Source: Escherichia coli (GTDB lineage Bacteria > Pseudomonadota > Gammaproteobacteria > Enterobacterales > Enterobacteriaceae). Taken from it: a stretch of DNA of 64,000 nt. Of the stretch, positions 1 through 64,000 are shown one piece after another (position 1 is the stretch's first letter; every line of letters starts with the position of its first letter). The stretch lies in NCBI RefSeq assembly GCF_050320075.1, contig NZ_CP190022.1; one strand, 5' to 3'. The notes beneath the pieces were generated by a model that was given only the letters and a program-made list of their open reading frames with translations, had not been told where the DNA came from and did no database searches. The position numbers and the translations under genes were made by a program.

Positions 1-873
1 GTGGCGGCCCTGAACCAGACCTCATTTACTGAAAGCACATACCGTCAGGTAAAGAACCCGAATCCGGTATTCACACCCCGTGAAGGTGCCGGGACGCTGA
101 AGTTCTGCGAAAAACTGATGGAAAAGGCCGTGGGCTTCACCTCCCGTTTTGATTTTGCCGCGCATGTGGCGTATGCCCGTTCGCGCGGCCTGCGCCGGCG
201 TATGCCGCCGGTGCTGCGCCGCCGGGCGATTGATGCGCTGCTGCAGGGGCTGTGTTTCCACTATGACCCGCTGGCCAACCGCGTGCAGTGCTCCATCACC
301 ACGCTGGCCATTGAGTGCGGACTGGCGACGGAGTCTGAGGCCGGGAAACTCTCCATCACCCGTGCCACCCGTGCCCTGAAGTTCCTGGCTGAGCTGGGGC
401 TGATAACCTACCAGACGGAATACGACCCGACAATTGGCTGTAATATCCCGACCGACATCACGTTCACGCCGGCACTGTTTGCCTCACTCGATATCTCAGA
501 AGAGGCAGTGGCTTCCGCACGCCGCAGCCGCGTGGAATGGGAAAACAGGCTGCGCAAAAAGCAGGGGCTGGATGCGCTGGGTATGGATGAACTGATAGCG
601 AAAGCCTGGCGTTTTGTGCGCGAGCGTTTCCGCAGTTATCAGGCAGAGCTTAAGTCCCACGGCATGAAACGTGCCCGTGCGCGCCGCGATGCAGGCAGGA
701 CCCGTCAGGACATTGTCACCCTGGTGAAACGGCAGCTGACACGTGAAATCGCGGAAGGGCGTTTCCGGGGAAGCCTGGAGGCCGTGAAGCGCGAAATCGA
801 CCGTCGCGTGAAGGAACGCATGATAATGTCGCGGAACAACAACTACACACGGCTGGCCACAGCCTCACCCTGA
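1..873 (+). CDS. repA: Replication initiator RepA (IncFII-family RepA1/RepZ type), 5'-partial at window edge
   Basis: ORF runs from window start to TGA at 871-873; translation ([33 protein letters not shown]...[13 protein letters not shown]) matches the IncFII RepA family as I remember it; true start lies upstream of the window. Confidence 0.9.
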
Positions 874-949
874 GTTTGACCTCATCTGAATAATCCGGCC
901 TTCGCCGGAGGCTTCCGCACGTCTGAAGCCCGGTGACGCACAAAAAAGC

Positions 950-1300
950 AGCACAGCACACAAAAAACAGCCTCATTATCTGCCTTCCGGCTCGCCTTGC
1001 TCCCCCTGTTTTTCACGCAAAACAGGTATCACAGACGGGGAATTCTGTTTATCCACATTTAACTGCAAGGGACTTCTCCGTAAGGTTACAACCGTTCATG
1101 CTATAAAGCGCCAGCCGCAGGCGTTACAGGGTGCAATGTTTCTTTTAAACCCCAGTAATGTATTTCCTTTAAACTACTTAATTACTTCCATTTAAAAAAA
1201 AGACCTATTCAGTGCCTGTCCTGTGGACAGACAAATATGCACCTCCCACGCTAACGCGCGGGCCCCGAACCTCACCGTTCTGGAACCACAAAAAAAAGAC
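950..1300. other. Putative vegetative origin (oriR) downstream of repA
   Basis: Non-coding stretch after repA with a consensus DnaA box TTATCCACA at 1049-1057 followed by an AT-rich segment (about 1140-1200); position matches IncFII-type ori; boundaries approximate. Confidence 0.45.
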
Positions 1301-1776
1301 ATCAGGAATAAAAACACCACACAAACGCAGCACCGTGCCCACCCCTCATAACTGAAAAGCGAGGCCGCCCCCGCCCGAAGGGCGGGAACAACATCGCTTT
1401 TAATTATGAATGTTGTAACTAAACATCTTCATCGCTGTTAGTCTTCTGGCTGGAAGTCCTCAGTACACGCTCGTAAGCGGCCCTCACGGCCCGCTAACGC
1501 GGAGATACGCCCCGACTTCGGGTAAACCCTCGTCAGGACCACTCCGACCGCGCACAGAAGCTCTCTCATGGCTGAAAGCGGGTATGGTCTGGCAGGGCTG
1601 GGGATGGGTAAGGTGAAATCTATCAATCCGTACCGGCTGACGCCGGGCTTCGGCGGTTTTACTCCGTATATCATATGAAACAACGGAGTGCCGCCTTCCA
1701 TGCCGCTGACGCGGCATTAAAAAGATGCTAAAATTGCAACATTTTCTATATAAATTCAATTAATTACCTAAGCAAG

Positions 1777-2262
1777 GTGAGACTTTTGGAAGAAATGGGC
1801 GCGGAACCCCTTTATCTGACAAATATAATTGAAGCAATAAGTAGGCTAATTATCGTCGTTAACAACAAAGTTATTTTCTCTTTAGATTTCAACATAACGA
1901 TAAAATTCAAAATAGCGAGAGCCACCACCCCCCACTCAAAAAAATTATCTGTTATCAGTTCCACATTAAATCCCTTCTATAATCAAATAAACTTCACAAT
2001 CACCGCACATCAGATTAGCGCCCCATATAACGATTACGTAAAAATATTTATCATTCCAACAGCCAGCATAATGGGGTTCCAAGCCGGAAACCTAGATTTT
2101 TCCGCGACCAGTAACGGCGTGGGTTGTCACATAAAGGGCTGCGTTTGGGAAACGTACAATATTGTACGGTTGCGCTATTGCGGTAGGGTATACTCTATTG
2201 CGATAGGCAATCCTGTTCAAAAAATAGGCTTGCCGTACAATAATTATCTATATCCAAACTGA
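1777..2262 (+). CDS. Hypothetical protein (AT-rich, Ile/Asn-rich; GTG start in track, ATG at 1795)
   Basis: 161-codon ORF in an AT-rich block with no competing ORF on the other strand; no recognisable family; weak RBS. Confidence 0.3.
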   Translation: MRLLEEMGAEPLYLTNIIEAISRLIIVVNNKVIFSLDFNITIKFKIARATTPHSKKLSVISSTLNPFYNQINFTITAHQISAPYNDYVKIFIIPTASIMGFQAGNLDFSATSNGVGCHIKGCVWETYNIVRLRYCGRVYSIAIGNPVQKIGLPYNNYLYPN

Positions 2263-2272
2263 CCCCTTTATA

Positions 2273-2569
2273 TCAATTTCCTCCCCCCTGGATGAGCGTG
2301 ACGATTACTGACGGACCCTTGACGCTCCAGCAAATTCCCCTGTTCCACATAGGTTTCCAGATATGACCGGTTATTTTCACATTCGGTGTACGAGTTACAG
2401 ATGCAAATAATACAGGTGCATTATCAATATCATCAGGGATGAAATGGTAAGATCGTGGAAAATGTTTATTCATAGCCCGGATGATGGCTGTCTGTGCATC
2501 CTTTGTTCGGGCGCGGTGTGTCCATTCACGCCAGCTATTCATCTCAGAAATAATAACAGTAATCATCAA
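2273..2569 (-). CDS. Hypothetical protein, 98 aa; second gene of a two-gene minus-strand operon
   Basis: ORF with GAGG about 7 nt upstream of the ATG at 2569; starts 26 bp after the stop of the upstream ORF (2596); no family recognised. Confidence 0.5.
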   Translation of the reverse strand: MMITVIISEMNSWREWTHRARTKDAQTAIIRAMNKHFPRSYHFIPDDIDNAPVLFASVTRTPNVKITGHIWKPMWNRGICWSVKGPSVIVTLIQGGGN

Positions 2570-2595
2570 AACCTCGTGCCGTTACCGGGGTCAGT

Positions 2596-3210
2596 CTATC
2601 GATGGTTGATTGCGGCGAGCACATCCTCTGTCTCTTTCATCCTGGCGTTATAACGCTGCGTGTGTTTTTCAAGTTTTGCCTGCGCATGCAGCGCTTCTTC
2701 TTCCGTTACAGTTCCATGAACTTTGCCATCCAGACCATAACGCGGCGTACCTGCGACTGATATACGCTGCAGATATTTGTAACCGCCAGTAATCATTCTT
2801 ACAGCACAATTCCATTCTTTTACAGTTAGTCCACACTCAGGACTGGCCGAAATAAAAGCCATGACATCCTTTGAGATGCCTATTTTAAATGCATGATATC
2901 CCCCCTCTTCAGCCCGTAACTGAGGGAATGTTTTTTTAACACAGTCCAGACTGTGTCGGATAAACTCATGATTCCATCTATTGTTCTTCTTTTTTTTCTT
3001 CTTCTTACGTCCTGTTTTTTTCTGTTGTTCCGGGGAACCGGCCACTGTGGCTGGTATTTCAGGAGGTAATGAGTCGGTTTTAAATTCCATTACTGGCGCT
3101 GGTTTTATATCATCAGGAACAGCCTGTACGGCATCATCCTGGTGAAAAAGAATTCGTCTTTTTTTCTTAATAATAACAACAGGTGACGGTTTCTTTGTGA
3201 CACTGCCCAT
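2596..3210 (-). CDS. Hypothetical protein with an internal poly-lysine tract (about 204 aa from ATG at 3210; track ORF extends to GTG at 3246)
   Basis: ORF 2596-3246 in track; ATG at 3210 preferred because GAGGTG sits 6-7 nt upstream; product has a K-rich run encoded by a poly-purine tract and a C-terminal globular part I cannot place. Confidence 0.5.
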   Translation of the reverse strand: MGSVTKKPSPVVIIKKKRRILFHQDDAVQAVPDDIKPAPVMEFKTDSLPPEIPATVAGSPEQQKKTGRKKKKKKKNNRWNHEFIRHSLDCVKKTFPQLRAEEGGYHAFKIGISKDVMAFISASPECGLTVKEWNCAVRMITGGYKYLQRISVAGTPRYGLDGKVHGTVTEEEALHAQAKLEKHTQRYNARMKETEDVLAAINHR

Positions 3211-3309
3211 ATACACACCTCTGCGTATCGTTAATCTGTAATTCACGACATACAGATAGTATATATCTAAGTCAGCAAAGTCACCAACAGAATAATGATG
3301 ATATTTATT

Positions 3310-4020
3310 TCATGACTGTTCACGAATTATCACTCTGGATTCCTTCCTGGTGACATAAGTACAGTTATCAGGTACATCTTCCATAATAAAAGACATGGCT
3401 CCAATTTTTACATTACTGCCTATTTTTACGTTAAGCCCGATAATACACGTATGGGCACCTACATCGACATTATCACCAATAACGATATAATTCTCTCTGC
3501 TGTCAGATTCCTTTTCGCCAATGGTCGTATTCTGCCGTATAATCACATTCTCACCGATCTTTACATTTCCGTGAATGACGACACCTGAATGGTGGGGCAG
3601 CACGAGGCCTTTACCAATCTGCGCCCCCAAACCAATATCACATCCATACTTTGCCATAAGCGCATTTTTTATCTTGATCGCACATTTTCGTTGTTTTTTA
3701 TTCCCCGATATATACATTTCATTAGCCAGACGCCACCACAGAAGAAAACCTCTCTGCCTCTGCATACCGTTCCTGATAAGCCGGTGAAAAACAATCTTAT
3801 CCCGCATGATAACTTCTGCTTTCCAGTATTCCAGAAGATGACGTTTTTTTCCTGATAATAAAAATGTGCCAATATGGAAATAAGAAATAGGATTTTTTAT
3901 CAGCATACGCAAATTTTCAGATAACAATGAATACAGATGTATTTTATATACACAGATAAAACCGCGCAACAGACATAAATATGACAGTAGCCATGAAAAA
4001 GCAGAGTGTCCTTGACCCAC
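3310..4020 (-). CDS. Hexapeptide-repeat acyl/acetyltransferase (serine O-acetyltransferase-like left-handed beta-helix); start uncertain (internal ATG at 3906 would give about 198 aa)
   Basis: C-terminal half is a classic hexapeptide repeat run (GCDIGLGAQIGKGLVLPHHSGVVIHGNVKIGENVIIRQNTTIG...IGDNVDVGAHTCIIGLNVKIGSNVKIG); track ORF start at 4020 abuts the miniature transposable element. Confidence 0.6.
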   Translation of the reverse strand: MGQGHSAFSWLLSYLCLLRGFICVYKIHLYSLLSENLRMLIKNPISYFHIGTFLLSGKKRHLLEYWKAEVIMRDKIVFHRLIRNGMQRQRGFLLWWRLANEMYISGNKKQRKCAIKIKNALMAKYGCDIGLGAQIGKGLVLPHHSGVVIHGNVKIGENVIIRQNTTIGEKESDSRENYIVIGDNVDVGAHTCIIGLNVKIGSNVKIGAMSFIMEDVPDNCTYVTRKESRVIIREQS

Positions 4021-4026
4021 GATATT

Positions 4027-4312
4027 GGGGTCCGCTTGGAATTCGGAAATTTTCCCACGCTAAGAGAATTGAGTTGAACGAGTGGTTACATCCAGGCCAG
4101 CTAACTCACTGAACGTAAAGGCTGTACGAAATGTTCTGACCGTCCGATAACCGTTTGGCTTACTTCCGTACATTCCCTTGCGTGGATGTACAGAATTGTA
4201 CGATTTCGGACACCAAAACCGCTGTTGTCCCGCCATTCTGGCGATTCCTGAAAGTTATTTGACTAAAAAACAGTCTTAACGTGGTTTATTTTCCGAATTC
4301 CAAGCGGACCCC
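4027..4312. mobile_element. Tn3-family-derived miniature inverted-repeat element (TIME-like), 286 bp, no transposase
   Basis: 38-bp terminal inverted repeats beginning GGGG and ending ACGCTAAG / ACGTTAAG (4027-4064 and 4275-4312, outer 23 bp identical), the hallmark of Tn3-family ends; interior too small to encode a protein; no 5-bp target duplication visible. Confidence 0.6.
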
Positions 4313-4675
4313 TGTACACGCCCCGATACTGAACTGGTCAACACTATGCTGGATAGCTCTGTCGAAACGTTAAATGCTGGCGAACGACCGGTGATACACA
4401 GTGACAGAGGTGGGCATTATCGCTGGCCAGGCTGGCTGGAAAGAGTGAATGCAGCAGGTCTTATTCGCTCAATGTCCCGTAAAGGATGTTCACCTGATAA
4501 TGCCGCATGCGAAGGCTTTTTCGGCAGACTGAAAACGGAAATGTATTATGGGCGTAAATGGTCGGGCATCACGCCAGAAAAGTTCATGCAGCAAGTGGAT
4601 GCTTACATCAGATGGTATAACGAGCGGCGTATAAAATTCTCGCTGGGTGCCGTCAGCCCCAAAATGTACCGCTAA
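4313..4675 (+). pseudogene. IS3-family transposase (OrfB) C-terminal fragment, 5'-truncated at the miniature element
   Basis: In-frame translation from 4313 (CTRPDTELVNTMLDSSVETLNAGERPVIHSDRGGHY...SMSRKGCSPDNAACEGFFGRLKTEMYYGRKW...YIRWYNERRIKFSLG) carries the DDE-domain C-terminal motifs of IS3/IS150-group transposases; the N-terminal two thirds are absent. Confidence 0.7.
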
Positions 4676-5139
4676 CAATGCGGGCTGGAATGATAAAGCA
4701 GTCCAGGAAATCGTCCGCATCCCCAAAACGGCCAATAATCTTGGCGTTGACACCACCGCCAGATCAGTGGCAGAAGTGCCGTCTGCGGGCAGACCTGCGG
4801 CCGGGACCAGCGGCAGTACGACGACTTCTGCCGCACGCTGTTCTGCCCGGAGGCGGTCCTGTTCTGCCAGCAGCAGAGGCTGTGCCACGGCCCGGCCGGC
4901 GTCCGTCAGCTCCACTGCCTGCTGCAGGTTCAGTTTTTTTCTGAATTTTAACTGTATTTGTCCTTTATTGTTCTTGTTTGTTCCCTGGTGTGCTATTTGA
5001 GTCGGTTTTTGTCTTCATTTTTCTTTATTTTTCTGTTTGTGGACGATATCAGGTCTTTACTGATGCGTGTTTTTAGGTGATAATCTTTTTCGGCGCCATA
5101 TTTTTCTAAAAAAATCCATTTTATTCTGTGAGGTTCTGG

Positions 5140-6120
5140 ATGCGTATCTTTGTAGATGACGGTTCTACCAACATCAAACTGGCCTGGGTTGAAGACGGTG
5201 CAGTGAAAACGTTAATTAGTCCGAATAGTTTTAAACCGGAATGGTCTATGACGCTGCAGGGACTGACTGATGCCACTATACCCGCTTCCGCAAACTATGA
5301 GATTGATGGAGAGAAATACAGCTTTGATCAATTGAGTCCGGATGCAGTGCGCACCACAGAAACGCGTTATCAGTACAGCGACGTTAATGTGGTTGCTATT
5401 CATCATGCGTTGATGCAGTCAGGTATTGCTCCGCAACCTGTTGATATTGTTGTGACTTTACCTTTAGGTGAGTATCTGGATGAGAACGATCAGCCAAATC
5501 TGGCTAATATCGAACGTAAGAAAAATAATGTCAGACGAGCTGTAACAGTTCAGGGGCGTGAAAACTTTACCATTCGTAAAGTCAGTGTCTTGCCTGAGTC
5601 CGTGCCTGCCGGTTTTGACGTGCTGAAAGATCTGAATGATCTGGAGTCGCTGTTGATCGTTGATATCGGTGGAACGACCCTTGATATTGCACATGTCCGC
5701 AGCAAAATGTCCGGTTTCACAAAAACTTATTGTGACCCCAAGACAGGCGTTTCCATCATTACTGAAGCAGTTAAGCATGCGATGGATGTGAATGTGAGTA
5801 CACGAACCAGTTCTTATTTTGCAGATCGTCTAATCCAGGGCCGGGATGACAATGAATTCCTGACTCGTTATATCCCGAATGCAGAACAGCGTGAGCAGAT
5901 CCTGACAGTATTATGTGACCGGGAAAAAAAACTGCAGCATCGTGTGGCGGATTCAGTAGGACGCTTTGCTGGTTTTACTCATGTTATGGTTGTTGGCGGT
6001 GGTGCCAGCCTTGTGGCTGGGGCAGTAAAAAAAGCGACAGGAGTGGGTGATAACCGTTTCTTTGTCAGTGACAATCCTCAGTTCGATCTGGTGTTGGGAA
6101 TGATGGCAATGAAGGGATGA
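5140..6120 (+). CDS. parM: Actin-like partition ATPase ParM/StbA
   Basis: Translation MRIFVDDGSTNIKL...DIGGTTLDI...VMVVGGGA matches ParM/StbA actin-fold motifs; GAGG RBS 8 nt upstream of ATG 5140 (track ORF begins at GTG 5128). Confidence 0.9.
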   Translation: MRIFVDDGSTNIKLAWVEDGAVKTLISPNSFKPEWSMTLQGLTDATIPASANYEIDGEKYSFDQLSPDAVRTTETRYQYSDVNVVAIHHALMQSGIAPQPVDIVVTLPLGEYLDENDQPNLANIERKKNNVRRAVTVQGRENFTIRKVSVLPESVPAGFDVLKDLNDLESLLIVDIGGTTLDIAHVRSKMSGFTKTYCDPKTGVSIITEAVKHAMDVNVSTRTSSYFADRLIQGRDDNEFLTRYIPNAEQREQILTVLCDREKKLQHRVADSVGRFAGFTHVMVVGGGASLVAGAVKKATGVGDNRFFVSDNPQFDLVLGMMAMKG

Positions 6121-6545
6121 GTATGGCTGATAATCGTAAGTGCTCTTTTTATATTTATCCGGAACGAAATGCAGCTGATCGGGTGGCTGACAGGTTTCTT
6201 GAAAAATTGCCTCAGAAAGAACGTGGTCGGGCAATGCGGGCCATGATGTTGTGTGGTGCTGCATTGATGAAACAGGATGAACGATTGCCGTTCCTGATAG
6301 CTGAATTCCTGACAGACAGCACGTCTATGCAGGATATTCAACGAATTATCAGTAGTACGCTACCACAACAGGAAAATGGTGAAGTTGTTCGTTTGCTGGA
6401 GGCATTTCTGCAGTCTGCCGGTAATAATGCAAAAACGATCCTGCCTGCGGTTGATTCTGCTTCGCAAGAAATATCTGCTCCAGTCGATCAGAATCTCCTG
6501 GAAACAAGAAACAACATTAAGAACTTGTTTCCGGATGATGAATAA
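6117..6545 (+). CDS. parR: Partition adaptor ParR/StbB (ribbon-helix-helix centromere-binding protein)
   Basis: ATG overlaps parM stop (ATGA at 6117-6120); product resembles ParR/StbB and sits in the expected position downstream of parM. Confidence 0.8.
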   Translation: MSMADNRKCSFYIYPERNAADRVADRFLEKLPQKERGRAMRAMMLCGAALMKQDERLPFLIAEFLTDSTSMQDIQRIISSTLPQQENGEVVRLLEAFLQSAGNNAKTILPAVDSASQEISAPVDQNLLETRNNIKNLFPDDE

Positions 6546-6560
6546 GAACTGAACTCTGTT

Positions 6561-6590
6561 AAAGGACGCTGTTGCGTCCTTTTTTCTTTT
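6561..6590 (+). terminator. Rho-independent terminator of the parMR operon
   Basis: GGACGC-TGTT-GCGTCC hairpin followed by a T-run immediately after the parR stop. Confidence 0.6.
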
Positions 6591-6944
6591 CCGACAAAGG
6601 ATGTCGCCGGGCTCCTCTTTTTACTGCGCCGGCTGACGCGGCGCGGCAGAAACGCTGCCTGTGGTCAGTGTCCCGCGTCCGGCGGGCACGGGACGGGCGC
6701 TTTTACCGCTCCCGGCTGGCGTCGGTGACAGTGTACGCCAGCCAGTCGCCCTTTTCTGATGAACGCCCTTCAAGCCGCTTTCGCGGCATAACCTTGCCGT
6801 CAAAAAGACGACGGCTGCGGTATTCCACGGTCGGCCTGACCCGTTACCGGACGCGGTGAACAGCCCACAGGCAGCGGGGAACGGGCGCTACAGGGGCGCC
6901 CTCCCGGTGCTCTCTGCTGAAGCAGAAGTGAGAGGAAAATTCCC

Positions 6945-7250
6945 ATGCCAAACTGGTGCTCGAATCGTATGTATTTTTCTGGTGAACCGGCACAGATCGC
7001 TGAGATTAAACGACTGGCCAGCGGCGCAGTCACACCGTTTTATCGCCGCGCCACAAATGAAGGTATTCAGCTGTTTCTGGCCGGAAGTGCCGGACTTCTG
7101 CAGACCACTGAAGATGTGCGGTTTGAACCATGTCCCGGACTGACGCCTGCCGGAAACGCGGGGTGCAGCGCCTGCGGCGCTGCCGGCCCGGCTTTCCGGT
7201 CAGAAGGTAGTGTATGGCTGTATGCCAGGAACAGGTGTGATATTCCGTGA
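6945..7250 (+). CDS. Hypothetical leading-region protein (about 100 aa), possibly 3'-truncated by the Frpo-like repeat
   Basis: AGAGGAAA RBS 8 nt upstream of ATG 6945; ORF runs to within about 40 bp of repeat copy 1 (7288). Confidence 0.35.
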   Translation: MPNWCSNRMYFSGEPAQIAEIKRLASGAVTPFYRRATNEGIQLFLAGSAGLLQTTEDVRFEPCPGLTPAGNAGCSACGAAGPAFRSEGSVWLYARNRCDIP

Positions 7251-7287
7251 CACTGTCACCGTTTCTGGCTGTTTTTTGTTGCGCCCA

Positions 7288-7790
7288 CTTCGGCTCCCGG
7301 CTGCCTGGCGGCATCCGGTCGTCAGGCCCGACTACGACAGGCAGCTGCTGGCGCACCCGCCAGTCTCCGCCGAACCCGCTGGCGCGGTTTCGGGCTGTCG
7401 CTACGGTCCGATGCGTGAAAACCCGGGCTTGCAGCGACCGTTCCGGTCGCGCCGCCCCTGTCGCGCCGTGACCTGCGCTCCCTGCACACCTGACGGTGTG
7501 TGAGGAAACTGCGCCTGATGGCGCAGCAGTCTTCCCTCCTGCCGCCACCTCTGCGGCCTGTTTCCCGCTGTGGACTTTCCGGGGGGCAGACGTAACCCCC
7601 TCCCGTTCCATCTGTCCAGGGTGAGATGCACCGGCCACAAAATTTTTAGCCATGAACCCGGCTAAAAATTTTGCGTCCGCCCCCGGACAGCTGTCCCGTG
7701 AGGCGGTAAACGGGCCCCCATCGGAAAGGTCCACTGCGGGGAGAAACCCCTGTGAAGTGGACGGCAGGAGGAGCTTTCGCTCCTCTGAAG
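7288..7790 (+). repeat. Frpo/ssi-like single-strand promoter repeat, copy 1 (upstream of ssb)
   Basis: About 500 bp GC-rich non-coding block shared near-identically with 13641-14140 and (3' half) 16717-17045; contains long imperfect palindromes; ends about 60 bp before the ssb RBS. Confidence 0.7.
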
Positions 7791-7854
7791 GGGCACATGA
7801 ACGTCCCGTCGCCGGTATCCGGTTTATCTCACATCTTTCAGTCAGGAGGTTCTT

Positions 7855-8382
7855 ATGAGTGCACGTGGTATCAACAAGGTCATCCTCGTCGGGCGTCTGG
7901 GCAATGATCCGGAAGTCCGTTACATCCCCAACGGGGGCGCAGTGGCAAACCTGCAGGTGGCCACGTCAGAAAGCTGGCGCGACAAACAGACGGGGGAGAT
8001 GCGGGAGCAGACGGAATGGCACCGCGTGGTGCTGTTCGGCAAGCTCGCGGAAGTGGCAGGTGAATATCTGCGCAAGGGCGCGCAGGTCTACATCGAGGGG
8101 CAACTCCGTACCCGTAGCTGGGAAGATAACGGTATCACCCGTTACGTCACTGAAATTCTTGTTAAGACCACGGGCACCATGCAGATGCTGGGGAGTGCAC
8201 CACAGCAGAACGCTCAGGCGCAACCGAAGCCTCAGCAGAATGGGCAGCCACAGAGTGCTGACGCGACGAAAAAAGGTGGCGCGAAAACGAAAGGCCGTGG
8301 ACGTAAGGCCGCGCAGCCCGAGTCTCAGCCGCAACCGCCGGAGGGGGAGGATTACGGGTTTTCAGACGATATCCCGTTCTGA
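7855..8382 (+). CDS. ssb: Plasmid single-stranded DNA-binding protein
   Basis: OB-fold SSB N-terminus ([24 protein letters not shown]), Gly/Gln/Pro-rich linker and acidic C-terminal tail DDIPF; AGGAGG RBS. Confidence 0.95.
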
Positions 8383-8400
8383 CTGGCCTGACTGTGATAA

Positions 8401-8673
<273 letters not shown>

Positions 8674-8736
8674 GAGAGGTGCCGGACGGGAACGCGTCCG
8701 GCAGACATACAACCATCCCGGTCAAAGGAGAAATAT

Positions 8737-10695
8737 ATGTCAGTTACAGAGTCTAAGACAAAAACGGAGCGTAAATCCAGCCGTAAACCTGCAAAAACGC
8801 AGGAAACTGCACTGTCTGCCCTGCTGGCGCAGACGGAGGAAGTGAGCGTGCCGCTGGATTCACTGATTAAATCACCGCTGAATGTGCGCACGGTGCCGTA
8901 TTCTGCGGAGTCCGTCAGTGAACTGGCTGATTCCATTAAGGGAGTCGGCCTGCTGCAGAATCTGGTTGTTCATGCCCTGCCAGGTGACCGTTACGGTGTC
9001 GCCGCAGGTGGTCGCCGACTGGCAGCACTCAACATGCTGGCAGAGCGTGACATCATTCAGGCTGACTGGCCTGTCCGCGTGAAAATTATTCCGCAGGAGC
9101 TGGCGACGGCTGCATCGATGACCGAGAACGGTCATCGTCGGGATATGCACCCTGCCGAACAGATTGCCGGATTCCGCGCAATGGCGCAGGAAGGCAAAAC
9201 ACCTGCGCAAATCGGTGATTTGCTGGGTTATTCGCCTCGCCACGTTCAGCGAATGCTGAAACTGGCAGACCTTGCGCCTGTCATTCTCGATGCGCTGGCA
9301 GAAGACCGCATCACCACCGAACACTGTCAGGCGCTGGCGCTGGAGAACGACACCGCGCGTCAGGTGCAGGTGTTTGAAGCCGCCTGCCAGTCAGGATGGG
9401 GCGGTAAACCGGATGTGCGGGTTATCCGCAACCTGATTACCGAAAGTGAAGTGGCGGTGGCGGGGAACAGTAAATTCCGCTTCGTGGGGGCTGATGCCTT
9501 CTCGCCAGACGAACTGCGCACCGATTTGTTCAGCGATGACGGGGACGGTTATGTCGACCGCGTGGCGCTCGATGCCGCCCTGCTGGAAAAACTCCAGGCT
9601 GTCGCTGAACACCTTCGGGAAGCCGAAGGCTGGGAATGGTGCACCGGACGTATGGAGCCTGTCGGTGAGTGCCGTGAGGATGCCGGAACATACCGCAGCC
9701 TGCCGGAGCCGGAAGCGGTGCTGACGGAGGCGGAAGAAGAACGCCTGAACGAACTGATGGCACGTTACGACGCGCCGGAAAATCAGTGTGAGGAATCCGA
9801 CCTGCTGGAAGCAGAAATGAAGCTGATGCGCTGCATGGCGAAGGTCAGGGCGTGGACGCCGGAGATGCGTGCCGGAAGTGGCGTGGTGGTGTCCTGGCGT
9901 TATGGAAACGTATGTGTCCAGCGTGGTGTGCAGTTGCGCAGTGAGGATGACGTGGCTGACGACGCTGACCGCACGGAACAGGTGCAGGAGAAAGCGTCAG
10001 TGGAGGAAATCAGTCTGCCACTGCTGACGAAAATGTCTTCCGAACGCACGCTGGCAGTCCAGGCGGCACTGATGCAGCAACCGGACAAATCCCTGACACT
10101 GCTGGCATGGACGCTCTGCCTGAATGTGTTTGGCAGCGGAGCGTACAGTAAACCAGCACAAATCAGCCTGGAATGTAAACATTATTCGCTGACCAGCGAT
10201 GCGCCGTCAGGGAAGGAAGGTGCCGCATTCATGGCGCTGATTGCAGAAAAAGCCCGTCTTGCGGCCCTGTTACCGGAGGGATGGTCACGGGACATGACGA
10301 CATTCCTTTCACTCAGTCAGGAGGTGCTGTTATCCCTGCTCAGTTTCTGCACCGCGTGCAGCATCCACGGCGTTCAGACCCGCGAGTGTGGTCACACGTC
10401 ACGCAGCCCGCTGGACACGCTGGAGAGCGCCATCGGTTTTCACATGCGCGACTGGTGGCAGCCGACAAAAGCAAACTTCTTCGGACACCTGAAAAAGCCG
10501 CAGATTATCGCAGCCCTGAATGAGGCAGGATTGTCCGGTGCCGCACGGGACGCGGAGAAGATGAAGAAAGGCGATGCGGCTGAACATGCAGAGTTCCATA
10601 TGAAAGACAACCGCTGGGTGCCTGGCTGGATGTGTGCACCACGTCCACAGACGGATACCACTGAACGCACTGATAACCTGGCTGATGCCGCCTGA
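8737..10695 (+). CDS. ParB-like nuclease-domain protein of the leading region (652 aa)
   Basis: N-terminal ParB/Srx-type domain (VPLDSLIKSPLNVRTV...LLQNLVVHALPGDRYGVAAGGRRLAAL) with a helix-turn-helix segment; AAAGGAGA RBS; conserved position between ssb and psiB. Confidence 0.8.
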   Translation: MSVTESKTKTERKSSRKPAKTQETALSALLAQTEEVSVPLDSLIKSPLNVRTVPYSAESVSELADSIKGVGLLQNLVVHALPGDRYGVAAGGRRLAALNMLAERDIIQADWPVRVKIIPQELATAASMTENGHRRDMHPAEQIAGFRAMAQEGKTPAQIGDLLGYSPRHVQRMLKLADLAPVILDALAEDRITTEHCQALALENDTARQVQVFEAACQSGWGGKPDVRVIRNLITESEVAVAGNSKFRFVGADAFSPDELRTDLFSDDGDGYVDRVALDAALLEKLQAVAEHLREAEGWEWCTGRMEPVGECREDAGTYRSLPEPEAVLTEAEEERLNELMARYDAPENQCEESDLLEAEMKLMRCMAKVRAWTPEMRAGSGVVVSWRYGNVCVQRGVQLRSEDDVADDADRTEQVQEKASVEEISLPLLTKMSSERTLAVQAALMQQPDKSLTLLAWTLCLNVFGSGAYSKPAQISLECKHYSLTSDAPSGKEGAAFMALIAEKARLAALLPEGWSRDMTTFLSLSQEVLLSLLSFCTACSIHGVQTRECGHTSRSPLDTLESAIGFHMRDWWQPTKANFFGHLKKPQIIAALNEAGLSGAARDAEKMKKGDAAEHAEFHMKDNRWVPGWMCAPRPQTDTTERTDNLADAA

Positions 10696-10749
10696 TGAAC
10701 AACCACACCGCCCCGCCGGAGACGGGGCGGCAGCAAGGGAGATACCGTG

Positions 10750-11184
10750 ATGAAAACTGAACTGACCCTGAATGTCCTGCAGACCATGAACGCACAGGAA
10801 TATGAAGATATCCGTGCTGCGGGAAGCGATATGCGCCGTAATCTCACTCACGAGGTGATGCGTAAAGTGGACGCACCGGCTAACTGGATGATGAATGGCG
10901 AGTATGGCAGTGAGTTCGGGGGCTTTTTCCCCGTCCAGGTTCGTTTCACGCCAGCCCACGAACGTTTCCACCTGGCATTATGTTCGCCGGGAGACGTCTC
11001 TCAGCTCTGGATGCTGGTTCTGGTGAATGCCGGTGGTGAGCCGTTTGCGGTGGTTCAGGTACAGCGGCGGTTTGCACCGGAAGCCGTCAGCCATTCACTG
11101 GCACTGGCGGCGTCACTGGATACGCAGGGGTACAGCGTTAACGACATCATCCATATCCTGATGGCGGAAGGAGGTCAGGCATGA
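10750..11184 (+). CDS. psiB: Plasmid SOS-inhibition protein PsiB
   Basis: Translation [25 protein letters not shown]...[14 protein letters not shown] is PsiB as I remember it; AAGGGAGA RBS; track ORF starts at the adjacent GTG 10747. Confidence 0.9.
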
Positions 11185-11900
11185 GCGCACGTTCACGGGC
11201 ACTGATCCCCCTCAGCGCAGAGCAACAGGCCGCCATGCAGGCTGTGGCTGTCACCGAACAACGTCGTCGTCAGGGACGCACACTTTCAGCATGGCCTTAT
11301 GCCAGCGCTTTCTTTCGCTGCCTGAATGGCAGTCGCCGGATTTCGCTGACCGATCTCCGCTTTTTTGCCCCTGCGCTGACGAAGGAGGAATTTCATGGCA
11401 ACCGTCTCCTGTGGCTGGCTGCCGTGGATAAACTGATTGAAAGTTTTGGTGAAGTCTGTGTTCTTCCCCTGCCATCCGATGCGGGGCATCGTCTGTTCCC
11501 GTCCGTTCCTTTTCGTGAAGGTGAGCGTCGTCGTCAGAAAACCACGCTGACAGAGCAGAAATACAGCCGCCAGCGGGAACGTGAGGCAGAACGACGGGAA
11601 CTGGAATACCAGACATGTTTTGCTCAGGCGCAGATTGACCTTGCGTTTCATACTCCCGCCACGGTCGGAAGCTGGTTGTCCCGCTGGTCTGGTGTTGTTG
11701 AGGAGCATGATCTGGAAACGATTTTCTGGGGGTGGTGCGGGCGTTTTCCGTCACTGTCATCATTTGACCGGTTTTTCTGGCAGGAGGAACCACTCTGGCG
11801 GCTGATTTTTGAAGCCGGTGAGGCCGGTCGTGGTGCACCGGTACAGGTACGTGCACTTGAGCAGTGGATGATCCCGAACAAGCTGGAGAACGTAATATGA
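11181..11900 (+). CDS. psiA: Plasmid SOS-inhibition protein PsiA
   Basis: 239-aa product immediately downstream of and overlapping psiB stop (ATGA); sequence and position typical of PsiA. Confidence 0.85.
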
Positions 11901-12493
11901 TGAAATCAGACGAAAAATATCAGGTTCCCGTGTGGATGCGACCTCTGTTGCCGTTGCTCTGCAACACCGGGGGGAACGATCCGGAAGAACTGCTGAATGA
12001 TACAGCAACCACTGTCAGTGCGAATGTTGTCCGTTATGTTCTGATAGTTGCTGTGCGGTCGCAGGTTGATCTGCTGCAGATTCTGTACAGGAAAGGGCTG
12101 TTGCGCACAGAGATACCAGGTGGCTTTTCACCGGAAGAAGCGCAGGCACTCCTGGATAATCTGGTGCGCAGCCATATCAGCAGGGCGCTGTCGGGTGAGC
12201 GAATGGCAGCCCGTGACAGAAATGCCGATCTGGCCTGGATTCGACAGCAACTGGTCGATGCCGCCTGGTTTGTCCGTGCCACACTGGAGGCGCATGGGAT
12301 GGGCGTCGGAAATGAGAGTCCCCCTGCTCAGCCGGAGACAATGCCGGACATACAGACACGGGAACTGGTGATGTTGATCAAGCGACTGGCATCATCGCTG
12401 AAAGCGGTGAAACCGGACAGTTGTGTGGTGCGTGAAGCGCAGGACTGGCTGCGCGACAGAAAACTTGTGGGCATCACGGATGTTCTTCGGTGA
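11897..12493 (+). CDS. Hypothetical leading-region protein (198 aa), translationally coupled to psiA
   Basis: ATG 11897 overlaps the psiA stop (ATGA) with GGAGAA RBS inside psiA; no family recognised. Confidence 0.55.
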   Translation: MMKSDEKYQVPVWMRPLLPLLCNTGGNDPEELLNDTATTVSANVVRYVLIVAVRSQVDLLQILYRKGLLRTEIPGGFSPEEAQALLDNLVRSHISRALSGERMAARDRNADLAWIRQQLVDAAWFVRATLEAHGMGVGNESPPAQPETMPDIQTRELVMLIKRLASSLKAVKPDSCVVREAQDWLRDRKLVGITDVLR

Positions 12494-12957
12494 ACCAGTG
12501 GAGGTATGCTTGAGGGGCAGGGACATGCCGGTCATGATCGTTTCGTTCCAGGGGTGGTCTGGAGATCATGCGGCGTGTCCTCTGCTCTCGCCGGAATAAG
12601 GACGTCGCCGGCGGCTCCGCTTTTACCCGGCCATGCGGGGCATGGCCTTGTGGGTTTTCAGGTATGAAGCCATCGTGTCGTGTGCGGGCTGTGCCGTGCC
12701 TCCATCGTAGCCGGGCTTCTGTGGGCGGGATGCAAGGTAAGATGAACCGCTGCGGTCACCCGGTCCCTCCTTCCCGTCTGCCGTGATTTTCCGGTCGTTC
12801 ACCCGCTCAGATTTCGCGGTCTCACCCTCCAACTCCCGTCAGCCGTGCGCGTCGGGCTGCGGCTTTCCTTGCGCCCTTGCATCCCTGCAGGCCCGGCAAA
12901 GATGGAGGCACGGCACCGCCCGGTGTCGCAGAACATGTGACTATGGAGGATTCGGGA

Positions 12958-13458
12958 ATGTCTGTTGTTGCACCTGCTGTATACGTTGGAACCTGGCACA
13001 AATATAACTGCGGAAGCATCGCCGGCCGCTGGTTTGACCTGACCACGTTTGATGATGAACGCGATTTTTTCGCCGCCTGCCGTGCCCTTCACCAGGATGA
13101 AACCGATCCGGAACTGATGTTTCAGGATTATGAGGGATTCCCGGGGAATATGGCCTCTGAATGTCATATCAACTGGGCCTGGGTTGAAGGCTTCCGCCGG
13201 GCACGGGATGAAGGCTGCGAAGAGGCTTATCGTCTCTGGGTGGATGATACCGGTGAGACGGATTTTGACAGCTTCCGCGATGCCTGGTGGGGCGAGGCTG
13301 ACAGTGAGGAGGCTTTTGCGGTTGAGTTCGTCAGTGATACCGGCCTGCTGGCTGACGTGCCGGAGACGGTGGCGCTCTATTTTGACTATGAGGCGTATGC
13401 GCGGGATTTATTCCTGGACTCCTTCACCTTTATTGACGGTCATGTGTTCCGTCGGTGA
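12958..13458 (+). CDS. ardA: Antirestriction protein ArdA (DNA mimic inhibiting type I restriction-modification)
   Basis: Translation MSVVAPAVYVGTWHKYNCGSIAGRWFDLTTFDDERDFFAACRALHQDE...DSFTFIDGHVFRR matches ArdA; very acidic; GGAGG RBS; track ORF extends upstream to 12877. Confidence 0.9.
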   Translation: MSVVAPAVYVGTWHKYNCGSIAGRWFDLTTFDDERDFFAACRALHQDETDPELMFQDYEGFPGNMASECHINWAWVEGFRRARDEGCEEAYRLWVDDTGETDFDSFRDAWWGEADSEEAFAVEFVSDTGLLADVPETVALYFDYEAYARDLFLDSFTFIDGHVFRR

Positions 13459-13640
13459 TTTACTCCCCCGCTCCGGCGGGGGTATGGCCTGCCGGGCCGC
13501 CGGAAAACCCTGGCAGGCTTACGCCTGCCTGAAATACAGGAGGGCCGCGCCTGCGGCGCTGCCCTTCCTGCCCGTCATGGTGTGAGGCATTTTTCTGTTT
13601 TGTCGTTTCTGTTGTTCTGATGCCCGGAGGCGGGGACACC

Positions 13641-14140
13641 CTTCGGCTCCCGGCTGCCTGGCGGCATCCGGTCGTCGGCCCGACTCCGACAGGCAGCTGC
13701 TGGCGCACCCGCCAGTCTCCGCCGAACCCGCTGGCGCGGTTTCGGGCTGCCGCTACGGTCCGATGTCTGAAAAACCAGGCCTGCAGCGACCGTTCCGGTC
13801 GCGCCGCCCCTGTCGCGCCGGAAACGGCGCTCCCTGCACACCTGACGGTGTGTAAGGCCACTGCGCCTGATGGCGCAGTTGTCTGCCCTTCCGCCGCCAC
13901 CCCTGCGGCCTGTTTCCCGCTGTGGACTTTCCGGGGGCTGAAGCGGCCACAACACGTCTCAGCCGTCCAGGGGAAGATGTACCAGCCACAAAACTTTTTG
14001 CCGCAGGCGTCAAAAACTTTTGCGTCTGCCCCCGGACAACTGCCCCGTGCCGTGGCAGTCGCTGCCCCATCGGAAAGGTCCACTGCGGGGAGAAACCCCG
14101 AAGAAGTGGACGGCAGAAGGGGCTTTCGCCCCTCCGGGGA
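13641..14140 (+). repeat. Frpo/ssi-like single-strand promoter repeat, copy 2 (upstream of the 14188 ORF)
   Basis: Near-identical to copy 1 over about 500 bp; ends about 50 bp before ATG 14188. Confidence 0.7.
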
Positions 14141-14187
14141 ATAACCGGTCGGCCCGGCGACCTGATTCAGCAGAAGGAGACGTTTTC

Positions 14188-14622
14188 ATGACAGTCAGCA
14201 GCACGATTTCCGTTTTTTGCCGAGACGGGGTGTTCCGTACCGTTTACTGCCACCTGCACGGTGAGCCGACCTGGAACGGTCGCATCCTGCATACCCACTA
14301 TGCCACCGGTCAGCTGGCCGAAGCCCTGGTTGAACACGGAGATATCCGTTGCCTCGGTCCCCGTTGCGACAAACCCGCCGGGCATACGCTTCAGAACCCG
14401 GTGGACGGTGTGACGGCTTATTACGGACGTGACAGTGGTTTCCGGATGGACAGTGAAGCGCGTGAGTACCGCTCTTTCAGGGAGGCTATTGCCACTGAAA
14501 GCACAGAAGAGGTGCGCTTCCATTATGTGTTCATCGACGGCTACTGGAAGGTGATGTACCGCACGCCGGAAGGCTGGAAGATGAAAGCGCTCGCGCTGGC
14601 ACTGCGTCGCTGTCCGGAATGA
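14188..14622 (+). CDS. Hypothetical leading-region protein (144 aa), first gene after repeat copy 2
   Basis: GAAGGAGA RBS 7 nt upstream of ATG 14188; Cys/His-rich (CHLHGEP...CLGPRCDKPAGH); no family recognised. Confidence 0.6.
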   Translation: MTVSSTISVFCRDGVFRTVYCHLHGEPTWNGRILHTHYATGQLAEALVEHGDIRCLGPRCDKPAGHTLQNPVDGVTAYYGRDSGFRMDSEAREYRSFREAIATESTEEVRFHYVFIDGYWKVMYRTPEGWKMKALALALRRCPE

Positions 14623-14625
14623 AAA

Positions 14626-14653
14626 AAAGCAGGGCGATAAACCCTGCCTTTCT
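14626..14653 (+). terminator. Hairpin terminator between the 14188 and 14715 ORFs
   Basis: GCAGGGC-GATAAA-CCCTGC stem-loop followed by CTTTCT. Confidence 0.4.
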
Positions 14654-14714
14654 CCGCCGGCGCTTCCCCGTACGGAAGTCCGGCATCTCATTCACTAACT
14701 ATGGAGATTATGCT

Positions 14715-14981
14715 ATGAGGCCATCAATTATCTTCGCAACCGCCGAGTATGTAAAGCGTCTGCGTGAAGAGTGCCGGCGGGAGAACAAACCCCTGCACCG
14801 CCATACCCGCTTCAGACGCCAGGAACTGGCACCGGATGAGATTAACCCGGACGTCCTGGCGATGGGCGGTCATATCGCCAGACGCTGCAGTGAGCGGAAG
14901 CGGGTGCGTATCCCCGCCATGAAAGTCAGCGAATGGGGCCACCTGCTCCGCGCGCTTGAAATTGAGCGGGTCTGCCACTGA
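14715..14981 (+). CDS. Hypothetical small basic protein (88 aa)
   Basis: ATG 14715 with GGAG 8 nt upstream (track ORF 14619-14981 includes an unlikely upstream extension); Arg/Lys-rich. Confidence 0.45.
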   Translation: MRPSIIFATAEYVKRLREECRRENKPLHRHTRFRRQELAPDEINPDVLAMGGHIARRCSERKRVRIPAMKVSEWGHLLRALEIERVCH

Positions 14982-15045
14982 TTAACCCTTGCCGTCTGCC
15001 TGTGCAGGCGGCAGGATACGTTCAGACATCTCACCAGGAGGAACC

Positions 15046-15984
15046 GTGAGTAAGAAGAAAACCACCACGACGCCCACGCCGCATGATGCCGCGTTCCGGT
15101 CGTTCCTGGCGAACCCCGACGTCGCCAGAGATTTTCTGGAACTGCATCTTCCGGCGGAGTACCGGCAGTTGTGCGACCTGTCCACGCTGAAGCTGGAACC
15201 CGCCACCTTTGTTGAGCCGGACCTGCATCAGTACGCCAGCGATATCCTCTGGAGTGTGAAAACCACCGGGGGTGAAGACGGCTATATTTATACGCTCATC
15301 GAGCACCAGAGCACCGAAAATCTGTACATGCCTTTCCGCATGTTACGTTACAGTGTGGCGGCGATGCAGAGACATCTGGAGCAGCACAAAACATTGCCAC
15401 TGGTGATTCCGGTGCTGTTCTATCATGGTGAGCGCAGCCCGTACCCGTACAGCATGAACTGGCTGGACTGTTTTGAGGATCCGGCGCTTGCGGCTAAAAT
15501 ATACACAAAGCCGTTTCCGCTGGTTGATATCACTGTCGTTGATGACAATGAAATCATGAACCATCGCCGGATGGCCGCACTGACGCTGCTGATGAAGCAT
15601 ATCCGCCATCGTGACATGATGGAGCTGCTGGACAAACTCCCGCAGGTCATGGTGGAAATTTCAGACGAGCAGGTGCGTGTTCTGATTCATTACATCGTTA
15701 ACGCAGGGGACTCTGTATCACCGGAATTTATGCGGGCGCTGGCTGAGCGTCTGCCGCAGCATGAGGATAAACTGATGACTATTGCCGAACGTCTTGAGCA
15801 GCAAGGAATACAGAAAGGAATACAGCAGGGAATACAGCAGGGAATACAGCAGGGAATACAGAAAGGCCGCATGGAGGAGAAGCAGGATATTGCGCGTCAG
15901 CTTCAGAAAACGGGAATGCCATCTGCACAAATCTGTCAGATCACCGGACTTTCCGAAGCTGAACTGAAGAACATCACTCACTGA
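15046..15984 (+). CDS. Rpn-family (YhgA-like, PD-(D/E)xK) recombination-promoting nuclease with C-terminal QGIQ-repeat tail
   Basis: N-terminal TPTPHDAAFRSFLANPDVARDFLELHLP...YIYTLIEHQS is the Rpn/YhgA signature; AGGAGG RBS 6 nt upstream of GTG 15046 (track ORF starts at 14989). Confidence 0.8.
   Translation: MSKKKTTTTPTPHDAAFRSFLANPDVARDFLELHLPAEYRQLCDLSTLKLEPATFVEPDLHQYASDILWSVKTTGGEDGYIYTLIEHQSTENLYMPFRMLRYSVAAMQRHLEQHKTLPLVIPVLFYHGERSPYPYSMNWLDCFEDPALAAKIYTKPFPLVDITVVDDNEIMNHRRMAALTLLMKHIRHRDMMELLDKLPQVMVEISDEQVRVLIHYIVNAGDSVSPEFMRALAERLPQHEDKLMTIAERLEQQGIQKGIQQGIQQGIQQGIQKGRMEEKQDIARQLQKTGMPSAQICQITGLSEAELKNITH
15805..15864 (+). repeat. Five tandem 12-bp units (GGAATACAG + AAA/CAG) inside rpn encoding (QGIQ)n
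   Basis: Perfect tandem 12-mers 15805-15816, 15817-15828, 15829-15840, 15841-15852, 15853-15864. Confidence 0.9.
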
Positions 15985-15993
15985 TGAGAACCA

Positions 15994-16023
15994 CAAAGCC
16001 CGGCAAAATGCCGGGTTTTTTTG
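15994..16023 (+). terminator. Rho-independent terminator after rpn
   Basis: AAAGCCCGGCA-AAA-TGCCGGGTTTTTTTT hairpin plus T-run right after the rpn stop (15982-15984). Confidence 0.65.
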
Positions 16024-16046
16024 TCAGCAGGAGCAGAGCAAACAGC

Positions 16047-16229
16047 ATGACGATTGCAGAACGTCTTATACAGAAAGGTTTCGACGAAGGTTTTAAGAAA
16101 GGTGCGCTTGAAGTGGCGCGGGAAATAGCCTGCCGGCTTCGGGATATAGGCTGGTCGCCGGAACGGATTCAGGAGGTCACGGGACTTTCCGGTGAAGAAC
16201 TGAAAAAACTGTTTCCTGATGAGCTGTAG
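16047..16229 (+). CDS. Small stand-alone protein (60 aa) paralogous to the Rpn C-terminal tail
   Basis: Own AGGAG RBS after the rpn terminator; MTIAERLIQKGFDEGFKKG...EVTGLSGEELKKL parallels the tail of the upstream Rpn (MTIAERLEQQGIQKG...QITGLSEAELKNI). Confidence 0.55.
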   Translation: MTIAERLIQKGFDEGFKKGALEVAREIACRLRDIGWSPERIQEVTGLSGEELKKLFPDEL

Positions 16230-16259
16230 CCTGGCATTCTGCCAGGCTGTGAATCACGC

Positions 16260-16511
16260 TCACACATCCTCTGCCGTTTCCCCCAGTTCATTTTCCAGTC
16301 GCCTGATGATATCTGCCTTACGCATCCCCTGCATGTGAGGCAGCAGGTCACGGACTGAAAGAGCCTGGGTGGTCCTCCAGACGGTGACGTCCACCTGTTC
16401 CGCATTTTCCCAGGCGTGCCATGTTCTCTGCGTCACGCCAAATTCTCTGGCCGCTTTTTCGCGTGACCAGAGCATGCTTTTTCGCCAGATTCGCAGTTCC
16501 CAGCCGGTCAT
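16260..16511 (-). CDS. Small helix-turn-helix transcriptional regulator (83 aa)
   Basis: Product contains an HTH-like segment (AAREFGVTQRTWHAWEN); sits directly next to two palindromic operator-like sites. Confidence 0.55.
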   Translation of the reverse strand: MTGWELRIWRKSMLWSREKAAREFGVTQRTWHAWENAEQVDVTVWRTTQALSVRDLLPHMQGMRKADIIRRLENELGETAEDV

Positions 16512-16527
16512 AAAACACCTTTGAAAA

Positions 16528-16611
16528 AGTGAAAAAACTTCACTTTATTTTATCATCATAATCATCAAATCAGCGCGATAAATAAGTGTGAAAAAGTGAA
16601 GAAATTTCACT
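16528..16611. promoter_or_regulatory. Two operator-like palindromes (AGTGAA-N5-TTCACT) in an AT-rich promoter region
   Basis: AGTGAAAAAACTTCACT at 16528-16544 and AGTGAAGAAATTTCACT at 16595-16611, each embedded in AAAAGTGAA...TTCACTTTT; immediately upstream of the minus-strand HTH gene start (16511). Confidence 0.45.
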
Positions 16612-16716
16612 TTTTTTTGATTGTGGGTGTCGTGCTGTTTTCTCTGTTTTCACCTGTGCGGGAGTGGTGTGCCAGTGACCACCACATGCCATTGTTGTGC
16701 CGTCGTTTTTCTTCAG

Positions 16717-17045
16717 TCGCGCCGGATGCGGCGCTCCCTGCACACCTGACGGTGTGTAAGGCCACTGCGCCTGATGGCGCAGCTGTCTCTGCCTGTCTGC
16801 CGCCGCACTGCGGCCCGTTTTCCGCAGACGGACTTTCCGGGGGTACATACACGACCACATCCCGTTTCAGTCGTCCAGGGGAGAGATGTACCAGCCACAA
16901 AACTTTTTGCCGCAGGCGTCAAAAACTTTTGCGTCTGCCCCCGGACAACTGCCCCGTGACGTGGTGAGCGTCCCCCGTCGGAAAGGTCCACTGCGGGGAA
17001 ATCCCCGAAGACCCGGACGGCAGAAGGAGCTTCGCTCCTCCGGGA
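16717..17045 (+). repeat. Frpo/ssi-like single-strand promoter repeat, copy 3 (5'-truncated; upstream of the 17089 ORF)
   Basis: Matches the 3' 330 bp of copies 1 and 2; ends about 45 bp before the 17089 start. Confidence 0.7.
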
Positions 17046-17088
17046 AATGACCTGGCTGACCCGGCAGTCGTGACGATGAGGAGACAAT

Positions 17089-17940
17089 GTGATGAATCAG
17101 ACTTTACCCACTGCTGACCTGAATACTGCCGGCACGACAGATGTTATTCCGTCTGTGGCTATCGACCGCATCATCGCGCAGCGTAACGAAGGTATTGCAC
17201 TGTTCATGCAGGCGATGGAATGCCTGGCGACAGCGCGCAGGATTCTGCTCGATGCTTCCGGTGACATTTTTCTCTACGGGTTTGAAGACTGCGTGACTGA
17301 TTCCGTTCGTCGCATGGATAAACCGGAAGAAGCGAAAAGGAATATCACCCGTCTTGCCGACCGGAAAATCTGGGACCGCCTGATGACAGATACGGGCATG
17401 TACACCTTCATGAGTTCATGCCAGCGTGATGAGTGGAACAGCCAGCTGATGAGCGACACCTGTCCTGAAATCATCCTGGACAATGTACTGGCAACATTCC
17501 GCCATCTGAATGCCAGCAAAATGCAGACATTTGAACAGGGACTGATTGATGTCTACCGGAAATTGTCATGGGATTACAGAACCAATAATCCCTGCCGTCT
17601 GGGCAAGAGAATCATTATTGAAAACCTGCTGTACCGCTGGAGTAACGGGCGTGTGACGCTGGACTGCAGCGGGCGGGAGGCACTGGATGACCTGGTACGT
17701 CCGTTTTATCTGCTGGATGGGCGCAACATTCCTGACTTCCGGAGCAGCATCGGGGCGCAGTATGGTGAATTTCTCGGGAACGGCGACAATGTCGGTAAGC
17801 TGTTAGAAGGGGAATATTTTACGGTGCGTGGCTACCAGAAAGGGACCGTACACATTGTCTTTAAGCGTTCTGACCTTGTTGAAAAACTGAATGATATTAT
17901 TGCACGGCATTATCCTGGTGCATTGCCGCCACGAGTCTGA
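17089..17940 (+). CDS. Hypothetical leading-region protein (283 aa)
   Basis: GAGGAG RBS; followed by a clean terminator; no family recognised. Confidence 0.6.
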   Translation: MMNQTLPTADLNTAGTTDVIPSVAIDRIIAQRNEGIALFMQAMECLATARRILLDASGDIFLYGFEDCVTDSVRRMDKPEEAKRNITRLADRKIWDRLMTDTGMYTFMSSCQRDEWNSQLMSDTCPEIILDNVLATFRHLNASKMQTFEQGLIDVYRKLSWDYRTNNPCRLGKRIIIENLLYRWSNGRVTLDCSGREALDDLVRPFYLLDGRNIPDFRSSIGAQYGEFLGNGDNVGKLLEGEYFTVRGYQKGTVHIVFKRSDLVEKLNDIIARHYPGALPPRV

Positions 17941-17948
17941 TTAAAAAG

Positions 17949-17984
17949 AAAAGCCCTGGTATTTATGCCGGGGCTTTTTTTTCT
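17949..17984 (+). terminator. Rho-independent terminator after the 17089 ORF
   Basis: AAAAGCCCTGG...CCGGGGCTTTTTTTT hairpin with T-run. Confidence 0.6.
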
Positions 17985-18025
17985 GTAATCATCATAATCT
18001 CAGAACATGATGTGACATTGTCACA

Positions 18026-18361
18026 TCAATTGTTGTTCATATCGATGCCATCTTTTCTGCCTGAATCTGTCTTTTTAGGTGCTGTTTTAGAGGAAGAACG
18101 GCGGGATGGTTTTTTCGATTCTGCTTCCCGAATAATGTCACGAAGTGCCTTCTCTCCTACTTCATACCCTGCATTTTTGAGCGTGTCACGAACATCTGCC
18201 AGTGTATAACCCTTTGTCCTTACCAGGACAATGATGTCATCACGAATGGCATCAAGAAAATCACGCAATGTTTTCCGTTGAGCGGTGAGGTCCGGCAATT
18301 CCGATAAGGCAGATTTTGCCAGCTGGATGTCATCATCTGAGTAAAATTTTTTAGAAGCCAT
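18026..18361 (-). CDS. Hypothetical small protein with basic C-terminal tail (111 aa), divergent from oriT
   Basis: ATG at 18361 with GGAGAG about 10 nt upstream (track ORF starts at GTG 18367); C-terminus KKPSRRSSSKTAPKKTDSGRK suggests nucleic-acid binding. Confidence 0.5.
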   Translation of the reverse strand: MASKKFYSDDDIQLAKSALSELPDLTAQRKTLRDFLDAIRDDIIVLVRTKGYTLADVRDTLKNAGYEVGEKALRDIIREAESKKPSRRSSSKTAPKKTDSGRKDGIDMNNN

Positions 18362-18399
18362 TAGCACTTTCTCTCCGTTTCATGTTGAAGTCTGATTTT

Positions 18400-18590
18400 A
18401 TCATCAAAAACTGACTCCTGGCAGGGCTGCGCCCTGCCTCTGCCGTCTGCATAAGACTATGATGCACAAAAATAACAGGCTATAATGGCCTGAAAAACGG
18501 GACAGGATGTGGGAATGTCGGACCGCGCACGCGCACTCAGACATTCCCCACCTGGTCAGGGCTTTGCCCCGACACCCCGGTAAGGAGCAG
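18400..18590 (-). other. Origin of transfer (oriT), IncI/IncP-like, with predicted nick core on the minus strand
   Basis: Immediately upstream of nikA; minus-strand reads ...GGGGAATGTCTGAGTGCGCGTGCGCGGTCCGACATTCCCACATCCTG/TCCCG with the ATCCTG nick-core motif (plus 18503-18508) and a 12-bp-arm inverted repeat (18511-18522 / 18537-18548). Confidence 0.75.
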
Positions 18591-18593
18591 ACC

Positions 18594-18926
18594 ATGAGTG
18601 AGAAGAAAACCCGAACGGGCAGTGAGAACAGGAAGAGAATTGTAAAATTCACGGCGAGATTCACGGAGGATGAGGCTGAAATCGTAAGAGAAAAAGCGGA
18701 GTCAAGTGGACAGACGGTTTCAACATTTATACGAAGCTCTTCACTGGATAAGGTGGTTAACTGCCGTACTGACGACCGTATGATTGATGAGATTATGCGT
18801 CTTGGCCGCCTTCAGAAGCATCTGTTTGTGGAGGGAAAACGCACTGGTGATAAGGAGTATGCAGAGGTTCTTGTTGCCATTACTGAATATGTCAATGCTC
18901 TGCGAAGAGACTTAATGGGACGCTGA
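18594..18926 (+). CDS. nikA: Relaxosome accessory protein NikA (ribbon-helix-helix, oriT-binding)
   Basis: AAGGAG RBS; product (MSEKKTRTGSENRKRIVKFTARFTEDEAEIVREKAESSGQTVSTFIRSS...RLGRLQKHLFVEGKRTGDKEYAEVLVAITEY) matches NikA. Confidence 0.85.
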   Translation: MSEKKTRTGSENRKRIVKFTARFTEDEAEIVREKAESSGQTVSTFIRSSSLDKVVNCRTDDRMIDEIMRLGRLQKHLFVEGKRTGDKEYAEVLVAITEYVNALRRDLMGR

Positions 18927-18937
18927 GATAACTGCTG

Positions 18938-21658
18938 ATGAATGCCATTATTCCGCACAAAAGACGTGACGGCAGGTCTTCCTTTGAAGACCTGATTGCG
19001 TACACGTCTGTGCGGGATGATGTGCAGGAAAATGAGCTCACAGAAGACAGCGAAATCAAGAGTGATGTCCCTCACCGCAACCGTTTCAGACGGCTTGTTG
19101 ATTATGCAACACGCCTGCGTAACGAAAAATTTGTCTCCCTGATTGATGTGATGAAAGACGGCAGTCAGTGGGTAAATTTCTATGGCGTAACCTGTTTCCA
19201 TAACTGCAATTCACTGGAAACAGCTGCTGAAGAGATGCAGTACAAGGCGGACAAAGCTGTTTTTTCCCGTAATGATACAGACCCCGTTTTCCACTACATT
19301 CTTTCCTGGCCTGCGCATGAAAGCCCGCGTCCTGAGCAGCTTTTTGACTGTGTGCGTCACACACTGAAATCTCTTGAACTCTCAAAACATCAGTACGTGG
19401 CTGCCGTTCATACGGACACGGATAATCTGCATGTGCATGTTGCCGTGAATCGTGTACATCCTGAAACTGGTTATATTAACTGGCTTTCCTGGAGCCAGGA
19501 AAAACTCAGTCGTGCATGCCGTGAACTTGAACTTAAGCACGGATTTGCGCCGGATAATGGCTGCTTTGTGCATGCACCCGGCAACCGTATTGTGCGCAAA
19601 ACAGCGCTGGTACGTGAGCGCCGTAATGCCTGGCGACGCGGGAAAAAGCAGACGTTCAGGGAATATATTGCGCAGATGTCGATTGCCGGGCTGCGTGAAG
19701 AGCCCGCACAGGACTGGTTATCTTTGCATAAACGGCTGGCCAGTGATGGTCTGTATATCACGATGCAGGAAGGGGAACTGGTGGTGAAGGATGGCTGGGA
19801 CAGAGCGCGGGAAGGTGTTGCACTCAGTTCGTTCGGACCGTCATGGACAGCTGAAAAACTGGGGCGGAAACTGGGGGAATATCAGCCTGTACCGACAGAT
19901 ATTTTCAGTCAGGTGGGGACACCCGGTCGTTATGATCCGGAAGCCATAAACGTGGATATCCGGCCGGAAAAAGTGGCAGAAACGGAGAGTCTGAAACAGT
20001 ACGCCTGTCGTCACTTTGCTGAACGCTTACCGGAAATGGCGCGAAATGGTGAACTGAAAAGTTGCCTGGCTGTACACCGTACTCTGGCAGAGGCGGGATT
20101 ATGGATGGGGATTCAGCACGGGCATCTGGTACTGCATGATGGATTTGATAAACAACAGACACCAGTACGTGCAGACAGTGTGTGGCCGTTAATGACGCTG
20201 GATTATATGCAGGATCTGGATGGTGGATGGCACTCTGTACCGAAGGATATTTTTACTCAGGTTATACCCGAAGAACGATTCCGGGGACACAGTATTGGCA
20301 CTCAGGCTGTCAGCGATTACGAATGGTATCGCATGAGGATGGGCACTGGTCCACAGGGTGCCATAAAGCGTGAACTGTTTTCCGATAAGGAAAGTCTGTG
20401 GGGATACGCTCTTATTCAGTGCAGGAGCCAGATTGAAGAGATGATAGCTGGCGGGGATTTCAGCTGGCAGGCATGTCATGAGATGTTTGCGCGTAAAGGG
20501 CTTATGCTGCAGAAACAGCATCATGGTCTCGTGATTGTGGATGCGTTTAATCATGAACTGACACCGGTGAAGGCCAGCAGTATCCACCCGGATTTGACGT
20601 TATCCCGGGCCGAGCCTCAGGCCGGGCCATTTGAAATTGCGGCTGCAGATATTTTCGAACGGGTGAAGCCTGAATGTCGCTACAATCCGGAACTTGCTGC
20701 CAGTGATGAAGTGGAGCCCGGCTTCCGGCGCGATCCTGAGCTGCGTCGTGAGCGCCGTGAAGCCCGTGCAGCTGCGCGGGAAGATTTGCGTGCGCGTTAT
20801 CTTGCATGGAAGGAACACTGGCGTAAACCCGATTTACGTTACGGCGAACGGTTGCGGGAAATTCATGCTGCCTGCCGTCGTCGCAAGGCTCATATCCGCG
20901 TGCAGTTCCGGGATCCACAATTGCGTAAACTGCATTACCATATTGCAGAAGTGCAACGTATGCAGGCGCTGATCAGACTGAAGGAAAATGTCAGGGAAGA
21001 GCGACTGGCGCTGATGGCGGAGGGTAAGTGGTATCCGTTGTCCTACCGGCAGTGGGTGGAACAACAGGCGGCGCAAGGCGACAGAGCTGCAGTGTCACAG
21101 CTCCGAGGCTGGGATTATCGCGATCGTCGCTCGCGTAATAAGGATAAAAGACGCACAACTAATGCTGATCGTTGTGTCGTTCTCTGCGAACCCGGAGGAA
21201 CGCCACTTTTTAATAATGTTGCAAAACTTGAAGCTCGTCTTCAGAAAAATGGAAGTGTTCATTTCAGGGATACGCGGACAGGAAAAAATGTCTGTACGGA
21301 TTACGGAGATCGGGTTGTGTTCTACCATCACACGGACCGAAATGAACTGGCAGAGAAGCTTGATTTAATTGCGCCAGTTCTGTTCAGCCGCAACGGAAAG
21401 CTTGGTTTTGAGCCGGAAGGTTCATACCAGCAGTTTAATGATGTGTTTGCAGAAATGGTGGCCTGGCACAATGCAGCGGGAATAACCGGAAACGGACACT
21501 TCACCATTACTCGTCCGGACGTGGATTTGCACCGTCAACGCAGTGAGCAGTATTACCGGGAATATATCAGACAGCAGACCCGTTTATCGGAGAGCCATGA
21601 TGATAATTATACGTTACGGCAGGAGAAAACATGGGAGCCACCATCACCTGGAATGTAA
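18938..21658 (+). CDS. nikB: Relaxase NikB (MOBP family)
   Basis: 906-aa product with the MOBP metal-binding motif HTDTDNLHVHVAVNRVH near the N-terminus; directly downstream of nikA. Confidence 0.9.
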   Translation: MNAIIPHKRRDGRSSFEDLIAYTSVRDDVQENELTEDSEIKSDVPHRNRFRRLVDYATRLRNEKFVSLIDVMKDGSQWVNFYGVTCFHNCNSLETAAEEMQYKADKAVFSRNDTDPVFHYILSWPAHESPRPEQLFDCVRHTLKSLELSKHQYVAAVHTDTDNLHVHVAVNRVHPETGYINWLSWSQEKLSRACRELELKHGFAPDNGCFVHAPGNRIVRKTALVRERRNAWRRGKKQTFREYIAQMSIAGLREEPAQDWLSLHKRLASDGLYITMQEGELVVKDGWDRAREGVALSSFGPSWTAEKLGRKLGEYQPVPTDIFSQVGTPGRYDPEAINVDIRPEKVAETESLKQYACRHFAERLPEMARNGELKSCLAVHRTLAEAGLWMGIQHGHLVLHDGFDKQQTPVRADSVWPLMTLDYMQDLDGGWHSVPKDIFTQVIPEERFRGHSIGTQAVSDYEWYRMRMGTGPQGAIKRELFSDKESLWGYALIQCRSQIEEMIAGGDFSWQACHEMFARKGLMLQKQHHGLVIVDAFNHELTPVKASSIHPDLTLSRAEPQAGPFEIAAADIFERVKPECRYNPELAASDEVEPGFRRDPELRRERREARAAAREDLRARYLAWKEHWRKPDLRYGERLREIHAACRRRKAHIRVQFRDPQLRKLHYHIAEVQRMQALIRLKENVREERLALMAEGKWYPLSYRQWVEQQAAQGDRAAVSQLRGWDYRDRRSRNKDKRRTTNADRCVVLCEPGGTPLFNNVAKLEARLQKNGSVHFRDTRTGKNVCTDYGDRVVFYHHTDRNELAEKLDLIAPVLFSRNGKLGFEPEGSYQQFNDVFAEMVAWHNAAGITGNGHFTITRPDVDLHRQRSEQYYREYIRQQTRLSESHDDNYTLRQEKTWEPPSPGM

Positions 21659-21877
21659 GCCCGGATAAGTGATGGTGCAAAGATTCAGCCCAAAAACGGC
21701 AGGAACCTTCGTCAATAAGGGCGGGAGTAGTCACTGAATTGAGTTTATACCCGGTTAACTCTGAATTAAGGGCCGTGTCTGCGGCCCTTATCCAGTGCGC
21801 CGTAAACCCCGGACTTAGTGAACAGGGTTTTACAGTCTGATTGACAGATATGGTCACCAGAAAATATTTGTATTCCT

Positions 21878-24178
21878 TCAGTATTTTTCGTCAGTTGTTG
21901 GTTGTGCTCCACATGATTTCTGGGGATGATCATTATTTATTGTCTGCGATTTATTATTTTCAGCGACCGGTAACAGTATCTCCAGGGGGAGCAGGGTATT
22001 CAGAATCGCCTTCACTGAAGGTATATCTTCAGGACCGGAGTGTTCCTCTTCCGGACGATTCAGTGTGATATAACATACCCGGCGTTCTTCCCTGGTTGTG
22101 TTATTGATAGTGTGCACAGCCTTTTTCCACAGTTCGTTTGCCCGGGATTCGATATCTGTATCATATTGCGGAAGCAGATCCAGTGATGTCTGCGCTGTTG
22201 CCAACCGGCGCTGGAATGTATCAATGATACGGTAAGGCTCTGTACGGTTTTTACGACGTTTACGGGATGGTTTTGCTGTCAGTACACCAATAATGCTGCT
22301 GACATGCTCCGGTGTGGGAAAACGGCGCTGCACTGTCCTGGGGACAAGACGGCGGAGACGTTCCAGTCGGGGGGCTTCAACAGAGATATAACGGTTGATG
22401 ACCACTGGATCACTGTCGCAACTTTTTTCGCTGTCCGGAATATACACAGAGGCTGACGGCACCACATCCCCCTGGAAAACGGTAAAGAATTCACCGGCAT
22501 TCAGTTTGATTAAATCCTGCACGTTGATTTTGCTTTCCATCTGGATTGTGATCTGGTTACCGTCCACCCAGGACTCTCCCATCACACCATCGTGGCGCTG
22601 CAGGCTGCCCATTCTGGCGCGGGCCTCTTCACCGGCGGCATTTTTCACCGTCCTTGCTGTTTTGTCGTCACTGACAATGCGTCCGGCGAATTTGGTGCCG
22701 GCGTTCTGCATCAGCGTGGCGGTGTTGGTGGCAGAAGTCTGCCCTTCGATTCGCTCCTGATCCTGCGCCGTCATTATCAGGGAGAACTCCAGTGAACGTA
22801 CCTGGGTGGCCTCCACTGCAATGCGGTCCGTGTAGTAGGCACCGACTTCGTCAAGGATACAGATATAGGGGAAGCGGCCTTTGTATTTTTTGACTTCCAG
22901 GGTCTGTGCATCTGTGCCTTCCAGGCGGTAGCCCAGGTCACGGGCGAGGATCATGCTCTGCTGGGTGATGAACATACGACCGAGTGCCGACGTGGTATGG
23001 GCTGATGTGTCCAGTGCGGGGATCATCACAATCAGAATTCGGTCGCTGTGGATACTGTCGCGAATATCGATGTCGCCGGCATCTGCCGCAAAGACGTCCC
23101 CGAAGGTTTCGGCAAAGGTTGTGAACGTTTCCGAGAACTGACCGGAGAGATAAGCATGCTGTTTACGGGGCTCCTCAGTCCAGGCTGACGGCGTTCTCAC
23201 CAGTGACATATCGAATCCCGGGACATCCTGCAGGTAGTTTCGCAGTGGTGCGATAGCTTCTTCCGGCCACTGGTCATCAAGGCCACGGCAATAGAGTTTT
23301 GCCATCCCTTCCAGCGTCATATGTTCCCGTAACATATGCAGGGACATGGTTTTACCTTCCCGGACGCACCAGAATTTTGTGCCAAAGACCAGGGCCTTGT
23401 TCATGGCTATCGCCCGTGACTGCCATTCTCCCCCCTGAACGTTCTGGGGCAGCATGGACTGCATGGTTTCGGCGGTGAAGGCTTCGGTGCTGAATGCGAA
23501 CGGGTTCCAGGTGTTTGACTGTGGGCGGGATTTATCGCCACTCTGAATGACTTCACTGCGGGATTTTCCGCCGTTCATGAAGTTGATGACCTCGATATCA
23601 TCCTCCCGGCCAAAACGTCGGGAGAGATACCAGATTGTCCTCGTGGTATCGTTCTGTGCCTTTCCGTCAACAAAGGTAAAGCCTCTTCCCCAGCAGAGCG
23701 GGTTGAGCAGCCAGGCAAAGGTGGTTTCTGTTTTACCGCCACCGGTGGTGGAAAAAAATATGATATGCCGGGTGAGGTCATCCATGCTCAGCCAGAGCTC
23801 ACGACCGATATCGTTGATACGGCGGTAACCGACATAAAAAATCCCCCGTGCGGGGGATGTTTCATCTGCTTCATACTGAAACAGGGTAGGCCAGAAGCTG
23901 AAGAGGCTTCGCCTGACCTTTCTGTCCTGGGAGGGGTCATCAAGGCTGAGCGTCATGGGCATACGCAGGGGGCATCGCCAGCGTTGCAGCGTGAATATCA
24001 CGGAGGTGACCAGGGTGAACAGCAGACAGACAGGAAGGGCCAGTGGCCATATCAGGGCCGTAATGATACTGCCAGCCAGACACAGACCAATGATGTTCAG
24101 GTTGTGCAGTGCATTCCACAGCGGGTTTCCCCAGGCCGTGCGGTGTATGAGGTCAGGATTAACGTGATGCTGGCTCAT
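21878..24178 (-). CDS. trbC: Type IV coupling protein (DotL/IcmO-like; TrbC of IncI-type systems)
   Basis: 766-aa product with N-terminal transmembrane segments and Walker A FFSTTGGGKTE; convergent with nikB; last gene of a three-gene minus-strand operon. Confidence 0.7.
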   Translation of the reverse strand: MSQHHVNPDLIHRTAWGNPLWNALHNLNIIGLCLAGSIITALIWPLALPVCLLFTLVTSVIFTLQRWRCPLRMPMTLSLDDPSQDRKVRRSLFSFWPTLFQYEADETSPARGIFYVGYRRINDIGRELWLSMDDLTRHIIFFSTTGGGKTETTFAWLLNPLCWGRGFTFVDGKAQNDTTRTIWYLSRRFGREDDIEVINFMNGGKSRSEVIQSGDKSRPQSNTWNPFAFSTEAFTAETMQSMLPQNVQGGEWQSRAIAMNKALVFGTKFWCVREGKTMSLHMLREHMTLEGMAKLYCRGLDDQWPEEAIAPLRNYLQDVPGFDMSLVRTPSAWTEEPRKQHAYLSGQFSETFTTFAETFGDVFAADAGDIDIRDSIHSDRILIVMIPALDTSAHTTSALGRMFITQQSMILARDLGYRLEGTDAQTLEVKKYKGRFPYICILDEVGAYYTDRIAVEATQVRSLEFSLIMTAQDQERIEGQTSATNTATLMQNAGTKFAGRIVSDDKTARTVKNAAGEEARARMGSLQRHDGVMGESWVDGNQITIQMESKINVQDLIKLNAGEFFTVFQGDVVPSASVYIPDSEKSCDSDPVVINRYISVEAPRLERLRRLVPRTVQRRFPTPEHVSSIIGVLTAKPSRKRRKNRTEPYRIIDTFQRRLATAQTSLDLLPQYDTDIESRANELWKKAVHTINNTTREERRVCYITLNRPEEEHSGPEDIPSVKAILNTLLPLEILLPVAENNKSQTINNDHPQKSCGAQPTTDEKY

Positions 24179-25283
24179 TGTGATTATCCTCGGTATCTGT
24201 GGCTTTCAGGAACAGGCTGACGGTAGTGGCGTCTTTCAGGATGCCGGACGGCAGGTGCCAGCCGGTATCGGATAACACCCATGGGGTACCGCCAAAACCG
24301 AACTGGCGGAAAGCCTGGTTATTGACATCGATGGCAGCACGAGCAGCGGTCAGACACTTTTCATCCGGTGCAGCCGGTGCATCGACGGTGGGTGCCATAC
24401 CACCGTCTGCGGAATACAGCTGATGCCATCCGGTCGCCCGTTTTTGTGCGTCCGGTTCACACAGCAGTGGCGCAGTCCGGTTTGTGCTGGCCTCTCCGCC
24501 GATTACGGAGACCGGATAAATCACCACGCTGAATTCCCGGGCCAGTTGCTTAAGCGCGGGCTCCAGAAGACGGCAGTTGATGCATGCGGGGTCAAGGAAG
24601 GCGTAGAGTGTGCGTTCATGACCAGTGGAGAGATTAATGGTGAACATACCCCGGTCCGCGTTGCGTTTAAGTACTGTGGACAGATTACGGCGGGCCTCAG
24701 CGGCCTGAACGTGTTGTTCTTCCGTCACTGCCGTCGGGGCGGGGGCAGAAGAAGGTTCCTGCTGTGTGGGAGCCGGGCGGGCCGGGATGCTGTTAACATG
24801 ATGTTCCGTATGTGGGCGTGGTGTCTCTGTGTCGGTTACTGGTTCAGCTCTCCATTCCTGAGATGTAGGGTAAGCCAGCGTGGAAGGGGGCTCTGCCTTC
24901 ATCCAGTGGTAACCTGCAACTGTCGCCGGCAGAGCAATTCCGGCGATAAAGCCACACATCAGTGTCCGCCAGAAGCCATATTTCCGGGAGGGATGTTTTC
25001 CTTTTCCGGCATATTCGGCATCCAGGCAGGCATCAATCGCTGAGAGCATTCTGCCGATGTGATGTCCGGGACGTTCTGCATCAACGGTATCAACAAGCAC
25101 CGTTTCGGTTATTTCGCGAAAAGGGGAACTGAAGGACAGGTGCATCAGCCTGTTATTACGGTTAATCAGTGCGCCCAGTTCTGTTACCGGCAGGATGGCA
25201 ATCACCTCCCGATTACCGTCAGGGTACAGGGCGGTCAGGGACAGGTGTTTATTATTCAGGGTTGCAGTGTAGCGGATGGTCAT
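24159..25283 (-). CDS. trbB: TrbB-like membrane-anchored thioredoxin-fold protein (CxxC motif)
   Basis: Product has a TM segment and a C-terminal thioredoxin-like region with C-I-N-C; sits between trbA and trbC with overlapping stops and starts. Confidence 0.5.
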   Translation of the reverse strand: MTIRYTATLNNKHLSLTALYPDGNREVIAILPVTELGALINRNNRLMHLSFSSPFREITETVLVDTVDAERPGHHIGRMLSAIDACLDAEYAGKGKHPSRKYGFWRTLMCGFIAGIALPATVAGYHWMKAEPPSTLAYPTSQEWRAEPVTDTETPRPHTEHHVNSIPARPAPTQQEPSSAPAPTAVTEEQHVQAAEARRNLSTVLKRNADRGMFTINLSTGHERTLYAFLDPACINCRLLEPALKQLAREFSVVIYPVSVIGGEASTNRTAPLLCEPDAQKRATGWHQLYSADGGMAPTVDAPAAPDEKCLTAARAAIDVNNQAFRQFGFGGTPWVLSDTGWHLPSGILKDATTVSLFLKATDTEDNHNEPASR

Positions 25284-26542
25284 TGTGCTTTTTCCTTGTC
25301 TGCGGGATGCCGGGTTTCGGTGGTTTCACCAGTGTCAGTGTCTTCGTCGTTATCATGGCGGCGGGGTATCACGTCATCCGTGAGTGACCAGCGGGTCCTG
25401 ATCTGACGTTTACGATCGCGATCTGGCTGAGGTTCGTCCCATATCAGGCCCAGCCCCAGCATGTCCCGTCGAAGCCCTTCAATGGCCTCTTCCACACAGG
25501 GTTCCGGGCAGGGGAGGCCGAGACGGCTGGCTTCATTTTCTGCCCGGGCAACGGCCACCACGCCGGCCCCTTCGATGAAGCCTTTTGTGGTGTTTGCCCG
25601 GTGAAGGGCATAGAAGAGCGTCCGGTCAACGCCCTTGAGCCACAGCCAGTTCGGAGGCGTCAGGCGCAAATCATGTGCGTAAAGCCAGACCAGACCGCTG
25701 CGAACGTAACGGTGCTGCCTGAGCCACTTTTGTGCGCCTTCTGTTTTGATGACCCGGATAAAGGCGTTTCTGGCCAGTGAATACACCGGCGTGCTGAAAC
25801 GCCCCTGGTCCCGTTTACTTTTGAGCCTGCAGGAGAGATTGAGGTTGTTCATCAGGGCTACCGCTGCTTTCCGGTCACCGAGGAAGAACTGCAGGCCAAA
25901 GATGGCAAAGAGCGCTTTTTCATGTGGGGCCATGTCTTTCCAGCTGGTCAGTGGTTGCCCCAGTTGCGCCATGAAGCACTGGCGTGTGGACGCAACATCG
26001 AGCTGCATGTTGCGGATAAGGTTGTTCTGCTCCACAAAGGCTTCGGGGGTTAGTGCGACACGGCGCTCGGGACGTTTTTGTCCGTGGAAGAGTCTGTTGT
26101 TGTCTCCATCAGCCAGAACGGGGGCGATCGCCGGTGACAGAGCTGAAAAAATATGGGGCAGTGTGTGGATATTCAGTGGCCTGCGGGTAAAACGGGGCTG
26201 GGCCGGATGGTGAAACCACATCCACAGAAAGCCGAATGTCATGGGAAGCAGAATCAACCAGAGGATCCCCACTGTCCGGGACATAACATCCAGCCACTGG
26301 CTGAAAGTGATGGTTGCCGCGTTGTTAGCAGTGATGGCCAGCAGGTTGTAACGGGGGGCGGCAAAGTTGTGAAAGGGCCCCCAGTCAATCATGCCCCACA
26401 GTGTGTGCAGGATCAGGCAGGAGGCGAAGACGATTTCAGGTAAAAAGCGCCAGATGATAATCGCAAAGAGCAGGCATATGGCACCGACGATATACCATAT
26501 AGCCATTGGATCTTCGGCGGCAGACGTCTGTTGGTAAGACAC
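25280..26542 (-). CDS. trbA: TrbA-like inner-membrane protein (DotM/IcmP-like partner of the coupling protein)
   Basis: 420-aa product with several N-terminal TM helices; first gene of the trbABC-like operon. Confidence 0.5.
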   Translation of the reverse strand: MSYQQTSAAEDPMAIWYIVGAICLLFAIIIWRFLPEIVFASCLILHTLWGMIDWGPFHNFAAPRYNLLAITANNAATITFSQWLDVMSRTVGILWLILLPMTFGFLWMWFHHPAQPRFTRRPLNIHTLPHIFSALSPAIAPVLADGDNNRLFHGQKRPERRVALTPEAFVEQNNLIRNMQLDVASTRQCFMAQLGQPLTSWKDMAPHEKALFAIFGLQFFLGDRKAAVALMNNLNLSCRLKSKRDQGRFSTPVYSLARNAFIRVIKTEGAQKWLRQHRYVRSGLVWLYAHDLRLTPPNWLWLKGVDRTLFYALHRANTTKGFIEGAGVVAVARAENEASRLGLPCPEPCVEEAIEGLRRDMLGLGLIWDEPQPDRDRKRQIRTRWSLTDDVIPRRHDNDEDTDTGETTETRHPADKEKAQ

Positions 26543-26734
26543 GGGGATTCCTCCATAGATGAATGGATAAATTTCGGGATTAAGTCGGGTGGCATGAATG
26601 CGAATCAGCGCCGGTAATAACCGGACAGGAATGAGTTCAACAGGACATTTTCACAGAGAAGAGCGTGGGAGACAGGTACAAAAAAACCGACTGGTGAGGC
26701 CGGTTTTTTTGCGATTCCGGGGTGGAGTTGGTGG

Positions 26735-26766
26735 CTCTGACCGGAGGAAGTCTCTTTTCAACTAAC
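26735..26766 (+). repeat. Direct repeat A (about 32 bp, CTCTG-CCGGAGGAAGTCTCTTTTCA-CTAAC)
   Basis: Repeated with two mismatches at 26969-27000, 234 bp downstream. Confidence 0.8.
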
Positions 26767-26968
26767 GTTACCAGAATAGCGTTATATTCACCTGATCGCA
26801 ATCTGTCAGTTACAATCTATTATTCTGGGAGTAGCGATATCGCCTGAAACAAGTATAATCAGTAAGTTAGCCTTGTCTGGAGACTTACCTTCGCATCAAT
26901 CCATCGGGACTATGGATCTGTGCTATTCAAAGACCTGGCCGGACAAACAGGTGGTGCTGTGTCTGGTG

Positions 26969-27000
26969 CTCTGGCCGGAGGAAGTCTCTTTTCAGCTAAC
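26969..27000 (+). repeat. Direct repeat B (copy of 26735-26766), 70 bp upstream of the small toxin-like ORF
   Basis: See repeat A. Confidence 0.8.
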
Positions 27001-27071
27001 AATGAGAGAGCTGTTGTGACAGGCAATGTAAGAGTAAGCAGCAGTGATTTCCTCCATTGACGGAGAAACGG

Positions 27072-27167
27072 ATGATTAACCTGTTAATCATCGTTCTCAG
27101 GGCAGTTGTTGCTGTGGTCAATGCAGTGATAGCAATCCTGGAACTGATCCGGGAGCTTATTGACTGA
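27072..27167 (+). CDS. Small hydrophobic peptide (31 aa, MINLLIIVLRAVVAVVNAVIAILELIRELID), TisB/DinQ/ZorO-like type I toxin candidate
   Basis: Not in the 60-aa ORF track; found by reading the intergenic DNA: GGAG 6 nt upstream of ATG 27072, single predicted TM helix, C-terminal ELIR motif as in DinQ; an upstream TTTCCTCC (27048-27055) can pair with the SD. Confidence 0.4.
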   Translation: MINLLIIVLRAVVAVVNAVIAILELIRELID

Positions 27168-27556
27168 TAATCCCGGAAACGTACTTAAGGGCAGCGGGTA
27201 ACCGCCCTCTGCCCTTTAACAAAATATGCTCAGGTTAAAAATCGAAAACCTTCCTGCACTTCCTGCGCCTGTTCCCGTGAGTCAAACATGAGCCGGCTTT
27301 TCCCCGGAACTCCCCAGGAAATATATTCTACATCCACCCACCATTTTCCGTATTCTTCATACGGTCCGGATATCACTTTAGTGACAAATGCATCAACCAG
27401 GTTCATTTTTACACCTTTCTGTTATTCTGCTTATTACGGCCAGCAAACAGCAAATATTAAAAATAACGCGGCGGTAAAAATGGCAATTTTTTCCCATACT
27501 GTATTTTTTCCATTTATTTGCTTTGAAATGTTTTTTTGCTTCATATCAGTAAATGA

Positions 27557-28024
27557 TTATTTTTTATTCTGTTTCCTCCAGGCCCATGGTGGCACCGGAT
27601 TTTCATCTGCCCATAATCCCCGTTTAAGGGCACGGGCATCGCGCTGGAGAGCCGGGAGAGTATAGTCCTTGTTGTAGTCCGGGTATACCCAGGCCGCTCC
27701 CTTCCTGATTTGCTCACGATTCGCTTCAGTGCCGTCAGCGGTATAGACTCTGCCGAGAATACGGTTATATCTGTCGGTCTGTAAGTATTGTACGGTTACA
27801 GGCTTACCGGCCACCAGGTCTTTTAACTGAGAGGCAGACCAGCGTCCAAAGGGCTGTTTCTTTTCCGGTGCATCAATATTTGCCAGGCGGACCCTGACAG
27901 TTTTTTTATCCTGTAATATTTCCAGTGTATCACCATCAAGAACGCGGATAACGTTTCCCTGAATCTGTGCAGCGCAGAGGGAACCTGAAAAAATAATAGC
28001 GAGAGAGAATATATATTTTATCAT
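27557..28024 (-). CDS. nuc: Secreted thermonuclease (staphylococcal-nuclease fold), plasmid Nuc
   Basis: Signal peptide then SNase motifs (VIRVLDGDTL...VRVRLANIDAPE...GRVYTADG...GLWAD). Confidence 0.85.
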   Translation of the reverse strand: MIKYIFSLAIIFSGSLCAAQIQGNVIRVLDGDTLEILQDKKTVRVRLANIDAPEKKQPFGRWSASQLKDLVAGKPVTVQYLQTDRYNRILGRVYTADGTEANREQIRKGAAWVYPDYNKDYTLPALQRDARALKRGLWADENPVPPWAWRKQNKK

Positions 28025-28187
28025 TTTATTACATCCTTTTTATTCATGAAAAACAGGCGGCGTTTATATTATGGAATAATATCGTTAAGTTGAGTTTATG
28101 TTTCCGGTAATGTAATGCTTCACGCAGCGCATGAATTCCAGTAGGCTAATATTCATGATGATATAGTAACAGATATCCGGTGACAGT

Positions 28188-28811
28188 ATGCAGGAACATA
28201 TTGATTATCAGATTGAGAAATATCAGTTCAGGGCCAGGAATGAGTCTCCGCGACTGATGCGCCAGTGGGCAGATGTCATGCGTGAATGCCGTGATACCGG
28301 AGCAGGAGCCAGGGAGCGGCTGCGGATTGCCTTACTTAATGTTGATTATGTGACCAGTTTTGAGCTGCCGTTTCGTCTGCTGTTAACCCGGACACCGCAG
28401 ATGATTGACAGCATGCGGCGGGAATGGCAGCTCAGCCAGAAAAAAGTCGTCTTCAATGAGCGGCAGCGGGGATGTGTATACAGTCTGCAGAATGACTTAT
28501 CCGGCGTGCCGGATAGCTTCAGTTACAGTCTTGCGACGCGAATACGGCGGATGGACTGCTATGGCATGACGACGCGTTGTTTTACTGATATCGCCGGGCA
28601 GGTTAAAGCCCCGACGGCACGGCTGAAACTAGCGCTGGAAAGCGGGTTGCTGGTAACGGCACTGGATGGCCTGTTCTGGCTGGGAACTCAGCGAATTGCA
28701 GCTGATGTGCAGAGACTGCGTCAGTCAGGTATGGTTATAGTCACCCGGGAAGTTGAGGTATCAGACTCCCTGACCGGAACCACCAGACTGGTTTCTGCCT
28801 ACACACTTTAA
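28188..28811 (+). CDS. Hypothetical protein (207 aa)
   Basis: First of three same-strand ORFs in an AT-rich block; no family recognised. Confidence 0.5.
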   Translation: MQEHIDYQIEKYQFRARNESPRLMRQWADVMRECRDTGAGARERLRIALLNVDYVTSFELPFRLLLTRTPQMIDSMRREWQLSQKKVVFNERQRGCVYSLQNDLSGVPDSFSYSLATRIRRMDCYGMTTRCFTDIAGQVKAPTARLKLALESGLLVTALDGLFWLGTQRIAADVQRLRQSGMVIVTREVEVSDSLTGTTRLVSAYTL

Positions 28812-28898
28812 AGCACAGGAGGAATCTTTGTTACCGTATTCGCACTGATTCTGAAATTTACCATTGTTTACCGGGACAGATTACAGACAGGATATTTT

Positions 28899-29354
28899 AT
28901 GCGAGATAAATCAGAAGTATTAACCGGAGCGCAGAAAAACAGATTTGGTCTGATTCTTTATATTATACTATTATCAGTTGTTTATATATTGATAACAAGA
29001 CTTAATCTCACAACCACATATTATTCGCTGTATTCATCTCTGGATGAGAATTCACAGGTGACGGAGTATTTTATAATATCCATAGCTACCTTTCTTTTTC
29101 TGGCGGCTTTATGTTTGTTCTTCATTTATTCTTTCTTTAAACGGAAAAGAGTTGTCGGGAAATTACTTCTGTGTATTTATATTCTTTATATATCACACTA
29201 TGCTATCACTTTTGTTTATTGTCTTTATGTTGTCGGTGCTGAGTGTATGGCAACCGGAAAGATTGAGCATATTTTGATTGATATTATTATAGCCATGCTT
29301 TCTCTTTCGTATGTTTGCCTTTCCGGGAGGGCAAGACATATTTTTGTTAACTAA
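28899..29354 (+). CDS. Hypothetical small integral membrane protein (151 aa, about 4 TM helices)
   Basis: Strongly hydrophobic, AT-rich codon usage; directly upstream of the transferase-like gene. Confidence 0.5.
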   Translation: MRDKSEVLTGAQKNRFGLILYIILLSVVYILITRLNLTTTYYSLYSSLDENSQVTEYFIISIATFLFLAALCLFFIYSFFKRKRVVGKLLLCIYILYISHYAITFVYCLYVVGAECMATGKIEHILIDIIIAMLSLSYVCLSGRARHIFVN

Positions 29355-29532
29355 ATGTATTCTGAGTGTTTTATGGTTATGAGGCCTTCATCGGGTTATG
29401 CGAATAATCTGGTTCGGGGAGCAGTTGCTGTAAGCACAGAACCTGATAATATGTAAATCCTGCTGGACAGGGTAGGGTATTTTTGTGAACTGTTTCATAT
29501 AAATATCCATGCGTTGAAATGATCGTCTGTGT

Positions 29533-31089
29533 TTGTACAGGAAAATGACTGGCGTGTCTTGTATTAAAGAAAAATCAAAATATACTTTTGAGAGAGCAAA
29601 ACAGTTTTATTTTATGTTGTGGTGTAAAGAGTCACTGATTTATCTGTTGTTTTCTGTGCTTGTTACATGGTGTTGCGGATATACAGTGAAAAACACCCTG
29701 GGGAATGTGCTTATATTGTTCCTGATGTTGTTGTTGGGGCGGCAGAATGTTATTTCAGCAACGTGTGTCTGTATCTTTCTTTTGTTAAGTGCATTCTATG
29801 CTCCGGTTGGGATGATTTACGGAAAAATAAACAACAGTTTTATTGCGTCTGTAATGCAGACAAATCTAAATGAGGCAGGTGAATTTATCACAGGCATACC
29901 TGTTCTTTATTTTATTGTTTCACTGATTATTGCTGCTTTTACATTCTGGTTCTGGCGTAAGCGTGATAAAAGCCACCAGGGATTTATCTTTCTGTTGTTC
30001 TTTATCGTATTGTCAGTAAATGCATGGCCAAAACGTATGGTTACGAATGTAATGACAGGGATAGCTGAAACCAGAGAAGAAATGATGCGATATGAATCGC
30101 TGAAACACAATCAGAAAGATTCATGGGATATTGTGAATGTGGAGAAGAAATATAAAACCATAATTATCGTAATTGGTGAAAGTGTCAGACGGGATTATCT
30201 TTCTGTTTATGGGTATCCTTTGCCGACAACACCATGGTTGAATTCTGCTCCGGGTATATTTATTAATGGGTATTTCTCCGCAGCTCCGAATACGATAGGT
30301 TCACTCAGCAGAACACTGACTCTTGATTACACTGAAACAGGTAATCCGGGTAATAATATTGTTACGCTTGCCAGAAAAGCCGGATATGAGACGTGGTGGA
30401 TATCAAATCAGGGCTCTTTAGGGCGACATGATACGCTGATTTCTGTCATCGCCGCCAATGCGGATAAGAAATATTTTCTTAAGGAAGGGAGCTCTTCTTC
30501 CCGTCGCATTGATGATGAAGATATGCTTCAGTATGTCAGGGAAGCTGTTAATTCGTCTTCTCCAAAAGTGATTTTCATTCATATGCTGGGGTCCCATCCT
30601 AATCCCTGTGACAGACTTTTTAATGATGCACAGCCGTTCAGGGAATTATTCGGAAATAAAGTATCCTGTTATTTATCAACATTGCTTAAGCTGGATCGGT
30701 TTCTTCAGGCAATTTATAACATGACGACAGAGCATGGCGATGATTTTGCCATGCTGTATTTTTCTGATCATGGGCAATCCGTCACTTCAGACAGCACCCC
30801 TGTGCATCATGCGCCAGGTTTGCGTTCGGGATACGATGTACCTCTCATGATGATGGCCAGTGATATTACTGAGCACCACCTCAATCATGTGCATATCAGT
30901 GCACGTCGTTTTCCCGAGATTTTTCAATGGATCACAGGGATACAAACCAAAAATCTGCCGTTAAGTTTTTCTTTGTTACAGAATGATTTCGCTGAAAGTG
31001 TTTCTGTATTCAATGGTGAACGTGACGTTCCGGTAATGTCTTTGCCAGAAGAGCCGATACTGACCGGAAATGCTGAATCAGAAAAATAA
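29533..31089 (+). CDS. Phosphoethanolamine-transferase-like membrane protein (N-terminal multi-TM domain + sulfatase/alkaline-phosphatase-type catalytic domain, EptA/MCR-like architecture)
   Basis: Five predicted N-terminal TM helices then sulfatase-type motifs (IIVIGESVRRDY, HMLGSHPNP, YFSDHGQS); alternative start at ATG 29545. Confidence 0.65.
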   Translation: MYRKMTGVSCIKEKSKYTFERAKQFYFMLWCKESLIYLLFSVLVTWCCGYTVKNTLGNVLILFLMLLLGRQNVISATCVCIFLLLSAFYAPVGMIYGKINNSFIASVMQTNLNEAGEFITGIPVLYFIVSLIIAAFTFWFWRKRDKSHQGFIFLLFFIVLSVNAWPKRMVTNVMTGIAETREEMMRYESLKHNQKDSWDIVNVEKKYKTIIIVIGESVRRDYLSVYGYPLPTTPWLNSAPGIFINGYFSAAPNTIGSLSRTLTLDYTETGNPGNNIVTLARKAGYETWWISNQGSLGRHDTLISVIAANADKKYFLKEGSSSSRRIDDEDMLQYVREAVNSSSPKVIFIHMLGSHPNPCDRLFNDAQPFRELFGNKVSCYLSTLLKLDRFLQAIYNMTTEHGDDFAMLYFSDHGQSVTSDSTPVHHAPGLRSGYDVPLMMMASDITEHHLNHVHISARRFPEIFQWITGIQTKNLPLSFSLLQNDFAESVSVFNGERDVPVMSLPEEPILTGNAESEK

Positions 31090-31110
31090 TAAAGATTATT
31101 TATGACCGAG

Positions 31111-31140
31111 CTCAATGCCTCATGTGTATGAGGCATTGAG
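31111..31140. terminator. Bidirectional hairpin terminator between the transferase-like gene and the convergent 80-aa ORF
   Basis: Perfect 13-bp stem CTCAATGCCTCAT-GTGT-ATGAGGCATTGAG followed by CGTTTATTT. Confidence 0.6.
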
Positions 31141-31181
31141 CGTTTATTTCAGGCTGACACTGTTTTCAGCCCATACCTGGA

Positions 31182-31424
31182 TCAGTGAATATGCTGACCT
31201 GTTTTTTCGCGAATATCAGCCCCCTGTAATTGTATCAATATACCCTCTCCGTTGAGCATCAGGCTGTCCAGTGAATGGATCCCACTCCTCCTCATCAGTT
31301 CGTAGCAGAGTGTACTCAGCATGGCAAGTGCAGCTTCTGATGATTTACAGTGTGTATTCAGGAGGGTAAAAAATTGTTCAAAAACATCCGGGTTTATACT
31401 GGTGCTTTGATATTCGTTACTCAT
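31182..31424 (-). CDS. Hypothetical small protein (80 aa from ATG 31424)
   Basis: GGAAGGAAA RBS 7 nt upstream of ATG 31424 (track ORF 31182-31544 has an unlikely N-terminal extension); no family recognised. Confidence 0.45.
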   Translation of the reverse strand: MSNEYQSTSINPDVFEQFFTLLNTHCKSSEAALAMLSTLCYELMRRSGIHSLDSLMLNGEGILIQLQGADIREKTGQHIH

Positions 31425-31608
31425 AGTATTTCCTTCCAGGTCATTATTACTTCCAGATTTAACATGATGTCTGTAACCATAAAATAATGAACGTGTTCCG
31501 GGAATCCTTGCCGTGTAGTTTCCCGTAAAAATACTGTTGTGCATTACATGTCATTAGGTGGAAACCGATTGTGGCAGACTGAAAATCGATTAGAATAGCG
31601 GCGGGCGC

Positions 31609-31902
31609 TTGAGGCTGTATGCTGAAAGCGTTTTGTGGACGGCATGCAGCAGAAAGCCCCAGGCGATTTTTTTATCAATCAACCCAGGGCCCACTGTAAT
31701 GCCTCAACAACATTATAGTAGCCCGATGACGGCCGAAAGGCAATGGAGGGGCTGCGATGCCACAACGAACGTTTTTAATAATGTTAATCGTCGTCTGTGT
31801 GACGATACTGTGTTTTGTCTGGATGGTGAGGGATTCGCTTTGCGGATTTCGTATCGAGCAGGGAAATACAGTGCTTGTGGCAACGTTAGCCTACGAAGTT
31901 AA
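31609..31902 (+). CDS. pndC: Overlapping translational-coupling reading frame of the hok-family module (mok/PndC-like)
   Basis: 97-codon ORF overlapping the toxin ORF in another frame, as in hok/mok and pndA/pndC. Confidence 0.55.
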   Translation: MRLYAESVLWTACSRKPQAIFLSINPGPTVMPQQHYSSPMTAERQWRGCDATTNVFNNVNRRLCDDTVFCLDGEGFALRISYRAGKYSACGNVSLRS

Positions 31903-31909
31903 ACGTTAA
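31757..31909 (+). CDS. pndA: Hok/Gef-family type I membrane toxin (50 aa, MPQRTFLIMLIVVCVTILCFVWMVRDSLCGFRIEQGNTVLVATLAYEVKR)
   Basis: Not in the 60-aa track; found by reading: GGAGGGG RBS, ATG 31757, TM helix followed by the conserved hok-family C-terminal segment; downstream GGCGGCAGG-AAAT-CTGCCGCC hairpin. Confidence 0.85.
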   Translation: MPQRTFLIMLIVVCVTILCFVWMVRDSLCGFRIEQGNTVLVATLAYEVKR

Positions 31910-32067
31910 CGGGCAACATGGCGGCAGGAAATCTGCCGCCGGATTGTTGCGAAAGCAAACCTCAATGCGCCCTTTTTTACCTGGATTTCTGCAGCGCGTT
32001 TCAGCATAGCATGCAGTTCTGTGCTGATCCTTGCTTCCAGTCGGGCAGTTTGTGTTGCTGATGGCAT
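31906..32067 (-). CDS. Small ORF (53 aa, MPSATQTARLEARISTELHAMLKRAAEIQ...), ribbon-helix-helix-like N-terminus
   Basis: Not in track; AGGAAG 9 nt upstream of ATG 32067; stop overlaps the pndA stop on the opposite strand; downstream of the excA terminator; N-terminus resembles RHH / DUF1778-type antitoxins but no partner gene present. Confidence 0.3.
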   Translation of the reverse strand: MPSATQTARLEARISTELHAMLKRAAEIQVKKGALRFAFATIRRQISCRHVAR

Positions 32068-32222
32068 GATTTGTACTTCCTGAATACACTGAACGTCAAA
32101 TTGCCGTATTGTGCTAATTACAGTCTGATACAGGGACGGCAGACAGGCATTCTGCCTGAAAAGAAAAAGCCGGTTCAGAGAAAACCGGCTGACGGATTAT
32201 CGTCTAACAGTTGGTCGCTACC

Positions 32223-32873
32223 TTAAAATACTTCTGCAACAGGAACACCGGCAACTTTTTCCCACTCTTTAACCCGATACCGAATCATCTGCGGGAAACG
32301 TTCCTTGTACTCATATCCACGTGCAGCCATGGTGTGCATGGTGTTGGCCAGCGTCCTTGATGAGATGCCGGAGATTTCCAGTGGGATCATCGGCAGACTC
32401 ACATATGTAGTGTGGATTTCCAGCTTGCCGTCTTCAGCAACCGTGCGGGTAAAGTTGTGAATATCCAGACCAATCACATCCATCACATTGTTTGGGTAAA
32501 TGCGCACATACAGCATGGTGCCGTTTTTAATGTCGATCCCGAAATAACAACTCTTCGAGAATGACAGTTGCTCGTAATCGCTGGTCGGCGCAAAGAGACA
32601 GCTTTCTTTTATCTGCTTAACAACCTGCTGGATTTTCTTTTTCTTCGCTCTGGTTCTCAGATATAGCCAGAGTGGGGGAATAAAAAGAAGAAAATAACAT
32701 CCATATGCCAGAATAAAAAGGCTTGTTGAATTCGTTAGTTTATCATCTAATAAATATGATGTATAAGCTGTTGCGTATAAAGCTAAGCACGGAATGCCTA
32801 ATAAAAAATAAGCGTTGCGGGCCAAGTGGTAATATGCCCACCAGGAAGGATATCTGCTTTTTGTTTTGTTCAT
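32223..32873 (-). CDS. excA: Inner-membrane protein in the entry-exclusion position (ExcA-like)
   Basis: 216-aa protein with two N-terminal TM helices immediately downstream of traY; followed by a hairpin terminator (about 32165-32200). Confidence 0.5.
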   Translation of the reverse strand: MNKTKSRYPSWWAYYHLARNAYFLLGIPCLALYATAYTSYLLDDKLTNSTSLFILAYGCYFLLFIPPLWLYLRTRAKKKKIQQVVKQIKESCLFAPTSDYEQLSFSKSCYFGIDIKNGTMLYVRIYPNNVMDVIGLDIHNFTRTVAEDGKLEIHTTYVSLPMIPLEISGISSRTLANTMHTMAARGYEYKERFPQMIRYRVKEWEKVAGVPVAEVF

Positions 32874-32961
32874 AATAAACCTCCATATTCACCTGAATAT
32901 ATTTTAAACTCTTCAGGTGAATATGGCAATGCTGTTTTATTGGTTTTTCTATGTTTTCATT

Positions 32962-35127
32962 TTATTGTTTTATTCCGTCTTTATCATCTCTATTAATATT
33001 TTTCAGTTTTTCTTCACGAACGCCAGGTGTTCTGCGCATATTGGTATTACCTCCGGCAATAATATCTTTGACTGAAGAAACCATATTCCCCAGCATATTA
33101 ACACCGTCACGCCCGCCCAGAAAATTAATTACATGGTCAGGCAGATAAGCCTGAAGTGCAAAAATGGCCGCAACCAGCGTGGTACAGGCTCGGGCATAAA
33201 TCATCAAAAATCCCGCCATGCTGAACACGCCCGTCACAGAATTTATCTGGACATTCATCAGCGCAGCAGCAAACAGCGCATTCAGGATTGTGCCGCCGGC
33301 CACGATGGCGACCGATGCAAAAAAGAATCCGAACACCATCAGCAGCGGTCTGATCATGCTGTCTATCAGGTAGATGTAACCGTAAGCGGCCCGGCTTCCC
33401 CGGTCCTGACTTGTTCCCAGATGGGTGGCGGCCCACAGGGGGCCAGCAGCACATCCAATCAGTACGCTGAGTATCCAGTTGCCGATGCCGGTCATCCAGA
33501 AGATAAACGGAATAAACGGCAGGTAAATGGATAACGAAAAACCGGCACAGAACAGCAAAAACAGCAGGAAGTAGAGCGGTGGTGCGGATGCTTCCAGAAA
33601 AGCCTTTGCGGCGTCAGATAAGCCGCTGACGGCATTGACCAGTCGGCCAAAAACGGAGTTGCTGCCGGCAGTTGAAAGCACCCTGACGGTGGTATAACCC
33701 GCCCAGATGGTTTCGGTTGTGACCATGGTGTAATCACCAATGTTTTTCATTTTTATTAGCGGATTTAGTTGGTCCGAGGTGGTTCCAGTTCCTGAATGTA
33801 TGGTTGCAATTTGATTGGTAAATAACGTCAGGTCATTCCCTAGGAGTTTTAACAGGGCTGATTGAGGATTCTGTGTATTAGATGCCTGGTATTCACTGGC
33901 TGAGGTGGCTGTTCCCAGTGCAGGTGTATATGGTGAGTTTTGCAACTGTGCCTGGTAAGCCCCCTTGACTTCCTTCAGGAACTCCGTATCCCCGGCTTCG
34001 CCCAGTGACGAGACGCCACTCACAGTAGGAGCGCGGTTGGCCAGGTCTTCCAGTCGCTGGTTGGCGGTGGCAAAGGTCTGGTACCAGGCGCCCAGGGCAA
34101 CCCAGCCGTAGGTGGTCAGGTAGGATTTCAGCTGCTCCCTGCGCTCAGTTTCTGCGTTATCTGCCGGCAACGCCTTCTGCACCGTTTCTTCATACCGGTT
34201 GGCAGCCTTCTGAATACGGCTTTCAATATCCGGCAGGTTGCCGTTACCCGTGTCGCGTCGGGTCCGGTACGCTGACACAAATTCCTGCGCCGCGCTGTCC
34301 AGGTCACGGAGCATGGTATCCATGGCGGAGCGCTGTGCCGTCAGAACCCCCTGATATTCCGTTTCAATGAAGGGATTGAAAAAATGGGCCAGCGCGGACT
34401 GCTTGTTACTGCCGTTTCCTTTCACGGAGAGACTCACACTCCCGCAGGTGGCGCTGCCATTTGAGACGGTGACGGTATATCTGCCATTCTCTGTCCGTGA
34501 GGATTCGCTCATGGGCGGCGTTGATGAACGTGCGGTACGGTTAAAGTCATCGAGGCCCGTATTCATGGCGTGTTTGCACAGTTCCATCTCCAGTATTCCC
34601 CGTGCTGCCGTGCGGGTGGAGACATGTACTGGCTGTACGGTCATTGAATAGCCTTCAGCGATGTTTTCTGCCGCTGTCTGAACCATGATATTGGCGGAAC
34701 CGATGCCCATGATGGATGCGCCCCACAGCATGACCAGTTGTGCCAGACTCCAGCCGGAAGCGGTGGGCACAATCATCATAAAACCGCTCACAATACTGAG
34801 CATTCCGACGACGTCCCGTCCGTTGTTAAAGACATTGCCCTGGTGTCCCGTGCGGACAGCATGACGGATACCAATAAACAGAAACCAGACTATCCCCATC
34901 GTGGCGATAATTGCGTTAAACACCATGAACAGGTTGCCAATGATGGTGTTGCTGCTGGCTGTCAGGGGATTTGTGACCACATCACCAAAAATGGTGACCA
35001 GTGCCTGGCGCGACAGGTCATCCGGATTGGTGGCGGCACTCACAATGTCCTGATAGGTGACGAAAGCCTGTGCAGGTACGGCAGCCAGCGCCAGACCTGC
35101 ACTCAGTGCTCTGGGTATGATTTTCAC
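32962..35127 (-). CDS. traY: Polytopic inner-membrane transfer protein TraY (DotA-like)
   Basis: 721-aa protein with signal-like N-terminus, central soluble region and many C-terminal TM helices; position before excA as in IncI-type transfer regions. Confidence 0.7.
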   Translation of the reverse strand: MKIIPRALSAGLALAAVPAQAFVTYQDIVSAATNPDDLSRQALVTIFGDVVTNPLTASSNTIIGNLFMVFNAIIATMGIVWFLFIGIRHAVRTGHQGNVFNNGRDVVGMLSIVSGFMMIVPTASGWSLAQLVMLWGASIMGIGSANIMVQTAAENIAEGYSMTVQPVHVSTRTAARGILEMELCKHAMNTGLDDFNRTARSSTPPMSESSRTENGRYTVTVSNGSATCGSVSLSVKGNGSNKQSALAHFFNPFIETEYQGVLTAQRSAMDTMLRDLDSAAQEFVSAYRTRRDTGNGNLPDIESRIQKAANRYEETVQKALPADNAETERREQLKSYLTTYGWVALGAWYQTFATANQRLEDLANRAPTVSGVSSLGEAGDTEFLKEVKGAYQAQLQNSPYTPALGTATSASEYQASNTQNPQSALLKLLGNDLTLFTNQIATIHSGTGTTSDQLNPLIKMKNIGDYTMVTTETIWAGYTTVRVLSTAGSNSVFGRLVNAVSGLSDAAKAFLEASAPPLYFLLFLLFCAGFSLSIYLPFIPFIFWMTGIGNWILSVLIGCAAGPLWAATHLGTSQDRGSRAAYGYIYLIDSMIRPLLMVFGFFFASVAIVAGGTILNALFAAALMNVQINSVTGVFSMAGFLMIYARACTTLVAAIFALQAYLPDHVINFLGGRDGVNMLGNMVSSVKDIIAGGNTNMRRTPGVREEKLKNINRDDKDGIKQ

Positions 35128-35199
35128 GATAACTCCGGAACCGAAGGGATGCAGGGCATCAGCCTCCGGAATGAGGAAAAGAAATTGCAGACCGGACGG

Positions 35200-35769
35200 T
35201 CAGTACTGCCGGTGGGTAATGGCCAGCCATGTGGCCTGTTTCCAGCCGTGCCGGGCCTGCAGGTAATCGGGGAAGGTGCCCTGTTCGTCCTCGCTGACCC
35301 GCCGTTCATTCAGTTGCCAGAGGCGGTATGACACAATCAGGGTTTTTGAGGCACACAGTGCTGCAATGGCACTCATCAGTAACAGGCAGGCCAGTATACG
35401 TATCAGGGTGATGGCCGGAAGCGCTGTGGCAGCAAGGGCCATGCCGCACAGCAGAAGTACCGGTATCATCATCAGCCAGAATCCTGTCCGCCAGAACATC
35501 CTGCGACGTCGCAGACGCCGATCCAGTTCGTTGACCGTAAGGCCGCTGGCCCTGACGGCTTCTTCCCAGGTCATACAGACCGGAATCTCCGGTTGCCGGT
35601 CGGGCATGAGGCGCTTCAGGCGCGTTTTATGCTGGCCCAGCATATGGCGGCAGCTGCGCAGCATCCACCGGGTTTCGGCCAGTGGTGCGAACAGGTTTAT
35701 CCCGATGTCACCGATGCGGCGGAGACGGGGGGCCGGTTTTTTTTTGTCGGTGCTGTTGTCGTCTTTCAT
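35200..35769 (-). CDS. Transfer-region membrane protein (position of traX)
   Basis: 189-aa, two TM segments; gene order only. Confidence 0.5.
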   Translation of the reverse strand: MKDDNSTDKKKPAPRLRRIGDIGINLFAPLAETRWMLRSCRHMLGQHKTRLKRLMPDRQPEIPVCMTWEEAVRASGLTVNELDRRLRRRRMFWRTGFWLMMIPVLLLCGMALAATALPAITLIRILACLLLMSAIAALCASKTLIVSYRLWQLNERRVSEDEQGTFPDYLQARHGWKQATWLAITHRQY

Positions 35770-36971
35770 CTTACGCTCCCCTGGCTCATGGCCTGTGACA
35801 GTTCACCGAGACGCTGTCCGTAATACTGTCGTGCCGCCAGTGCCAGCTGCTGCCCGGCGATAACATTACCCTGGCGTATCTGCTCTTTCAGGTCGTTCAT
35901 CTGCCAGTTCAGCAGGGCGGTAGTGCGCAGCAGTTCACGGAGAAGGTTATCGCCTTCCATGCCCTGCAGATCCTGCTGCCAGTCGGTGTTTGCATAGCGT
36001 CTGCCGGCTTCAAAGGCCTCAAACTCCCGCTGGCTCATGTGACCACGGGTGCGGGCCTCTGATGATGCGGTCCGGTCAAAATATGCCGCAGCGGATGGTG
36101 ACTGCAGGGCTTCAGTCAGTGCTCCACGGGTGGCCTCATTAGGGGTACTGTCAGCTATCAGTGACAGTTGCGGATGAGAGGCGGCATCGATGATGCCGTT
36201 GTATTCATTCTGCAGGCCCACATACGTGCGCCCGGTCTGTGTTCCCACTTCACCTTTCCCCGGGGCACGACCCGCTGACGGTCTGGCGGTGTTTTTCATG
36301 TAAGCCGTGGCAGCATCAATCTGTTTCTGATCCCAGGTGAGGGCGGCAGGGGTATCAGCTGTGCCTGCACCCTGATAGAGCGATCGCACCTGGCTGTCTC
36401 CGCCCGGCAGCTCGCCCACGGCAGGGCAGACATCGGTTCCGCCAAAGCGGGCATATTCAGCTTCCGTGCAGTAACCGGCATGAATGCCTGCACTGTCATA
36501 TGCCTCGCGGGTTGGTGAGTCTGCTGCCCGGGAGAGACGTTCACGGATGGGTTTACTGCTGACGCCTCCTCCCTGACTCAGACGTGCAGCCGCAGACGCT
36601 GCTGCACGGCGACTTTCAGCTGCAACTCCGGAGGCGGATTCACTGCAGATGGAGTCCGGCACGCTGAAGCTTTTCCTGGCCTCCTCAAGCCGGCGGGTTT
36701 CATTACTGAATATCATCTGCTGACGGGTGGCCTGCCCGTCCTGTGCGATGACAGAGGCCAGCTTCTCTGAACTCTGGTTGATGGCTGTGCCGGTGGCTGT
36801 CTGCATACGGACCATCTCTGCCATCACGCCCTGAATGGCGGCCAGCTCCGGCATGATTTGTGTGGTGACAGGCTGGCTGGCCACTACGGTCACAGAATAG
36901 GCATGGGTGGCAGGAATAACCGCACAGCCTATCAGGAGTGCAAGCAGTGTGGTTGCAGATTGTCTTTGCAT
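35766..36971 (-). CDS. Transfer-region exported protein (position of traW); start at ATG 36971
   Basis: GGAGAAAA RBS before ATG 36971 gives a signal-peptide N-terminus (MQRQSATTLLALLIGCAVIPATHA); track ORF extends to 37076. Confidence 0.5.
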   Translation of the reverse strand: MQRQSATTLLALLIGCAVIPATHAYSVTVVASQPVTTQIMPELAAIQGVMAEMVRMQTATGTAINQSSEKLASVIAQDGQATRQQMIFSNETRRLEEARKSFSVPDSICSESASGVAAESRRAAASAAARLSQGGGVSSKPIRERLSRAADSPTREAYDSAGIHAGYCTEAEYARFGGTDVCPAVGELPGGDSQVRSLYQGAGTADTPAALTWDQKQIDAATAYMKNTARPSAGRAPGKGEVGTQTGRTYVGLQNEYNGIIDAASHPQLSLIADSTPNEATRGALTEALQSPSAAAYFDRTASSEARTRGHMSQREFEAFEAGRRYANTDWQQDLQGMEGDNLLRELLRTTALLNWQMNDLKEQIRQGNVIAGQQLALAARQYYGQRLGELSQAMSQGSVR

Positions 36972-37549
36972 TCTTTTTTCTCCGTTTTCGGGGGATACAG
37001 GATGTCTGGTACGCGATGACTGAGTGATTCCGGCAGCGGAGCCAGCGGGAAACACTGGAAGCGGCGCGTGATCCATCCCTGACGGTTACGGTTATCGATG
37101 AGCGTGAAGGTACGACGCTTCACGCGTTTCAGTGTCGGGGTGTCGCTTTCCATGACCGGCCAGTCTCCGGCTGTGAGTGCCGGTGTGCCGGGGACATCCG
37201 GCCACAGCCAGGTGTTGTCAGACATCAGCGCCGTGAGAGGCGAGGGCAGAAGCCAGTGAATGACATGCTGTATATCAAAAGGCGGTCGCTCCGGCACGTT
37301 AACCTGCCAGGTGGCCGTTGTTATCAGCGTGCCTGTCTCTCCGGGCAGGGCCAGGCGAATACCACTCATCTCCCCGTCAGCCCGTCTGTCACTGGCAAAA
37401 ATGACCCGGGGATTGGGGGACGGTCGCAGTGTGAAGCAGGCGGACGGCAGGGTGAAGCTGAAACTGTCACCGTCCACGCGCAGCGTTTTCAGGAAGACCT
37501 GTCCCCGTGCAGGACGCCGGCAGCGGGGAGTGATGTGTATGCTGTACAT
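36932..37549 (-). CDS. Transfer-region protein (position of traV)
   Basis: 205-aa ORF between the traU-like and traW-like genes; gene order only. Confidence 0.45.
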   Translation of the reverse strand: MYSIHITPRCRRPARGQVFLKTLRVDGDSFSFTLPSACFTLRPSPNPRVIFASDRRADGEMSGIRLALPGETGTLITTATWQVNVPERPPFDIQHVIHWLLPSPLTALMSDNTWLWPDVPGTPALTAGDWPVMESDTPTLKRVKRRTFTLIDNRNRQGWITRRFQCFPLAPLPESLSHRVPDILYPPKTEKKECKDNLQPHCLHS

Positions 37550-40500
37550 CAGAGGTGATATCCCTGCTTACGGATGAGTTCCGCAGCCAGATCATGGATG
37601 ACGTTTTCACTGTCATGTGTACGGGCGCGGTGTTCTATCAGTGAGGTGGCTGAACCACGGGGAAAGTTTTCTGCCAGGATCTGGCGTGCCCGCAGTGACC
37701 CGAGCTCCTGCGTCAGCGCACGTCTCAGGGCGCTGTCTTTGGGTGAGGAATTCAGAGCCCACAGCTCCAGTGGACCGAGAGTGAATTTCAGGATCCGGGC
37801 CAGCGTACCGTTTTTTACACGGAACACAGCCAGTACCGGGACACCGCTGCCATCCGGTGCAGCCCCTTCCGGCATTTTCAGAAAGCGCCGCAGGGTGACT
37901 TCAGGGACACCAAAATTATCCCGCAGAAACGGAATTTCGTCAGGGCGGTAACGCAGCAACCAGAGGGTGTTGGCGGATTTGAGAACTGCCGGTGGATAGT
38001 CCTGCAGTAGCTGGGTGCTCAGCACTGTGCGTATCCCGAACTTACGCTGCTCCAGCTCCTGGGTGTCCAGGGCTTCCCAGATGAAGTTGATCCCTTTTGC
38101 ATTGTGCAGTTCGTCATAGACTTTGGTCTTGACCTCCTGATCAAGCTGTTCAATGCGGCGGAAAATCACCTCATGGTAGCGTGGGTCGAGATTTTTCCGT
38201 ATTTCCTCCTGATACTGCGGCAGGACAAAATCCCCGCCGGCGATTTGTCCTGCCAGCAGGTACATGATGCCGGTGCGCAGACGCCCGGCAGGTGTCTTGT
38301 CACCGGCCACATTGTTCAGATCAACGGCCACAACGCGGGTGTCGGGGCTGAGCATAAACCGGGTACAGCCGGACATCATCGGGTAGTCACTGTGTCCCTG
38401 ATCGAGGGCACGGCGGATGTAGTCCAGTAACAATTCTGCTGAGTTATCGCGCTGAACTGTGCCGAACACATCCCGGATGGATGGCTGTCCCAGCAGGGCG
38501 GACATTTCAGCCAGCAGGGGCATGGCCTGGTAGTGTGCCCGCTGGGCTGCGGGGATATTGCCAGCCATATGCAGCATGTCCCTGATTTCAAACCAGGTGG
38601 CAGCATTCCACCATCCAGCGTCATGTTGTTCTGCGATGCCACTCTCTTCCAGGGCGAGATCCACAAGGGGCTCTGTTCCTGCACGGTACAGTCTGGGGTT
38701 GTTTTCGCCATACTCCCTGAAGGCCAGATCCACCAGGTTGCTTATGATTTGCCGGGTGTCACCGGGATTACAGGGCTGACCGGTGCCGGTATCCACGCAC
38801 AGTGCGCAGAGTACAGATACCATGAAGTTCTTTTCCGGGGTGGCGGGTTTTTTAGCACCGTACATCACATCAAACAGGTTACGGGTGTGTTCCGGATCAT
38901 TGCTCAGAATGATCCCCACGGCTTCGTCCTTTCTCTGCTCCGGCAGGCTGTCACGGATAAGCTGTACCAGTCCCTGTGCACTGAATCCCTTGTCGATATA
39001 GGCAATGAAAGGCAGGTTCTTCTGGGCTGAGGCTATCTGGATCTCCGACAGTGCGTTGATGAGTACCGATTTGCCCAGACCGGGTGCGCCGGGCGTCAGT
39101 TCCGTGTGCTTGTTCTGTTGTGACGATGCCAGTGCGACCTCCCATGCAGAGCCGTCCTCGGTGTGCATCATCAGATTTCCCTGTCCCCGCCAGACAGAGC
39201 CTGCCCTGTTCAGGGGAAACAGGGAAAGGGCGTGTGAAAGGGGCGGGTAAAGGGGGACTGGACCGGAACCGTGGGAGGCTGCCAGAACCGTGTTCACCCA
39301 GGCACGTCTCGGATCACCGAAGGTGGTGGTGGTGCCGCATACCCCCCAGCCTTCCAGCGCAGATTTCAGGAGAGCCTGGTTACGGGTACAGACTTCCCGG
39401 CTGTTTCCCCATGTGGTGGCAACAATGGTCATGATACAGACCGGATCATGTTTGTTGATGTCATTCAGCATCATCACCGAGTCATACATGGGCCGGAGAG
39501 GGGAAATAAAGCTGCTGTAGGTCAGCAGGGTTTTCTTGACCCCAAGCGCCTTCATGCCGCCGGGCATCAGATCCATCCGGATACGCCAGGGGATTGCGCG
39601 GGGCACATCCCTGACCAGCTGGTTGAATGTCCGCAGATTCTGGGGGGGCAGGGTAATGGCGACCATACCGTGCCAGAGGTCACCGGCCTTTATCAGGCTG
39701 CCGTGTGTTTCAGGCTGTGTGGTGAATAACTGCAGATTCAGCGACGGTGCGTGGAATACAGAGGTATCCTCGCCCTGTCGCCAGCCGGCAGGACGGGCAT
39801 CTTCAGGCAGATGAGGCTGCCATACTGCAGGTGTGCTGTTGCGCTCCAGTTGACGGCGGATTTCCCGTCCCACTTCATGAATATCTATCAGGCGAACCAG
39901 CAGACCATCAGAATCATGTGTCAGGGCCTGCTCCAGCGTGTCCAGAAAGGCGTCATGCCGTATTTTGAGTGCGGAAAGTGTCCAGCGCCATGGATCCTGC
40001 GCAAATCGGGCTGGCGGAGCGTGTTCAGCGAGTTTCCTGATACGGGTCTGGTGGTCCTTGCGATCGGTCCGGCTCAGCAGTTCTTCAGAGCTCCAGACGG
40101 TCAGCCAGCAGCGTTCCCGGACAAGCCAGGGGGTGAGCGTGGTGACTTTTTCATCCAGAACGTCCTGAAGCAGGATCCCCGTGCGTGCGATGGATTTTCG
40201 CTGGGGTAAGAGCATGGCTTCGATTTCATCCCTTCCACGCTCCGGATCGCGTTCGAAAACAAAACTGATTTTGTGACCGATGTTTTTCCAGGCAGTGTTC
40301 ATTCGCTCTGCCAGCGCTGTAATCAGTGATTCCAGTGTGCCGGGGGCTGTCAGGTCCGGGTTTTCATCCATTTCTTTCAGGGCACCGCTGATTTCAAAGA
40401 CGGAAAGGTAATACCCCTGTTTGGTGGTGGCAATGTAGGGGGCTTTCAGCCAGGGGCGGCGTTCGCGGTCCTGCTGGTCCAGACCGATGACGGTGTGCAG

Positions 40501-40605
40501 ATCACAGTAATCGGGGAAGAATGCGGAAACGGAATACCGTGACAGGGTACTGATACAGTCTTCAATGGCAAAAATAATGCGGTTGATATTCATGGCATGG
40601 AGCAC
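37549..40605 (-). CDS. traU: Large transfer ATPase TraU (DotO/IcmB-like, VirB4-class)
   Basis: 1018-aa product with Walker A GAPGLGKS and size/position typical of the IncI-type TraU / DotO ATPase. Confidence 0.75.
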   Translation of the reverse strand: MLHAMNINRIIFAIEDCISTLSRYSVSAFFPDYCDLHTVIGLDQQDRERRPWLKAPYIATTKQGYYLSVFEISGALKEMDENPDLTAPGTLESLITALAERMNTAWKNIGHKISFVFERDPERGRDEIEAMLLPQRKSIARTGILLQDVLDEKVTTLTPWLVRERCWLTVWSSEELLSRTDRKDHQTRIRKLAEHAPPARFAQDPWRWTLSALKIRHDAFLDTLEQALTHDSDGLLVRLIDIHEVGREIRRQLERNSTPAVWQPHLPEDARPAGWRQGEDTSVFHAPSLNLQLFTTQPETHGSLIKAGDLWHGMVAITLPPQNLRTFNQLVRDVPRAIPWRIRMDLMPGGMKALGVKKTLLTYSSFISPLRPMYDSVMMLNDINKHDPVCIMTIVATTWGNSREVCTRNQALLKSALEGWGVCGTTTTFGDPRRAWVNTVLAASHGSGPVPLYPPLSHALSLFPLNRAGSVWRGQGNLMMHTEDGSAWEVALASSQQNKHTELTPGAPGLGKSVLINALSEIQIASAQKNLPFIAYIDKGFSAQGLVQLIRDSLPEQRKDEAVGIILSNDPEHTRNLFDVMYGAKKPATPEKNFMVSVLCALCVDTGTGQPCNPGDTRQIISNLVDLAFREYGENNPRLYRAGTEPLVDLALEESGIAEQHDAGWWNAATWFEIRDMLHMAGNIPAAQRAHYQAMPLLAEMSALLGQPSIRDVFGTVQRDNSAELLLDYIRRALDQGHSDYPMMSGCTRFMLSPDTRVVAVDLNNVAGDKTPAGRLRTGIMYLLAGQIAGGDFVLPQYQEEIRKNLDPRYHEVIFRRIEQLDQEVKTKVYDELHNAKGINFIWEALDTQELEQRKFGIRTVLSTQLLQDYPPAVLKSANTLWLLRYRPDEIPFLRDNFGVPEVTLRRFLKMPEGAAPDGSGVPVLAVFRVKNGTLARILKFTLGPLELWALNSSPKDSALRRALTQELGSLRARQILAENFPRGSATSLIEHRARTHDSENVIHDLAAELIRKQGYHL

Positions 40606-40768
40606 TCCGGTAAGGATGAATCATCACGGTCTGATATTTTTTGATGCCACAGCAGGGGATGTGGCATGAAAAAACAGCAGAGAAAATAAATAATCTGTTG
40701 AGGGGCAGGTGCGTATTTCTGTGTGATTACAGTAAATAATAAAAATGTAATAAGGTGGAAACACGCTG

Positions 40769-41152
40769 TCAGCGTAGTGAATTTACTGGCGGATAAGTGA
40801 TTTTATTAATATGTACAACAATAGATTTTCTTCTTTTATTTTGTATAAATACCGGTGGGACATAAAAGAAACGGAGACTGCAGAGACAGAGATGCAGTTG
40901 TTTTCCCCGTTTCCTTAATGAAAATTCAGTCAGGGGTGTGGCCGGATAATTATGCCGGGCGCTTAATTCCCTGTTGAACTGAAGTATTCCGGCAATATTC
41001 AGCAGTATGCCGGCCAGCCTGCCGTCATCATCCCGAAGGAACCGACGGAGTAGCCGGTGCTCTTCTTTGGCGGTACTGTCAGCTTTTCCGGCCAGGTGTG
41101 CGAGGATGAGTGTTATAAGCGTCTCCGGGGATATGCGGTGAATTTTCATCAT
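40769..41152 (-). CDS. Transfer-region small protein (127 aa)
   Basis: ORF with overlapping stop/start to the upstream gene; no family recognised. Confidence 0.4.
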   Translation of the reverse strand: MMKIHRISPETLITLILAHLAGKADSTAKEEHRLLRRFLRDDDGRLAGILLNIAGILQFNRELSARHNYPATPLTEFSLRKRGKQLHLCLCSLRFFYVPPVFIQNKRRKSIVVHINKITYPPVNSLR

Positions 41153-41508
41153 TCTTCTCCTGATTTTGTCGGGGGTACACCCGGATAAATAAACTGCTGG
41201 CGGCGAATGAAAAAATCACAGAAGGGCATATCCGGTAATTCCGGGAGACCGGATACGGCAATATCCATCCATGAGAGATAGTTATCGACACTCACTGTGA
41301 CGGTGATGCTGTTATGGGTACGGGATCTTTCATGAATTTCTGCAGCCAGAAAGAGCAGCCAGCCGCCGTTAAATGCCGGGTGGCGGAGAATGAACCGGGC
41401 AATTTCTTTTTCATCTCCGTCAGGCGGAATATTGTCAGTCAGCGTCCGTATAATAAAACGCCGGAATGAATCTGCAGTGAACTGATATCCGGCAGAGTGT
41501 GTATCCAT
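41149..41508 (-). CDS. Transfer-region small protein (119 aa)
   Basis: ORF in operon context. Confidence 0.4.
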   Translation of the reverse strand: MDTHSAGYQFTADSFRRFIIRTLTDNIPPDGDEKEIARFILRHPAFNGGWLLFLAAEIHERSRTHNSITVTVSVDNYLSWMDIAVSGLPELPDMPFCDFFIRRQQFIYPGVPPTKSGEE

Positions 41509-41575
41509 TTTTGTTCCTCTGTAAGTTGAATGTGTGCCGGCAGAATGTCATCGGTACCGGTGTGGGAGGGCTGCA

Positions 41576-42394
41576 TCACCAGACGAACTCCCTGTCAGGA
41601 AACGAATCCGGCAGCAGAATGAGCGCCACCCCGTCCATTTTCTCCCTCAACGTTTTACGCTGTGCCGGCGGCCAGCGGCGCAGTGCATCAGCAAAATCCG
41701 CCGGACGCCAGGTGCGAAATTTCTCCTCAACGGCCAGGCGGTTCTGTACCAGGGCATTCAGTACGGCCCGTCCCTGTCTGACTCGCTTACGCTCATCGCT
41801 GAAAATTTCCTTCAGTGCCCGTGCATTGAGAGCAACTACCGAGGCCGGATGCAAATCAGGGAGCCAGACCATCACCCCCTGTGCGGCAGCGTAGCCGTTC
41901 AGGCAGTGCCAGGCGTGGCAGAAGACACAGAGATGAAAGGGCGGGCCTTCCGGCTGCAGCAGTTCACTTTCATTTTCGCTGAGTGCATCTGTTGTGACGA
42001 TTTGTGACTTTTCCACATGACGCAGGGCCAGTCGCCTGGCCGACAGGCGGGCCTGTGCCAGGGACCGCTCCGCATCCTGCAGGGTTCGGGTGTGTTTCTT
42101 TTTTTCGTCAGCGTTTTCCGGTACCGGATGTTTTTTCAGGCGCATCACCCGGGTGAGGTTTTTTTCCAGCAGGACGACCGTATCCCGGCAGGTGTCAGCC
42201 ATCTGCTGTAATGGCCATGAATCCTCCAGAATGAAGCGGTGAGTGACGGTCCTGCGACAGCAGGGACAGCGTCCGGGTGTTGAGAGCACGGGTGGTGGCA
42301 GCAGGGATTCACCGCTGAATACCGTGTCCGGTTGCGGGAGCGGGAAAAGCCAGCGTTCCCGGGCCGGGGCGATGAGTGGCGGTGTTTTGTTCAT
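41576..42394 (-). CDS. Transfer-region protein (272 aa, Cys-rich)
   Basis: ORF in operon context; several CxxC-like pairs. Confidence 0.45.
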   Translation of the reverse strand: MNKTPPLIAPARERWLFPLPQPDTVFSGESLLPPPVLSTPGRCPCCRRTVTHRFILEDSWPLQQMADTCRDTVVLLEKNLTRVMRLKKHPVPENADEKKKHTRTLQDAERSLAQARLSARRLALRHVEKSQIVTTDALSENESELLQPEGPPFHLCVFCHAWHCLNGYAAAQGVMVWLPDLHPASVVALNARALKEIFSDERKRVRQGRAVLNALVQNRLAVEEKFRTWRPADFADALRRWPPAQRKTLREKMDGVALILLPDSFPDREFVW

Positions 42395-42616
42395 ACGTTT
42401 TTCTCTCTGTATACAGGGTGACGGCAGCCAGAATCAGTGCTGCGATGGCGGTGGAATAACATTCTGCAAACACAAACTCCTGATTATCCCGGTTGTCGCG
42501 GGCAATCACGTTGCCGTGCTCTGTTCTGAGCAGGGTGAAAGGGGGCAGCTCACAGGACATGGTCTGGTCCTCTTCATTGTGTGAAGACGGCACCGGGAAA
42601 CCGGTGCCGTTGTGGA

Positions 42617-43015
42617 TTAACTGATGGAGACCGGAGAAAGACCGAGCGTTTTCTGTCCACTGCTCATCATTTCCGGTACGACGGCAAGACAGGCACCGAC
42701 CACAATGGACAGTATGCAGGCCACCCCTGCTCCGGGTTTTTTACCGATTTGTTTGAGGCCAAGCAGGCCGGCAATAAAGAGCACCAGACCAATAACCTGA
42801 GCGATGGTCACAAATGAACTGCTGGAGCCTTTTGCACCATCGCCAACGGTTTTGATCATATCGAATAGGGTGTTTGCCATCGCTGTGTGGGGCAGCAGTA
42901 TCACGGGAAGCAGAAGTAACAGGCGTATCAGCCGATCACGGCAGGCCACCAGGCATAACTGAACATAAATAAATGCAGCGCACAGACGCGCCGCCATGGC
43001 ACGGAATCGTGACAT
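42617..43015 (-). CDS. Small polytopic membrane protein (position of traR)
   Basis: Hydrophobic 132-aa ORF; likely start at internal ATG (MANTLFDMIK...). Confidence 0.45.
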   Translation of the reverse strand: MSRFRAMAARLCAAFIYVQLCLVACRDRLIRLLLLLPVILLPHTAMANTLFDMIKTVGDGAKGSSSSFVTIAQVIGLVLFIAGLLGLKQIGKKPGAGVACILSIVVGACLAVVPEMMSSGQKTLGLSPVSIS

Positions 43016-43061
43016 ATAGTCTCCTTAACTAACAGACTGAATTACTGAAAATGAATGTGGA

Positions 43062-43592
43062 TCAGAAGGCGAGACCAAGACTCGCCAGAGAGGCATCGAT
43101 GACGCGATCGATAAAAACCAGCAGAACGCCGGCAACAAACTTGACGTTTCCTTTGCTGATGGACTCACTGCTGCTCAGGGCGGTATGCCCGTCCAGCAGG
43201 GATTTACGCCAGATGGAAATGCCGTTCATGGCAAACCCCACTCCGGCCAGTTTTACCAGTGAGAGCATGGCATTGGCGGCACCGGCAGCGGCACCAAAGG
43301 TGGTTGGTTGTACATAAGCGATAGGGCCGAAGGAATCTGCCCTGAATCCCATCTGGGTACCCCCGGCATTGATGAAGGATGGCAGGGCGACCAGCATGCC
43401 GCAGATGACGATACCGGCGATAAATTTTCCCGGTCCCATACTGTGACGCCCTTCAGCCCGGGCACGCATCAGATGACCAATCAGGCCGATAATCCCCAGC
43501 AGCTCTCCCCAGGTGAAGAGAAACTCCATGCCTGCACTGAATATACCGCTGGCAAAGTTCTCTATGGCTGTCAGGGCATCAATGCTCATCAT
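43062..43592 (-). CDS. Polytopic inner-membrane protein (position of traQ)
   Basis: 176-aa, 4-5 TM helices. Confidence 0.5.
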   Translation of the reverse strand: MMSIDALTAIENFASGIFSAGMEFLFTWGELLGIIGLIGHLMRARAEGRHSMGPGKFIAGIVICGMLVALPSFINAGGTQMGFRADSFGPIAYVQPTTFGAAAGAANAMLSLVKLAGVGFAMNGISIWRKSLLDGHTALSSSESISKGNVKFVAGVLLVFIDRVIDASLASLGLAF

Positions 43593-44302
43593 CGTAATGT
43601 ACCGGCAGAGGTGATGACTGAGCGGCTGGACGGTTCAATCCGGGTGATGGTGATATTCCCCAGCCTGTCACCTTCCCGTACTGCCCAGGCGCTACCCTGC
43701 CAGCGGATCCAGGCCATTCCTTTTTCCACCGACATGATTTGCATGCCCTGCAGGCGGGAAGGCGGGGTTTTCGTTGACTGGCCGTTATTCCCGGTCGGGA
43801 TTTGCAGTGGTCCCTGCATCTGCAGGGCATGCACCTGCTTACGGGTTTCATCAAGCAACTGACGGGTTTCCTGTGCCCAGGCCTCATCTTTCCGTATGGT
43901 GTCGCCAAGGGTTGTGATGCTCTCTTTCAGCATGGTCAGGGTACGTCGGATTTCCTCATCCCGCCTGTCCAGCTCTGCTTTCAGGTCACGGGCAAGCTGC
44001 TGCATGTCTGCCTGTGGGGTGACAGGAGGCGCGGACATGGTGTTTCCGCTCCCGGTCTCCGTTATGGGCATGGGCTCTGCCCAGCTTTCGGCTGCGGGCG
44101 GTGTGACATCGAAGCCTGCATCTGCAGGGGGCTCTGAGGGTGTCCGCAGAAACTTGTACCAGATGGCGGCCAGGATGATGAGGGCACAGCCGGCCCAGAC
44201 CGGCAGGCTGTATCCCATATACTGGCGTTTCAGGAAGGATTTGCCGGATGCCGGTGCCGGCGTTTCGCCAAAGCTGCCGGGATCTTCATGTTCGTTTTTC
44301 AT
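43589..44302 (-). CDS. Bitopic membrane protein with coiled-coil periplasmic part (position of traP, DotF-like)
   Basis: 237-aa, one TM helix then helical region; overlapping stop/start with neighbours. Confidence 0.5.
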   Translation of the reverse strand: MKNEHEDPGSFGETPAPASGKSFLKRQYMGYSLPVWAGCALIILAAIWYKFLRTPSEPPADAGFDVTPPAAESWAEPMPITETGSGNTMSAPPVTPQADMQQLARDLKAELDRRDEEIRRTLTMLKESITTLGDTIRKDEAWAQETRQLLDETRKQVHALQMQGPLQIPTGNNGQSTKTPPSRLQGMQIMSVEKGMAWIRWQGSAWAVREGDRLGNITITRIEPSSRSVITSAGTLR

Positions 44303-45630
44303 GGATAACTTTCCTGTTGTATGCCGTAGCGTTGCCGCATTTCATTCTGTTTACGGAGGACAGCTGCCTGGATTCTGTCAGAGGCCTGGTGCTCGGCCTC
44401 CGCCTGGGTGAGCGGACGTCCTGAGGATGGTGGCACTGAAGGGATACTCCCGGAGGAGGTGGGACTGATATCGTTGCTCATGACCGGCTCAACAAACAGA
44501 ATTGAGACGACCTCGCCCCGTGATACTGTCACCTGACGGTAAGGTTCGCTCTCCGCCTGGCGGGTCAGCAGCTCGCTGCCCCGTTCGGCCATGCCGCCTG
44601 CCATGACGCCGGCCAGCGCCCTGCCATCAGGCATTCCCACCCTGCCGGTAAGACTGCCGTAGTTTCCCTGAAGGATCTGTGTGTTGGCGTCTTTGTAAAG
44701 ACTCCCTCCCTTTCCCGCACCGCCAAGTATGGACGGCAGAACAATGTGCTTAAACCAGCGGTGGTTCACGTCGCTGGCCACGGTTGACATTCCTGTTCGT
44801 TCATTCAGGGCATATGCATTGACCTTCAGAAACATGCCCCGCCACATCATCCGGTCAAAGTGGATATCCATTCCCTTGCCGGCGAGTCTGGCGTCCTGGC
44901 TGTAGAGAACGGCTCCGGCCCATGGCCCGGCAGGTACGGAGGCCACCACGCGGGAGACAGCATTGTCAGAGTCCACTTCCGTATCAATGAAGGCAGGTAC
45001 GCGGGTCAGTGCCGGTATCAGCTGGATCCCCTGACGTGTAGCCGGTGTTGCCAGACTCGTCTCCTGCAGACGGGGATGCTGTGATGTAACGGTACCGGAC
45101 GGTGACGCATGAGGGGCTGTCCCGGGCGCGCCGGTGGTGCTCCACATGGCAGCTGCCACTACCGGTGGCCGGGCATCCTGATGCTGTGTGTTGATACGGG
45201 CAAGCAGTTTCTGTAATGCCTCACGCCGTTTTTCCCGGGCCGTCTGATCTTCCTGAGGAGGGGATGCGTTTTGCCCGGAAGTGCCTGACTGATCATCGGG
45301 GGGATTATCCCTTTTCTGATCGTTTCCGGTATCGGTATCCAGTCCCCGGGGCAGACTGGCGATAAACGTCTCGTTATTACGTAACGCTTCTGCAGCACCA
45401 CGTTCATTGTCAGCCCGCAGTAAATCCCGGTAGTGCTGTGTCTCCATCACGGTCCGCCCGCTGCCTGTTGTCGTGCTGTTGATATTGACTGACGAGAGCG
45501 ATGCGCTGTTTTCGGGGGAAAGCCAGGTGAGCAGCAGGTATCCGCCCCCGATGATAATCACGCCCCCGAGAACCAGCAGGGCTGACAGTTTTTTGCCGGA
45601 CTTTGCGGCTGTGTCCTGTTCTGCGCTCAT
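44299..45630 (-). CDS. traO: Core-complex inner-membrane protein TraO (DotG/IcmE-like)
   Basis: 443-aa, single N-terminal TM helix, Pro/Gln-rich linker, conserved C-terminal domain; GGAG RBS; gene order. Confidence 0.55.
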   Translation of the reverse strand: MSAEQDTAAKSGKKLSALLVLGGVIIIGGGYLLLTWLSPENSASLSSVNINSTTTGSGRTVMETQHYRDLLRADNERGAAEALRNNETFIASLPRGLDTDTGNDQKRDNPPDDQSGTSGQNASPPQEDQTAREKRREALQKLLARINTQHQDARPPVVAAAMWSTTGAPGTAPHASPSGTVTSQHPRLQETSLATPATRQGIQLIPALTRVPAFIDTEVDSDNAVSRVVASVPAGPWAGAVLYSQDARLAGKGMDIHFDRMMWRGMFLKVNAYALNERTGMSTVASDVNHRWFKHIVLPSILGGAGKGGSLYKDANTQILQGNYGSLTGRVGMPDGRALAGVMAGGMAERGSELLTRQAESEPYRQVTVSRGEVVSILFVEPVMSNDISPTSSGSIPSVPPSSGRPLTQAEAEHQASDRIQAAVLRKQNEMRQRYGIQQESYP

Positions 45631-45633
45631 GAT

Positions 45634-46608
45634 TTACTCCAGTTCAGGGGTGACGTGAATGGACTGACCATTCACGGAGAAGGTGAGTAAGGGAGTCACC
45701 GGCAGTTTCCACAGACGCGTACCGTCAGCAGATGCCAGCGTCTGTTCAAATTCATCCCGCAGCATGGCCCGCGATCGCACGAGCAGATCATCGCCGTGCT
45801 GCCAGATGGTGGTGTCCGGAACATTTCCGGAGAATTTCAGCCGACGCACGGTGGGATCATCGGGAGGAACACCGTCCAGAAAGGCCTGCAGGGTGGCATC
45901 ATGCAGGGCAATCTTCTCTGATGGTACGGCTACCACAGGACTGGCAGGTCCCTGACGGGGAATGCGCAGATCCAGACGGCTGTCGATCTCCTGACTCAGG
46001 GTATTGGTGTCGGTTTCACCACTGGTGATATTCAGAATGACCGGTACAGACAGTCCTTTGAGGTAGACCGTTACATTCCCTGCAGCCCAGGCGCGCAGGG
46101 GGGTGACGGAGACCATATTGCCGTTGAACTGCACATCAAAGTGACCGGGTGCCGCGTTATAAGGCGGATCCGACTGAGGCCACGGGGAGCCGTTGATGTC
46201 CGTGAACGTTACCACGCTGACGTTATGCAGTGCGGTTCGGACAAGCGGCAGACTGGCCCCGGGTGACAGATTTACCGTGAGGGAGCTGATACGGGGCACC
46301 ACACTGGTGACAGGTGCGCTGATGGCCCGTTCGTTATCGGCCATTCGTCCCCGCAGTTCCCGAATTTCACCTGCATTCAGGGGGGAATCCAGTGATGCGG
46401 CTTCCTGAACAAGAGGAGAGGCAGGTGGCGGCAGGGGGCCTGTGAGTTGTGTGGCTGGCGGGGGGCCGCCTGCGGGGGCGCTCCCGGGAGTCTGTCCTGT
46501 CTTTCCGCCAGCCTGTGGGGTTCGTGCGTTCTGCCAGCCCGGGTTATCTGCAGCCGTGACAGTGCCGCACACAATAAGCAGTGCGCCAAGAAGATGATGT
46601 ATTTGCAT
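45634..46608 (-). CDS. traN: Outer-membrane core protein TraN (DotH/IcmK-like); start at ATG 46608
   Basis: From ATG 46608 the product begins with a signal peptide (MQIHHLLGALLIVCGTVTAADNPGW); track ORF extends to 46713 across the upstream gene stop. Confidence 0.55.
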   Translation of the reverse strand: MQIHHLLGALLIVCGTVTAADNPGWQNARTPQAGGKTGQTPGSAPAGGPPPATQLTGPLPPPASPLVQEAASLDSPLNAGEIRELRGRMADNERAISAPVTSVVPRISSLTVNLSPGASLPLVRTALHNVSVVTFTDINGSPWPQSDPPYNAAPGHFDVQFNGNMVSVTPLRAWAAGNVTVYLKGLSVPVILNITSGETDTNTLSQEIDSRLDLRIPRQGPASPVVAVPSEKIALHDATLQAFLDGVPPDDPTVRRLKFSGNVPDTTIWQHGDDLLVRSRAMLRDEFEQTLASADGTRLWKLPVTPLLTFSVNGQSIHVTPELE

Positions 46609-46618
46609 GATATGAGTC

Positions 46619-47314
46619 TCAGATTCCTGCTGCGGCGTTACGGGAAACCATCTGGCTGATTTCCATGCCGCCGGGTTTGATTCGTGGGTCCACGCGCCGG
46701 ACAGTGATTTCAAAGGTGAAGGCCTGCTCGGGGCGGGTGCTGGTCTGACCGACCAGACGCATCCTGACCGGATACTGGAATTTCCAGAACCAGATGCCGT
46801 TTTCCATCTGCCCCTGATTCACCAGCGTGCCGGCCCCGATAGTGGTTGTGAGGTTAAATTTCTCCTTTTTAATGGTGTCCAGAATGTTGGAGGCCTGAAG
46901 AGCATTCACATAGCCGGCAAAACCGGCTTCGGAAAAGCGTGGAGCCAGTGTCGTGATTTGTTTCCTGTAGTGGACAAAATCCAGATTAAAAGCTTCGCTC
47001 AGCGTCATGCTGCCAAACGTCATGACGTCGCTCTGACTCCAGGCTGGCTGACTGGTGGGGGCCAGGCGGACCAGCCGGCCATTGTCGGTGGCAAAGTATT
47101 CGCGCGTCACGTCGGTGGCATGCCAGTACTGTATGATATTGCCGGTCAGACTGATGACGAGAGCTGCGCTGCTACACAGCAAGGCCCTGACCAGTCCGGG
47201 AACCAGTGCGGCCCGTTGTTCTGACTGTGCGATGGTTCTGAGCACGGGGTTATAAATATCTCCGCTGTTATCCGCTTCCGGTGAGACAGGGGAGGTGGGT
47301 TGTGCTTCGCTCAT
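46619..47314 (-). CDS. traM: Bitopic inner-membrane protein TraM (DotI/IcmL-like)
   Basis: 231-aa, one TM helix then periplasmic domain; AGGAG RBS. Confidence 0.55.
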   Translation of the reverse strand: MSEAQPTSPVSPEADNSGDIYNPVLRTIAQSEQRAALVPGLVRALLCSSAALVISLTGNIIQYWHATDVTREYFATDNGRLVRLAPTSQPAWSQSDVMTFGSMTLSEAFNLDFVHYRKQITTLAPRFSEAGFAGYVNALQASNILDTIKKEKFNLTTTIGAGTLVNQGQMENGIWFWKFQYPVRMRLVGQTSTRPEQAFTFEITVRRVDPRIKPGGMEISQMVSRNAAAGI

Positions 47315-47325
47315 GGTGCTCCTGT

Positions 47326-47676
47326 TCAGAGGTTATAGTCTTTCCAGGGGTCGATATTCCCCGGCAGATGTTCATTCACCCGATCCACGACGGCATCACA
47401 GACCTGGTTTTCCAGGTCGCGGAGGAGTTTGTCCAGGCTGGGGAACTGCGGAAGAGTGATGCTGACGTCCTTGATGCGGGACAGGCAGGACTGCAGGGAA
47501 GAGGCGACGTCATTCTCCCGCTGTGACCATGCCTGGCTGGCTGTGCGCGCCCGCTCCCAGGCGGCTCTGCTGCCGGCTTCGGCAGCGGCCCCCGCCCGGC
47601 AGGTGGCGGCACCTGCCACCGGTGATGCCAGGGTGATGCCGGTCAGTATGACCAGCAGCGTTTTTTTCATGTTCAT
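47326..47676 (-). CDS. Small secreted/lipoprotein-like protein (position of traL); start at ATG 47676
   Basis: AAGGA RBS; signal peptide MNMKKTLLVILTGITLASPVAGAA; track ORF 47326-47847 overlaps the end of the primase gene. Confidence 0.5.
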   Translation of the reverse strand: MNMKKTLLVILTGITLASPVAGAATCRAGAAAEAGSRAAWERARTASQAWSQRENDVASSLQSCLSRIKDVSITLPQFPSLDKLLRDLENQVCDAVVDRVNEHLPGNIDPWKDYNL

Positions 47677-47692
47677 GGTCGTCCTTACCGGC

Positions 47693-50600
47693 TCATCGGC
47701 CGGGGCTGTGAGATTGTGCCTGTTGCAGAGTTTTTTCCTGCCTGTCCTCCGCCTTTTGGCTGTCAGACCACTCTTTCCAGGTCTGCTCAAAACCCAGAGA
47801 GCGGAAAAGCTTGTCCGGCTGCTCTTCCGGTTTATGGATGGCGGCAAACAACGGCGTATCCTGTTGCTTCAGGTGAAACTGCATCATTTGTGGGGCCGGA
47901 CGCTGATGAGTATTCTCATCGTGGTTGACAGCTTCACCGTAGCCGGCAAACTGCAGACCGTTATCCGTCAGTGCATTGATGACCAGCTGACGGTTGTTTG
48001 TTGTCGGGGTGGCCAGTGCCGGGTAGAGGGTGCCGTTCAGACGGACCACTCCCTGCAGATGCTCATCTGCGCTGTGGACCAGCAGAAGATTCAACTGACG
48101 ATTGTCCTTATCGGCGGAGGCGACGGCAGGAATCAGTTCATCGGGGGCTTTACCAGCGAGGGGGAGTCGCATTGATTGATCCTGAGGTTCTGATGCCGGT
48201 TGTCTGTCCTCACCAATGTACAGATTATTGGGAGGATTTTTGGGGGAACGAACTTCCTGCATTATCTGTGGCCAGTGTTGCTGCATTTGTGACATTACCT
48301 GACTGAATGTTTTCATCGGAAATTCCAGGATATGCTGACCAGCATGAGGAAGGTCATTATCGACGGTAATGCCGTTACTGACAGGAGTCATGGCCCAGAT
48401 ATTTCGCACCCATTCCGGTTTGCCCGGTGATGAAGGTAATCTCTCCCGGGCCTGCAATGTCAGCGTGACGGGGTCGCCTTTCTGGTGGTTTTTGACCAGT
48501 TCTTCCAGGCCTTTTCCCCAGTATTCCCGTTTGCCACTGCGGTTGGTGAGCTCCACAAAAAAGCAGCGCCCTTTTCCGGGCGCATACTCTTTTTCTCCGT
48601 AGTTTGTCAGGACGGCAGTCACACTTTCACCGGGGCTGAGCTTGCCGGGCGGCTCTTCCTCCGGTGTGTCGGGTTGCTGCGGCTGTGCACTGACAGGGGC
48701 TTTTTCTGGCGCTGACGACGGGGCGGCTGGTTGTTCCGGTCTGTCGGCCCGGGGGGCTTCAGCTTTTGCCGTGACCGGCGCTTCCGGATGCGGTGTTTCA
48801 GCCGTACTGCCTGCTGTTTGTTCAGCCTCTGCCTTCGGTGACACAGGGGGTTCCGGTTGTGCCATTGTTGTTTCTTCCGGTGACTGGCGGTTGAGTTCCG
48901 GCGTGGGTCTGTGGGTGACAATGGCATCATGCACCATCTCTTTTTCCTTGCGGAGTTTTTCCAGTGCTGCCCTCTGGGCCGGGAGTTTCATGCGAACCTT
49001 GATGTCGTATTCGACAATCAGCTGCATGGCTTTTTGTTTAAAGGCATCACTGCCGGTCAGCTCGATAACGCCGCCATAGAAGTTGGTGGCCACAGCAAGG
49101 GCAGCCAGAACCTTTTTGTCATCCGCGCTGGCACCATCCACCATTTCGAGACAATAGAGTCTGTCCAGGAAGGCTGGTTCGCCGTCAACACGGAAGAGCG
49201 CTGTCCTGTCGGGAAACTCTTCGTGCTCAAGATTTTTAATAATCTCGTCCAGGTTGTGCCGCTGCGGACTGTCGGGACGGCGGGGCGCAAAGATAATCGT
49301 GTCCGGTTCCGCTGACGATGTGTCTTCCGGGCTGTTTTCCGGTGGTGATGGTGGTGCGACCTCCTCTGTTGCTGTTTCAGCCTCCGTGGGCTTTTTCTCC
49401 TGAATAACGGAAGGTTCTGAGGTACGTGATTTCCCACCGGTCAGAAAACGGCGCAGACGGCTGAAAAGCGATGGCGTTTCAGGGTGGGCTGCTTCATTCG
49501 CTGTGCTGGTCTCAGTGGCAGACACAGGACGCTCTTCCTGCAGTTTATCTTCAGCCGTCGGTTCAGCGGTGGCCTGCCGGACTGGCTGAGTTTCTGCAGG
49601 TTCAGAAGGTGAGGCTGTTTCTGCTGTGCCGGTGTTGTGAACAGCAACCGTGGCATCGGCATTGAGCTCCTCAGCGGGTGCGTTCCTGTTGTCATCGGTG
49701 ATGTCAGAGGAGTTCTCTGCGCCGGTCTCAGCGGCAGACGCAACGCTCTTTTCCTGTGCTTTATCTTCTGCCGTCAGTTCAGTGGTCACCTGCTGAACTG
49801 GCCGCATCCCGGCCGGTTCAGAAACTGTGTTTGTCTCCGCGTTGTCGGTGTTGTGAACAGTGGGGGCCCCCGGAGTGTCAGCGTTGAGATCTTCCGCAAA
49901 TGCGCTCCAGTCGTCAGCGGTGGCCATGGAGACCTGCACTTGTTCTTCAGACTGCGTTGTGGTGGAGTGCTGTATCCCGGCCGCGTCGGAGAGGGAGGTT
50001 TCCGGTGTGTCTTCACTCCGGGGATGTTCTTCTGCCTGCGTGCTCTGGTTGTCAGCGGTGGTGGCAGAGGCTTTTTCTTCACCGGTATCAGCGGTAGCCA
50101 CAGAGGCATTTTCTTCCCTGGTATCGGCAGCGGAAACAACGTTCTCGTGTGGTTTATCTTCTGCGGTCGGTTCAGTGGTTGCCTGCTGCACGGACTGCAT
50201 CCCGGCAGGTTCAGGAAGCGTTCCTGTTTCTGCTGTGTTGGTGTTGTGAGCGGTGTCTGTACCTGTGGCGTCTGTATTGAGGTCTTCCTGGTCGCCAGCG
50301 GTAGCCGCAGAGGTATTCTCTGTGCCGGTATCAGCGGCAGACGCAATATTCTCCAGTGGTTTATCCGGGGATAACGTCTCCGTAGTTACTGACTGCAGGG
50401 ATGCATAGGCGGCATAGTCATCTTCATATGCCTGGTTTTCTGTCTCTTCAGTGTGGATGTCATAAGGCGTATCCGGTGTCGCCAGCACCGTTTCCGGGGC
50501 TGTGCTCTGTTTGTTTTCAGGGGACATTTGTGGCTTCTCATCTTTTACCGGTGTGAATATCAGGTTGCCGATCACGACAGCTTCACGGTGGTCGGCAGTG

Positions 50601-51754
50601 TCACTGTTGGGTGTGGGGATACCGATATGTTTTAACTGTGCGTTCATGACATGCTGAAAGTCGTCCCGTCCCCGGCTGGCGTCCAGGTCATTGAAATCGG
50701 TCAGTCCCTGTGCTTTTTCCTCCTCCGTAAAGGCCGGAATAATGACTTCGCCATTCGTGACTTCTGCGGCTTTTGTTGCACTAAAAACCCCCTTGTTAAT
50801 TTCCCGTTGATGATCGTTGTCGGCACAGAAGACAAAGGGGCTGTCAGTCCAGATTTGGCGGGCATTTTCTGCCACGGCAATCATATTGCCGGCATCAACT
50901 GTCATCAGAACCGGAAGGCCGGTGGCTTCGTGCAGGGAGGCGGCAGTAGCGTAACCTTCCGCAAATAACAGGGGACGGCCATTTTCCGGGGTTCCGAAGG
51001 TGAACCAGTTGCCGGTTTTCTCGGAGTCTTTCAGAATGCGGGCATCCTTCCCGCCGGTGACCGGAATACGCTGGTACGAACGTATTTCCCCCCGGCCGTT
51101 GCTGAAGGGAATAACCAGCTCATTTTTATTGTTCAGCCGCACGCCAGGCGCGGCCCGGATGCCCTTGCGCGTCAGGTATTCATGTGCTGTTGCCTGTGGC
51201 AACCCGTTAATATAGGAGCGGGCATACCGGGCCTGTTTGTTGTACTGTTGCTGCAGTTTACGTGCGTTATCATCGCGCTGTTGCTGAGCGAATGCCCGCA
51301 GATGCAGTCTGGCCAGAGGATCGTGTTGTTCTCCGCCGGAAAATACCCAGTTTGTGGGACTGTCATCGGCGCTCCGGTAGTCGCGGTACCAGCCAGCGGG
51401 GCGCCCATCAAGATAGGCTTTGTATGCGCCACTTTTGGCCCCTTTTTTGTCATCCCGGGTGGCGACTCTGTGTATGGCGCCATCCATCTGTGGCAATCCC
51501 TGAATAACCAGCCCGGCGTTTTCCAGGACCTGAGCAAATTCGGTGACCGGATCGCCGGCATCCATCGACAGTTCCTGCGGCCGGGGTAACCAGCGCTCCA
51601 GCAGAGAAAGTTCGGTACCTGCCCGGGCATACCAGAGTTTTTTTTCTGGATCCCATGCGACAGCTTTGCGGCCATTTAACGGGGGTACTGCATTTTTTAC
51701 GGCTTCTGTCTCCTCAGGCGGGACAGCAAGCCAGGTACGATATCTGGACTTCAT
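47693..51754 (-). CDS. sog: Conjugative DNA primase Sog (Toprim-type primase N-domain, repetitive acidic linker, C-terminal domain)
   Basis: 1353-aa product; N-terminal region has primase/Toprim motifs (EGYATAASL ... FCADNDH); lies between the traK-like and traL-like genes as in IncI-type systems. Confidence 0.75.
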   Translation of the reverse strand: MKSRYRTWLAVPPEETEAVKNAVPPLNGRKAVAWDPEKKLWYARAGTELSLLERWLPRPQELSMDAGDPVTEFAQVLENAGLVIQGLPQMDGAIHRVATRDDKKGAKSGAYKAYLDGRPAGWYRDYRSADDSPTNWVFSGGEQHDPLARLHLRAFAQQQRDDNARKLQQQYNKQARYARSYINGLPQATAHEYLTRKGIRAAPGVRLNNKNELVIPFSNGRGEIRSYQRIPVTGGKDARILKDSEKTGNWFTFGTPENGRPLLFAEGYATAASLHEATGLPVLMTVDAGNMIAVAENARQIWTDSPFVFCADNDHQREINKGVFSATKAAEVTNGEVIIPAFTEEEKAQGLTDFNDLDASRGRDDFQHVMNAQLKHIGIPTPNSDTADHREAVVIGNLIFTPVKDEKPQMSPENKQSTAPETVLATPDTPYDIHTEETENQAYEDDYAAYASLQSVTTETLSPDKPLENIASAADTGTENTSAATAGDQEDLNTDATGTDTAHNTNTAETGTLPEPAGMQSVQQATTEPTAEDKPHENVVSAADTREENASVATADTGEEKASATTADNQSTQAEEHPRSEDTPETSLSDAAGIQHSTTTQSEEQVQVSMATADDWSAFAEDLNADTPGAPTVHNTDNAETNTVSEPAGMRPVQQVTTELTAEDKAQEKSVASAAETGAENSSDITDDNRNAPAEELNADATVAVHNTGTAETASPSEPAETQPVRQATAEPTAEDKLQEERPVSATETSTANEAAHPETPSLFSRLRRFLTGGKSRTSEPSVIQEKKPTEAETATEEVAPPSPPENSPEDTSSAEPDTIIFAPRRPDSPQRHNLDEIIKNLEHEEFPDRTALFRVDGEPAFLDRLYCLEMVDGASADDKKVLAALAVATNFYGGVIELTGSDAFKQKAMQLIVEYDIKVRMKLPAQRAALEKLRKEKEMVHDAIVTHRPTPELNRQSPEETTMAQPEPPVSPKAEAEQTAGSTAETPHPEAPVTAKAEAPRADRPEQPAAPSSAPEKAPVSAQPQQPDTPEEEPPGKLSPGESVTAVLTNYGEKEYAPGKGRCFFVELTNRSGKREYWGKGLEELVKNHQKGDPVTLTLQARERLPSSPGKPEWVRNIWAMTPVSNGITVDNDLPHAGQHILEFPMKTFSQVMSQMQQHWPQIMQEVRSPKNPPNNLYIGEDRQPASEPQDQSMRLPLAGKAPDELIPAVASADKDNRQLNLLLVHSADEHLQGVVRLNGTLYPALATPTTNNRQLVINALTDNGLQFAGYGEAVNHDENTHQRPAPQMMQFHLKQQDTPLFAAIHKPEEQPDKLFRSLGFEQTWKEWSDSQKAEDRQEKTLQQAQSHSPGR
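49480..50390 (-). repeat. Imperfect long tandem repeats inside sog (acidic Thr/Ala/Glu-rich linker)
   Basis: At least three copies of a block encoding AETxTxxEPAxxxPVxQxTTEPTAEDKxxE visible in DNA and protein; boundaries approximate. Confidence 0.6.
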
Positions 51755-51817
51755 GTCGTTCTCCGGGGATTAAAGATGAGGGCGTTGTGATACGCCGGGA
51801 TGATGGACAAAAGAGGG

Positions 51818-52108
51818 CTATTCTGGTCCGTGCCATTCACGGGGTAATTCTGTGCGGTGTCGGTACCACCAGGGACGTCCTGATGCCTGCTTACCCTGAA
51901 GCAGGCTGTACAGACGTATACAGAGGGTGCGGACTGTCCAGCCGGAATATCCCAGGAGCATAAAAAACAGCAGAATGCCGCTGCACACCCAGAATGTCGT
52001 TTTTGACGGATACGGAAACAACAGCAGGTAAATCATGGTAAACGGCAGGGGGACACCATAAATGTTGAGCGGTGGAGTTACATCCCGCCAGAAGCCTTCG
52101 CGTTTCAT
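51818..52108 (-). CDS. Small membrane protein (position of traK, IcmT-like)
   Basis: 96-aa hydrophobic ORF downstream of the ATPase gene. Confidence 0.5.
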   Translation of the reverse strand: MKREGFWRDVTPPLNIYGVPLPFTMIYLLLFPYPSKTTFWVCSGILLFFMLLGYSGWTVRTLCIRLYSLLQGKQASGRPWWYRHRTELPREWHGPE

Positions 52109-53253
52109 CGGGGGAACTCTCCGGCCGGGATGAAGAGCGCTGCTTCTGATTTCTCAATGCGGTCGTTCTGATACATGGTCAGAACCTGATCCCTTATCCG
52201 CCGTTTTTCCTGACGAATGATTTCGTCAATGTAATGTCCCCATGTTGCATGGGATTGTCCGGAGAGCGTATTGCGCAGTTCGTCAGTCATGACGATGTAT
52301 TCCCGGACAGCCTGCCTGCCGCCGTCATTTGTTCTGACCAGTACCTGCACCAGAATGAACTGTACGAGGGAAAGCGTGGCTGCAGCCATCGAATCCCTGA
52401 TTTCAGGAGGAAACAATCCCAGCAGGCGGGCAAAGGTTTCTCCGGGTGATTTTGTGTGCATGGTGCCGATACAAAAGTGTCCGGTATTACCCGCCTGGAC
52501 TGCGGCATCTGCTGTTTCATAATCCCTGATTTCACCGATACCAATGATGTCCGGATTACGGCGAACGGCAGAGCGAAGTCCTGCAGCAAAACTTTCCACA
52601 TCGCGCCCGATTTCGGCCTGATGGGGAGGCAGAAGGTCATTCTCTCCGCCCAGAATGTATTCCACCGGATCTTCATAGGTCACTATTTTGCGATCGTGGA
52701 AATTTTTCAGAATGTGGCGATACAGTGCCGCCGCCAGTGTGGATTTCCCGGAGCCGGTTTCTCCGCAGATGAATCCCAGGCCGGTTTTTCTGAGCATGGC
52801 ATCCAGCAGATCCGGTTCAATATTCATAGTGAGGATGTCCGGAATATCTGACGGGATCACCCGCATGGTGACGGAAATGGCTTTTTCTTCTGTTGCCGAT
52901 GTTCCCTGTATCAGGTGGCAGCGCAGGCGAACACGCTGACCTCGTTGCAGGCCATAGCGACCGGAGGCATCTCCGCTGACCTGAATGGTACGATCCACGG
53001 GATGACCTGACAGAACCCGGGGAAGAACCTCCCGCCCAAACAGCTCATCACTCAGTGCCATCATGATGGAGGACGGAAGGGGATTTACGGATGAGCGAAC
53101 CCGCCGTCCAAAGCGACTGACGGATACCGGTGAACCGCCGGTCAGATCAATATCACTGACGCGGTGGCGGGCACACCAGGCAAAAAAATGGCGAAACTCT
53201 TCTGCCGTAAAACGGGAGAAGGGGAAGGTACCGAAGTCATCTGGTGATATCAT
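52105..53253 (-). CDS. traJ: Secretion ATPase TraJ (DotB / PilT / VirB11 family)
   Basis: Walker A GETGSGKST plus downstream Asp/His boxes; ATG 53253 (MISPDDF...) preferred over track start 53316. Confidence 0.8.
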   Translation of the reverse strand: MISPDDFGTFPFSRFTAEEFRHFFAWCARHRVSDIDLTGGSPVSVSRFGRRVRSSVNPLPSSIMMALSDELFGREVLPRVLSGHPVDRTIQVSGDASGRYGLQRGQRVRLRCHLIQGTSATEEKAISVTMRVIPSDIPDILTMNIEPDLLDAMLRKTGLGFICGETGSGKSTLAAALYRHILKNFHDRKIVTYEDPVEYILGGENDLLPPHQAEIGRDVESFAAGLRSAVRRNPDIIGIGEIRDYETADAAVQAGNTGHFCIGTMHTKSPGETFARLLGLFPPEIRDSMAAATLSLVQFILVQVLVRTNDGGRQAVREYIVMTDELRNTLSGQSHATWGHYIDEIIRQEKRRIRDQVLTMYQNDRIEKSEAALFIPAGEFPR

Positions 53254-54073
53254 TTTTCTCTCCTTCGGTGCTGACAAGAGGGCGCCAGCGCGATTTCTGC
53301 AGCGTAAATTCAGCATGTGTTTTCAGGCGGCGGACGCGATCGCCAGTGATGAGTTTTTGCCCGTTGCCGGTAACCGTCTGCATCTGCTCTGTGACATCTG
53401 GACGTGTGATCATGCCCTGACGCCACAGAAGGGCGTAAAGCATCATGCCCCGGTAATCACGGGTCAGGCGCTTCTGATTAGCTTCCAGTGTGAGATCTGC
53501 GTTGAGGCGCCCTTCCTGCCATCCCTGACGTAAGGCGTTTTCCCATAGTCTGCGTTGTGCCCGGTCTTCCGGCACAACCCGGCCTTCAGTGCCTGGTGTG
53601 GCGGTGGTTGAGAGTCCTTTCAGCAGCCAGTCACGCCATCCAGGAGGATTACTGACAAAGCGTTCCGGGCGGAGGATAGTCCAGACACGGGAGGCTGTTC
53701 TTATCTGGTCCGGTCTGATGTGTGCAACATCCTGCGCTTCATCGATAACAGGAGGCAGCCAGCCTTCCTTGCTGATGAGAGGCCGGAAATCATACAGGGC
53801 ATTCAGGGTACTTTCCCGGGCATTCAGTGCCTGAATCAGTTCCCATGAGCGCTGTGCTTTTCCACCACGGAATCCCAGCGTTCTGCCGGCATCCGTGAGC
53901 ATCTGACGACGGGTATCTGAAATACCATCATCCTGGTTGCCGGAGGGCGTCAGCCATGCACGGATATCCGGGGGCGGTGCGTTTTCTGTCATGACGGCAG
54001 AAGAACGGTGATGCTGTCCGGCACAGCCTGTAAGCAGGAGAGCAGACAGCAGGAGACACAGGTGTGTTTTCAT
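53237..54073 (-). CDS. traI: Outer-membrane lipoprotein TraI (DotC-like)
   Basis: Lipoprotein signal MKTHLCLLLSALLLTGC; size and position as DotC-like TraI. Confidence 0.65.
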   Translation of the reverse strand: MKTHLCLLLSALLLTGCAGQHHRSSAVMTENAPPPDIRAWLTPSGNQDDGISDTRRQMLTDAGRTLGFRGGKAQRSWELIQALNARESTLNALYDFRPLISKEGWLPPVIDEAQDVAHIRPDQIRTASRVWTILRPERFVSNPPGWRDWLLKGLSTTATPGTEGRVVPEDRAQRRLWENALRQGWQEGRLNADLTLEANQKRLTRDYRGMMLYALLWRQGMITRPDVTEQMQTVTGNGQKLITGDRVRRLKTHAEFTLQKSRWRPLVSTEGEKNDITR

Positions 54074-54522
54074 TTTTTCTCCGGCGTCATAAAAGACAGA
54101 TGTAAACGCCCGGCTGACTGCGAGAGTGTTGCCCGCCAGGCAGTCTGGGCTTCAGTGAGACGAAGGACATCAGCAAAGGTCATGTCGCGGACGTGCAGTG
54201 AGACGGGTAAGGGGAGACGGACGCCGCTGTAGCTGAACTGCTGGCCGCGCAGACGGGCCAGTTCGTTGAGCAATTCCAGGGCATCGCCTTCCCAGTCAAA
54301 GGAAACACGGTCGCTGTGAGCCTTCAGACTGCCGCCGGACTGACGCTCCGGAAGGGCTGCAGAGTAAATTCCCTGCCCCCATAGCTGATACTGCGCATGC
54401 CGGGCGACGGCGACATCAGAGGCAGCACCATACTTTCTGGTCGGAGCTGTATTATCCGGGGGGAGATGGCAGCCGTTCAGGCAGAGTACGGCGAGACATC
54501 CCGCAGGTATCATACGGTTCAT
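54070..54522 (-). CDS. traH: Lipoprotein TraH (DotD-like)
   Basis: Lipoprotein signal (LAVLCLNGC), 150 aa, overlapping stop/start with the downstream gene. Confidence 0.6.
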   Translation of the reverse strand: MNRMIPAGCLAVLCLNGCHLPPDNTAPTRKYGAASDVAVARHAQYQLWGQGIYSAALPERQSGGSLKAHSDRVSFDWEGDALELLNELARLRGQQFSYSGVRLPLPVSLHVRDMTFADVLRLTEAQTAWRATLSQSAGRLHLSFMTPEKK

Positions 54523-54880
54523 GGTGTATTTTTCCTGAGCAGTGAAAGAAGAAAGCGTTGTGGGGAGGATTTACTGGTTCGTGTTTTTGCTGAATGGCTG
54601 GAACACCTCAGAGGGTGACAGTGCTACCCGGATACAAATATCGTTTGCTATCACGATATTACATTCGTTAGCTGTCGGATCCCGGAACGGTTCCACCATA
54701 AAGGCTTTGTTTTCGATATGCGTTTTATTTTTGTTAAACATGCATTTCCTCATGCGAAAATGATATGTCAGATAACAGCCAGATCAGAGGCAGCACTACA
54801 GGTCTGGCTGTGTCGTTTGATGGTCGGAAAACGCGAGGATGCAGGTCTGGATACCCCGGTCAGTACCGGGGCAGAGATGA

Positions 54881-56083
54881 TCAGAATGTGAACTGCAGTT
54901 GTGCAACGGCACCGTAGTTGTTGTCTGTGCCTGCTATACCCGCCACATCAATATGGACGACATCAAATGGTGAGATACCCAGCCCGGCGGTGAACGCACT
55001 GTCATCATTGCTGGCCAGATTCTGGCGGTAGCCTGCACGTAACTGTGCCCATTTCCAGGCATTAAATTCAGCACCAATGGCAGCAAACTGACGTTTACTG
55101 TCTGATGTGAAGCCACTGGCCGGGGTCAGGTCAACATCCAGTGCTGTAGTGAACATGTCGTTGTGCCAGGAGACACCGGCAGTCACCTGCGGGCGGATCC
55201 TGAAAGTTTCAGTGACACCATGTACCTCTTTGGTCTCAATGCTGCGTGGGATCAGGTTCTGTGCGACCAGACCCAGCGTCCAGTTGTCATCCAGGTCCAT
55301 GCTGGCACCGATATCAGCGTTAATACCGTTTTGGGTGTTGTGGTAACGGTTACCTTTGAATGCGCTGCTGTCATAGTTTTTGATCAGCGTATTGTAGTTA
55401 AACAGGTCAACACGCTGGAATTTTGGTGTGAAGCCCAGTGACCATTTTTGTCCGGCCGTTTCCAGTTCAGTGGCCAGCGCAACGCCCACATCGGTGATCA
55501 GTGCGGCACGGGCAAAAGCCTGTGAGGTCAGTCTGTTTTTATCCACATCCTGGCTGCCACTGTCTGCAATGCTTTCCAGATAGTTCAGGTCGGCATCGCT
55601 GACTTTACCGTCGACGCTGACAGTCCCGAACGTTTTCAGCATCAGTGCAGCAGCGAGGGTATCACCGGGAAGGGCCGCCACAGCAGATGTTCCCACCTGT
55701 GCGTCAGCATGCGTGTGACGGAAGTCCTGAAGTCGCGTCTTCAGACGTGCAGCAGTCTGCGACACGTTGCTCTGACTGTCGATGGCACGATCAAAGGCTT
55801 TCCAGTCATCGCTGATTTTGTCGGCGTTGTCGGCGATATTACCCGGATCGGACAGCTGCGCACCCACGGACGGAAGCAGAAGACTGAAGTCATCTTTTGC
55901 ACCGGATTTTGTCAGCAGTGCCGGGTTTGCCAGTGGGGCCACACCATAGTGAGAGGAGGCTACCCCGGTTCCCCCCATTGCATCATTGCGGGCTTCAAAA
56001 TATGAAGTTGCGGCTGTTGAATTAAAGGAAAATAAAACAGCAGATGCGATGAGAGTTCGGGTAATGTGCATATTCATCATCAT
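54881..56083 (-). CDS. Secreted outer-membrane beta-barrel-like protein of the transfer region (start at ATG 56083)
   Basis: AGGAAA RBS; signal peptide MMMNMHITRTLIASAVLFSFNSTAA; Gly/Ala/Thr-rich with C-terminal aromatic residue (QLQFTF) typical of OMPs; hairpin terminator just downstream (about 54853-54875). Confidence 0.55.
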   Translation of the reverse strand: MMMNMHITRTLIASAVLFSFNSTAATSYFEARNDAMGGTGVASSHYGVAPLANPALLTKSGAKDDFSLLLPSVGAQLSDPGNIADNADKISDDWKAFDRAIDSQSNVSQTAARLKTRLQDFRHTHADAQVGTSAVAALPGDTLAAALMLKTFGTVSVDGKVSDADLNYLESIADSGSQDVDKNRLTSQAFARAALITDVGVALATELETAGQKWSLGFTPKFQRVDLFNYNTLIKNYDSSAFKGNRYHNTQNGINADIGASMDLDDNWTLGLVAQNLIPRSIETKEVHGVTETFRIRPQVTAGVSWHNDMFTTALDVDLTPASGFTSDSKRQFAAIGAEFNAWKWAQLRAGYRQNLASNDDSAFTAGLGISPFDVVHIDVAGIAGTDNNYGAVAQLQFTF

Positions 56084-56172
56084 TTCAGTTTCCTGGTTTG
56101 AGGTGTTTTGGGTACAGCAACGGTATGACACGACTGTGCCATTAAAAATTTACTGGTTTTTTCTCTGCGTTA

Positions 56173-56994
56173 TTACCAGGGTAATAACGGTATACTGAAT
56201 AACTCAGCAGGTAATATTTTTCCTGTCATCAGATATTCTGCCTGTGCCGGACGAAGCGTTACGGTCCGGACGGATGTCTTTGCATATAAATTGCGGGCAG
56301 TGTGAAACCAGTTTTCTTTTTCCTTATTCATTCTTACAGGTGATAAAGAAAGTACAGGATAAATGATGGCTTTATTAATTTCTTTTTTCTTGCGGAACAG
56401 TACACCGCAATATTCCTGTGAATGAACACCGGCAAAAGGAAAACTGTGCCAGATAATAATATCCACATTATCGCTGGCTGAAATAAGCTGGCAGAACGCA
56501 TCCTGTGTTGCTGGCCACTCACCGGCACGGCTTAAAGGATAACGTACCCTGCCGTTCAGCCATTCCGGGTTGAGATAAAACCAGTCAGCCAGAGCAGTCA
56601 GAATCTCTCCTGTCAGATAATCTGCGAGTTTGTCCGGGTCACGGAAAACGGCAGGACGGATATTCCAGGGAGCCAGTAACGTTGTCATCGTTGTTACGCA
56701 GACATCATGTGCCTGCATGATGTGTTCTGTCCGGCAGATAAGACGGTGAACGATGTTTTCAGCCGGGAGAAACATTTCAGTTAATGCATCTTCGACCAGG
56801 ATACGCGTCAGGTCGGATACAGAAAGGGAGAGTTGCTCGCTCATTATTCCGAGTGCTTCTCTGACGCCCTGCGGATAACGGATCTGCAGGGGAGTGGACT
56901 GCAACTGGCGGTTATTGAGCAGAGCTTCGCTAATCCGGGCCCTGTCAATGGAGAGCATCATGCGGGCAGCAATGCCTGTGCTGTTTGGTTTCAT
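56173..56994 (-). CDS. Transfer-region protein of unknown function (273 aa)
   Basis: ORF in operon context between the rci side and the OMP gene. Confidence 0.45.
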   Translation of the reverse strand: MKPNSTGIAARMMLSIDRARISEALLNNRQLQSTPLQIRYPQGVREALGIMSEQLSLSVSDLTRILVEDALTEMFLPAENIVHRLICRTEHIMQAHDVCVTTMTTLLAPWNIRPAVFRDPDKLADYLTGEILTALADWFYLNPEWLNGRVRYPLSRAGEWPATQDAFCQLISASDNVDIIIWHSFPFAGVHSQEYCGVLFRKKKEINKAIIYPVLSLSPVRMNKEKENWFHTARNLYAKTSVRTVTLRPAQAEYLMTGKILPAELFSIPLLPW

Positions 56995-57244
56995 TTCACC
57001 TCCGTGCGGTTCATATGTTAAGTCTAAAGAGCGTGTTTACTGAACGGAAACGAGTTATTTCGATCGTTATGATCGAGTGTGTTTCAAGAGTGCTTTTAAC
57101 TCTGTTTTAAGCGTGAATGAAAAGGATTCGGACAGGACGTGATTTAGCATGCCGCTGGTCTGGCATTATGCTGCAGAGCAGACGGAGTCAGGAGATTGAA
57201 GGGCGGTACAGTCTGCGAAGACTGGACACGGGGTGTGTCGGGAA

Positions 57245-57790
57245 TTAACGCACGTGAGGCGTAATGAGAACGACGCGTTTTTCGCTAGCTCCACCTCCGG
57301 CGAATCCATTCATGACAAGGGACTGTTCCGGTCTGAGAGAAATGCTCTGCTCAACAGTCTGGTTTCGTTTCTGGTCTGTGGTCGAGAGTCGCAGAGTGAT
57401 ATTGCCCCCCTTAATATCCGGCGATATCTGCATTCTGACATCGGGGGATACATCAGCAGTAAAGGCATCCGGACCTACGGATGTTACCTGTGATTCAACA
57501 CAGGACGTATTCTGCATCATCCCGTGGAGCGTTTCAGGTGTCAGCGTCAGGCTGTCATTAAAAAAAGCACTGTGTGAAATGACCCCCTGAGCATCGGCAA
57601 ACAGGTCCGGATGGCGCTCATTAAGAAGGCTTCCGTATTTTTCCGCCAGGCAGATTGGGTTGCTGGCCGTTGTGTCTGTTCGCACGGTATCGACCGTGAA
57701 TGTCACCTGCGGGTGATGTTCCCTGTGGCCTGTGCAGCCGGACAGCAGTGCGGCGGCTATCGTCATCCAGAGTAGTGGTTGTTTTTTCAT
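57245..57790 (-). CDS. Lipoprotein of unknown function (181 aa)
   Basis: Lipobox MKKQPLLWMTIAAALLSGC. Confidence 0.5.
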   Translation of the reverse strand: MKKQPLLWMTIAAALLSGCTGHREHHPQVTFTVDTVRTDTTASNPICLAEKYGSLLNERHPDLFADAQGVISHSAFFNDSLTLTPETLHGMMQNTSCVESQVTSVGPDAFTADVSPDVRMQISPDIKGGNITLRLSTTDQKRNQTVEQSISLRPEQSLVMNGFAGGGASEKRVVLITPHVR

Positions 57791-57908
57791 GCTGTTAATT
57801 TCCTCTCAGGGTAAAAAGAAAGACTCGCACCGTCATGTCAATGGTAAGCGTACAGCCTGAACCGTCTGGTCAGAATCTGACGAATTAGACATAGGGGCAA
57901 ATCCATGT

Positions 57909-58190
57909 TTATTTTGCATCCATCATCTCGCCCATCAGCAGTCGGATACGCTGCCAGGTGTCATGATCCAGTACAGGTGATGGTATTACCATGCAAGCAC
58001 TGTGCCCGGTAGCGGCGGCAGAAAGCATGGCTTTAACTTCGTAGGCATTGCCAGTAAGGATAACCCTCCCCGTCAACCCCAACACTGAGTTGGCGTGAAT
58101 TGGTGGTGTGAATTCGATTTCGTTAATGTCCCGGCCAGTTAGGATGCGATTATTATCCGCATTGGCAGCACGGGAGGATACGTGTTTCAT
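57909..58190 (-). CDS. Hypothetical small protein (93 aa from ATG 58190)
   Basis: GAGG RBS 8 nt upstream of ATG 58190; no family recognised. Confidence 0.4.
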   Translation of the reverse strand: MKHVSSRAANADNNRILTGRDINEIEFTPPIHANSVLGLTGRVILTGNAYEVKAMLSAAATGHSACMVIPSPVLDHDTWQRIRLLMGEMMDAK

Positions 58191-58230
58191 AAAGAACCTC
58201 ATTGCGTTAATTTTGAACAAAATTGTTTGC

Positions 58231-59400
58231 TCAGCAAGGGGATGTGAGAATAGTGGTTGATTTTGTCATAAGCTGGTCGTTTGTTAACGGACAAATCATT
58301 ACCCGTTCATCAATGTTTGTAGGAAGTTCGCCAGGAGTTGGGACACGCTCTCCTCGCTGGGCGGCTTGTGCCAGTGTTCGTAGCAGCAACACGCTGGCAT
58401 GAAATATGGCCTGTTCTTTTGTGGCTGCGCTTGTTTCCAGGTCGAAATCACTCAGAGTCACAACGACTTGCCCGTTTCTGTTCTCGACCGTTGCCGGGTA
58501 GGGAACAAAATAGGGAGCGATTTTGCTGGTTTGCTTGCGTCGGGCATCGAGTTTACTGACAAGTTGATAAGCCCGAAGGTGTGTGTATCGTTTCAACATG
58601 TTCAGGGAGCGATGGCCTGAAATAGCGGCAACTTCAATGACGTTCAATGTACCAAGTTCGAAAAATCGGCTGATAGCCTCATGACGGAGGTCATGAAAAT
58701 GCAAGTTTTCTATATTCAGTTCCTGAAGTGCTGTTCGCCAGGCACTTTTGAATCCCGAAGATGTATAAGAAAAAATATTACCGTTAAGCTGTATTGGCAG
58801 CATTTGCAGGTAACTACGGGCTTTCCTGGATAGCGGAACATCGCGTGGAGCACCATTTTTGGTTGTTGGAAGATGAGCTACCCCATGTTGCAGATCGACG
58901 TGTTCCCAACGCAATGACAAGATTTCACCTTGTCGCATTGCTGTTTCCAGCGCCAGATGAAAAATGACGTAAAGAGCCTGATTTTTTTCTTTGAAATACC
59001 GCGAAAGTCGGCGTTCTTCTCCTGAAGTCAGGCGACGATCGCGCCCGCTACTGATTTTGGGTTTTCTGACCAGTTCGACAGGATTCATACGGCATGTTCC
59101 CCATTCCACACGGGCGATATTGAATAATGATGATAAAAGGGCAAGTTCAAGACGGACGGTATTTCCGGTGATTTGACGCCCTGTTCGTGGGTTAATTTGA
59201 GCTAAACGCTGATCCCGGTAACCGGCGATATCAATGGTAGTGATTTCATCCATATAGCGCTCGGCCATAGGGTGACGTTTAATCACATTGACGCGATAAA
59301 ACTCCTGCAGATGACCTTTTTTATGGACGGAAACGGTTTTCAGGTATTTGTCCAGCGCCCGGTTGAGAGTCATTTTGCGAATTTTGATTTTTCGAAACAT
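58231..59400 (-). CDS. rci: Shufflon-specific tyrosine recombinase Rci
   Basis: From ATG 59400: [34 protein letters not shown]... with integrase-family catalytic residues (R...HDLRH...Y); directly beside the shufflon repeats; track ORF has a 59-codon upstream extension. Confidence 0.9.
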
Positions 59401-59462
59401 ATCTGCCTTCCACGATAAAAACGGGGAAGGTAGGAATAGTGAAACGGAAATGCAATATCGCC

Positions 59463-61836
59463 GTGCCAATCCGGTATCTGGACAACGACAAAAATGAACT
59501 TCACTACCAGTACATACAATATCGGGAAAAATACCGTAATCTGAGCATTGGCGTACATGCGTACTGCTCGTGGACATACCTTAATGGCTCGCCTTTTGGT
59601 GGTTTTCAGCAGATATACGCCGACCAAAACAAGGTTTGGTATGTGAATAATTATGCGTGGGGAAATTATGAGTCCGGTGGCACAATTACAGTGACATGCC
59701 TCAACCTTCCTGGTGCCGGAATCTAACCAAAAGGGCAACAGTAAGCATCGACGTGCTCTTCATCAACACCATCTCCGATGCCGTACATTCTTGTACCTGT
59801 CATGACGTACCCGGCAGGGCACTGAATCGGCTTGTAATAAATAGAACCTCCACTTCTGCCACCGATAAAATGTGCGGAGGTCGCTTCATACCATTTACAG
59901 GCAGAATAGTTCACTTTATTGCCTCCAAGCCACAAACCGGATTGGCACTGGCCTCCGTGCCAATCCGGTTCGTGGACAAGTAGCCAAAAGAAAGAACGTT
60001 TCACGGTATACGGAATAAGTGGATGTGGGCATACACCGTCCTATGCGGTATGTCCTGATGGCAGTGATTTAGTTTCTGGTGGGTATCAGTTAACGGCTTG
60101 GTCCCAGGATAACCGGAACCCGTTTAACTCACCAGACTCAAGTTACCCAGACTGGAATAATAAACGTTGGGTTGTCGGAGGTACCGGAACTATCACGAGC
60201 TGTTTCCGCTCAGTAGCTGTATGTGCCAGATAATGTGCGACAGAGCTTTCAACGGAAACAGTGAACAGTGATGTAATAGCTGCTATACAATGTGCCATTG
60301 TACGCACTCCAATTCATCTCGCCGTTTACATCTGGATTATCTGTCGGCCAGACTCTTGTCATTGCAGTTTCCTTTCCGTCTATACGATATGTATTAACGC
60401 AAAGTTTGAATTTTCCCAGAGCCTTCGTTGTGGTTGGGTACAAGGTGAAGGATGTTACTGATGTCCACGGCGCAGCAGAACCGATTGATTTCCACGAACC
60501 GGATTGGCACTGGCCTCCGTGCCAATCCGGTTCGTGGAAAAATGCAGGAAAAGGCGATATTGAAATCGTCAAAGTAACAGCATCAAAACTCCGCTGGCCT
60601 GGTGCTACTGCCACCTGCCCAATGGGTAAGAAGGTGATCGGGGGTGGTGCAGAATGCAGCTCTGGAATTGGCTTTATCTGGCTTGTCCGTTCAATACCTG
60701 TAAACAATAATGCCTGGTATGGCTATTGCGATACGACAGAACACATCATTGGAAAAATAACTGTACATGCCATTTGCCAATGACAAAGTGATTTACTGGC
60801 AAACCACAATGTAACTACATTTCCCCGTCAGGTCGTTCCTGTTTGTACCGCCGTGAAAATTGTATTCATCGTAGTAACCACACTTCACAATCCTGTTCGA
60901 ATCATATGTCGCAACAGAACCTGCGAAGTAATTTGGCTTCCAGCCATGCGGGTTTTCAGCATTGCTGACGCTCCAGGTACACTGGCTGGCAGAAAAACCA
61001 GACGGCAAAGGTAGTCGTTCTCCATTTGCGATTTTTCCTGTCAGAACAGTGCTACCTGATACCCTAATCCACGAACCGGATTGGCACTGGCCTCCGTGCC
61101 AATCCGGTGTGTGGGTTGGCTTTGAATCGGACCCTGTGGGAAGCCCTATCCCGTGGCCATCTGCCACTCCTCCACAAGGCTATCTGTTGATGAACGGCCA
61201 GTCGTTTTCCTGTTCCCGGTATCCTCAGCTTGCCCGTGCTTATCCTGGCTGTAAATTGCCCGATCTGCGCGGTGTTTTTATCCGTGGCTGGGATAACGGG
61301 AAGGGACTTGCATGGTGATCCACAGACAACTCCTGGTTATCAGGCCGATCAATCAGGCGTCTATCACGAACGTGGCGGATGGCTGAAAGGGCATCATAGT
61401 TATGCCATACTGGGCACAGGGGAGTACCACATGTGAAATGCGTCCCAAAAATATTGCATTCAACTACATTGTTAAAGCCAGCTAGGGACTCACATCTGAT
61501 AGGCATACACAGATAACACCGTTACCACAGGCGTAAATTTTGTGTTGGTCTGGAGATGATTTGATATGACGCTCCCACTGGCACGGCAAATGAAATAAAT
61601 GCTGTCTTTCCGTAGGAGGGGTTATTGCTGGCATTCATACCAATGAAAGCGCCGTTCACATAGCCCTGAAGATTTGATGTGTTGGCGCAATCACCGCCAC
61701 CGGCACCATTTCCACCGGAAGCGTACACAAACAAAGCCTGCCGTTATTTCTCCCGTTAAATGTTCCCCGGTGAGAACCCAGATTGCTGTAACTTCCGTCA
61801 GGTGCACCAATCGTTCGCCACACACCGGATTGGCAC
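59463..61836. other. Shufflon: four invertible segments bounded by 19-bp sfx repeats, carrying alternative pilV C-terminal exons on both strands
   Basis: Repeat GTGCCAATCCGGT(a/t)(t/c)(c/g)TGG at 59463-59481, 59957-59975, 60519-60537, 61096-61114 and inverse copies at 59931-59948, 60493-60510, 61070-61087, 61821-61836; inner pairs separated by TGGCCTCC; eight short ORFs start at repeats and converge within segments. Confidence 0.85.
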
Positions 61837-62819
61837 GAAAGTATTGCCCCTTTACTGTCGCGGCCTACAAGTCCGTCCGGTGAGCAGGAAGTACCTGCGG
61901 TGGCTGTTTTTTCCAGCTGTAAATACTCACCTGTGGAAAGACGACCGTCAGACCGGACAGTTCCACCACTGACTTTTCCTCCTTTGAGCTCTCCTTCGGT
62001 TGTGATCCCTTTGTTGTTAACAGCACGTATCCATTCGCTGTCCGTCATGGTGAAACCGCCTCCGTGCGTCGTGTTCATCCACCCCTTGTTGTTTCTGGTG
62101 ATAAACCAGCCGTCTTCGCTGGTTATATCGCCTTTCACCGTGGCTTTCTGACCATTGAGGTTACCGGCGTTATTGATGTCATTTCCGCCCATGTTGATAG
62201 CTGTGTGCATCTGGTTCAGCTCTGGTCTCTCCGGGACCTGGAAACGATACAACCTGTCGCTTTCCTGCAGATCATCACCCGTCATGACGACGGCAATGTG
62301 ACCTGCCGAACAGGTGAGTCCGTAATCCCCCGGTTTGTCTGTCCAGGCGCCGAATGCGCCGGTTGCTGTTCCGTTTTTACCAATATAACCACCCAGCCCG
62401 GGAAGCTGTCCTGCCACACTGCGCAGACCATCTTCTTTGATATTCTGCCCCCCTGTTGAGCAGGTCAGGGCTTCAAGACGTCCTGTAGTCTGGTTACGGC
62501 GGATACCCGTGATATAACTCTGCCCAAACGGAGAATGATTAAATCCCTGTTTCAGGTATCCCTTGCGAATCAAATCATCGGCTGTAAAGTTTGCCGGAAG
62601 GCTGCCGTTGTGCAGAGTGGCATTGTTATCGGCAATGTAATTTCTGGCTGCGGTATTGTAGGCATCTGCATGAGAAGCAGCACTCTGGTAAAGCTGTTCA
62701 TTCAGCCAGTTTTCTATTTCGGAATAAATCAGCGGCGTGGCGATACCAATCACTATCAGTCCCGCCAGTATTTCAAGCAGAATAAAACCTTTGTCGTCAT
62801 CGTGTCTGAACTTTTTCAC
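61656..62819 (-). CDS. pilV: Thin-pilus minor pilin/adhesin PilV (constant N-terminal region fused to the currently adjacent shufflon exon)
   Basis: Type IV prepilin-like N-terminus (MKKFRHDDDKGFILLEILAGLIVIGIA); ORF crosses the outermost sfx repeat (61821-61836) into the shufflon. Confidence 0.85.
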   Translation of the reverse strand: MKKFRHDDDKGFILLEILAGLIVIGIATPLIYSEIENWLNEQLYQSAASHADAYNTAARNYIADNNATLHNGSLPANFTADDLIRKGYLKQGFNHSPFGQSYITGIRRNQTTGRLEALTCSTGGQNIKEDGLRSVAGQLPGLGGYIGKNGTATGAFGAWTDKPGDYGLTCSAGHIAVVMTGDDLQESDRLYRFQVPERPELNQMHTAINMGGNDINNAGNLNGQKATVKGDITSEDGWFITRNNKGWMNTTHGGGFTMTDSEWIRAVNNKGITTEGELKGGKVSGGTVRSDGRLSTGEYLQLEKTATAGTSCSPDGLVGRDSKGAILSCQSGVWRTIGAPDGSYSNLGSHRGTFNGRNNGRLCLCTLPVEMVPVAVIAPTHQIFRAM

Positions 62820-63523
62820 GTGAATATCTCCGAAGTGCGGAAAACGGAATCAGGGAGGAGGGTTAGTGCATACAGTGATGCGCAGAGAAACGGGGCGAAC
62901 GGCAGTGCCTGCTGATGTCTGTGACGGCAGAAGAGGAGGATAAACAGAAATGCCCCGGAAGCTGCGGCGGTGATTAGCAGCGGCGTGTGTTGTGGCTGTG
63001 TCCACATTGCAATTCCTGCTATCAGGAATACATCACCAAGGCCGAGTGCTTCTGTTCCTTTTGCCGTTATGAAAAACTGCCGTAGCAGGTATGTCATGCC
63101 GAACCAGAGTGATGCGTTGAGGAGGCTGTATGTGAGCTCCTCCAGGCTGTACCTGAACGCTGCCCCCAGAACAATCAGTGAAAGCGTGAATATCCGGGGA
63201 AGCCGACAGACGGCGATGTCCGTCAGCGTCATTACAGTTAATAATCCCGTCAGAATGGAAAGGAATAACAGCCCCGTGGCTTCAACACCATATGCGCCGT
63301 TGAGGCTGACACTCACTATGGCCAGAAGGCAACACACGTACACCACCGGCCTGGGCGGCCGGGTGTCGTGTACTGCTGACAGGTAGAGAGCGGCGGTGAT
63401 GTATGCAAGATAAAGAATAACCGCCAGGATGATGATTATTATTGTCATGCTCAGTAATGCGCTCACCGTCACCTCGTATTTATTAATATTGTCTGAAATA
63501 CCGGTTGTGGATTTTTCGGGCAT
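62816..63523 (-). CDS. pilU: Prepilin peptidase PilU (A24 family)
   Basis: Polytopic membrane protein with prepilin-peptidase-like organisation; immediately upstream of pilV. Confidence 0.7.
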   Translation of the reverse strand: MPEKSTTGISDNINKYEVTVSALLSMTIIIIILAVILYLAYITAALYLSAVHDTRPPRPVVYVCCLLAIVSVSLNGAYGVEATGLLFLSILTGLLTVMTLTDIAVCRLPRIFTLSLIVLGAAFRYSLEELTYSLLNASLWFGMTYLLRQFFITAKGTEALGLGDVFLIAGIAMWTQPQHTPLLITAAASGAFLFILLFCRHRHQQALPFAPFLCASLYALTLLPDSVFRTSEIFT

Positions 63524-63959
63524 ATATCATGCGCCGGGCTGTGTTATTTTTGCTGAAACCGGCGTTATAGCTGCCCAGGCATTCCCAGTTAACGCCGCAG
63601 CGTTGAAAATGGCGGGCCAGTATCCAGGCACCGGTATGAATATTCAGGCAGGGCTTTTTAAGCAGTTCATCCTTGTTTTTAATGACGCCCAGTTTTTTCA
63701 GTTCAGGAATATGCACTGAATTAATCTGCATTATTCCGTAATCCGTACTGATGATTTTTCCGGATTTGTTTTTATTGTGATTTATCGCAGTGGCGACCAG
63801 GCCGCTTTCCTGCTGTGCAATGGTTTTCAGAAGCTCAGGGGCAATCAGGTAACGTTTTCCGGCCTGAATAAAACAGGAATCGAGATGATTATTATTCATC
63901 ACAGATGCGATTGATGTGTTACTGAATAAAAGCAGGACAGAGAGATATAACCATTTCAT
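63483..63959 (-). CDS. pilT: Lytic transglycosylase PilT (Slt-domain)
   Basis: Signal peptide plus transglycosylase motif region (ESGLVATAINHNKN...DYGIMQINS...AGAWIL...YNAG). Confidence 0.75.
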   Translation of the reverse strand: MKWLYLSVLLLFSNTSIASVMNNNHLDSCFIQAGKRYLIAPELLKTIAQQESGLVATAINHNKNKSGKIISTDYGIMQINSVHIPELKKLGVIKNKDELLKKPCLNIHTGAWILARHFQRCGVNWECLGSYNAGFSKNNTARRMIYARKIHNRYFRQY

Positions 63960-64000
63960 TATGATAATCCCGGCAGTGACAGCATCCTCTGGTATTTAAG

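Follow-up and report, generated by a model that had tools for sequence, protein, structure and literature searches.

We identified positions 59463-61836 of a 64,000-nucleotide stretch of Escherichia coli DNA (hereafter the window), with high confidence, as an Rci/sfx multiple-inversion shufflon located in the thin-pilus operon of a conjugative I-complex plasmid of the IncK2/Z type. This assignment follows from the combination of a pilV gene carrying a Shufflon_N domain, an Rci recombinase, accompanying pil genes and matches to IncK2/Z plasmids. Systems of this kind have been described before, and so has this very form. The PilV that the deposited sequence expresses, together with two silent exons, has probably been mis-called through assembly of the region from a mixed population.

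The shufflon locus and its plasmid context

The genes around the invertible region all lie on the minus strand:

58231..59400, minus strand, rci, encoding a tyrosine recombinase of 389 aa (Pfam Phage_integrase, E=1.1e-24)
61837..62819, minus strand, pilV constant region, about 328 codons (Pfam Shufflon_N, E=1e-108), with a prepilin-type N-terminus
62816..63523, minus strand, pilU-like A24 prepilin peptidase upstream of pilV (Pfam Peptidase_A24, E=7.7e-12, and the annotation of relatives)

The rci gene is uninterrupted, and its product is 76% identical to the Rci of plasmid R64 over 373 of 389 residues. Exactly this protein is recorded on 82 contigs, and relatives have a site-specific integrase annotated at the same position. 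The identity of the PilV constant region to R64 PilV is just 43.5%. A lytic transglycosylase (SLT) gene is also found upstream of pilV, and in relatives the locus runs on into pilin and pil genes. The tra/trb/nik backbone of the window matches IncK2/Z, MOBP, MPF_I conjugative plasmids; the nearest plasmid in PLSDB, NZ_MG825371, is ∼98% identical over this backbone and 100% identical around the shufflon.

The sfx repeats

Searching the 64-kb window with the pattern GTGCCAATCCGGTNNNTGG yielded eight exact 19-bp sfx repeats, four per strand and all within 59463-61836, whose core plus right arm reads GTGCCAATCCGGTnnnTGG. Even with two mismatches allowed, no further sfx copies were found in the 64-kb window. 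The repeats and the junctions between them are as follows:

59463-59481, plus strand, sfx with triplet atc, at the rci-proximal end of the shufflon, leading into exon 1a
59930-59948, minus strand, sfx with triplet ttg, leading into exon 1b
59957-59975, plus strand, sfx with triplet tcg, leading into exon 2a
60492-60510, minus strand, sfx with triplet tcg, leading into exon 2b
60519-60537, plus strand, sfx with triplet tcg, leading into exon 3a
61069-61087, minus strand, sfx with triplet tcg, leading into exon 3b
61096-61114, plus strand, sfx with triplet gtg, leading into exon 4a
61818-61836, minus strand, sfx with triplet gtg, where the pilV constant region meets exon 4b, read as CQSGVW within pilV
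59949-59956, 60511-60518 and 61088-61095, 8-bp junctions TGGCCTCC between back-to-back sfx sites

Among the six internal sites, neighbours stand back to back in three pairs, and the spacer is always exactly TGGCCTCC, in agreement with the paired inverted repeats and 8-bp spacer proposed in a preliminary description of this DNA. Each site consists of an invariant 7-bp core, GTGCCAA, and a 12-bp right arm, TCCGGTnnnTGG. At none of the eight sites does the 12-bp stretch upstream of the core match an arm consensus, that is, the left arm is non-conserved: the two terminal sites are unlike each other there, and the six internal ones have the 8-bp junction followed by 4 bp of the neighbouring core. 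Past each 19-mer, within the exon, the next 12 bp differ at all eight sites. The variable triplet occurs in four types (tcg, atc, gtg and ttg). The preliminary description had listed only atc, tcg and gtg, overlooking ttg at 59930-59948, and had spoken of third-position variants; the differences in fact concern the whole triplet, at positions 7-9 of the right arm.

Could such repeats have arisen by chance, as generic inverted repeats, or belong to a serine-invertase switch of the Hin/Gin/Cin type unrelated to pilV? We attach practically no weight to this possibility. It draws on the tail-collar domain encoded by exon 4a, a kind of module that Gin and Cin switch. It is contradicted by the eight matches, where 0.12 are expected by chance and none of 100 dinucleotide-preserving shuffles reached eight, by the tyrosine family of the adjacent recombinase, and by the repeats themselves, which lie in the pilV reading frame and match the published sfx consensus exactly. 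We regard both forms of the explanation as refuted by the repeat statistics, the recombinase family and the pilV frame.

Invertible segments and alternative PilV C-termini

Each sfx site is read as G-TGC-CAA-TCC-GGT-nnn-TGG, encoding CQSGxW in frame with pilV, and an exon follows behind all eight sites. Since an open exon lies inward of every repeat, each segment holds two convergent exons. The coordinates and anatomy that had been described at the outset, namely paired repeats bounding four segments with two convergent exons each, are thus correct. For R64 exon names the basis is BLASTP against the R64 record and the PGAP annotation of relatives, and we use the neutral labels 1a to 4b; counted from pilV, the exon order is 4b-4a-3b-3a-2b-2a-1b-1a. 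The segments and exons are as follows:

59482-59929, segment 1 (448 bp), with exon 1a on the plus and exon 1b on the minus strand
exon 1a, plus strand, 26 codons (87 in relatives), stop at 59542-59544, with a 1-nt deletion between 59534 and 59535
exon 1b, minus strand, beginning CQSGLWLGGNKVNY..., 74 codons, stop at 59723-59725
59976-60491, segment 2 (516 bp), 100% identical to NZ_MG825371
exon 2a, plus strand, beginning TSSQKKERF..., 91 codons, stop at 60231-60233, with no close counterpart in R64
exon 2b, minus strand, beginning KSIGSAAPW..., 86 codons, stop at 60249-60251, 59% identical to an R64 exon
60538-61068, segment 3 (531 bp), 100% identical to NZ_MG825371
exon 3a, plus strand, beginning KNAGKGDIE..., 87 codons, stop at 60781-60783
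exon 3b, minus strand, beginning IRVSGSTVL..., 97 codons, stop at 60793-60795
61115-61817, segment 4 (703 bp), with 8 private indels and 5 substitutions
exon 4a, plus strand, 73 codons (129 in relatives), stop at 61316-61318, with a phage tail-collar domain
exon 4b, minus strand, A-type, presently joined to pilV, 59 codons (116 in relatives), stop at 61656-61658

Segment 4 thus combines an A-type exon with a tail-collar exon and is bounded by two identical gtg sites.

In their intact forms the exons of segment 1 are 83% identical to R64 exons, and those of segment 3 are 56% and 80% identical. None of the eight exons matched an NCBIfam model, and the only Pfam match among them was Collar (PF07484, E=2.2e-13 for the intact form) in exon 4a.

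Eight alternative C-termini had been proposed, and all eight positions do encode one; however, only five match the full-length exons of relatives (74-97 codons), and private indels cut exons 1a, 4a and 4b short by comparison. The preliminary description had also noted that the exon joined to pilV is short. Its length is indeed 59 codons from CQSG to the stop, yet this reflects truncation rather than design: its first lesion is a 4-nt deletion between 61736 and 61737, which shifts the frame. As deposited, the pilV open reading frame (61656-62819, minus strand) encodes 387 aa, against 444 aa with an intact exon 4b. The exact 387-aa PilV (WP_427880809.1 / XTM19495.1) occurs on a single contig of 77,078 bp among 15 billion proteins.

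Arrangements in related plasmids

We decoded exon order and orientation in 16 related plasmid records and the window, 17 records with near-identical segments. No two of the 17 arrangements are alike, and for every one of the eight exons there is at least one record in which it is joined to pilV. From these two observations we conclude that the system shuffles in this plasmid lineage. The asymmetric 8-bp junction was found in both orientations among the 17 records, as group inversions predict, and one or two segments have been lost in some lineages. According to the preliminary description, a single fixed arrangement would speak against a switch; at the level of the lineage the opposite is seen. 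Together with the recombinase, the sites, the Shufflon_N domain, the in-frame exons and the pil/tra context, the arrangements of the relatives bear out its identification of an Rci/sfx shufflon.

These data also bear on whether the locus might be a frozen relic, in which sites and exons remain and Rci no longer inverts them. The single assembled sequence, taken by itself, shows one arrangement only, as a relic would. We nevertheless consider this very unlikely: the uninterrupted rci is full length relative to R64 Rci and its product is recorded in identical form on the 82 contigs, the sfx sites are perfect in eight of eight cases, and close relatives are arranged differently, including NZ_MG825371, whose rci-side DNA is identical to that of the window.

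Within each plasmid lineage the triplet travels with its exon, whatever the position of that exon. Exon 1a is linked to atc in 17 of 17 records, exons 2a and 2b to tcg in 9 of 9, exons 3a and 3b to tcg in 15 of 15, and exons 4a and 4b to gtg in 17 of 17; the triplet of exon 1b is ttg in one lineage and gtg in another, regardless of position. At the same time, the observed arrangements can only have arisen if sites with unlike triplets recombined, as where a gtg exon has been replaced by a tcg exon at pilV. Linkage that persists despite such recombination fits a crossover within GTGCCAA, upstream of the triplet. The core has been placed at GTGCCAA, upstream of the triplet (PMC4176322; PMC9045228 for TP114), and the triplet therefore belongs to the right arm, at positions 7-9. 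We also considered a variable triplet inside the crossover core and rejected it: this reading made the strict exon-triplet linkage puzzling, and both PMC4176322 and PMC9045228 put the triplet at right-arm positions 7-9. The comparison of the 17 records also provides a clean natural confirmation that the variable triplet lies downstream of the crossover.

Private indels in segments 4 and 1

The window carries nine private indels, eight in segment 4 and a 1-nt deletion in segment 1. Segments 2 and 3 are clean, and the single deletion is all that affects segment 1. The window matches NZ_MG825371 base for base over 56700-59475 and 59956-61114 (100% identity), and the two differ by 2 SNPs in 61818-64000; the 13 differences of segment 4 fall within ∼620 bp, against a background of 2 SNPs over ∼6.5 kb.

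The segment 4 sequence of the window is its own. None of 415 plasmid and 337 E. coli RefSeq records contained a segment with at least 99% identity to it, the best reaching 97.3%. The indels are missing from more than 300 plasmids and from 15 metagenome contigs, and the segment 1 deletion is in none of the plasmids compared. The allele with the 4-nt deletion had no exact match in metagenome contigs, where the consensus allele had 17. It was also absent from species-representative genomes, an uninformative result, since that collection has one genome per species. In 14 of the 17 plasmid records and in 15 short-read metagenome contigs, segment 4 varies by substitutions only and never by indels; aligned with the consensus, all 15 metagenome contigs that span segment 4 in full show no gap. 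Two other complete-plasmid records are damaged: CP082750 has six other private indels in segment 4, and the segment 4 of CP104518 is a chimera of two orientations. Their defects lie at other positions than those of the window.

We consider it likely that the nine indels are consensus or assembly errors caused by mixed segment orientations in the sequenced culture. This judgement rests on the comparisons above and on two published observations, that segment A is the most often inverting segment of R64 (PMC11852207) and that shufflons are a known assembly problem (PMC5430464; also Brouwer 2015, as cited in PMC5350095).

An observation that runs against an artefact is that the remaining three segments should then be heterogeneous too, yet they are nearly clean. 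In a mirror-image test, in which the segment 4 variants were set against the reverse complement at the same coordinates, no pattern tied them to reads of inverted orientation.

The alternative is that the indels are real and that the shufflon of this plasmid has partly decayed, with five exons still functional and, in the present arrangement, a truncated PilV without an adhesin domain. Such a PilV would amount to an OFF state for liquid mating until another exon flips in. The sequence as deposited does encode the truncations, the indels lie outside homopolymers and so are unlike the homopolymer type typical of some sequencing platforms, and the damage to segment 4 exons in two other records could mean recurrent loss of function. 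We nevertheless judge real decay to be clearly the less probable explanation. Thirteen differences in so short a segment are hard to produce by ordinary mutation when the surrounding DNA is almost unchanged, the allele has been seen just once, segment 4 is free of indels in the metagenome contigs and most plasmid records, and the defects of the other two records lie elsewhere, one of them being an obvious orientation chimera.

More doubtful still, and in our estimation improbable, is that the frameshifts are genuine and that inactivating indels have repeatedly hit segment 4 in independent plasmids, namely the window, CP082750 and perhaps CP104518. If it were so, the indels would point to a mutational hotspot tied to frequent Rci action or to selection against both adhesins in some hosts, and the shufflon would gain an OFF state as well.

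Another origin that we considered for the segment 4 differences was gene conversion from prophage tail-fibre genes. It was rejected because indels make up most of the differences and exon 4b, which is not a collar exon, is affected as well.

If the indels are consensus errors, as we favour, pilV is mis-called, and recipient range inferred from the deposited gene is therefore unreliable. The practical value of the analysis thus lies in a warning about the annotation of invertible regions. Points worth recording besides are the existence of four triplet types, the location of the triplet in the right arm, and the presence of five rather than eight intact exons.

Proposed mechanism

In the mechanism that we propose, Rci would bind specifically to the 12-bp right arm, and crossover would occur within GTGCCAA. 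The right arm is thought to be the part specifically bound by Rci (PMC11852207). The non-conserved left arm makes each site asymmetric, and this asymmetry is thought in the literature to limit Rci to inversions, so that the four segments would invert singly or in groups. The only exon translated would be whichever one abuts the pilV constant region, which reads from 62819 down to 61837. The resulting PilV variants are predicted to share a common N-terminal pilin body and to differ in a C-terminal adhesin domain of 74-129 residues.

As in R64 and TP114, this domain may select the recipient surface structures, lipopolysaccharide (LPS), that the donor binds in liquid mating. PilV variants set recipient specificity in liquid mating in both of these plasmids (PMC5430464, PMC9045228), and it is by homology with them that we infer a switch of recipient specificity here. 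That the repeat variants tune the frequency of inversion, as the preliminary description had suggested, is plausible: sfx variants have a strong effect on shuffling rates (PMC11852207), and repeat type has been suggested to skew isoform abundance (PMC5430464).

Comparison with known systems

Work on shufflons of I-complex plasmids goes back to 1986, and the prototype is that of R64 (Komano et al. 1987). With R64 (IncI1, NC_005014) the window shares Rci, the sfx core and right arm, back-to-back sites 8 bp apart, and the order of pilV constant region, shufflon and rci on one strand. The preliminary description had proposed comparing the exon repertoire with known shufflons. This comparison places the same segments in IncK2/Z plasmids and finds R64 homologues, with 56-83% identity, for six of the eight exons. 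R64 lacks the tail-collar exon 4a and exon 2a, and its 73-aa exon is missing here. Further differences are that R64 has seven sfx sites and seven exons, one of its segments having a single exon and direct-oriented ends, and that exons are paired into segments differently. The R64 triplets are acc, acg, act and cgg with the junction TGGCCTAC, whereas those of the window are tcg, atc, gtg and ttg with the junction TGGCCTCC.

DNA inversion likewise exchanges the C-terminal, receptor-binding end of a surface protein in the Gin system of phage Mu, the Cin system of P1 and the Min system of p15B. These systems use a recombinase of the serine family and need an enhancer and Fis. The recombinase adjacent to the present repeats is of the tyrosine family, so the locus is not in the serine-invertase group.

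TP114 and R721 belong to another plasmid group, IncI2, and are likened to the window here by their published description (PMC9045228, PMC5430464). There are eight sfx sites in TP114, along with four invertible segments that yield eight different C-termini of PilV (Allard et al. 2022, PMC9045228). Its variable triplets are GTG, ATC and TCG at right-arm positions 7-9, and its adhesin variants have been shown to set conjugation specificity (PMC9045228).

The closest match is to the IncK2 shufflons, whose eight repeats fall into four types that Seiffert et al. (2017, PMC5350095) called e (tcg), f (atc), g (gtg) and h (ttg). The window has the same eight repeats, of the same four types, as the IncK2 plasmids pDV10, pDV45 and pTMSA1088 (PMC5350095). 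Repeats are paired there as g-g, e-e, e-e and h-f, and the window reads g-g-e-e-e-e-h-f from the pilV side. Among the IncK2/Z relatives, represented by more than 300 PLSDB records, the same four segments occur at 97-100% DNA identity and in the same rci/pilV/pil context. Nothing in the architecture is therefore new, since both the eight-repeat IncK2 form and the four-segment TP114 form have been published. What sets the window apart from its IncK2/Z relatives is its own exon order and orientation, a backbone that shares just ∼98% identity with the nearest PLSDB plasmid, and its nine private indels.

Triplets and exons of the shufflon

The sfx sites of the window were compared with those of the plasmid loci L001-L018. 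The variable triplet in the right arm of the 19-bp sfx repeat stays with its own exon across all arrangements. That of exon 1b is independent of the exon's position in these loci: it is ttg in plasmids that carry either Rci WP_029391926 or the Rci of the window, and gtg in most plasmids of the Rci WP_021532708 sub-lineage (L010-L016). Read in the pilV frame across the site, the triplet encodes residue x of CQSGxW, which is V, S, I or L.

Defects and losses of segments

Private defects cluster in one invertible segment, segment 4, in three independent complete-plasmid records, namely the window, CP082750 and CP104518.

Defects in segment 4 (coordinates of each record or locus)
61115-61817, window: eight indels
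2451-3192, L018 (CP082750): six indels, other than those of the window
3175-3861, L008 (CP104518): chimera, one half forward and the other half inverted

Segment 4 is free of indels in 14 further plasmid records and in 15 contigs from metagenomes.

Entire segments have been lost from some relatives (L009-L016, for example NZ_CP033633 and NZ_CP043035). All of these lack segment 2; L011 and L012 lack segment 3 as well. Deletions thus arise on an evolutionary time scale, even though Rci has been described as an inversion-only recombinase.

Reading frames and backbone

The mechanically called ORF that holds rci (58231-59577, minus strand, 448 aa) crosses the first sfx site upstream and runs on within segment 1. 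Annotators of the relatives chose a start at 59400, which yields 389 aa. The CDSs annotated in the relatives as "shufflon protein A/B/C/D'" and "phage tail protein" are silent exons read through sfx sites.

The stretch from the tra genes to rci holds three further ORFs.

ORFs between the tra genes and rci
54881-56131, minus strand: 416 aa, probably an outer-membrane beta-barrel, weakly matching the PorV/PorQ family
57245-57790, minus strand: 181 aa, conserved hypothetical with a lipoprotein-like N-terminus, no family match
57909-58190, minus strand: 93 aa, conserved hypothetical, no family match

The plasmid backbone also carries a phosphoethanolamine-transferase-like gene (29554-31089, plus strand, 511 aa), which is likewise present in NZ_MG825371, the plasmid nearest to the window. 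The top NCBIfam match of its product was CptA, with E=4e-31 and a score of 108 bits where the cutoff is 404. Its scores fell far under every cutoff of the MCR family models, and it is therefore not a recognised colistin-resistance gene. Clustered indels relative to the nearest plasmid were observed in short backbone patches at 32680-32760, 33835-33911, 8480-8590 and 14686-14712, surrounded by sequence that is ∼98% identical to that plasmid. These patches look diverged or recombined, rather than erroneous.

Junctions and shufflon ends

On the pilV strand, the constant region of pilV ends in GCAATACTTTC (61837-61847). Directly outside the rci-proximal terminal sfx site, positions 59452-59462 read GCAATATCGCC, similar to this end; the likeness lengthens the terminal inverted repeat (repeat I4) to 37 nt at 78%. 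The stretch at 59452-59462 is possibly a remnant left by duplication of the pilV end.

The 8-bp junction occurs three times in the window (59949-59956, 60511-60518 and 61088-61095) as TGGCCTCC, in one common orientation, whereas in R64 (L004), the IncI1 prototype, it is TGGCCTAC (33733-33740 and 34234-34241). Among the relatives and in R64, junction copies are found in both orientations, and this mixture is a record of past group inversions.
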